Origin: Perkinsus chesapeaki ATCC PRA-425
Lineage: Eukaryota > Protista > Perkinsozoa
DNA length: 44,867 nucleotides
Direction of reading: 5' to 3'
Assembly (NCBI GenBank): GCA_013115145.1
Contig: JAAPAO010000267.1
Span: forward strand, 1-44,867
The notes below the pieces were generated by a model. The model was not told where the DNA came from, ran no database searches, and worked only from the letters and a program-made list of their open reading frames with translations. The first letter of the stretch is position 1. Every line of letters starts with the position of its first letter. This document shows positions 1 through 44,867 of the stretch, in pieces. The position numbers were made by a program, and so were the translations under genes.

Positions 1-205
1 AAACGGAAATGAAACCGCGCTCGCATGAGCGAAGCGAAGTATCACAGATATACAAACGTCATGCATCTACAACCTAAACAATAGGCCCCCGCTGCCGCTG
101 CTGCTGCTGGTGGTGGTTGGACGTTCATAGGGTTCCATGGGAGCCCCGTTTGCTAAATTTTCCTAGCTGACCCGCTCTGCTATAACTGATGCATGACAGA
201 TTCTT

Positions 206-302
206 ATTGAAATTCCCGGAAAATTTCCGGCAACTTTTTAATTGAAATTTCCGGAAAATTTCCGGCAATTTTTTCATAGAAATTTCCAGGAAATTTTCCT
301 GA
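206..302. repeat. Three ~35-nt direct repeats, each with a palindromic core
   Basis: Units start at 206, 241 and 276; core ccggaaa-a-tttccgg in copies 1-2 and caggaaa-t-tttcctg in copy 3. Confidence 0.85.
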
Positions 303-324
303 GTTTCTCTTTGTCAGCAATGAA

Positions 325-1905
325 ATGTGCATATTCTCCACCACTGATGATGGAGCTCTCGCACGCACGCGATTAATAATCACATCTGTCTGTCGTCAGA
401 GTCATCCATCAAAAGCTTCCGTTGACCAACCTAACTCAACAGAAAAGGGCGGCAACTCGAACCAGTCCACTCGTCGGACCTTCACGGCGAAGCCTTTGGC
501 ATGGATCTTCATGGGCCTTGACGCCTGTGGCATGCTTACCCCACATATGGTTACTTCTGTAATACTGTGCCGAGTGCCGCCGTGGTGGTGCAGACTTGTC
601 TCAGATCCTGGTATCCTTCATTCCGCTTACAATACAGCGCATCAGTCGCCACACAGATCGGTTGAGCCGAAAAATGTATAAACGATATAAAGAACTTCGC
701 CCTGTTCTCCAGGTAAGTGGGAGCAGCTAGAGGTGTCAGAATACCTACCTCAGAGCCTTCTCCTGGCAATAACGCCAATTCCTCCTTTGAAGTCATTTGT
801 GCCAACACTACAGGCTATAGTCAATCAGGGCTGTGATGCCCCACAGATGAGCACTATCGGCCAGTGGGTCGTGTCCTTTCTAAAAGCTCTTTCAACCCTC
901 AGTTTCGACGCTCAAGTCCAGGTCGGCGGTATACACCTCGAACATCCTGTGTCTTGATGTCCTCTTCTTCAGGTAGTCACCATTATAGTGCCCAACTGGA
1001 TCCCTCTCATGCACAAAATAATAGTAAATTCTTCGTTATCTCAAACGCCTGTCGCCACCAAGGAGGAGCTCACTCACGAAGGTAGCGGCAGTAGCTTGCT
1101 GCTTGGCGGCGTTCTTCCTCCCAGGTGCCAGCTGTGATGGGTGTGGTTGCAAGCCGATCGTTGGTCCGCTGTTCAAGTGCCAAAGCTGTGCCTACGAGCT
1201 CTGCGGTGAGTGCTACCCGATGAGGAGCAGCATACACTGCCCCTTGCACGACTTCAATTGCGTTCTCCGTCCGAAGAAGCAACCGGTGGGTAAAAGGGCT
1301 CGTGGTCATTTCCTATTTTTCTATCAGATTAATGTTGACGAGGCGAGCAAGAAAACCAACACTTCAAACGCCAAAGAGGAGCCCGACGAACCCGAGACAG
1401 ACTCCAGTATAGGCACGGATACGGACGAGCAAACTTCGCAGGATGATGATGAGGAAGAAGAGACCGATGGATGCTGCTCTTCCGAGGTAGCGCATGCGTG
1501 CTAGGTGTTACCAGCATGGTGCACTCTGTCAGGAGAATAATGGCAATAACGGCATGAAGTGCCCTTTTGTTGAAGTTGCTAAGAAGGCTATCTCCCGAAA
1601 TGGTGAAAGGAGATAACTCGGCAGAAGAAGGTTTCTTAAACTACTAGATAACATTAGATGGACTGCGCTTCCGCAGGAACAGTTGTTAAACCGGAATTAT
1701 TGAGGGCGTACGATGCAGCCGTTGGTATGCAAACAATAACAACAGCCTTCAAGTTTATTCGGGCAGTTCGATTCCTCCGTCGCGACTTTCCAACGATGCA
1801 TTGTTGAGTTACTTAGTATTAAGTTGCAAACAACGAGCAACGTGAATAAAACATCATTGAGACATAAGCTTGTCGGCAAGACAATCACACTTCTGTTCAA
1901 CAAGT
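325..1905 (+). CDS. Multi-exon ZZ-type zinc-finger protein (both ends uncertain)
   Basis: Removing intron 1082-1124 gives HEGASCDGCGCKPIVGPLFKCQSCAYELCGECYPMRSSIHCPLHDF, the ZZ consensus; an acidic tract follows. Upstream exons join in frame (intron ~713-753). Downstream exons to ~1905 are tentative. Confidence 0.65.
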
Positions 1906-2174
1906 AGCCGAATGCCCGGTGGCCTCGAAGGGTGACATAAACCCGAATGCCTCTTAGATGAACACACTTTTAATGGATTCCATTTGCTATTAAGATGGTA
2001 AACATTAAGATGGTATTAACATGCCTGACTGAGGCATGTCACTTAAGATCCGCTGTCTTGTATATAATACTCCAACTCAACTGTATTAACACTGAGCAAT
2101 CTCCGTTTACACTGGATGGAAACTACTAGTAGCTTCTTCTTCTTCTAATAACTCCTCCTCCCATCACCACCATC

Positions 2175-3354
2175 TCACAGCTGAGCTTGATCAATGCCTC
2201 CTTGGGCCTCGGCTTCGCGGTTCCATTGATCTATCATAGCCCGGCGCTCCTCAGAAGTTTGTCTTTCGCGACCGCGATCTCTGTCACGACGGTCATCGCG
2301 GCCACCGCCACTGCGACGTCCGCGGTCTTCATGGTGATGATGGTGACCACCACGATGACCACGATCGCGACCTGAAATGATTGTGGCCGGGAATAAATAT
2401 ACTTTCCACGTACTTCTGGAACGGCGACGCTCTCTTGATCTCGATCTTGAACGGCTGCGATACTCCGGATGCTGCTCGTACATCTTACGGTACAATCTCC
2501 TGTGACGGGATGATGCAGGATACTTTAACCAGCATCATCGAGGCTACCTCCTCAGCTTCCTCGGTACATGCTTCCAATGGATGAAGTTACAGAAGCCACC
2601 TCGAGAACACTGAGCATCATCAAATTGACGGCACCTGTATGAGATGCCTGACATGCAATCTTCATAGTGCGCATAATCACTATGATGAAAAGCAGCAGCT
2701 AAGATACCACCTTACCCCCGCCCCGTAGCGAAGCTACTACCAACTAATTATTAACTACCTGGCTTCACTGAAATCCGTGACAGGTGAATACTCGGGCTGG
2801 ATTATACGGCCAGCATAGAATCTGATGAGTCACATACCATCACCACCTTCCACCACAGCTGATCACCTTCCTGTTAATTTCTGAATACATACTTCAGCGC
2901 TCTCCTCTTTAACGTATTTAACGTAGACGTTTCCAATCATATGGTCCCCAATATTATCAACGACCGCAAGATCCTCAATTTCCCCTATAAAATGAAACAG
3001 TCTTTCCTGCCAATCCGAATCCATTGTACCATAATTGGCCAGCTCTTGGAAGACTTCGTCATAGAACGCCTCGAAGTGTTCTTGAGCGGCATCGGCCTGC
3101 TCGTCAGCCACATCCTGGCCTTCAGCTAGAGCGATAGCGGCAGGAGGGTTCTGATGAGCAGGAGTGCAGACTAAGCAGCACAAGGGAAACTCTACCTGGT
3201 ACATGCCCTTAAGGAGGACCGTCTGACTCGATACCGGCCTATTATGCTGTCGGGAGCACTGGTCTCCGTGACGGCATGTACCAATCTTGAAATAGAAGGG
3301 ACAGTTTACACGGTCCTCCTCGGTACCAAAGATTCGGGCAAGATGCTCAGCCAT
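2175..3354 (-). CDS. U2AF1: U2 snRNP auxiliary factor small subunit (U2AF35)
   Basis: MAEHLARIFGTEEDRVNCPFYFKIGTCRHGDQCSR (CCCH1), UHM with VVDNIGDHMIGNVYVKY, YSPVTDFSEAR|CRQFDDAQCSRGGFCNFIH (CCCH2), RS/RD tail; GT-AG introns. Confidence 0.97.
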
Positions 3355-3690
3355 TCAAGGTAAGAGGTAGCAGAGTATCCTTCTAACTACTGCTGCTGGA
3401 ATCCAATAAATAATTATTCACCCCCACAGGCTCATCCATATACATCTGACATGCCTCCACGATCCATCCCCAAATATGACCAGGGCACCGAAAGCGATAT
3501 TCAGCAGCAAAACCCACAAGCCGGAAGAGCAAAATTTCTTGTTTAGCTTACTATGAATGTGACTGCTACCTACTTAAACCTCGAAACACCCAAATTAACA
3601 TTATCGATTACATGGGCGTGCGCTTTTGTAAAAAAGCGATTAATTTTTCCAAGCTTTCCAGGACCGGTTCCTTGAACAAGACATCGTTTC

Positions 3691-3704
3691 CAGAATCGAT
3701 TCTG
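3691..3704. promoter_or_regulatory. Perfect 14-bp palindrome in the divergent intergenic region
   Basis: cagaatcgattctg is self-complementary and lies between divergent starts at 3354(-) and 3787/3811(+). Function is inferred only. Confidence 0.3.
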
Positions 3705-3786
3705 AGTTCCAAAATTGGTTTATTGAACGAGCGGTTGAATTCCAAAGGCACATGCCATGATGCCTCTACTTTGATGTAAATCGAAC

Positions 3787-4557
3787 GTGAGTCAATCAGT
3801 TCAATTCTTAATGTTATCGATCCTGCTGTTGAACCTTGCTGGTGTTGCTGTCACCATTGCCAAAGAGACGAAATTTTACTGTCATTTCTATCAAGAGTTG
3901 CAGTCGGTATGTCTACAAAAGGTTGGTGATGAATTAAAAAGTATATCCAAACACACTGTCCATGCCTTCAAAAGTAACCCAGCAGAGCCCCTTTATACTA
4001 GCATCACTTGGCCGACTCGGCTTTCGTTTAATGGTCGTGCTGGAATTCTTGGTATTCCCGATGATGTTCTGCTACCATGGCCAGCTGACCACTATGCTAC
4101 GTTCAGGAAAACCGTCGTATTCGAAGGTCCTACCTACTATGATATGAGTTTCAAAGAAGAGGAAGACAATAAAAGATTCACAAAGTTGATGCCAATCTCG
4201 GCGCACACGATTGATCGTGACGGAAGATCAAATAATATCCTAGGCGAATTCATATCTGATCTGCCACAACCACTGGTAGCTACGGTAACGAGAGCAGAGA
4301 ATGGGGAAATATCCACAAACATTTCATATACTCTGCGGAAGGGGGGGAAGGTCAATTTAGAAAAGGTTAAAAGTACTGACGATGTTCGTGTGATGGTTCT
4401 GAAAAGAGGCCCAATCAAGGCGAAGGCATTCTTCTTCAGACTGCCTACTAAAACTGTTCAATACGGCCTTATGGTCTATACCGAAAACAAGTGTATTATA
4501 CTGTATAAAGCTGATCAAATACGCTTGAGAGGGCATCACAAGCTGTCACCAGGGTGA
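3787..4557 (+). CDS. Intronless putative secreted protein, family unknown (likely ATG at 3811)
   Basis: 256-codon uninterrupted ORF; hydrophobic N-terminus MLSILLLNLAGVAVTIA-KE resembles a signal peptide. Confidence 0.7.
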   Translation: MSQSVQFLMLSILLLNLAGVAVTIAKETKFYCHFYQELQSVCLQKVGDELKSISKHTVHAFKSNPAEPLYTSITWPTRLSFNGRAGILGIPDDVLLPWPADHYATFRKTVVFEGPTYYDMSFKEEEDNKRFTKLMPISAHTIDRDGRSNNILGEFISDLPQPLVATVTRAENGEISTNISYTLRKGGKVNLEKVKSTDDVRVMVLKRGPIKAKAFFFRLPTKTVQYGLMVYTENKCIILYKADQIRLRGHHKLSPG

Positions 4558-5445
4558 GCTATTAGTTTCACTTGAGACACTACATTTGTATTAATGCAGA
4601 TACATCATCGACCGTCATACCGGGCAATCCTTGGATCTTATTCAGCTTTAATCACCTTGACCGTGTTAAACATTGTATTTATCGAATCTTATATCAATGC
4701 ATGTTTTAAGATGTATCGTTGTTGTTAGAATTCGTGTAGAGTTTGAGTGAGATGCTTGCCTCTATAACCGTGCATCGATAACACCACGCCCATTTGCTGG
4801 CTAAAGCGTCGTTGCGGCGACTACCACATCTCCGCTCGCCTCGCAGCAATCGATGACACTTAATAACACAACATGAATACAATAACATAATCATGTTGAT
4901 ATTCAAGTCTGTTGCTTAGACCGCCTTGTCGGCGGGAACCTAGGTCGATTTCCGCGAGCAACGGCAGGGGGTTTGATACCGCCAGGTAGCATCTCGTGTA
5001 GCGTCTGCGCCGCTGCTGTGATCGGGATGGCGACCTACAACAACATGTGCTTCATTTGATATAAATAGACAAGAGAACGAACGGCTTAACATCACCGGGA
5101 CGACAAGACAAAGCCTGAATCCCTTTTATAGAATCCAGCAATCTCTTTCGATGGGCATGTCAAATTCGATCGCTATGAAAAGCTAAGCGAAGTGGGCCTT
5201 TATTTTGATGCACTTTGTAGAATAGAGATACTAGAACTGTTATACCGGCAATCGCAGAAGGAGTCTGGTGTTAGACTGCAAAGGCGAATGCTGAAGCAAG
5301 AAATGATAAAATAACCGTCTCACCGCCAGAAGCCTCTCGATAGTTTCCGTTAGTTCATCATCCATAACGCTTCTTAAGCAGGCGAGGCGTAGACTGTTGA
5401 ACCCTGTTATTAGTGGCTTTCGGGCCGCCAACTTGAGAATGAAGC

Positions 5446-6650
5446 TCAATCTGAATGAACGTCGGAGCGGGTGAGACGTGCCACAAATCTAATGTTTGAT
5501 TAGATCGCATTGGCCTGGCCACTCACCTCTCCAGCTGCACTCTACGCGCAACAACTTCGCCCTTTGGTGGTTCACTCCGCAATCGGGCCAGAGCGTACCG
5601 AGAATCGCTCTGATGAGACTGCCTTTTGCGAAGCACGTTACTCAAGCTCATTGTCCCCAATGCTACGGACAGCTGGAACGAAAGGCTTGGTTGTTACAGC
5701 AACCAGAGCGAGGCTTGTAACTCACCCTTCTTTCTATTTGCCGATGACGATTCACGTCTGCCGCCGTCAGTGCCTGATGGCTGCGCAAGTCACCCCTGAG
5801 ACGGAATAGGAGCCTATTAGGTGATGTTGGCGTTACTGTAGCCTCCGGGCATGTGCCTGGCTGACTGTGGCGCTGATGTGGGATTGCCATATGAACGACT
5901 TGAAGACATAAATTCTCCATTGACCGAACGCTCCTTGCAGAAGGAGCAGTATCTGATTTTAAGGGTCAAAATGAGCAGCGGATATGCGCGAGCAGTTTTT
6001 ACACCTTTCGCTTTATCCACATCGACACTGTGAGGGCAGACGACATCAGCAGGCGACACTCGAACACGGACACTTTCAGAGAACAACAGATCTGAGCAGC
6101 GCACCTGGGCGATTAAATTACCCCAAAGTCCTCACTTTGCCGAGTCGGCTGAACGACCACCGGAGCAGTTGCCGCCTTAGGACAAGCGCAAGGCGCCCAG
6201 CGGCCCGTTGGCGTTGATGGAGTGACGATCCTGGAGCAAGCCAGGTCGTCTCTGGGCTACTGGGACCGCCTTACGCCTGATCCTCTCTACAAGGGCAGTC
6301 GCACGAGCAACAGCGTCGTCTATTTCCCAGAGGACTTTGCCGTTGCAATCAATTGGTGTATCGGTAGCTTTATCTACCAATGGAGCTTTGCAGCGAATGA
6401 CGATGTCCTTAGCTCACATCGCTGAGGCAATGGTGTGTGGCTGGCTGCTAGGTCGACTGAGACGTGGAACTGCTCTCCCCTTGTGATCGAGCCAGAACCA
6501 CTTCTTTCTGGTGTGTGTTGCCGACTTCTGTCCTCCGATAAACACCTCCGGCTTTCAGTAACGTACACTGGCCTTTGATGAGATAATCTAGCATGTAGAC
6601 TACTCGCCCCCCGGGGATGCTCCGCGCTGTTGGCTTTCAGTTGAGTCATT
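5446..6650 (-). CDS. Hypothetical multi-exon gene (5' end uncertain)
   Basis: In-frame exon chain with canonical sites: VDKAK|DTAPSARS...HRQIERR|LSVALGTMSLS...VQLER|FVARLTRSDVHSD*. No domain recognised. More exon-like pieces at ~4900-5370. Confidence 0.4.
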
Positions 6651-7328
6651 TACCAATATAACGCCTATCCTTGATTGCCGGTCACTAAACTACTAACACG
6701 TCCTCACCTACAGTATTTACATACTCTCTATTCGCGGAAGTACAAGTGGAACAGCACAAATATAATCACCTCGAACCGCCCGTAAATCGATCATACCGTC
6801 CTGGGTTTGGTGCACGCGGTATCTTGTCAAGGTTTATTGTCAAAAATTTCTCTTAAGGATTTTTTGAGAATATAAAGCTGCATTGAGATATGTTGTCAAG
6901 CTCTTGTCTAAGCCGAGCCCATTTCTGGCCGAGTCTGCTCAACAATACTATCTTTTACTCAGATGTCCGTCGACCGATCTGAACTTTCCTCCAAGGTTCC
7001 TTGCCAAGATATGTAGCCTACGTTATGTGGGGCGACCACCTCATCGTATTGCTAGTGTACATTTTCGCGAGATGCGTGTGAAACCGTTTACATGTCCGGT
7101 GTCTTGGGGAACGGTTGTTGTTGTTGTTGTTTCAGCTTATAGTCCGACGTCCCTTGGGCTTAGTCAGACTCCAGTTTACCGTATCTTGCCTTGTGTAAGC
7201 CTTGTTGTTGGAAGTAGTACCATGCGACACATTGTTCTAGTTGGGGAAAGGTGTGAGCGTATTCCTCCGCGGAGGATCCGGCTATCGATTGTATATTATT
7301 GAGATACTTCACAACACAACAACAAGTG

Positions 7329-8083
7329 CTAAAGAGCCAATGCGAATACGGATACAACAACGTCCATGTTGAGAGATTGGTCCCACCGTATCTGAACTCG
7401 GGTCAAATCTTGATGAATATATCGGGCAACTGTTACCGTGACAGAACCATCGGCTGATGAATCCCAGTGGCACGTTGCTGAGTGATGCAACCTGATGATA
7501 AGCTATGCTGCTTCTTCATAAATGGCTTGGGTTACCCAGCTCCCTTTTCCTGTATTGTCACCGATACTATGTACTTGAAGTTGTCACTTGCTTCCTGAGG
7601 GAGGAGAGCAAGTATGATGAGTAACCCAGACATCATCCATTATCTTCTTCGTCATCATCTACAACGTCTATCTTTTACCGGTGAATATGGTTTTACCAGT
7701 CCTTGGCGATCGAGGCGAGAGGTAGTAGCGACGGATAACTCTCAAGAGGATTCCTAGTGCATCGGCCTAGTGCAACTACCGACAATTTCTCAGTGGTAAA
7801 AGAAACACACTGTAGAGCCAGCAGTGAGCAGTGGGCAGCCTCCTCCCTCTCTGGTAAAAAGTACCTTGAGCTTTCCCACCACCTTGAGGCCTATTTGATC
7901 TGCCCACTGTTGTGCTCTCTTAGCCTCGTATTCGTCACCTGACTTGATCGTGGACCGTAGCACTTGCCGGACCTAGAAGGGCGGCGGCGGCGGCGGTCTG
8001 GAGGGCTATACTAGACCGATAGCACTGACCAAGTCCGTGGTGACGTCCTCCATACCCACAAACGATGTGATCTCTTGAACCAT
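7329..8083 (-). CDS. DYNLT1: Dynein light chain, Tctex-1 type (absent from ORF track)
   Basis: Five exons join to MVQEITSFVGMEDVTTDL|VRQVLRSTIKSGDEYEAKRAQQWADQIGLKVVGKLK|EASDNFKYIVSVTIQEKGAG|LHHSATCHWDSSADGSVT|IRWDQSLNMDVVVSVFALAL*, matching FKYIV..I.QK.GAGLH....C.WD...DGS..VRW. Confidence 0.92.
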
Positions 8084-8213
8084 TATATACCCACTAAAGG
8101 GGACAATTGACACAATTGACTCAACTCAAGGGCGACGGCATATAGCAGTGCACAAGAGCGATACAACAACATGGTCGCAGGTGGCATCTAGGGCAGCAGT
8201 GACCCGCAGTTGG

Positions 8214-11200
8214 TCATGCTCGGGCAGCAGCAGCCACCGCCGCATCACTCTCCCATCGAAAGCTTGTGCTTATGGATATCGCCGATTGACTCTGACACAA
8301 GAAAAAGACACTTAGCAAGGGGTCATAGAGGAGGAACATCTGATGCTTCCGGTTAGGAACATCTGATGCTCCCGGTTTGGAACATCTGATGCTTCCGGTT
8401 AGGAACATCTGATGCTTCCGGTTAGGAACCCATCTGATGCTTCCGGTTAGGAACCCATCTGATGCTTCCGGTTAGGAACATCTGATGCTTCCGGTTAGGA
8501 ACATCTGATGCTCCCGGTTAGGAACATCTGATGCTTCCGGTTAGTAACCCATCTGATGCTCCCGGTTAGGAACATCTGATGCTCCCGGTTAGGAACATCT
8601 GATGCTCCCGGTTAGGAACATCTGATGCTTCCGGTTAGGAACCCATCTGATGCTCCCTTTTCCGCCTCCACATCAGAAACACTGTTCAATCCCCGAGGAA
8701 CACATTCCTGTGAGGCCAGTTTATCCCCTGACACTCAGCCCCCTATCGCAGCTGACTAGCTCGATCCGAAATAAACCCGGCAAGTATCCCGCCCCCTCGA
8801 CCCCTCACCAAAGCTGGAGCTATTAGAGAGCCCGGCCGAATTAGGGGTGTTCCTCGCCGTTCGATCGCCTTCACTTCTTCCGATGTCAGCAGCGGCCAAA
8901 AGACGGTTCTTGACGTCTATCTCAGCCCGCAGTTCTTCCACTTCCTCCTCCAGGACGTGCACTTTTCGACGAAGCTCCGAGTTTTCGCTCTAACAACGGC
9001 ATACCAATTTCAGCCAGACAGATAAATCTGACCATCAGTCTGGTGACTTCCTTCGGATCGCTCTCATTCATCGGCATGGAATCCGACAACTCCGGTGACT
9101 CCATAATAACCGGTGCGCTGGTGTCTCCGGCCTCGGAGACATCGCTCCCGATTCCAACAGACTCGCCCTATCACAGCGGCGCCCTGTCACCAAATCCCAC
9201 TGCTACCCGACCTTACCTGGTCCTCTTTGGGTTCCTCCTGTTGCTGAGATCTGGTGGCTTCAGCGAGCTCGGCCGCCTCTCTGGCTCGCATAGCCGCCAC
9301 CGCAGCCTAGACACCAGTAGCCAGTACCATGATAAGACCAGGATGCCTGCTACCTTCACATCGCCACCTGCTGCTTCGAGCTCCGCAAGACTTATATGCC
9401 TCACCTGACACAACGGAACACATTCGATTATAACCAGGAGGTCGGTTGAACGCTGCTGCCCCCGATCGAAGTAAACTCATATATAGATGCACACAAATCG
9501 ATTGGATTTTCTAACGGATGAGGATCTCACCTTCTGAACAACCATCGGAGGCGGTCGCGCTGCTGCTGCTGCTGCTGTTCCGATAGCTGCAGTACTCCTG
9601 GATGTAGCAGACGGAGGAGGGCCCGCCAAACTAGATCCGCTAGCACCTCGAGCAGACTGTAGGAGATCCGTCAGTGAATTCATGCCTGGGGGGAGGGGCC
9701 TTCAGAAGGGACAAGCTCCGTTCCGACCCACTTTGTAATGGTAATGAGCTTATTGAACGGCCAAGAGAGTTGCCCGTCATCTGAAGCCTCTGCGTGTAGT
9801 TGTACATCCCTATACGGAAAGAACACTAACTGTCAAATGCTCAAAGTGCCTTACTTGGCGGGGCTCCCTCCGATCCCGGCAGACAGGCTTCGATTCTAGG
9901 AGTACCAAAGGGCATCTGAAGGTCCGACCCCTGCCCTCGAACAATGCCCCTCCCTTGAGCCTTACCATAGCTGCGCTTGACCCGGGTCCCGATTGAAACG
10001 AAGAGCGCTGGACAGGTGTCGTCGGGACAGTCTGAAAAAAATGGTAGACGTGCCCGACTCAACGCCGTCCCATTGCGGAAATCTACCCATGGGTAGATTG
10101 GGTTGACGAGGACAAAAATGATGGAAAAATTTCGCAGAATCTCTGGCAAATTTTGGGACATCTCGATATGGAAGCGTATTTGATGAGGATATTTCAAACA
10201 CTCAACTGGGAGAGGCCGACACCGCTCACCTGAGTGCCAAAAGCAGCTCTGGCCGTCTGGGGCAGCTGAGAAGGAAGTTGCTGCATTGTGGCTGATAGAG
10301 CCAAGGGTGGCATTGCGAATGCTCCCAGTGATGCCCTTTGGCCTGCCAGCGGCGGAGCGTAACCCTTAGGAGCGTATATTGACATCTGAGACTGGCTAGA
10401 TGGAGTGTTGTGTGCTTTACCGCCACCCACCACTTACCCCGCGCGGAGCTGGGACCGTCTCCACAGGTCGTGAGTCCCGGCGAGTGACCGGCTGAGGCCG
10501 AATAATATAGATGATGCGGAGGCGTGGCTTACTGTTCCAGGCTCCGCTGCCACTGAGGACGGCGGGGCCATCTCATCCGATGCTCGTCGATTCTGCGGCT
10601 GAGAAGGCATGGCGGTGAAGGGAGGAAGGTTTGCCCAGTTGGGAGCGTTGGGAAGGACAGGGCTCGGCTGGGGGAACATGAACGATAATACTGTGGAATA
10701 TGAAATGGAGGAACCGGGATTCGAACTCGAGTCAGTTCTGAAGGCAACAACTGAGTAATGGTGTCAAAAGACAGCATGACATAGGGCCAGGGCAGCAAGC
10801 CCTTATACCTAAGTAGACGACGGCCAGTTACACATCATCCGCAGCTCCTCGCTACCCTCTGATGAGACGTACTGTCAGCGGAGTTATCAGCAAAATCGTC
10901 GGAGTGCGATAACGCATCCTAAAGAGCGTTTAGTAGGAGACGACATCGACAACCGCATTCATCAACCAAAGACCACGGCAATCGCAGCCTGCAGCTCACC
11001 CTATCAACTGTAGACACCCTGGGCGTTGTGGACCCCCTCAAGTTGCTGTAGCTCCTCCGAGGCGCCGCCCCAAAGAAACTCGACAACAGCCCTTGTGATC
11101 GGTTACTTTCGAGATGCTCGGCCGTGAGATGCTGAGACGTAAGCAGTTCTTGCGCGCCGCAATATTATTTCTTACCCTTAGCTTGTCTGCTATCTCATCC

Positions 11201-11502
11201 ACCACTTGCACCACTCTCTGTACATCCTTCCAATTGCTGTCCATGTCCCTCTCGAGCCGGCTCAGCTACCCCAAGGGATGCTCCAAGCCACGTCCAAAGG
11301 CTCTCCTCAGCCTACCCTCTCGAGAACTGCTTCGTGATGAGCTGACTCTGCTGCTTTGGCATCTTCGAGCTCCTTGAGGTAGTGGGTGCCATCAGTGAGG
11401 CCTCTTGCGGTGGCTAAGGGATAATCGATGACTTTGTGGAAGCCCGGAAGATCGGCGTCGGCGTTCGAAGCTCCTGGCTTCTCAATCACAAATTTCACGC
11501 GC
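8214..11502 (-). CDS. Exon chain for a coiled-coil, Ser/Pro/Gln-rich protein; separate gene or C-terminal extension of K+ channel B
   Basis: Exons RVKFVIEKPG...HHEAVLER|LSRLERDMDSNWKDVQRVV...KLR; PSQPQ-rich exons; heptad-like VLEEEVEELRAEIDVKNRLLAAA. The exon at 11502 follows an acceptor, with no clear start codon of its own. Confidence 0.5.
8333..8657. repeat. Minisatellite, 14 copies of a 23/25-nt unit
   Basis: Unit ggaac(cc)atctgatgct(t/c)ccggtta, head-to-tail with no spacers. Confidence 0.97.
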
Positions 11503-11958
11503 TTGAAAAAAAATAGTAGGTTTGTTCCGTTTATAAGGCTAGAAGAGGCTACATAATAGTCAAAATAATACCCCCAACAACTGCCTCCTCCATCCGGGGG
11601 ATCATCAATTAATATTTTATAATAACAGTAATCAATTTAATCACAATGGTACCAATTAGAGTATGTAGATATATATCAATAATAACCAAGCTGCCCTCAC
11701 CCCCACCCAATACAGCAATCGAAAGCCTACGTGTCTTTGAAGCTTCTATTTCCGCCTCCAAGGGATCGATGTCATCAGATACCATTTGGATGACCGACTG
11801 CCTCTCGCTGCCCGTGATCGAGGCTGAATAATAAATGTACTTTGGAAATACAAGGGCAAGCCGCCGCCGCTCACCTCGCCTGATGTGGGAGACTGACATT
11901 CGCGTCGGAAAGGACCTGATCCGAGTGGGCTCTGACTCTGCCTGAAATCTGGCACCTC

Positions 11959-14506
11959 TTACATCTCCGGATTGACAAGCTCGGGAAACAAGCAAGCACA
12001 AAACTCGTCGAAAGATATCTTTCCCTCACCATCAGTGTCGATTGTTCTGACAGGGAGACGGTGCGATCTTCCTGTTGGCAGTAGTAGCTTACCGGAAAAG
12101 GCGAAGGATGTTGTGAGTCGGCATGCCCAGTCGGAAGTGTCGATTCAACATGTGCTCGAACTCCATAATATCAATCAGCCCAGAGTTGTCCTCATCCATC
12201 GCTTGGAATACCTGACCAGGCAAGGTGATCAAAGATGATCCCAGTTCGGCGCCTTAGGGAGCTTGAACGCTGGTGATTAACAAGTAATCTACGAACGACT
12301 TCACGCAACCGATTTCCAGACCTGCCCTAAGCTCGACTCGCGGTCGAGTGACATATGCCCTCGAATAGGAATGCTTTCAACGACTATCACTCAACCACAA
12401 CGAACAGTCCCTTACCTTGTATAGCTGTTCGCGAGTGATGCGCCTCCTCGACAGCCTTTGTTGAATCTTGTCAATAATAAGGAGTTTATCCCTAATAACA
12501 ACAGGACATCATCAACAAGCCCACCACTGTCTGAGCGTTCCCACCGGTCCATCCAAACATCCCAGAAAGTCGACCCTATAATGTTGAGGGGCAATGCCAT
12601 GTAAGAAGCTCCGACGATTATCAGTAGGGACGAAATCGCTCGACCTGATGACGGTAGAAGTATTTCACGGCGCGCAAGAAATCACTCTCACCCCAGTCCG
12701 TAGCCGGCGCTACATCTCCGTATCCAACGGTACCTGTGAAAGCTCCTGCACAGATGCCCTCAAGGATCTGCCTTACTGATGGTGACGACCGAGAACCACA
12801 TGGCGTGGGGCAAAGAGGCGAAAGCGGCATTGGTCGAGTTGGCAGCGTTGGGCAGACTAACATCCTCCACCCAGTATATGATAGAAGCGAACCATGTGAC
12901 GAGGAATATCAACATTAGCATTGGGACCTACACAGGCAGCAGCAGCAGCAACAGCAGTCACAGAGGAGCTTCGAGATATTTGCTATTTTATAGGTGGTAT
13001 ACAATTAGTAGGGCATACGAGTCTGGGAGGAGGGCTGTTCGTGAGCAGTGTGTTGGACAGTGACAATGAGGGTTTAGAAAGTAGCAAAAAGTGACACGGG
13101 ACTGTGCAGTTTAAAGGGCCACATACTTCTAACTCGCGTTTAAAGGGCACGGTTTAGGTTCACGACCCTACACGGCGGTTAGTGAACTATTCAAAAAGTG
13201 CTGCTTAAATCGCGATGGTTCGAGAATGGGCTCCCGGCGAACCCGAAGCAAATTTACTGATGTTCCTCCCGAGGCACATCAGCAACATTCCTGTTTCGTG
13301 GCAGTTACTTATCATTCTTCTATAAGGAGCATATTCCCTACACTCTCGAACCCCTCTTGCTCCTCCAAGCATATATTAGTATCCGAGGTTGAACCGAGCA
13401 TTACTGGGCTTACTCTAAGGGCATCCATACTGAGAGATAGACTAATGACAAGTAGCCTCCAGCCTGTACTGTTCCGAGTTATCTTCAACATCCTCATCGC
13501 CGGCACCTGAATCACACAGTCGGTGGTGAGATGCAGTGCCCTCTATGAACGGTCGCCCGGCGAGCTAAATCCCCTCACGGAATCCAAGAAAAGAAAAGGA
13601 AGACTAAACGAGCCGCTGGACTCGGTCTTACTAAATACAGTATGAGCTTGACAATCTCATGACCATTTCGATCCACGCCAATCCAGACAGGTACATAAGG
13701 GAGCACCACAATCATATCCAGCCAGTTGTATCTACATCAGTCATTGACGAGAGGACCAAGAGGGAAGCTTACGGTTCACAGAGAGCTCGGCCAAGATGAG
13801 GTGATGTGACCAGCCGCAACTGAAAGGAAACGACGACCGTGAATCAGATGGCTCCTAGGAGGGCTGATGCTACCACTATTTCCAATAGGAATAGCACATT
13901 GAAGACCGTCTCAGCGACTTCTAGGCCGTCACGAGTCGAGTAGCTTATCGTGTCGGGAACAGGTAGAGTGACCAACACCTACGTGGAGAGGCTTCCGCAT
14001 TCATTCCTCTCCGCAGTGGCCTCCATCTTACAGAGGTCATAACACTGATAATGATAAGTATATTATATAATCGGTAAAGGTTCAGGGTTATCCAGTGCAA
14101 TGAGGGCTCCTCGAGATGGGCATAGACGACATGCCGGGCACCTACGCTTCAAGCTTGCTCCTGGGAACTCTGAGATCGTACTCGATTTAATGGGGCTGCT
14201 CAGATCCTGTAGCCTCTCCAGCCTAGAAGAGGCTCTCTTGGTCACCAGTGTGCCATCGGGAGCTTTCTCTGAGTTAAACAGCTCCTACCGCGGCACCAAA
14301 TCCGTGCGTACCCGTTATCTGGTCGCTGAAACGGACCGACCTCCGACTGTGAGCCGACGCCCTGACCGCACTGGGCCTGGAGGAGTGGCGATGACTAACC
14401 CCTCGAGACTGTGATAAAATAGAAGACACTGTCTGTCTGTTGTTGTTGGGGTCCATACTAGATCATTAACATCGTTAAAAACAGAGACCTGCAATATCTC
14501 AGTCAT
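11959..14506 (-). CDS. 6TM K+ channel with C-terminal EF-hand pair, paralog B (3' end may extend further)
   Basis: S1 LEEPSLHWITLNLYRLYNILIIISVMTSV; S3 YNWLDMIVVLPY; VPAMRMLKITRN; filter WFSVVTIS|TVGYGD (12714-12731); S6 MALPLNIIGSTF; EF loops DEDNSGLIDIME and DTDGEGKISFDE. Confidence 0.9.
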
Positions 14507-14581
14507 CACAATCACCACCTCCCCCAATGCAACACAGAATGACATGGACACCAGCTAGGAACATGGCAAAGGCCATCACCG

Positions 14582-17500
14582 CTACACAGAGTCTTCGGTG
14601 TAATCCGCAAAAGCCTAAGGAGGAGCTGCTCCAACCCTTCCCGTTGGCGTCACTCACGTCCCCTCCTGAGATGCTCCTCGCTAGTCTGCTGTTCTCCTGC
14701 TGCTGCTGCCGCCTCGATGCCGCAGCGCTGCTCTTCTGTGCCGCCAAAAGACGGCCCACCACACCCGTCGCCAGGGCCGTACTATTCCACTGCTGCTGTT
14801 GGAGGGGAGTACCTGAGAAAACTGACACTAGCAATGCTCGGTGGGTTTTCCTTTACTCCACTGCCGACTTTTCAACTGAGGCTCCCCAATCCCCATTCGC
14901 CTTACCACTATATGGGCGTATAGGTGCCTCCTCCTCCTCTTCGCTCTTCCTCCTCGATCTCCTAGCTGTCCTTTCAACCTCACCAGACGGTTCCTTCACC
15001 ACGCATGTCGACATCATTACCGTTAAGACTGCTACCTTATTGTCATCTGTCAAACCATCCCTATACCCCCGAGCAAATGACACCCTTGGCCTCGGTCTCT
15101 CCGGGGATTTGCTCTCCCCACCTCCGGTCTAGCATTTTTCTCCGAAGCCCCAAGATCAGACTTTGTCAGGCTACCTTCCCTCGACCAAGATAAGTCTTCC
15201 GCGTTTGGGTGCCGAACTCTCCACAGCCGGAACCATCAGTCTGGCATTCGCAGTCCAATTTCGTGGCGCGCGGTAATTCCTATCCCAACCGTTCCGTGCC
15301 CTCCACACTATTTCCCTTACCATCTGTTTTTCCTCCATACGCCTCAGCACCTCCAGCATCTCCGTCAACTTCTCCTCTAAGGCGTTTGTTTCCCCCACGA
15401 CAGCTTCGCTCCGCTAAACAACATGAAAAAAACAGCACTCCTCACTGTAGCTCACTTGTGGTTCTCGTCCTCCTCCTGCCGACCGATAGCTGTCATCGTC
15501 TTCATCTGAAATCCCCATGCATCATCATTCTCAGAGCCCTCTTTACCCCTCACCAGAGTCGTCATCACCCTCGTACCGCCCCCATATCGTCTCCAGTATA
15601 TTCTGGCCCATCCTAGCTGCCAACGTAGACCTCTTGCTGGACTGTCTCGATCCTCTCCTATCCATCACCACTTACTCCATCCCATCCACCACGGCCTCAC
15701 CTCTGCCCTATTCCCCCCTCACTTCCCCCCTCTATACTACCTGCGTTAGAATTACCCTGTCATACCCCAGCTCACGGCCTACCTCTCCGTGTCTGAGGAC
15801 CCTTCATGGTGGCTCTGGAAAGTCTGCCAACAGACAGGCGGTCATCTCAACACTACCAAATTATCCTTCACCTACCGTGGCATGCCATGAGCGGCCAGGT
15901 CGGGAAAGAGGCAGCTGCAGAACTCCTCAAAGCTGACCTTACCGGAGCTGTCCGGGTCCATGTGTCTGATAGCGCCCTGTTCCGTAAATAACACCTGTCA
16001 TGCTCAGCTACTTAAACAACTTCTTCACGTTCCTCTTAGGCATCGCCAGTCTGAACTCGTCATTCAACATGTGCTCCAGCTCCCCTATATCGATCCCACC
16101 AGACCCGTCCGCATCGATCTGGGTGAAAACCTGAGATAGCAATGATACCCGACACATAATAGATATAATATATAGTCATTTATCCAAAAGATAATGACAC
16201 CAGAGACTTCACCTTACATTGTACACTTGGTCCCTCGTGATTTGCCTATTAGACAACCTCTGATGAATCTTGTCGACTATAAGTATCCTGTCCCTACACA
16301 CAAAAAGATTCCCTTCTTCTCTCCACTTTCAGACCCACCTATCCGTCCAGACATCCCAGAAGGTGGAGCCGATGATGCTGAGTGGCATCGCCATGTAGGA
16401 GACTCCAATGATTATTAACGTAGCCGTCATCATACTCCCTAAAGCCAAATCTTTCAAGCAGCAGCAGCAGCACAAGATAAGCTCCTCCCTACCGGCTGGT
16501 GTGGCCAGTTCTATATCTCCGTACCCGACAGTGCCTACCAACAAAAAGGATGTGACAGGGATGGAGGAGAAGGAGGAGGAGGTACTTATGGTGACAAGAG
16601 AGAACCACATCGCGTGGGGAAGGGAGTGAAAGGTCTTCACGCCAGTGTTGTTGAGATCTGTCTCTATCCAATATAGTATGGATGCAAACCATACAACCAG
16701 GAAGAACAGCATCAACATGGGCACCTGAACAAGATGACAAGGAGGAGGAGGAGGCTCCCGCTGTCAGCGACTTTTCCAGAGCCGCTGGTTCGCTACAACA
16801 GGGGAGAATAGGGATCTGTTAACGTTTGGAGCTGGCCTATAGTGCGCGCTTTACTGAGTCCTTTTTCATAATATATCCAGAAGAAGAGCAGAAGCCACAC
16901 TACGAAGCTTCTTCCAAAGCATCTTTATACGATGATAAAGATAACGGAGCTGCTGCTGTTGCTTCTGCAGCCGCCAGTGGCCCATCTCCTGGCTCGGCGT
17001 TGGCTCGGTAGAATATATAGTAGCAAAACGTACAATAAAAGAACACTAGCAATCAACGAACGGATACAACGAGTACAGTAAGACTCAGTGCTCTGAAGTA
17101 CACAGTCGGATCGTCTATTGATAGAATGCTCTGACGACATGCTCTACGTGACACATAAGCGCATAACTTACTCTGAGGGCATCCAAGCTCAAGGATAGGC
17201 TTGTTACTAATAAACGCCAGCCACTACTGTTACGAGTGATCTTCACCATTCTCATGGCTGGCACCTTACATAGACATCACTACCTACCCTTCAATGGAGG
17301 AGGAAGCCTACCACAAACAGGGCCAGACGAAGCCCTTTATAATCGTGCCGATCAACACCGCACCACAACGCCACGTAGGGTGCAACGATAAAGAGATCCA
17401 GCCAGTTGTACCTGGCGGTGCATTCGGGACAGACCAGATCCCACACGCTTACGGCTCCATTAGAGCTGGAATCAGGGAAGGAGCGGTAGAAAGGCGAAGC

Positions 17501-19557
17501 TGAAGCTCCAGGATGAATACAGTATGACCGGCAGCTTACTACCAGAAGCTCCGTGATAAAAGCCGCATTAAAAACGTTCTCGGCTACATGGAGCACGTCG
17601 TAGGCTCGAGGACTCAGTTGTTCCGGCACCGGCAAGGTGATCACAACCTGACCTAGGATACACCTATCCAAAGCTCCATGCTGCCCTACAGCAGTGATGA
17701 CACTGAAGAGTATTATAGTGCTGTATGCTATATGAACATAGTAACTGGTATTGGTCAGACTGGGCTCCTCTAGATGCATGAATAAAGCCTCCCGTCTACC
17801 TATCAACAACACCAATGCATCCACCTTAACCATGATAATCTTACTAGCAGGCCGGGGCCGAAATATTTTCCTATGCGGGGCATCATCGAGACCTGAGGCA
17901 CGGAGCTGTCATGCCGTTGAGATCGAGAAGCAGCCGCCAGACCTCCTGCCTCCAAGGAGAGGCACACCTTGGCCGAAGACTTAGGGACCCCCACAGACTC
18001 TAGTTCACGCTCATGCACGCTCACTTTAACAAAAATACTGACAAAGCCTCAGTCACGGCAACCTGGACCACCGCAGACCAGAGCGCTCTCTTATATTGTA
18101 CACATCACCCTGGGAAAGAGCAACGTAGAGCAGCATCAGCATCAGCAGTCTCCACAAATAATAGTTGTTCCTGTTGGTGGGAAGGGCAGCAGCCTTAGCG
18201 CCGCTCTGGTATACACCAGCAGTGGGCCAGTATTAACCAACACAATACAGATAGTGCCGATCACATAGGTTCGTCACCGTTTATCATGATAGGCCCGCCC
18301 AAGCGGTTGGTCTTTGATAAAGCATAGTCTCGAGGCTCACTCTGGATCTGATGTGTCGAAAGATACCTAACAACCAACCATCCAACCAGATCGCAAGTTG
18401 GGAGACTGCGGGCACCTACTTCAATTTGGAATCAATCTCGGTAATATGATCCAGAGTGTTGGCAAAATGCCACCTCTTCTTTCCGATGAACTCCGACACG
18501 CACTCATTACTCCGGTTGTCCGGGAAGCCTCGAAGCGTCGTCTCATGTCGCAGCAGCGTTCTAGTCTTCCCAGGATGAATCAAATGGCGCCAATTCTGCA
18601 GCACCGTGCCCTCGCATCCAGGATACCTGCTCCTCCGAGTTCCAGCCAGCTACTACAGTCGTCCCACCTCAAAGAATCGTAAGGAAGGTCTTCCCTGATG
18701 TGGCGAATAAGGAGGCCACCAACCCTTCTGTCAGGAACTCGATCGATGAGCGTAGTCTCCTGTGATGGCGAGTCGCTCGTCACTCTACCCTGAGGTGGCT
18801 TCACCTGCATTCTGCTCCTTGGGTCGTCTCGGGACATGTTCTCTTTGATGCGGTCAAAACTGGCAGCTGCTCGTTGATGATAGCGTTGCCATTTGGGGAA
18901 CTGATGGGAGTATCCACGCGACCTAAAAAAGAATCCTACCTCCTTAGATGGTGCATGCTTCGACCTAAGATTCACTTGCCAATGCACCTAACAGGAACCC
19001 CTCCAAGACCGTCGCAGCGAGCTATGCCCCGCAGATTTGAGAGAAGTGTGGTATTATTATTACCGAATCTTTCTCAATGAAGCTATTAGCCGAAACACTT
19101 CGGACCATTGATCCGCTATCGGCTATGTTGCCATACTTACAGTCGGCATACACACCATCCACATGGAGATCCTTCTCTGGCACTGATCGGAGGTCCCGAG
19201 TTCGATCCCGGCACCCTTCTCATTATCCTACCAGATCTAGCCCTCTTCCTCGACCCAACCAACCCAGGCGGTCCCTTAGGAGAGCTAAACTGCCCCAGCG
19301 GACGCCTAACTTCCCCATTACCGCGCGCCACAAAATTCCTAACCCACCTAGTCTGCCTGAGTGTAAGCTGCCAATCCATCAGAGGTCTATCCCCGTGCAT
19401 CTTGAGGCTGCTGCCATCAGTCGCATGTGCGCAATAATCGTTGGCGTTCCGTGAGGCGTATCTAAGGTTCACCCGCGTCCTCTCCACCGACGAAGCCTGC
19501 CTACTCCTTCCCTCGAAGCGTGTCCAGCTTCACCTCCATATGCGCCGATTGGGCCAT
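14582..19557 (-). CDS. 6TM K+ channel with C-terminal EF-hand pair, paralog A (5' exons tentative)
   Basis: S1 LEEPSLTNTSYYVHIAYSTIILFSV; S3 YNWLDLFIVAPY; filter WFSLVTIS|TVGYGD (16515-16532); EF loops DADGSGGIDIGE and DPDSSGKVSFEE; coiled coil LEEKLTEMLEVLRRMEE; inferred last exon AFADYTEDSV* after intron 14615-14657. Confidence 0.88.
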
Positions 19558-19744
19558 TATTTGCACCTTCTCCCTTTCCAAAATTAATTGACCAACACTA
19601 CAAGTAACGATACTGGAAATATCTCAAAGACAGCAGCAGCAGCTAGTCTTGCTTTAGACTTCCTTTCAATTCTCCAACGTCGATTACCCTGAAAAGATCA
19701 ACTCCCCTTTGCGCCGCCGCCGCCCAAACCTACAGTATTTGTGG

Positions 19745-20146
19745 TTAGTCCTCCAGCTCCTCTCCCGCTCCACTAGAGCTAGCTGCTCGGACATAGAGGA
19801 CGTTATTGCACCTATCAACACTGACCGCTGCGCCACGAAATTGCTCCTCGCTATTACCGAATCAACACATCTCCGAGTGCTCCCTTGAAGTTGCCCTCCT
19901 GAAAAGCAACAAGCCTTACCAAGCAAACCCATACCAGGCCTCCACTACCTGCCACTCCTCGCACTTATCCAGCCTCAAGTTCATGAACGTATCCACACTC
20001 ATAAGGCGGCCCTTGAGCTCCAATGTTCCCCACTTCAGACGGACCATAACCTGACACAGTCATTCTGTCCCCCCCAACCTGGACCCTACCTCCTGCCCGG
20101 TGAGCTCGTTCAGGAAGGGTTGAGGATTCACCGGCACGACCGACAT
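19745..20146 (-). CDS. SNRPF: Small nuclear ribonucleoprotein F, SmF (absent from ORF track)
   Basis: Four exons: MSVVPVNPQPFLNELTGQE|VMVRLKWGTLELKGRLMSVDTFMNLRLDKCEEWQ|EGNFKGALGDVLIR|CNNVLYVRAASSSGAGEELED*. Confidence 0.96.
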
Positions 20147-20432
20147 AATGAGAGCAACTCTGGCCAACTGTATTTCTGCATTTCCCCGCCGCCCCGCCCC
20201 CCCCAACGCTACACCTACTCCAAGCGGAACCAATGAAATGGCGGTGGATGGTTTGGAATTAGTTTATGGGGCATTCTCATCATCAGAGTGATGGCCGCAG
20301 ACATGTTGCCAATACAAAAATGCTAGCCCGCCATGAGGCCATTTCCAGCTGCATGAAATATCTCCCTAAGGATCCCATAGAGACCCAATGTGCATTATCA
20401 ATAGTATATGAGTGTCATTAAACAACCAGGCC

Positions 20433-21665
20433 TTAGCCTAGCTGGGCTTGGAGTGCCGCCAACTGATCGGCCTCCTCCTCCGTCAAACCATCTGAAGTGC
20501 AGCAGCAGCAGCCTTCCGAACATCCACTAGAGAGACCTACCACTCCTTCGAGAAGACTGAGCAGCACTTCGTTGTGGTTGAGCCTGTTTGGCCGGCACTG
20601 ATGGCTGAGCCAAGGGCTGCTGGGCGACAACCCCTCCCGTTGGGACTTGGGCAGCCTATCAATGGGTAAGAAAACCTCCAATAGTGCATGGTTCCTACAT
20701 CCACCATTCTGGCCTCCAATTCCTGTGCTTCAATCTCCTCAAGCTCATTCAGTAGCTCCTCGTCATCTGTTACAGTATTACCACCGGAAAGCACCTACAG
20801 CAAACGACGACCAAGCCCCAGCACCCGTCACGCGCCACAAAACTCCTTGGCTGCTGAGCTTCAAAGGCGCCCTATCGAGCACGGGCTTCTGCCCTCGCGA
20901 GCAGATCCACAGTGGCCCTATTAGAGCCCACAGTGGCCCTATTAGAGCCCACAGTGACCCTATTAGAGCCCACAGTGGCCCTATTAAAGCCCATAGTGGT
21001 CCTATTAAAGCCCAGAGAGTCTATTGACCAGCGGACTACATTAGCAACTTCATTTTGCATATCCTGCATCTCTTGCATATCATCCATGAGTGCATCAATC
21101 TACAACACATTAACCAAGATACTCATACCGAGCTCTAATACATTATCAATATTAAGCTGTTGATTCATAATCTTTTGAGCCGACACACCCGTCGCCAAGG
21201 CCGACACTGCCACCGCTGTGGTCTGGCTCGATTCCAACGACAGAATTTGCTGCTCCAAAGTCATACCTATTTTCCCTCAACACATGTCCAGATATACCAC
21301 AGCTACGTGAATTCATAAGAGTTGTCAGCTCCCCCTCGAGCATCTTCTTCCGCTTCAAAGCCATCAATGCCCCTCTCTTATCCTTAGCTGCAGCTCGAGC
21401 TCCTATACGAGGAGGAACTCAAGGCATTTAACAAGCCGATTGGGACGGTACGAGCATCCTGCTCTTGGAGGGCCATTTTCTTTTCAATCAGCTGCTCCCT
21501 CTTTTCAAGGGTAGCAATGGCCTCTTTGTTCTTCATAATCGCATCCGGAAGATTCTGAAAGATATTTTCCGAGGTCGAATAATGACAAGCCCACATTACC
21601 TTGGATGGTGGCTGCTGATTGGCCTGCTGATCCTTCTTCTTTGAACCACCGAAGAAGAGTCGCAT
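20433..21665 (-). CDS. VPS32: ESCRT-III subunit Vps32/Snf7 (CHMP4-like)
   Basis: MRLFFGGSKKK; AIATLEKREQLIEKK; ALMALKRKKMLEGEL; MDDMQEMQDMQNEVAN; DDEELLNELEEIE; acidic C-terminal helix EEEADQLAALQAQLG*. Confidence 0.93.
20908..21012. repeat. Intronic tandem repeat, 5 x 21 nt
   Basis: Unit cacagtggccctattagagcc with few substitutions, within the VPS32 intron between NEVAN and VLSGG. Confidence 0.93.
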
Positions 21666-22292
21666 TCTGGGAGCAAAACTCTTAACAAGCTACGCAGGTT
21701 CGATTCCCCCCAAGGAGACCGTAACAGTAGATTTCCCCTGCCACTGCACAATAATAAATTACATTGAAGCTGATCATTGATCAATATGATCATTGAAGCT
21801 TCGCGGACACTTCCGTTGTTATTGGGAATTGAACGCACCAATCCGACTTTTCAAAATGATTCTGAAGGCAGCTACCTTCCCAGGATAGGTTTTGATGCCG
21901 TCAAGTGAGCAACGATAGCGGCAATGATAATCGATCAAGTCAATACCATTCACGACTTCGAAAACCCCGAAACTAATAAGGCATCCCCGAAGTGCAATAA
22001 ATAAGAGCTATAGATATATTATAATAATTTTTAACCAAATCTAAGGTCACTATAACAGTGCTCGATTAACACATATCCAAGGTTTCCAGCCACTCGACCT
22101 TATATTTTTTTTAATGTGCTTAGCGTGCGCCCGACTGATCTATTATTAAGATTTACTGCGCAGCACCGGAGGCTCCTGACTATGGAAGCCGATGAGCTCA
22201 GTCAAGGAACATAGAGTCTTTTTAAGCCTTGAAAAACTTGTTTCTGTAAGCTTCGGCATACAGCTTGGTCTTGGACTGGTCCCGAAATGAGC

Positions 22293-22683
22293 TTATGTGA
22301 CGAGTCTGACGAAACCAGTTGGAGGCCAATTAGTGGGTATTGTACCGTACCGAATTGGTAATATAATAGCTCTAACCTTGCTCAGGTAGGAATATCTTGA
22401 GCCTCGAACGAAAGGCCTTTGGATTGAGCTGGGATCCGCCTTGACGTCTCTATCAGTGACTTTGCTGTGGTTTCTTAGAGACATAGATGGCGTTTGCAAG
22501 CTTTGCAGTTTTATGGGCTTCCTCCGCCGACAGATTGACAGGCTTCCACAGGCTCGAGCCGGCCCCATTGTATTTGGCTCTATGATAGTTGGTGCCCTGT
22601 TGACTATGGTAGCAGTTAATTATGAGAAGGATACTACTAGATTGGTAGTAGGGGAGTGGTAGAGGCTGAGGGCACAATGCCAT
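22293..22683 (-). CDS. Small hypothetical spliced gene
   Basis: ATG at 22683 and a GT-AG-bounded segment linking two short ORFs; no domain recognised. Confidence 0.25.
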
Positions 22684-23700
22684 GCGGTTGGAGTATTGAA
22701 TCCACTTGAAGACTTGTATTCCAAGTAAATTCGAAAATCTTTGGAAATTATTTTCGGGTCTTTAATCCTAAAATCCTGGAAATATTCATCTCGAGAAGTG
22801 TGTATGGCATTTTGATTGACCCGTGTAGCAGTTATCCGTGCTCAGTCTGAAATTAGTATTAGGAGAGTTTCACTCGATTACACAAACTTTGCAGGGTTGG
22901 AAAATCGGTGGACATGCTCCAACCGTTGACCGATCTGATGGCATAATGGCTTCCCGTGCGAAAATGATTCCTACCATCTCACTGTGAAGATTTGGCGAAT
23001 CTCACATTAGCTTACTTCTTTCGATACCCAAATTGCTATTGGTGTATCCGGCGTATCTTAGCTTTCAGCGTGCTTTCAACGGTGTCATTCGGGACATGGA
23101 GAGGATACGGTCTAAGATAGATAGAGGGGAGGTATAGCCTTAAAAGTGATGTGATAAAACGTTTCATGACCAATGACTTAGTGTTTAGTTCTTATTATAG
23201 TACATGGATATAGGATACAAGTTAAACTTCGTTTAAGGTAGAGTATCACGGTTTTGATTATATAACTTAGATAACATCACGATTGAGGCTAGGTCATGTC
23301 CTAGTCTGAAGTCCTAAGCCTAGGAGGGCCTGCTAAGATTATTCTCAGCGCTTGCTTACACTGTAAAAGACTAAGTACCGGAATAATATTTAGAGAGATG
23401 TAGATTGGTCGTAGTGATCACTCCGAGTCCCACTTTCACTGACATTCTGAGTGTAACGAATATGTGGAGATTACTAGGGGGTGTCGAGCATTCTATGGGC
23501 AAGGGCCTTCGGATCTGCTGCCTTGATAAGCGGGCGGGCGGCGGCGCTCGCTGACTTACATACCTTTCGAGACTGATCATCATCACTCGGGGCCATCCTT
23601 GTCCCCTACGTTAATATTCAGTGCTGCTGCATCCCCGTAGGAATCGGGGCGTATCCAACATAACTTTGAGCTGAGCTCTCTGTTCTCAGTAGTCTAATGT

Positions 23701-26700
23701 ATGTATGCCCTCTCGAATGCTTTGCCATCTATAATAAAATGCGCCTGTACTAATCACATGAAGCGCTTTGCCACCGCGAGCGCTGCTGCTATAAGGAAGA
23801 CCCGCAGAGACAGGCGGAGGCCCGAGGATAAGGCTGACGATGCCTCAAACGTGATAAAGAAGGGCCAAGCTACATTCGGGGAGCTAGTGCAGTCGAGCAG
23901 CCTGCTCAGCAAGCTGGGCATTTGGTTCCTAGAGGAAGGCACTAGGGGCAAGAAGAAAACTAAGTTGAAGGATCTACCGGTAGTGCTGCTGCGGGGTTGA
24001 TTGTAGTGTAACGGTGGATTTAGTTGCCGACTCCGATACAGAGGATGTCATATGGGGTTATAGGTGGGGAGGAGCAAAGGCATGTGTCAATGGTGTCACC
24101 TCCTGGAACAGGTAGTAGGGATCAGTTTCGGAGAGCATGTCACCCTCCTTTCCTTACTTATCGTAAAATCGCTAAAGTTGCTGTAACGAAAACCTGCTAA
24201 AAGATCAGGGTTACATTCGGAACAGCCGAAAAAATATGAAGTTAAACTTCATCTTTGTTATCTTTGTGGCACGGCATGGCCTATATGGTTTCATATATTA
24301 TGGCGTTAAAGATCCAAGTTGGAGATTGAGCACTGTTGCTGTAGCTGCCTCTCCCTTGTTGATGTTGTTAGGCAAAACCCTAGCGTACCTGTTGCCGATC
24401 GTAGATAGGATTATAAGAGTATCGGAGGGCATAAGTATAAAGAGAGACAGTGATGGAAGGTGAAGTTGATAGCAGTGTGAGGGGTACAAATCTTTAAGTT
24501 AGGGTCATGCGATCAGACCAGAGAACGGTAGTGAGGTCGGCTGGCAAGGGAAGCCCATTGCTTGTAATAATTGTCCCAACTAGGGAGCTAGCAGAGCAGG
24601 CTCATACGGAGGTCATACATGCTTTATTGCTCTATCACAGCCCAGCTCAGGCCAAGAAGTACTGCCCACCGTGGATGTCAGTTCAATTGTGTGCTGGTGG
24701 GACAGGCAGGGATGCTCGAGATTCACATGTCATGGTATGCCACCGTTGCTGTTCTCGAGCTACAAAGGATGGTGTTGCCAGGCTCTCGGTCACGGTGCTG
24801 ATGTTGTCATTGGCACACCGGGCAGGCTGAGATGGCTGACAGACCATGGGTAGGGGGGACTTTGGGGACATGAGATGCGGTAATTCGCTATGAAGGCTGC
24901 TGCCATACAAGTTTGCCTCAAATTTGGTGGGCTGGATGGGAGGATACCTTCCCATCTTTTACGTTGTCTGTATTCTCGGTGTCTGGAAGTCTGCCTCTAT
25001 ATGAGTCGGCGACTAATACCGAGGCAACTCGCGAAAATTCCGGAATCGACGAAGTTGATATAGGTGATGGACATTCCAGAACTGGCATCATTTCGGACCT
25101 CTATTTGGAAGTCTCCGCGGATTTGTCGCCTCACCAAGTGGTTTCTCGTCAGAGCCCTGTCCCTCGCTAAACCTGTGCCGCGCCCAGAACCACCCACTGT
25201 ACCAAATAGCAATGCAGCTCGATCTACAGTGGAGAGTATACAAAGGAAGTCGAAGCCTTTGCTGCCGTGTATAGTGCTCGATGAGGCAGATGTCCTCCTC
25301 ACCAGTGAAGTGGTGATGGACTTAGTCAAGGATCTTGCACAGAACCGACGGGTGAGCAGCAGCAGCTTCAGCTTCGCTCCGCTGCATTTATTAGGCATTT
25401 TTAGTCGCAAATGGTATATGCCTCGGCAACTTTTGATGGGTGGATGAAGGATAGGTTGAAGGAGTTATCGCCTAAGTATGACGTTCTCAATGCCACCGAT
25501 GAAATGGAGGCCCGTAGGTCCACGCAGGTCTTGCCTCGGGCGCTTTCCCCATTTTCTGGAATGTGCGGTGCCAATTGATTCTACGTATAGGAACAACGGA
25601 AAGGGAGCCACACATTTCGTAGATTCTGGTTGGATGGGTGCGATTTCCAATGGGCTTTCGGGAAGGCTTTCATTTGTAAAGTGCAGACTACCCAGTATGA
25701 AGGGTGTAGACCGAACAGCTGTGTAGCTGTGGTGTCAAGCTGGAGTCGGGGTTTAATGGTTCCTGGGTTGGGGAAGAAGTGCGACAAGGTGTCTTCTCCT
25801 GTGCAGAAATCGTTTATGCTCTTAAAGAAGTTAGTCATTTGTTCACCCGCCTGTCGTCCAATACCGAGCAGAGGATTCGCCAGCTTACCTGGGCTATAGA
25901 GAACCTTCGACCGGGAGCGGGGTCGGACGACGTGCAGGTCGCTAATAAGGTAGAGTATCTGGGAACTCGAAGGTTGGGAGGTGCTGTAAGGTCCTCATCT
26001 ATTGCCGAGAAAAGACGGAGGTATGTCTCCTAGCCGACGACCCTCAATTGAGAAACGTATGCGCTCCCGGGCGGATGATGGCACTGCACGCTGACATGTC
26101 ACCAATGCAGAGGAAGCAAGTGGTGAGGAGTCCCTGTTACCGTTGGGTGAACTGTTCGGTGGTTGTTAGATGGACACCTATCGAGCGGCTTTGGCGGACT
26201 ATGGACCAGTTGTGCTCATCACGACTGACATCGCTGCGAGGGGACTTGATATTCCCGGTAGGTAGCTGAGCTTTCTCCCGGCATCTGGGGTGCAATCCGT
26301 CACCAGTGCACTAGGGAGGAGATATAAGAATGCAAAGGAGATTAATTGATGATATGAATTATACACTCATGGGAAATATGTTACTAGTGTAAAACGGAGT
26401 ACCAAATACTATACTTCTGGAAACCTGTCAAACCTCAATGATCACCTGGTAGGCATCGGGCTGGTCATCCATTATGGTGCTCCCAAGACAACAGCGAGCT
26501 ACATCCATAGGGTCGGTAGGATACGCCCCGAGACTGTTAAGAAGGTCTCGAGGAGCTGCGATGACAAGTGAGCAAATGGAAGATGAAATTGGCATGCAGG
26601 CGGCGTCAGGTGCAAATCGATAATGTTTCTCATGGGGGACGGAGGGCATCGGCCGCCTCCGAGGATAGCTGCTCAGTGGGGCATGCAACCGGCTACGGTG

Positions 26701-27068
26701 CCGACAGATAAGGAAATTAAAATCGAGAAGGTGAGGCGGAACTGTGAGTTGGTGATGCAGCGTGATGGCAGGTTAATGCTATGGTGAGGGGGATAATAGA
26801 GTCTATGAAGGAGAACGCCGAGGAGACTAGCATCGATCCTGAAGCCTGGAAGACTGCGAACTCGTGGGCAACTGAAGGCTTTTGGGGAGGGAGGAGGTCT
26901 GTTAGGCTACTGTTTGGTATCGACGATCCCGATTTAACAAAGTCGGCTGCAGCTGTGCAGAATCTGGCCTCCGCGTTGCATCTTGTGGCGTTGCGGCAGA
27001 CTCCACCATCAGCACGATCGAGGCCTAGTATACTGAGTGGAAGGAAGGGATATTCACCAGTAAGATGA
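23701..27068 (+). CDS. DEAD-box RNA helicase (3' end uncertain)
   Basis: Q-motif LPTPIQ; SPPGTG|KTLAYLLP; VPTRELA; VIGTPGRL; VLDEAD; SAT; LHADMSPMQR; TDIAARGLDIP; YIHRVG, in order across short introns. Confidence 0.92.
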
Positions 27069-27332
27069 GGAATGAACCGTGGAGAAAGAAGCGCCGGAGG
27101 GGCGCTGACGAGAGAGCCATCATTCGTAACACGCTCGACATTGACATGCTGAATAACCACAAATGTCTTAATAACGTTATGAAGTTTGCTGGAAATATCC
27201 TAGTGTGGTACCGGATATGTAGGCGTTGGTAATTAGTAGATCACACAGTAAAGTATTTCTCTCGACAGCCCGTAAAAGTCGCATTGAACTTTCATTTATG
27301 CCTTCAACTTGTTATCTCTTATCCTTTCTCAG

Positions 27333-27763
27333 GTATTACTACTGGATCCCTATCTTAAGAAGGTGCCCAGCAAGGACAGAGCAGCTAAGCTCGTATCGGA
27401 AGCTATTAAGGAGGCAGCAAGTGATAGATGCGATGTCCGTATTGAAGAGCAGCAGCCTATGGTCTTTAGTTCACGATCTGCTAGAGCCTCCAATGGATGC
27501 CATCGACTCCTCGACAGGCCGGCTGCCGAGACGGCCAGAGAAGCGGGTATCGCCTTTGGGTCGGATAGCACTGACTCGCCGGGGATACGCCGTGGACGTG
27601 CCGACACATTACGTCCGGTAGGGGCCTCCTTCCAGAAGTAACCGTACCTAGTTTGCTTCCATAGGGGTGTCCTTGGAGCCAAGAAGCTCCGAGAGGCAGG
27701 CGTGCTTCCGATATATCTCACCACGCAAGTGCCGCGGTTGATAACTGACGAGAGAACCTTCCG
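27333..27763 (+). CDS. Unassigned exons; may be 5' exons of the downstream DUF1336 gene or a separate gene
   Basis: Open exon RYYYWIPILRR...RRPEKR after an acceptor at 27332, then GVLGAKKLREAGVLPIYLTTQVPRLITDERTF before a gtgagg donor. Confidence 0.35.
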
Positions 27764-27951
27764 GTGAGGCCACTGGGTAATCCAAGGTGCTCAGGCTTCA
27801 CCTTAGGTTGAGGGTGGCATCTCGAGACCGACGCGCTGGTGTACAGGAGGTCACCCGAGCCCGGCGACTGAGGGAGAGGATAACTGAATGCTTGGAGAAG
27901 TCTAGGACAATTGCCAAGAAGCGAAGTTGACAATATCGAATTCATGCCGTA

Positions 27952-30465
27952 ATGAACGACGACGTTTCGGATCGTTTCCCGTGCATAGCAACATCGCCGC
28001 GTTCTCCGTCCACTTGGGGATGCCTCTGCCAGCTTGATTGTTTAAATATGTCCTCCGGCAGCCGGTGGCGCGTTTGGTCTTCCCTCACTGGATTTCTGCG
28101 ATCAGCCTTCATCCGTTTGCCGCCAGTGGTCCCTCTAGTACTCCTCTCCGTGTCTGTCATTCTAGACCTACTGTCCTTCATTGCCGCTCTCTCCCTCAGC
28201 AATAAAGTCGCCTCTGAGGTAGGGCCACCAAAGGGCTGTGGCCATCAGTTGCTTCCTCAGGATTGGCGACAGAATGTCTCCCGTGTTCCTGGTCTCCTCC
28301 GACTGGCTGGATACAGCTCCCTCATCTCCATAGCGCTCTTACGTAAGAAGGGCTTCTTTTTTGAACGCCGCCCTCTGGATGGTGTTACTGATCAGGTCTC
28401 CGTGCATGGTGGGAGGACGTTCGAGTTGAAGTCAACGGTGTTATTATTAAACCGGGTCGATTAGGTAAATATGAGCAGCCGTGGCATTGCCGGCATGCCT
28501 TTGCCGACTTGCAGGCCTTACCTCTAGTGCGAGGGATACCAGAGGGAGAGGGGATCAGCTGAATGAGAAGGAGCTGACAGCCGACGACTATGAGCTTTGC
28601 CGGCAGAGATACAAGTGGGAGAATGCCCGGCAGCTGTCGTGGCACTGTAGTCCACGTCAGGTACACACCATGGCCCCCTCCGGAAGTGCTCGGCTGGGCC
28701 CCGTTCGGTGGGTATTGTCGAAGTTAATATTGCTATATTATCTACCCTTCAGGCACAGTGCCGTTCGGCCCTCAAGAAGCCCCTAAGGCGTGCTATTGGA
28801 CCCAAGGTGACGCGACCTGCTTCAAGGTGCGCCAAAAGGGCTACGCCAAGACCGGCCTTAAGCTGCCGAGCAAGTAAGGTTCGCGAAGGCTCCTCCTTCA
28901 TGACTGTGTAGGTATCCTATTTATGAATGTATTGGTGTCGATGTTGTGAGGTCTGATATGGTCCTTCGGAAAGCAGCGCAACTTAGTGTGTTTCAGAAGG
29001 TGAGAATTGCTGAAGAACTTCTCCTGAAAGGACGCATTCCCTTTAACCCTTAAAGACGGCTTTCCCCACACAGATGGAGACGCCGTGGTTTTCCCTGCAG
29101 CTCCCGGTTGGCACTTCCTCGCTCATACGGACAGCCAACAGTTCGCATGGCGTATCTTAGGTCACTCAGGGAGAAGATTCAGAAGGCTCAGAGATGCCAT
29201 CATTCTGGACCCGCGATCACGGGCTGAGCGAGCTTCATTGGGATAAGGAGATCGGCATACCGCGCTTCCTCTTGGTGAACTGCCAGCTACCGTAAGGCAG
29301 TCGTGCGGTCGATCGATCAGCAGTTATCGGCCCCAGATTCGCGGCCCCACCTCTGTTCGGATCCCCCGACCCTAATGATGCTGGAATGTCGATACTCACT
29401 TACTTCGTTATTAACCCGAAAGTGCTGCAAGAATACCGTGATGGCAACTTGGAGAAGATAACTGCAATCAAGCTGTTCCAGCGGTAAGGCATGTCGATGA
29501 TACTGGATATACAATAGACTACATTATGATTCGTATAATATACATTTTGCGAGCTATTCTAGACAGCAAGGACCCTTTCTTTGGATCATAGCCCGACTTT
29601 GGCTTTGAAAGCTGAGATTCTCGGGAATGATGACACCGTAACCATATTGCATTGAGCTACTATGAGAGACATAATCTCTCTTGTCATTCTCCCATTCCTC
29701 ATCTTGTCGGGTCAATATGTTCCTACGATTAAACATCCAGCAGAAATACCTCTCAGTGTTTGTCGAGCACCTGTGGACCTGCGGCGTATCGTTGGGTGAT
29801 ATCACTATTAGGTTATTGCACACGGGGGTATCGAAGAAGGGCCACAGTGCCTTGAAGATCATAGCGATGGTCGAGAATGCCGGTGATTTAGGCCTCCCCG
29901 GAATAATCAACAGGTAGAGCTGCGAAGTATCTTGCTTGGTCATTTTTTGTAGATATAACGGCAAGCCAGCGCTACTGACCAAGAGCCTCCAGCTGCATTC
30001 GAATGTGGATGGTGAGGGAGAAGTCGCCGAGATAGACTTCGATATACGACAGTGGTGCTATCTTGCACGTAAAAGCTTTCATTCCTTCTATGGCCTATTG
30101 AAGGACTGTGTGGTGAGAACTCATCCGCCGCCTTACCACTGTCGCGCACGCGCACGAAAATTATTCTTCGAGTTGGAGCGGGGCAGGCTCGGTTTTTGGG
30201 GAATCGAGTATGGGGAATTCGATAGAGGAGGAATTAGCTCGAGCTTTGCGTTATTTGTAGATATTTCTGCGCGTCCAAGCCGCGCTTTTCTTGTAGATTT
30301 GGCATTCTGTACCTTAAAGTGGAAGCCACCCTGCATTTTCAGGCCCATGTGGGTTTGGTCATGGAAGGAGAGGACGACAGCGAGCTCCCCGAGCAGCTAC
30401 TGGCGTGCTTTCGTATAGCATATCTTGACATTGAACAAGCTAAACTCATTGATGCGGCATCCTGA
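27952..30465 (+). CDS. DUF1336 / EDR2 C-terminal-domain protein (start uncertain)
   Basis: YWTQGDATCFKVRQKGY; YECIGVDVVRSD; LKIIAMVENAGDLGLPGIINR|YNGKPALL; EIDFDIRQWCYLARKSF; VGLVMEGEDDSELPEQLLACFRI, matching DUF1336 blocks. Confidence 0.8.
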
Positions 30466-30706
30466 TTACTGAGTTACCCAATTCATACCGACTATTCTTA
30501 CAATTTATTATATTTCTCTGCGCAATTGTTAGTGCGGTTTGTGTTGCCAATTTGGATTCACTAGCAATCGAGTCGGAATTTCCCGCGCATACGCGTCAGC
30601 GTTCAACTCAAAGGCATTGGTATCATAGGAAGCCATGAGGGTTTCGCTTCAGAGAGGATAGACCATGCAGGTTCGGACAATACTGCGAGCGGTAACGGAA
30701 CGTACT

Positions 30707-30762
30707 AGGAACATATTTCCTGTCAAACTTTTTATTATCTCTACACTCGGAACATATTTCCT
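30707..30762. repeat. 14-nt direct repeat (ggaacatatttcct) upstream of CWF19L2
   Basis: Copies at 30708-30721 and 30749-30762, each with ggaa..ttcc dyad symmetry, ~90 nt before the ATG. Confidence 0.6.
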
Positions 30763-30853
30763 ATAAAAACTTCCCATTATATTCGGAATAGGTTTCCACC
30801 ACCTTGGGGGAACGTTCTTCTCTGAGCTTCAGAGTCCTCTGAGGTTCCATACA

Positions 30854-33800
30854 ATGCAGGATCCGCAGGATCCAAACATTCCCATACTGCAGTCGCCCTT
30901 TGAAGCTCCGTCCTTCATGTTTGGCGCCGTGAAGGTAACGGGCTTGAAGGAAAAGTCCAAGAAAGAGAAGAAGTCGAAGCACAAGCATCACCATCGGCAC
31001 CACCGAGGGCGAAGTGATGATGAAGGAAGTGGTTCCGAGCGAGAATCCAGCGAAGTAGGTCTTGTACGTTCTGCACTCACCTCTTAACTCCCAGTCCTTA
31101 CGTTCTGAAGTGTTTGAAAGGTTGTTCCTGTCTCGGGTTCGCCTAGTAGTTTACCCTTTGAACCAATAGACATACATTGCGGCTCGAGCGTTATTCAACT
31201 CTCCCCGATCAATTCGATATCTGTCTGGCGAACTCCAACATTAAGGAAGTGCTTCACTTTCAGCCGGCGGAAGTGCGCGACAGTCAATCTTCACGGGCAG
31301 AGGAGCCACCGGCCGTGGCCAAGCGAGACGAGTGGATGACCGGCAGCGGGGACCCATCCTCGGATCGATTAGCGGCTATGTTTGAAATGGGTAACCAACT
31401 CGGGAACCGGCATGGAACGTAGAACTGAAATCCTCTGGTGAAACCGTCTACGTACAAGTTGAAGGCTGACACTTCCACTGGAGCTGGTGTTGACCTCCTT
31501 CGCCTCTACTGAAGCACATGCCCCCCTACCTTGCCTCGTGTTTCAGGGAAGATGGCTGTGCCACGGATGGAACGAAAGGCGGCTGAGAAAAGAGCTGAGA
31601 GGGAGAGGCTTATGAAGGAATCAGAGGCTAGGATGAATAAAATGTAAGAATTCACCGCTGCTGGGAATCGAACCTGCGCCTGTCGAGCGAAAGTTTGTGG
31701 TATACTGGGCGTCTTCTTGCCTTCAGCGACCTGGCCAATGATGAGGGTATAGCTGAGCGAGCTCACATATCGGAGAGGAAGCAGGAAGCCGATCCATGGG
31801 CTTTGCCTGAAAGGTAGCCGCTGGCGAAATCACCGACAATGCAAAATGGAAAAATTATGCGAAAATGAGAATTTCCGTTGTTGTGCGAAGGAATTTTTCC
31901 TCGTGTCGCAAGCCTCGAAACCAACAAGGTTCCATGGAGGTTGCGTATTCTCCTTTTCAGTTGTCTGGTAAATTCCGGCGGCCGGAAGTGGCAGGCCAGG
32001 GCTGCTCGGCGAAGGCGGGAGGGAGTTAGTGATTCATCAACCCCTTCGGAAGGGAGCTCTCGAGAAGCCAGAGATAGGCGACGTGAGCATGGCGCCCGAG
32101 GAGAAGATCGAGGAGAAAGGCGGAGGGGCTGGGGCAGGAGAAGTCGGAGCAGATCTAATGAGAGACGACGGAGCGATAGGTAAGGATGGAGGGCGTTGTG
32201 ATAGTGTGGCTGTCGTTTGGGGAGTTATAGAGGAACACATAGAAGGAATACTGGTGTTCATATCTGCTCGTACTACTACATTGCCGTATATGAGATACCG
32301 GGTTTAAATGATATGATCGGATAATACTGATATTTGTATTGATGTATGTTAATCAAACTAACAAAAGATTGAATATCATTATAGGATAGAAATCACTAAG
32401 TCAAGTTCAAGATATTTTCTGTCAAGATTTTCATTATACTTCCGCAATAGAAGTAATTTCTACCATCCCAGGCGATCTGTCGTGTTCAGGAGCTCTCGAG
32501 ACGAGTTGACCAGTCTGGCTAATAAGTATCACAGTCGAGAGCATGATAGAAGTAGCGAGGAGAAGAAGACTAAACCTGTTCATGAAGAAGGTATAGATCT
32601 CCAGCGTCCTGCATTTCCGATGGTCGTGGTGATGTTCTAACGTATCTTTGTTATTTCTAATATTCTTGCCAAACTTCACACTGACCTAAATCCTTCCTTT
32701 CTCAGTGGACACCAACGCTCTCGATGCCAACGAGCTTTCAGCGGCAGCCATGAGGGCCATGCTGGCTGGTGACATGGCTGAGTACGAGCGCCTTAACTCT
32801 CTCATGGCTACTAAAACCGTTGTGGTGGATCAGTCAAGAGACCAGGGAGTGCGGTGGGGCTTTCGGTGGGCTTGTATTGGCTATCTTAGGCTCTGGGGAG
32901 CGCGAAGCAGAGCCGATCAAAAATGCTATCGGCCCGTGGAGATAAAGACGAGGAGAATATGGGTGTTTCAGAGCTACTGCGACAGTAGGCCTACCTCTTA
33001 TACACGGCACATGGAGCTGTTGTAGGGAGCGTGCTTCCCGAGGTGTTCGCAGTGGCGAGTACGATAGACATATGGCTGAGAATATTAGGAAGAATAAACG
33101 CTTCAAAGGTGGGGAATTCCGGGGGTATTTTCCGGCATGTTTGTGAATGTAGGTGACGCAGAAGAAGATGAGTACTTCGGAGCGACGGAGGTGGGTGGTG
33201 GCGGTGAGAATCCTGAGGTCAGCATACCAGCTGAGCTAACCAAGGAGAAGAAACGGAGATACCGAGGTGGGACATAGATAGCGTATCTGATGCTTTGTCC
33301 AGCCTAATGCTCTTTTTATAATGTGTCACTTGTTGGCCTTTGGACACTCTGTCTCATATGGATTGAAACCGTGGCGCAGCGGTCTGGCTCTCTATGGGAT
33401 GTTCGACTTTGGATGCCTCGACGATGTGGATTATTCAGGCACAGGCTGGGTGTCGGAGGATAAACGACGCAAAGAGGAACGGGAAGAGAGAAGGGCTTCA
33501 AGGAAAACACAAAAGGAATGTGATTTATGTGAGTTTAAGACAGTCAGAGACCTAGACGTGAGGAATCCATGACTTTTTAATAAGGCATTCATGTGGAGGA
33601 GTGTTCAACGAGGCATTTATACGATAGACTAGCGATTTTTAGCGAGGCATTGAGTAGCTTATATAAAGTGAACCTTTTGAATGCTTTGCTATTGTAGCTT
33701 ATTTACTGAACCTTTTGAATGCTTTGCTATTGTAGCTTATTTACTGGACCTTTTGAATGCATTGCTATTGTATTGAGCTCTATCATGTACTTGAACTCTT

Positions 33801-35030
33801 TATCCGATAGCAGTATCTATTATAGGTATGGAGAGCTCAAGTTGGTCTCGTAACCGAGAGGATAAGCTTATCGCAGTCAGTCCAAGGGTCTACATCTGTA
33901 TGGCAAAGTCGGTGCTCCCCCTTCATCGGAAGGTTTCTACCTTACCTATCTTTCAGTTACAAGTCCATGTTGCTCCGAGGCCAGATGATCCTTGTTCCCC
34001 AAAATCACTGTGCATCCCTTCGTACAGCTGATGAAGAGACAGCGGAAGAGATAAGGAACTATCAGGTAGGTCCAGCTCATCACCGTTCATGCGGACCCTC
34101 GTTTTGGATGGGCCACTCTCTACTTTAAATTTTTCAGAAGTGCCTCGCCCACTTCTACGCTACAATGGAGCCCCCTTGTGTACCAGTATTCATAGAGACC
34201 GTTAAGAGCCCTCCTCAAAGTACATATCTCATTTGTCTTGTAACTTTACCTCTGGTACTTCAGATGATGACGTTATGGCTCTTCTTGGTGGTGGGGCTCA
34301 CACGACCATGCAGTGCTTTCCGGTGCCACAGGACCGGATGAAAGAGCTTGAATCGTAAGTTACGTATATTATTGACTTATATGGGATATACGTGTTTCTG
34401 TGATATGGCCAGAGAACCAAATCTGAACCTTGCCGAAGGCATCGTTTGCACTTCCTCGTTGGTTCATGGATAGCTGCTTTTGCCTTAGCTTCGTAGGGCC
34501 GCGGCCGACGGTGTGTTTTGCTATTAAGGTACTTCCGACAGGGAATGAGTTTAGCGGGCGACACATGGAGCAATCAGCCGAAAATTGTCGAATGCAAAGG
34601 GCGGAGCGATGTTAGCAGCTCCGGCATCCCCCCTTCCTCGCCGTAGGTTTCCCTGCTCCTGCTATTCCTTGTCACTTCATCACAGGTACATGCATGTCGA
34701 CTTCGGGCTCCAGGTGGGGATAGTCCATATTATCGACAAGCCGAAGGAGTTCCGTTGGGACTATGGTTTGGTAGGTCAATATCTTCATTTACCCTTCGTA
34801 TCGTTTGTTATCAGCAAACGATCGCCGGCATGCTGGAAATCGACAAGCTGAGTTTGGTACACTACGACCAGCCAGGAAATGGAGGACAACAGAGGTAGGT
34901 GTACTTTGTAACAAACAAAAACAAAGTCTCTGTTTTTCTGAGATAATTCTTCGGTTCCAGGTACGATGAGGACTTGAAGGCTTTCAAGGAGGCATTTAAG
35001 GCGTATGACTGGGCAAAGAACATTTCGTGA
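30854..35030 (+). CDS. CWF19L2: CWF19-like 2 (CwfJ C-terminal domains), spliceosome-associated
   Basis: Lys/His-rich N-terminus; NELSAAAMRAMLAGD; ECDLC; DEETAEEIRNYQ; HTTMQCFPVP; YMHVDFGLQVGIVHIIDKP; terminal FKEAFKAYDWAKNIS*. Confidence 0.88.
33669..33772. repeat. Intronic tandem repeat, ~2.7 x 38 nt
   Basis: Unit tgaaccttttgaatgctttgctattgtagcttatttac starting at 33669, 33707 and 33745 (partial). Confidence 0.93.
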
Positions 35031-35439
35031 CCTTAACGTACAGAAAATGGTTTCAAAAGCTGCAGTATTGGTTTATTTTTATGTTAGAAAAAATAGGGGA
35101 GAAAGAAATAGTTCGTTTTGAATCGTTCATCGTTGCATCACGGGAGCGCTCACATCGTTATTGATGTGTCCTACCAGTTGAAGTATAGGGCGTGCCACCT
35201 CTGTGATAGCGGCGCAGTGCGACTGTGGGCGTTTTCTCAAGATTCCAGTGATCTTATAAGTGACTGTATATGTAGGTGACCTAGCTTGCACCACCAGCTG
35301 TGTGGTTTTGTGTAGTGGCATGCGGTACTTCAGTAGAATCTTCACCAAGTGCCAAGTGCCGTCTCAATGCTTTATATAACAAGTGCTTTGCCCTTCTCTA
35401 TATACTCGCCTATTGACTTCGTTGTAGTTTTTTCATCCT

Positions 35440-38400
35440 ATGCTGGGCGCCGTGCGAGGTTTGCTGCCAAGAGAAGCCCTTGTTGCGAGTGGTACGGGCC
35501 TTTGGAGGCTTGCGATGGTCCGGTTCGGCACCGCTGTTGCCTCCTCCTCCTTGGAGGTGCCGACCCACCATCATCCAGATATGTACCGAGATGATATGAT
35601 TATCAACCTGTATGCAATTCATAGACAAGAGATGCCTAATGTGATGGTCAGCGAGAGGTCTCAACTCAATCGTGGCCAGTAAGTGGTAGATGCCGTGAAC
35701 CGGCTTGGATCACACTAGGAGGGCCTTCCGATAAAGATAGACGTTCCAGATCTTTTCGTCGCTTCTACCCCGCAAGCGAATTGACTAACAATAATCATAC
35801 TACTGATCTCGCTGCAATACGTCATTTCCAATGGTTCCCAAGTACCAAGTATCCAATACCTCCTGCAGTGCATTTTGTCTCTCACAAGGGGAATAATTGC
35901 AGCACATCTTTCATGGTTAGTCTGTTGCAGCAGATTGCTCGGTTGCGGCGGTCTGGCGTGTGTACATTGAAAGATAGAAGGTCCTTCTCACTCGCTTTTG
36001 AGATAGTGTCGTTCCTTTGCTGGGCCAGTCGCCCTTTTCGAAGTTGCCAGGCACGGAATGTCGGACCTGTTTACAAATATGCTGTTAGGATCCCATCGAT
36101 TGTTAATCCTTTGGTCGCCATCAGATTCCACACGACCATTTCGTGGACATTTGGTAACACTTTGGAGACACTGACAGCTGACGGCGTCGATCGCAGCAAA
36201 AAAGGATCGAAAAAAGATGCTGTTAGAAAGCTCATGAGAACCCTTCCTCGGCATGATAAAAGCCTCGGAGTTATGTGGCGACAGATGTCCGGTACACTGG
36301 CCCGGCTCCTAGGGGTAGCTCAGCCGTAGCAATTCGCGCGGTTAAGACAGAGTCGTTGGCAGGTAAAGCAGACGATGAGTCATAACGCTGATCCACGAAC
36401 TGGTCTGGCCACTTGCTTCATAGAGTGGAAGGACGCGGAGGAGCCGTCAAAGTCGTGGATCGGTCGCGGTAGGCAGGGCTGGGCCTGGATTAGTCTACTG
36501 CGTTGGGTTGCAGGTAGCGGAGGCACGAAGGACGAGGCCGAAGTTAACGCTCTTCGTGATGTCTATATATCGGCTGCACCTTACAGAGAGGAAGCAGCTG
36601 TTGCTCAGGTCCAGCGGAGGCATGAAATGCAAAAGGTGAGGTTGGGATCTGTGGAGCTGCAGGAAACTGTCACAGTTGATACCGTCACTGACAGTATCTT
36701 CCAACTTAGAGTATCTAAATCAGCCTTCGATGCCTTGGTCTATTACGTTCACTGCACATGTTTGCTCAGGCCGAGGCAGCTCGAATGGCTTCCGACCTCG
36801 AGGCGGCAGCGTCGATTGGTACGGCCAGTATGCTATCACAGAAGCAAGCTGCCGAGATTATGGTTGCTCACAACTATATGGTGAGAAGGCCTTCTTCCAC
36901 CAGCTCGATCACAATCAATGGTATGCAGACCCAAAGGCTGTTCCACAACCCTTCAGTGAAGCTCCGGTCGAACCTCGTTGTAGTGCCGCATGAGCTCGGC
37001 TACTTGGCGACCTGTGAGTGGAGTTGGTACTCCCGCGAAGATGACCCTGGAAATCCCCGGAAGAGTAGTTCTTCGCGCTGTCCCTTATCCACGCCTGCTA
37101 TCGCACAGTGGTTCTTTTCAGAATCTGCCACCACTAACGGCATCGCCGCCAACCAAAGAGTAGCCAAGGCCGAGGCATGTACCGTCCACTCTCTCCCGGA
37201 ATCCTGGAATACGGCGTTCTTCAGGCCGGCTGATGTTGGAGAAGTACGGCGCTTTGCAGCCGATATCGGCAGAGCAGTGGAGGCTCGCTGACACTATCAA
37301 TGGCCTAGTTGTGTCTTGCAATATTGACCAAGCGGTTCAGAAGGCCGTGGAAGCGATACGCGATACTCCGGTACGATTCACTCTGCATCGGATGGTGACA
37401 GCCTACAAATCCTGGACGTGAAAGCAGCTTTCGGAATGCTCGAGAGCTGAACCCGCTATCCACTATATCCGAGGAGTATCTTTCGAGAACGTCTCTCAAT
37501 TAGCGCAGACATGATGCTCAAGCGTGCTTAATTAGATAAGCGTATAATATGAGGATCTTTTGGAAGACCTTTCATCTGGAAAGCGCTTTATTCAGACCCA
37601 TGTATGGACGTTGTTCCTCCTTAATGTGTGGAGAGCATTGCTGGCTAATGGAGACAGTGCTATGGTGGAGAATCTCCTCTTAGAGTTGGACAGCAGTGAG
37701 CCTAGCTCCGGCGCGATACTGTGTTGCTAGTTCCCTTGTCAGGAACGCGGACTGCTGGTGTCCCAGTGTACCTTTGGGAAGCCATGGTCGACGAGTGCTC
37801 TAATCTCACAGGTCAGCAGTCATCACAGCATGATCGCTTTGTTGAGCCACACGCCCTGGATTGGCCCGCACCGTTTCACATTGGTTGTCAGATTTCGTCT
37901 ACAGCACTGCAGTACTGCAGAGGTTTCTCAAGTCGGCCAAATGTGAAGTGTGGAACGAACATAGTAAAATCCACAAAGCCAGTTGTTCTTCACCAGTGGC
38001 GCATTTCCGCAGGCTTGACCTGGGCGAAGTGGCGCGGCCTGCTCGCATCCGAGCGAATCGGTGTAATCAGGCGCGCTCTAACGGAAAGACAGGAGTTGGG
38101 CATACGGCCCGTGAAGGCGACAATGAAGAGCTGCGTTCTACCGTGAGCTACCAAAGTCCTTTCAAAGCTTCACCAATGCTTGTAGGATTGTTCAAATCGA
38201 TCTTGCGACCGATCTCGCCGCTGAACACGACATGGGCACGGACTCCATGGCCGTGCTATTCCCGGCCGATGGAGAATTCCGGTTGGATTCGTCCAGCGAG
38301 TCCGTAGCTGTAGCCCTTCTCCGCTAGGCGACCTGGTTGTAGCTTGTTTTAGGTGCTGGGCGTTGTGACGAGCTCCAAGAAGGATATAGAGACTGGTATG

Positions 38401-40769
38401 ACCACAGTGACTCTGAAGTTGGCGAGTAAAGTAAGTACGGCGGTTGGTGTGGGAGATTTAGTGTGATGTGTTAGGAGGCAGAGTATGATGCTCGTTTGGG
38501 GGGAAATAATCTGATGGGCAGCGAAGAGATTAATTGCCTCTTCCTGGACGATACAAATGTTACGTAAGGCAGGGTGATCAGAGAAGTTCTACTGTAAAAC
38601 GCACTAGGTGCTTGAGTTGTTTGTAGTAGCATGGCTCCGCTAGCTCAGTAGGCAGAGCGTGTGGCTGTTAACCACAAGGTCGGTGGTTCGAACCCATCGT
38701 GGAGCGTTTTTTCATTTCTTGTCCTGGGGTTCCATATCAACTTGATAGCTAGTTAAACTCTGCTCGGTATCAATCATTCTTCGTATCTTATACCCTCAAT
38801 ACACTGATTACACAGTTTGCGTAACTCACGCCAATCACTGCCTCCACAATGTCTCAAATCTTACCCAACTCTTACACGTTTTCTCAGTTACGCTCGTATG
38901 TGCGATGCCCTCCGTGCTCTCTATGATACACCGAAATGTGACGATGCTATGTTTGTCAACACAGGGGTTGGTATAGCCCAGGGGACCGAGCCAGGAAGGC
39001 AACCGTGCGTTCATGCGTGCAACCTCTGGATACCTTAATTCCGAATATAGTTACTACTTCGATCCTGCCATGAAGGCAGCCTTGTTGGGTAGTGGAGCTG
39101 TAGAACCCCAGAGCTTAGATGACGGCCCTACCGACCTGGGAATGCCATTGACGGATGCCCAGCTGACGGCGGTAGGTACAGTTAGTACTACACGAGGCTC
39201 AGGGTGAGCGTTTCAGATACGTGGTGCGTGGAATACCCCCGTAACGCTGATCCAGGGCCCACCAGGCACGGGAAAGACATACACTGCGGTGGCTCTTGTG
39301 AAGCATTGGGTCGCTAATAAGATTAAAGCTAATGGTGAGCTTGTTGGGGACTGGTTTTGATAGGATGTTATCTGATAGGGGAGGGGAAAATACTGGTAGT
39401 GGCGGACTCCAACGCGGCTGCCGACAACATTCGGGCGTTGATGGTGAAAGCTGGCATCGAGTGCTACAGAGTTGGCCGTGCCCAAGAGACCGATGGTGGA
39501 ACGCGAGAAGTAGGGGATGACGTTCTGAGGAAGCTTGAAGGTACCAGCTGAATCATGATTCTGCTATTAATGACCGAGCAGGCACTCGTGCTGTACGAGA
39601 CTATAGAAGAGCGTTGATCTTGGGAGATGTGCACAAGCTCCCCTATTTCAGGCAGAGGATCGATAAGGCAGCAGTTGAAGAGTGAGGCGTACCTCTTCAT
39701 GCAACGATGATGTCTTATAGGTATCAAGTCCTTGTTGCCACCTGCATCGGAAGCGGCCACCAGCTCCTGGACTCTGTTGACTTTGAGTCTGTAGTTATTG
39801 ATGAATGTACTCAAGCAACGGAGCCTGCCAGCCTAGTACCACTAGCAAGAGGAGCTAAACGTTGCGTGCTATTAGGTCAGCGTCTTCCACGGTCGCGCTT
39901 TTTCTATGCAGCGGCCTGCTTGTTACCGGTGTTAAATTTGTTCAGGTGATCACAAGCAGCTTCCTGCTGCGGTTCATTGCAATGCAGCTAAGAGTGGAGG
40001 GCTGGGCATCAGCCTGTTCGAGCGCCTGGCTACACGAGGAACAGAAGTTCATCTCTTGGACGTCCAACGCAGAATGCATCCAAGCATTGCTGAGTTTTCA
40101 AACAAGCATTTCTACGAGAACAAAATCAAGCACGAGGTGTCCGATCGGCCATTGATTCCAGGCTTACACTGGCCCAATCCGGAGATAAGAGTCGCGCTCG
40201 TTGATACGTCTGAGCTGAGTGCTGAGGAAACCAAAGTGGGCACCAGCTTGATGAACAGGGAAGAAGCTCGCTTGCTGCTTGATGCCTTACACAGTGCGGT
40301 ATCGCATGGGACCATGCCGCATCACATCGGTCTAGTCGTGCCCTACAATGCTCAGAAATCCTATGTGTTATCGGCTCTCCGAGATGATGCCCGCTTTACC
40401 CCCGAACAACGGGCAGCTGTTCAGATCAACACAGTAGATGGGTTCCAGGGTCACGAGAAAGAGCTCATATTCTTCAGCGCTGTACGGTCCAATGAAGCTG
40501 GTCAGGTTGGATTCACTGCTGACCCTCGACGTATGAATGTGATGCTCACTCGAGCTCGCCGCGGACTTGTGGTCTTCTGTGATGTTAACACAATGACCGC
40601 TAGTGGTGGTCATTGGGCTAATTGGGTCGACTGGGTACAGCAAAAGGGAGGCCTGGTTAGCGCCTCCGATTGGAAGTTCAACACCGAAGCTCTGAAGAAC
40701 AGCAGAGACCAATCCACTACGACTTCGCTGAACCGGGAATCGCCCCCTCGCCCGCCGCCGCCCCACTAG
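35440..40769 (+). CDS. UPF1-like superfamily-1 helicase with three N-terminal dsRBD-like repeats (fusion inferred)
   Basis: Helicase: TYARMCDAL, LTDAQLTA, IQGPPGTGKT (GPPGTGKT 39256-39279), DSNAAADN, VIDECTQATEP, GDHKQLP, SLFERL, QRRMHPSI, TVDGFQGHEKE, NVMLTRARR. dsRBD-like segments at ~36035-36250, ~36330-36575 and ~36950-37250. Helicase call is firm; single-gene continuity is moderate. Confidence 0.8.
38634..38706 (+). tRNA. tRNA-Asn (GTT), 73 nt, intronless
   Basis: Acceptor GCTCCGC/GTGGAGC; D arm GCTC..GAGC; anticodon arm TGTGG-CTGTTAA-CCACA; T arm GGTGG-TTCGAAC-CCATC; boxes A and B intact. Confidence 0.97.
38707..38712 (+). terminator. RNA polymerase III oligo-T terminator
   Basis: TTTTTT directly after the tRNA discriminator base. 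Confidence 0.85.
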
Positions 40770-40942
40770 AGCGAATGAGATCAAGTGCAAGGTGCATTAT
40801 TATTCAGTGACTGATCTTCCACATTCACACACGTTTCTGCACGTATGTTTCTGTACGGACATGTTGAATCAGTTGTGTTAAAAGAACATAGTCTCCGACT
40901 ACTTTTACAGTAGCCTTGAAGAATCCGAAAAGTGATTAGAAA

Positions 40943-42981
40943 ATGTCGGTATGCGTCGCTCTCAAGCCACGGATGACTGCTGGCTTGCTTGCGTGCTTTA
41001 AGGGTGTACTCCGCACACGAGGTCTCGAATGCGTTCACCAGCAACCCCCTAAATCGGAAGTGTCGTTCCTTATCCTCAAGTTGGTCCGTCCAATACGAGG
41101 GGACACTTTTGGAACGATAAGCATCCAGGCCACCACAGCCTACTTGTATTCTGTAACCGCCGATGAGATACCCGAGTTACAAGATAGAGTTAAGGCGACA
41201 ATAACAAAATACACCCGAATCCCGCAAGGAACAAAATTCGGGCGGGACAGGACCGAGACCATGCTGCACAAGATGCCCCTCATCCGCGTTCTTCAACGCT
41301 ATAATATTGTTGGTGACGTCTTCCCGTTGCACACAGAAAGCCGCAATGCTGGTCTATTTGAAGACTATCGTGATCTCAATATGTGAGTCATCTATAGGGT
41401 GTGTTTTTGAACGTCTTTCCTTTAGGTATTACGGTGATTCGATTGGCTACTATTTTGGTTTTCTGTCAGTCTATACAAGGTGGTTATCAGTACTAGCGTT
41501 AGTAGGCCTCATCATTGCCTTTACTAACCATCTACAAATGGACAGCAAGTGGATAATCATGAGCATCTTGACGACTCTGTGGGGCTTGTTGCTCATGGAC
41601 GTAGGATGGGTCACCAGAAAGTAAGTCTGACCCATATGAAGCCCCTGTTGTTGAGTTCTATTCTGCTTTTCAGGGCATCGCTCAAACGCCAATGGGATGC
41701 GCCGCGTTCTTCCCTTAAACATATCCGGTCTCAAGCCATGGACGACATACTCGACGACGTTGCAACACAGAGCCTTTACGTCGACAACTCGGTCTCATCA
41801 ACTCATTTTGGACTTGTCTTACGGAGACTACTTAGCGCGGTAGGCCATACGGGGCTGTCTTAGAATGGTATTGCATCTTCTAGTCCACGTGGTGCTTGCG
41901 CCAAAGGATGATGACCTCCGATAATTCCTTTCAGGTTCTACTTGCCCTTTCGCTACTAGCTTCATGTGCATTATTAATGTGGACACTCCACATCGAACGA
42001 ACCTACTCGGTTGATCCTATGATAGTATCCGTCATCTATTCTGTGGTGCGGGTATTCCTCTCCTCGGCCTTCAAGTCTTTTGCTAACTGGCTCACAAAGA
42101 TTGAGCATCACATTGATGACGAGAATTTTATGATTTCCGAAGCATCCAAGGAAATAATATTCGAAGTCTTTAATGTCTTCGTGCCTCCCATTTGGATGGC
42201 TTTTGTTATTCTTGATTTCGAACGCCTTCGTAGAGAAGTAACAGTCATGTTCACGACACGGCAAGTGGTATCAGCTTTGACCGAAGCAGTCCCAACTCTA
42301 CTAGCAAGATTACTAACTAAGAGGAAACACTTGGCGCCGCTCACAGCCGCCGCCCAGCAAGCACTGCCTGAATGGGAGCTCTGGCGTGAGTACCTCGAGA
42401 TGGCGATCCAGCTTGCTCAACTGGTAGCATTCGGTCCCCTTTTCCCGCTCGCCTTCATTCTCGCTTACGTTAACGATTTGGTAGAGTTCCGGCTCGATGC
42501 TATCAAGTTAAATTCAAGCCGACGACCATATCCTCGAAATGAAGCGATGAGCTCCTTCTGGACAAACGTATTCAACAGTATGGTGCTGTTCGGTGCGTCT
42601 ATCAACGTTTTCCTCCTTATTGTTCATTGCCAAACTTTGGCATCATTGGACGAGTCGATGGTTAACCGTCTCGGCGTTGGTATTATCTTGGAGAAGTTCT
42701 TCGTCGTTGTTCGTGTATTCGTGGCTATTGCAATTCCCAAGGCGAACGAATGGCAGGAGGACGCCAGGATGCCTCTGGCCGAATCCACCGAGTTGGCAGA
42801 GATTGTTGCACGCGCATCAGCTCATTTGGAACTGCCTTTCCCTGATGTGGACCAGAAGGATGCGACACTTATCGAAATGATAGATACTGATATTGAAGCT
42901 TTGATTTCCCGAATGGCTATTCTACGGAACCGTAAGAGCGTTCAAGTGAAGCCAGACCAAGACGAATGCAAAGAAGAGTGA
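40943..42981 (+). CDS. Anoctamin/TMEM16 family channel or scramblase (start uncertain)
   Basis: VFPLH; YYGDSIGYYFGFL..YTRWL; EYLEMAIQLAQLVAFGPLFPLAFILAYVNDLVEFRLDAIKL..SRRPYP; multiple TM helices. Confidence 0.9.
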
Positions 42982-43506
42982 TTTCGGTATCTCATCCGTT
43001 ATCTGGTATTGTAGCTTTTACGTATCATTATTGATTTATATCGTTGTACGTGTCAAGTAGCAATGGCTCATTGATGTGTAGCGTTACCAGTCCTCAATTA
43101 GCCCCACATTATGGACCTCATCATTGCCTGAGAGCCGGCCTATTATCTGTGATTGTCTTCAGAAGTTCAGAGAAGCGAGAAGCTCTAGATTGGTTTGGGG
43201 CTGCAGTCGAATAAATACACATATTGACTCGAACTCTTACTGATCCGGCTGCGGAGAGCCAGCTTGATAAACCGTGCTTCTCTAGAGAAGTGTTGGGCTA
43301 AGAAAAAAACCAAACACTGCTTGCAACCGATGATTAACGAACACTACAATGTGGCTGTATTTACAGATTTAAGGTGGACAGCGATGCTGCGAGAGTTGAC
43401 CTAATGCTTGAGGTTACGACAGAACAGACAATAAAATAATTTTGGTCGAAAAAGTGTAACAGATTAAACTCGACTGACTGGTGCGATTGGATGGCTGCAT
43501 AAATGA

Positions 43507-43902
43507 CTATCTCTCTATCGCCTGATAAGTGAGGGTTTCTTCACCCTGATAGAAGGTCAGATATCTCTTGTCTAATGTTAGCCTCGGCTCAAGAGCTCGA
43601 TTATCAAGAACCCCTCTCGCGTATTTAACCAACTCATCACATTCACTCCCAGTGATCTGGACCTGGATAAACGTTCTCGTTGGTTTGGTGGTATACCCGC
43701 ACTTGTAGCGCCGCCTTACACCACCGGCATCTGTCCTCGCCAGTTCGACAGTGCCATCAACTTGAAAGAATATGTTGTCGTTTATGTAGTAGTCTCCCCT
43801 CGCCCGTGGAAAAAATGAAGCACGGAAAGGAGCTGCTCTAGCCTGCAAGGAGAAGAGTACCATGGCAACGGCATGTAGGAAGAGCTGAATCACGCTGGCC
43901 AT
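43507..43902 (-). CDS. Small intronless putative secreted protein (131 aa)
   Basis: ATG at 43902; signal-like MASVIQLFLHAVAMVLFSLQARA-AP; two Cys; no domain recognised. Confidence 0.65.
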   Translation of the reverse strand: MASVIQLFLHAVAMVLFSLQARAAPFRASFFPRARGDYYINDNIFFQVDGTVELARTDAGGVRRRYKCGYTTKPTRTFIQVQITGSECDELVKYARGVLDNRALEPRLTLDKRYLTFYQGEETLTYQAIER

Positions 43903-44152
43903 TGGGATTCAACTGAGGATACTGGCATATGAACGAACTTCAGAAGCGTGAAGAAGTAGCATGGCTATGATTTGTGGGCGGAGCTGCATGAGGCTGGCCA
44001 TAGGATTCAACTTGAGCGCTGATTGGATGAGACGTATAGCGTTCGAGAGTTGTTGTTGTTGTAAACGAAATCTCGCCGTGACGCCAACATAGGCGTATTA
44101 CGGCAGAAATAGAAAAGGCTACCATCATATACCCATCATTAGAGATGGGCAC

Positions 44153-44221
44153 AATTACGTTACGGTACCGTACCGTACAAAGTACGGTAATACGGCGCGC
44201 TCACGCAACCGTAACGTAATT
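44153..44221. repeat. Perfect 14-bp inverted repeat enclosing an 8-bp hairpin
   Basis: aattacgttacggt (44153-44166) pairs with accgtaacgtaatt (44208-44221); the spacer contains taccgtac-aaa-gtacggta. Confidence 0.85.
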
Positions 44222-44435
44222 TCGACGTAATGCGGGTACGGGCGCGCGACACTTGGATCTAAAGATTGGCATCGCCAGACGCTGTCACTAAAATTCCATG
44301 GAAATGTCACTAAATGGAAGTAGGTAACCAGACCCTGTCACTAGATTTAGCGCGCGCCCGGAAATCTGTTACTGAGCAATCGCATTGATGTAATGCTCGT
44401 TATGCCCTAGGAGTCATAGCAGCTTTCATTGCGTA

Positions 44436-44852
44436 ATGACACCCCCGGAGCCAAGTCCCCGCAGATACGTCCCACTCAGAAAAATGTCATGGCTAACCAT
44501 AGAAGAGAAACGGGCTTTCCGCTACGAGCGCCGAGATGGGAGCGCGTTACCACCCAGAGAGTGGTACCAGAAACGGATAGCCGGCGACTTAAAGCGGAGG
44601 CAAGGAAATTCCGTAACCTGTCGTAGCTCAGTGATGAGTCACTTCAGGTTCGACAGAGACCCCACCTCCTTAAGCGAGAAGGCTCGGGCCCGTTTGCGGG
44701 ACCTTTGGCCAAAGCATTTCCGAACGTTACCTTTGCCTGACATCCTTCGCCGCGCCGGTTCGTCTCCAGTGCACTCCCCTGTACAAAGCCCACGGCATTC
44801 TGGACCTAAGCAGAGGCTGATCACCGATTTTTTTTGCAAGCCACAAAAGTAG
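44436..44852 (+). CDS. Small basic protein with C-terminal PIP-box
   Basis: 138-codon ATG ORF ending SPVHSPVQSPRHSGPKQRLITDFFCKPQK*; QRLITDFF fits Qxx[ILM]xxFF. Confidence 0.55.
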   Translation: MTPPEPSPRRYVPLRKMSWLTIEEKRAFRYERRDGSALPPREWYQKRIAGDLKRRQGNSVTCRSSVMSHFRFDRDPTSLSEKARARLRDLWPKHFRTLPLPDILRRAGSSPVHSPVQSPRHSGPKQRLITDFFCKPQK

Positions 44853-44867
44853 TGATTGCCAATGGAT

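What the first reader, a model, noticed from the sequence alone, without database searches (positions are those of the whole stretch)
35440..40769. Triple-dsRBD plus UPF1-like helicase: an unusual RNA-helicase architecture
Seen: three segments fit the dsRBD pattern: CQARNVGPVYKY..FHTTISW..ADGVDRSKKGSKKDAVRKLMRTL; CFIEW..GRG|SGGTKDEAEVNALRDVY; ATCEWSW..NGIAANQRVAKAEAC|RLMLEKYGAL. A helical region follows, then a 1B-like segment and a complete SF1B core; I saw no UPF1 Cys/His (CH) domain. Established: dsRBD-helicase fusions are typical of SF2 DExH proteins (DHX9, DHX30), not of UPF1, SETX, MOV10 or IGHMBP2. Inference: a dsRNA-targeted 5'-3' helicase acting in silencing, antiviral defence or organellar RNA processing. 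Best candidate for a novel system in this window.
Basis: partly seen in the sequence, partly recalled or inferred. Interest (0 to 1): 0.8.

Follow-up and report, generated by a model that had tools for sequence, protein, structure and literature searches.

The report
Triple-dsRBD UPF1-like RNA helicase gene
This Perkinsus gene most likely makes one roughly 1,119-residue protein that joins three double-stranded-RNA-binding domains to a UPF1-type RNA-unwinding motor, a design shared by dinoflagellates and by apicomplexan parasites such as Neospora, Eimeria and Babesia, and I found no paper that describes it.

Summary
Window 35440-40769 (+) can be spliced into one 22-exon gene with GT-AG introns throughout and a 1,119-aa product. 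Every exon is collinear with and conserved in Perkinsus marinus.

- **One chain.** The N-terminal 640 aa are homologous over their whole length to single-chain proteins of Neospora, Babesia, Polarella, Rhytidocystis and others. Several of these come from transcript assemblies.
- **Three dsRBDs.** Family profiles of the three N-terminal modules, built without the window sequence, hit essentially only dsRBD proteins in the PDB (Staufen1 2e-9, Loquacious 9e-6, TARBP2 1e-3). They match the window protein at E 7e-21, 2e-9 and 5e-19.
- **Fold.** An AlphaFold model of a homolog shows three alpha-beta-beta-beta-alpha modules. Its best structural matches are the triple-dsRBD proteins TARBP2 and Loqs-PB.
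- **Helicase half.** Next come a family-specific helical domain, a UPF1/SETX-like 1B barrel and stalk, and a complete SF1B core. The core is closest to UPF1, and no CH domain was found.
The true start of that domain is in exon 1.

Function is inferred: a duplex-anchored 5'-3' RNA helicase, possibly mitochondrial. RNAi is an unlikely core role. No transcript data could be obtained for this species. I class it as a new variant of a known kind. The same stretch was listed once before in this scan (s1-218123).

The parts
35440..35577 (+). Start codon and N-terminal leader (aa 1-46). It is basic and Ala/Ser/Thr/Leu-rich with few acidic residues, so it may be a mitochondrial presequence.
   Evidence: The ORF opens at 35428 and the first ATG is at 35440. 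The P. marinus leader differs in sequence but has a similar composition. Many homologs have similar leaders. Targeting is inferred, not tested.
35578..36254 (+). dsRBD1 (aa 47-123), split by intron 1. Exon 1 part is 35578-35678 (alpha1, beta1). Exon 2 part is 36125-36254 (beta2, beta3, alpha2 with a KKxxKK motif).
   Evidence: Family profile A1 matches aa 47-123 at E 7e-21. A1 hits Staufen1 at 2e-9, Loquacious, MLE and TARBP2 in the PDB. Both exons are conserved in P. marinus at 64-82% aa identity.
36267..36581 (+). dsRBD2 (aa 128-201) across exons 2-4 (36267-36314, 36363-36468, 36514-36581). Helix alpha2 starts with TKDEAE, which is acidic, so this is a non-canonical (type-B-like) dsRBD.
   Evidence: Profile A2 matches aa 128-201 at E 2.4e-9. 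A2 hits Loquacious at 8.8e-6 and TARBP2 at 5e-4 in the PDB. hhalign of A1 against A2 gives 95.6% probability.
36824..37277 (+). dsRBD3 (aa 238-338) across exons 5-8 (36824-36880, 36929-37064, 37122-37178, 37225-37277).
   Evidence: Profile A3 matches as one domain at E 5.5e-19 once the 57-nt intron 37065-37121 is removed. With that intron kept the match splits into two pieces of 23 and 21 bits. A3 hits TARBP2 at 1.4e-3 and Staufen1 at 1.9e-3. hhalign of A1 against A3 gives 97.3%.
37278..38142 (+). Family-specific alpha-helical domain (aa ~339-492). It covers the rest of exon 8 and exons 9-12 (37596-37695, 37743-37811, 37892-37963, 38013-38142). It sits where UPF1 carries its CH domain.
   Evidence: The stretch is conserved in all family members. 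The AF2 model of the homolog has 8 helices at pLDDT about 90. The only weak sequence hit is to the PPR protein LRPPRC, E 0.014. No confident separate structural match to the helical part stood out.
38186..39171 (+). 1B beta-barrel, stalk and 1C-like region up to motif Q (aa ~493-667). Exons 13-17 are 38186-38303, 38353-38430, 38475-38563, 38888-39004 and 39051-39171.
   Evidence: The homolog model of this region matches SETX at 2e-4 and UPF1 at 2e-4 to 5e-4 by Foldseek. All five exons are conserved in P. marinus.
39217..39875 (+). RecA1 of the SF1B core. Exons 18-21 are 39217-39334 (motif I, GPPGTGKT), 39379-39540 (Ia), 39582-39681 and 39721-39875 (motif II, DECTQ).
   Evidence: Pfam AAA_11 hits these pieces. 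The motifs were located. The exon junctions agree with P. marinus protein XP_002781732.1 (P0001).
39946..40769 (+). RecA2 (motifs III-VI) and a C-terminal Pro-rich tail, in exon 22, with the stop codon at 40767-40769.
   Evidence: Pfam AAA_12 hits at E 3e-53. The nearest solved structures are UPF1 at 8e-38, then IGHMBP2 and SETX at about 5e-29.

Best explanation
Window 35440-40769 (+) is one 22-exon nuclear gene of a Perkinsus species. Earlier notes of this scan name the species P. chesapeaki.

Its roughly 1,119-aa product has this order of parts:
1. a short basic leader;
2. three dsRBDs;
3. a family-specific helical domain;
4. a UPF1/SETX-type 1B barrel and stalk;
5. a complete UPF1-like SF1B ATPase core;
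6. a proline-rich tail.

It belongs to a family found so far only in Myzozoa: perkinsids, dinoflagellates, coccidia, piroplasms and gregarine-like apicomplexans.

Most likely mechanism (inferred from the domains, not shown):
- dsRBD1 (canonical KKxxKK helix) and probably dsRBD3 anchor the enzyme, without sequence preference, on A-form RNA duplexes.
- The degenerate dsRBD2 and the helical domain act as a regulatory or docking surface.
- The SF1B motor loads on adjacent single-stranded RNA and moves 5' to 3' using ATP. It would unwind the bound duplex or strip proteins from it.
- In effect this is a Staufen-like dsRNA reader fused in cis to a UPF1-like motor.

I put about 50% on the site of action being the mitochondrion. 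Myzozoan mitochondria carry fragmented rRNAs and sense/antisense transcripts.
For: Gene model:
- 22 exons, all with GT-AG introns, mostly 39-80 nt, and no internal stop.
- Every exon is collinear with and conserved in P. marinus scaffold GG675180.1.

Single chain:
- The window's N-terminal 640 aa align over their whole length with proteins that carry the helicase in the same chain: P0088 1e-27, P0002 4e-26, P0148, Rhytidocystis P0010, Neospora P0013, Polarella P0005, Babesia P0030.
- Some of these are ORFs from transcript assemblies, marked 'complete' for Rhytidocystis and Digyalum.

dsRBDs:
- Profiles A1-A3, built without the window sequence, hit essentially only dsRBD proteins in the PDB.
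- They hit the window protein at 7e-21, 2.4e-9 and 5.5e-19.
- The three modules are homologous to one another (hhalign 88-97%).
- The AF2 model of the homolog N-terminus has pLDDT 86 and three alpha-beta-beta-beta-alpha units. Its best Foldseek hits are TARBP2 at 1e-10 and Loqs-PB at 1e-9.
- Pfam dsrm reaches its gathering score in P0002 (24.0 bits) and P0013 (25.1 bits).

Helicase:
- AAA_11 and AAA_12 hit, the latter at 3e-53.
- All motifs are intact.
- The nearest solved structure is UPF1 at 8e-38.
- The 1B/stalk region is like UPF1 and SETX.

Leader: basic and acid-poor in the window, in P. marinus and in many homologs.

Analogy: in the DExH helicase MLE, dsRBD2 places dsRNA at the helicase entrance (PMC11498004).
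Against: - There is no transcript evidence from this species. The two runs offered held nothing.
- The P. marinus annotation splits the locus into three gene models of 309, 143 and 503 aa.
- Pfam dsrm does not hit the window's unspliced pieces.
- I could not hand the spliced window protein to Pfam or to AlphaFold, so fold evidence is from homologs that are only about 25-30% identical in the N-terminus.
- dsRBD2 lacks the basic helix, and dsRBD3 of the window has QRxxK in place of the family's Kxx(A)K/R. RNA binding by these two is uncertain.
- Some members have long or acidic leaders (Neospora, P0020, P0028), which speaks against a universal mitochondrial location.
- Polarity, substrate and location are all inferred.
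Confidence: 0.75

Rival explanations
1. Same protein, but cytosolic. It would be a self-contained version of Staufen-mediated decay, in which the dsRBD array reads structured or duplexed regions of mRNAs and the fused UPF1-like motor remodels the mRNP for decay or translational control.
For: The best PDB match of the dsRBD1 profile is Staufen1, and the motor is closest to UPF1. It is established that Staufen1 recruits UPF1 in mammals (my own knowledge). Dinoflagellate members carry a C-terminal WW domain, and the window protein ends in a PPxPPPP tail, both typical of cytosolic or nuclear interaction networks. The Neospora, P0020 and P0028 leaders do not look like presequences.
Against: Many members, including both Perkinsus species, have short, basic, acid-poor leaders directly before dsRBD1. 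There is no CH domain for UPF2-type regulation. No experimental data exist either way.
Confidence: 0.3
2. An RNA-silencing or antiviral helicase that works with Dicer and Argonaute on dsRNA, like MOV10/SDE3/Armitage combined with a TRBP/Loqs-type partner.
For: The N-terminal array is structurally most like TARBP2, Loqs-PB and R2D2, which are Dicer partners. UPF1-like helicases act in several RNAi pathways (my own knowledge).
Against: The family is conserved in Babesia, while apicomplexan genomes in general lack Dicer and Argonaute (PMC2699523; Babesia itself was not among the genomes named there). A pathway-specific factor should be lost along with the pathway.
Confidence: 0.08
3. Two or three separate genes, as annotated in P. 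marinus: a small triple-dsRBD protein and an independent helicase. The 22-exon fusion would then be an artefact of my model.
For: The P. marinus annotation has three models. There is no RNA evidence here. A same-strand tRNA-Asn gene lies in the 324-nt gap between exons 15 and 16.
Against: All junctions keep the reading frame with canonical GT-AG sites. Homologs from transcript assemblies carry both halves in one ORF and align continuously across every junction. The P. marinus 503-aa model starts at an internal Met within a conserved exon and lacks the 1B and stalk regions that an SF1B core needs.
Confidence: 0.05
4. The three dsRBD folds no longer bind RNA. They would act as protein-protein or auto-inhibitory modules, like type-B dsRBDs such as TRBP dsRBD3 or Staufen dsRBD5, that take over the regulatory job of the UPF1 CH domain.
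For: dsRBD2 has an acidic alpha2 start. Pfam dsrm scores are at or below threshold throughout the family. The PDB E-values for dsRBD3 are marginal.
Against: dsRBD1 keeps the SKKxxKK helix and a His in the beta1-beta2 loop. The family consensus of dsRBD1 and dsRBD3 keeps GxGxSK..A(K/R).
Confidence: 0.15

Closest known systems
UPF1 / NAM7 (SF1B, UPF1-like family; PDB 2xzo, 2xzl)
   Same: RecA1/RecA2 core with all motifs. It is the nearest solved sequence (E 8e-38 on RecA2). It has a 1B barrel and stalk before RecA1.
   Different: No CH (UPF1_Zn_bind) domain and no SQ-rich tail. The N-terminus is three dsRBDs plus a family-specific helical domain. It is not the NMD factor's ortholog.
TARBP2 (TRBP) / Loquacious-PB / Staufen1: multi-dsRBD RNA-binding proteins
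   Same: Three consecutive alpha-beta-beta-beta-alpha dsRBDs, with one degenerate module. These are the top structural and profile matches.
   Different: Those proteins have no enzymatic domain and recruit Dicer or UPF1 in trans. Here the array is covalently joined to the helicase.
MLE / DHX9 (RNA helicase A), DHX30: dsRBD-bearing DExH (SF2) helicases
   Same: N-terminal dsRBDs feed a processive RNA helicase. MLE dsRBD1/2 are among the top fold and profile hits. They offer a mechanistic precedent for a dsRBD placing a duplex at the motor entrance (PMC11498004).
   Different: A different superfamily (SF2 DExH, 3'-5') with HA2/OB domains and two dsRBDs. Here the motor is SF1B, expected to run 5'-3', with three dsRBDs.
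SETX/Sen1, IGHMBP2, ZNFX1, MOV10: other UPF1-like helicases with accessory RNA-binding modules
   Same: The same core and 1B architecture, and the principle of lineage-specific N- or C-terminal accessory domains.
   Different: Their accessory domains are a helical N-terminal domain, R3H/AN1, NFX1 zinc fingers or a CH-like domain. None is known to carry dsRBDs (my own knowledge; my literature searches were negative).

Membership tests
dsRBD (Pfam PF00035 dsrm) | alpha1-beta1-beta2-beta3-alpha2 fold | tested here: met
   The AF2 model of homolog P0088:25-325 has three such units (pLDDT 86). Foldseek top hits are TARBP2, Loqs-PB, MLE, R2D2 and DGCR8. The window protein is tied to that model by profiles at E 7e-21, 2e-9 and 5e-19. 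The window protein itself was not folded.
dsRBD (Pfam PF00035 dsrm) | Significant match to dsRBD sequence models | tested here: inconclusive
   Pfam dsrm gave no hit on the window's unspliced pieces. It scored 24.0 and 25.1 bits (cut-off 23) in homologs P0002 and P0013, and 20-21 bits in P0004 and P0005. Family profiles against the PDB gave essentially only dsRBD proteins, at 2e-9, 9e-6 and 1e-3.
dsRBD (Pfam PF00035 dsrm) | RNA-contact motifs (His in the beta1-beta2 loop; KKxAK at the start of alpha2) | tested here: inconclusive
   dsRBD1 has SKKGSKK and a His, so it meets the motif. dsRBD3 has QRVAK, which is partial. dsRBD2 has TKDEAE, which does not meet it. Binding itself cannot be tested with these tools.
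UPF1-like SF1B helicases | Motifs Q, I, Ia, II, III, IV, V and VI in two RecA domains | tested here: met
   All were located in the spliced model. AAA_11 and AAA_12 hit, the latter at 3e-53.
UPF1-like SF1B helicases | 1B beta-barrel and stalk inserted before or within RecA1 | tested here: met
   The AF2 model of the homolog's middle part has a barrel plus helices. It matches SETX and UPF1. The barrel's pLDDT is only about 60.
UPF1-like SF1B helicases | ATP-dependent 5'-3' translocation on RNA | not testable with these tools
   Inferred from family membership only.
UPF1 proper (NMD factor) | N-terminal CH zinc-knuckle domain (UPF1_Zn_bind) that binds UPF2 | tested here: not met
   Pfam reported no UPF1_Zn_bind hit in the window pieces (E<=1) or in eight full-length homologs (E<=0.01). 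The corresponding position holds dsRBDs and a helical domain.
Nuclear-encoded mitochondrial protein | Cleavable amphipathic, basic N-terminal presequence; organellar location | tested here: inconclusive
   Leader composition fits in the window, P. marinus, Polarella and several transcript-derived members, but not in all. No predictor or localisation data were available.

The most novel reading that the evidence does not exclude
Myzozoa possess a dedicated mitochondrial 'dsRNA reader plus SF1B motor' enzyme. Its three dsRBDs would recognise the duplexes formed by fragmented rRNA pieces or by sense/antisense transcripts of their scrambled mitochondrial genomes. Its UPF1-like helicase would resolve or clear them. 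This would be a lineage-specific counterpart of the SUV3-type dsRNA surveillance of other eukaryotes, and a parasite-specific essential enzyme.
Probability: 0.3. Interest if true: 0.75.

Novelty: new variant of a known kind. Interest (0 to 1): 0.55.

Why it matters
dsRBD-helicase fusions are textbook only for SF2 DExH enzymes such as DHX9/MLE and DHX30. This family shows the same solution reached with an SF1B UPF1-like motor, which is expected to run in the opposite direction.

The family is conserved across perkinsids, dinoflagellates and apicomplexans, including veterinary and medical parasites (Neospora, Eimeria, Cyclospora, Babesia). Public annotation calls these proteins only 'putative ATP-dependent helicase/NAM7', and no listed member carries a precomputed dsrm domain. 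The architecture has therefore gone unrecognised.

It gives a concrete candidate for how these organisms handle double-stranded or highly structured RNA without RNAi. It may also bear on how they manage their unusual mitochondrial transcriptomes. No close relative from animals appeared among the hits I could name, which makes it a possible drug target.

The analysis also shows that the P. marinus locus is split into three gene models and supplies a corrected model.

Tried and rejected
- Pfam on raw ORF pieces gave no dsrm hit. The domains are split by introns.
- Transcript evidence failed. Only two small runs of the species label were offered, and nothing could be laid on the stretch.
- The search for homologous proteins with the stop-free stretch 36719-37288 found nothing. 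With the full-length family alignment it found only a few more members, and none had a precomputed dsrm domain.
- My first reading of the exon after the 1B barrel (frame 2, beginning 38977 or 38995) was wrong. Comparison with P. marinus showed an extra exon at 38475-38563 and the correct frame at 38888-39004.
- The 21-exon model, with a 19-aa insertion in dsRBD3, was replaced by the 22-exon model.
- The helical domain gave only a weak LRPPRC (PPR) hit at E 0.014. No convincing separate structural match to it stood out, so I make no PPR claim.
- The ESM Atlas search gave only sub-threshold leads to 1B-barrel families.
- In the literature, the Toxoplasma mitochondrial helicase TgmRHel (bioRxiv 10.64898/2026.05.29.728635) is a DEAD-box protein and a different family. 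No paper was found on dsRBD plus UPF1-like helicases.
- I did not type the spliced protein into Pfam or AlphaFold, because no reference exists for a spliced product. That step was left out.

Full report
**What is in the sequence.**
The window is eukaryotic DNA with short introns. Between 35300 and 41000 the + strand holds many stop-free pieces in changing frames. The last piece (39936-40766) is a strong AAA_12 match at E 3e-53, and earlier pieces carry AAA_11 and the Walker A motif.

A HMMER search of that last piece against 1.84 billion representative proteins gave P0001 as the best hit, at 82% identity. P0001 is a 503-aa protein of Perkinsus marinus, XP_002781732.1. Its genomic locus is L001, on scaffold GG675180.1. 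L001 is collinear with the window from 35554 to 40634 by blastn.

tblastx shows which frame is conserved in each block. Earlier notes of this scan name the genome Perkinsus chesapeaki. The 82% identity and the shared gene order with P. marinus fit a Perkinsus species.

**Gene model.**
I used the conserved frames and canonical splice sites to assemble a coding sequence, first with 21 exons and then with 22. It runs from the ATG at 35440 to the TAG at 40767-40769.
- It encodes 1,119 aa with no internal stop.
- Every intron is GT-AG. Most are 39-80 nt. The longer ones are 446, 134, 225 and 324 nt.
- Every exon is matched, in order, in P. marinus.

The 22nd exon boundary is a 57-nt intron at 37065-37121.
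- It sits at the same position and phase as an intron of about 380 nt in P. marinus that has a GTAAGT donor.
- Removing it turns a split match to the family profile of dsRBD3 (23 + 21 bits) into one match of 54.5 bits.

The residues on either side of it are contiguous in all homologs.

**One protein or several?**
The P. marinus annotation splits the locus into models of 309, 143 and 503 aa. No RNA data could be laid on the window. Three lines of evidence favour one protein.
- The window's N-terminal 640 aa are homologous over their whole length to the N-terminal parts of proteins that carry the helicase in the same chain. These are P0088 at 1e-27, P0002 at 4e-26, P0148 at 1e-24, P0010 at 4e-23, P0013 at 5e-22 and P0005 at 8e-21.
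- The named members are all Myzozoa: Neospora caninum, Eimeria acervulina, Cyclospora cayetanensis, two Babesia species, Polarella glacialis, Durusdinium trenchii, Rhytidocystis and Digyalum.
- Several are ORFs from transcript assemblies. That is transcript-level evidence from relatives that both halves lie on one mRNA.

**The three N-terminal modules.**
I cut the three modules out of the homologs, leaving out the window sequence, and aligned them as A1, A2 and A3.

| Module | Best PDB hits of the family profile | Match to the window protein |
|---|---|---|
| dsRBD1 (A1) | Staufen1 2e-9, Loquacious 3e-7, MLE, TARBP2 | aa 47-123, E 7e-21 |
| dsRBD2 (A2) | Loquacious 8.8e-6, TARBP2 5e-4 | aa 128-201, E 2.4e-9 |
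| dsRBD3 (A3) | TARBP2 1.4e-3, Staufen1 1.9e-3 | aa 238-338, E 5.5e-19 |

As HMMs searched against the PDB, these profiles hit almost nothing but dsRBD proteins. Only A3 had two unrelated chance hits, with E above 0.2. The profiles are also homologous to one another. hhalign gives 97.3% for A1-A3, 95.6% for A1-A2 and 88% for A2-A3.

An AlphaFold2 model of the N-terminus of the closest full homolog, P0088:25-325, used an 18-row alignment. It has mean pLDDT 86 and three alpha-beta-beta-beta-alpha units. Foldseek ranks the triple-dsRBD proteins TARBP2 (1e-10, 291 columns) and Loqs-PB (1e-9) first. MLE dsRBD1/2, R2D2, DGCR8, NF90 and PKR follow. Pfam's own dsrm model reaches its cut-off in P0002 and P0013 and falls just below it in P0004 and P0005.

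Its 'CQARNVGPVYKY' piece is intronic, however, and P. marinus has a stop codon in that stretch. The true alpha1-beta1 of dsRBD1 lies in exon 1.

The RNA-contact motifs differ between the modules.
- dsRBD1 keeps an SKKxxKK helix and a loop His.
- dsRBD3 keeps part of the motif.
- dsRBD2 is acidic there and looks like a type-B (non-binding) dsRBD.

**The rest of the protein.**
After dsRBD3 comes a helical domain of about 150 aa that is conserved throughout the family. The homolog model shows 8 helices at pLDDT about 90. The only database echo is a weak LRPPRC match at E 0.014, and I make no claim from it.

A beta-barrel and helices follow. Together they match SETX and UPF1 (Foldseek 2e-4 to 5e-4). 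This is the 1B/stalk arrangement of UPF1-like helicases.

The core has motifs Q, I, Ia, II, III, IV, V and VI intact. It is closest to UPF1 among solved structures (8e-38). IGHMBP2 and SETX come next at about 5e-29, then Sen1, DNA2, ZNFX1 and Aquarius. No CH domain is detected, so this is not the NMD factor itself.

The protein ends in a proline-rich tail. Dinoflagellate relatives carry a WW domain at that end.

**How it most likely works.**
Shown here:
- the architecture;
- its conservation across Myzozoa;
- intact catalytic motifs.

Inferred from established knowledge of dsRBDs and UPF1-like helicases:
- The dsRBD array tethers the enzyme to A-form RNA duplexes without sequence specificity.
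- The motor engages flanking single-stranded RNA and moves 5' to 3' with ATP, unwinding the duplex or displacing proteins.
- MLE/DHX9, where dsRBD2 places dsRNA at the helicase entrance (PMC11498004), is the mechanistic precedent from another superfamily.
- Staufen recruiting UPF1 in trans is the functional analogy (my own knowledge).

**Where it works.**
The leaders in front of dsRBD1 are short, basic, rich in Ala/Ser/Thr and poor in acidic residues. This holds for the window, P. marinus, Polarella and several transcript-derived members. The two Perkinsus leaders differ in sequence but agree in composition. That pattern is typical of mitochondrial presequences.
- No hydrophobic signal peptide is evident in these leaders by eye, which speaks against a plastid route.
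- The pattern does not hold for all members; Neospora, P0020 and P0028 differ.

I put about 50% on a mitochondrial role and about 30% on a cytosolic Staufen-UPF1-like role.

An RNAi role is unlikely as the conserved function. Babesia keeps the gene, whereas apicomplexan genomes generally lack Dicer and Argonaute (PMC2699523; Babesia itself is not named in that paper).

**Novelty.**
Full-text searches returned nothing on this architecture. The terms covered combinations of UPF1-like/SF1/NAM7, dsRBD/dsrm/AAA_12, Apicomplexa/Toxoplasma and mitochondria. The one promising title, TgmRHel, is a DEAD-box protein.

Public names are generic: 'putative ATP-dependent helicase', 'NAM7', 'WW domain-containing protein', 'conserved hypothetical protein'. 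None of the family members listed with precomputed Pfam domains carries dsrm.

I therefore rate it a new variant of a known kind: a UPF1-like helicase with an unrecognised triple-dsRBD front end. It is conserved in a major eukaryotic lineage, so it is not a peculiarity of this window.

**Limits.**
- There is no RNA evidence for this species.
- The taxonomic range outside the named Myzozoa was not tested.
- Substrate, polarity and location are inferred.

Noticed in passing
window 38634-38706 (+); L001 9807-9880 (+): A tRNA-Asn(GTT) gene lies on the same strand inside the 324-nt intron between exons 15 and 16 of the helicase gene, followed by a T run. The same intronic tRNA is present in the P. 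marinus ortholog, so the nesting is conserved.
   Followed up: partly
window 41896-42981 (+): The next gene downstream is an anoctamin/TMEM16-type channel or scramblase (Pfam Anoctamin, E 5e-37 on one large exon). Smaller conserved-looking ORFs from about 40943 onwards may be its upstream exons.
   Followed up: partly
L001 6155-11797 (P. marinus GG675180.1): The public P. marinus annotation splits the ortholog into three gene models of 309, 143 and 503 aa. The 503-aa model (XP_002781732.1) starts at an internal Met of a conserved exon. This looks like an annotation error, not biology.
   Followed up: partly
P0160 (Durusdinium trenchii, 1783 aa): A protein annotated 'Isocitrate lyase' contains this dsRBD-helicase family (dsRBD profiles hit at aa 388-658) together with ICL domains. 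It is probably a merged gene model of two neighbouring genes.
   Followed up: no
P0004, P0006, P0011, P0161 (dinoflagellate-type members); window 40737-40766: Dinoflagellate relatives end in a WW domain, whereas the Perkinsus protein ends in a proline-rich PPxPPPP tail, which is a WW/SH3-ligand-like sequence. The meaning is unknown.
   Followed up: no
P0020, P0028, P0149: Some UPF1-like helicases among the top hits match only the dsRBD1 profile and not dsRBD2 or dsRBD3. Two of them (P0020, P0028) have acidic or long leaders. They may form a sister family with a single dsRBD.
   Followed up: no
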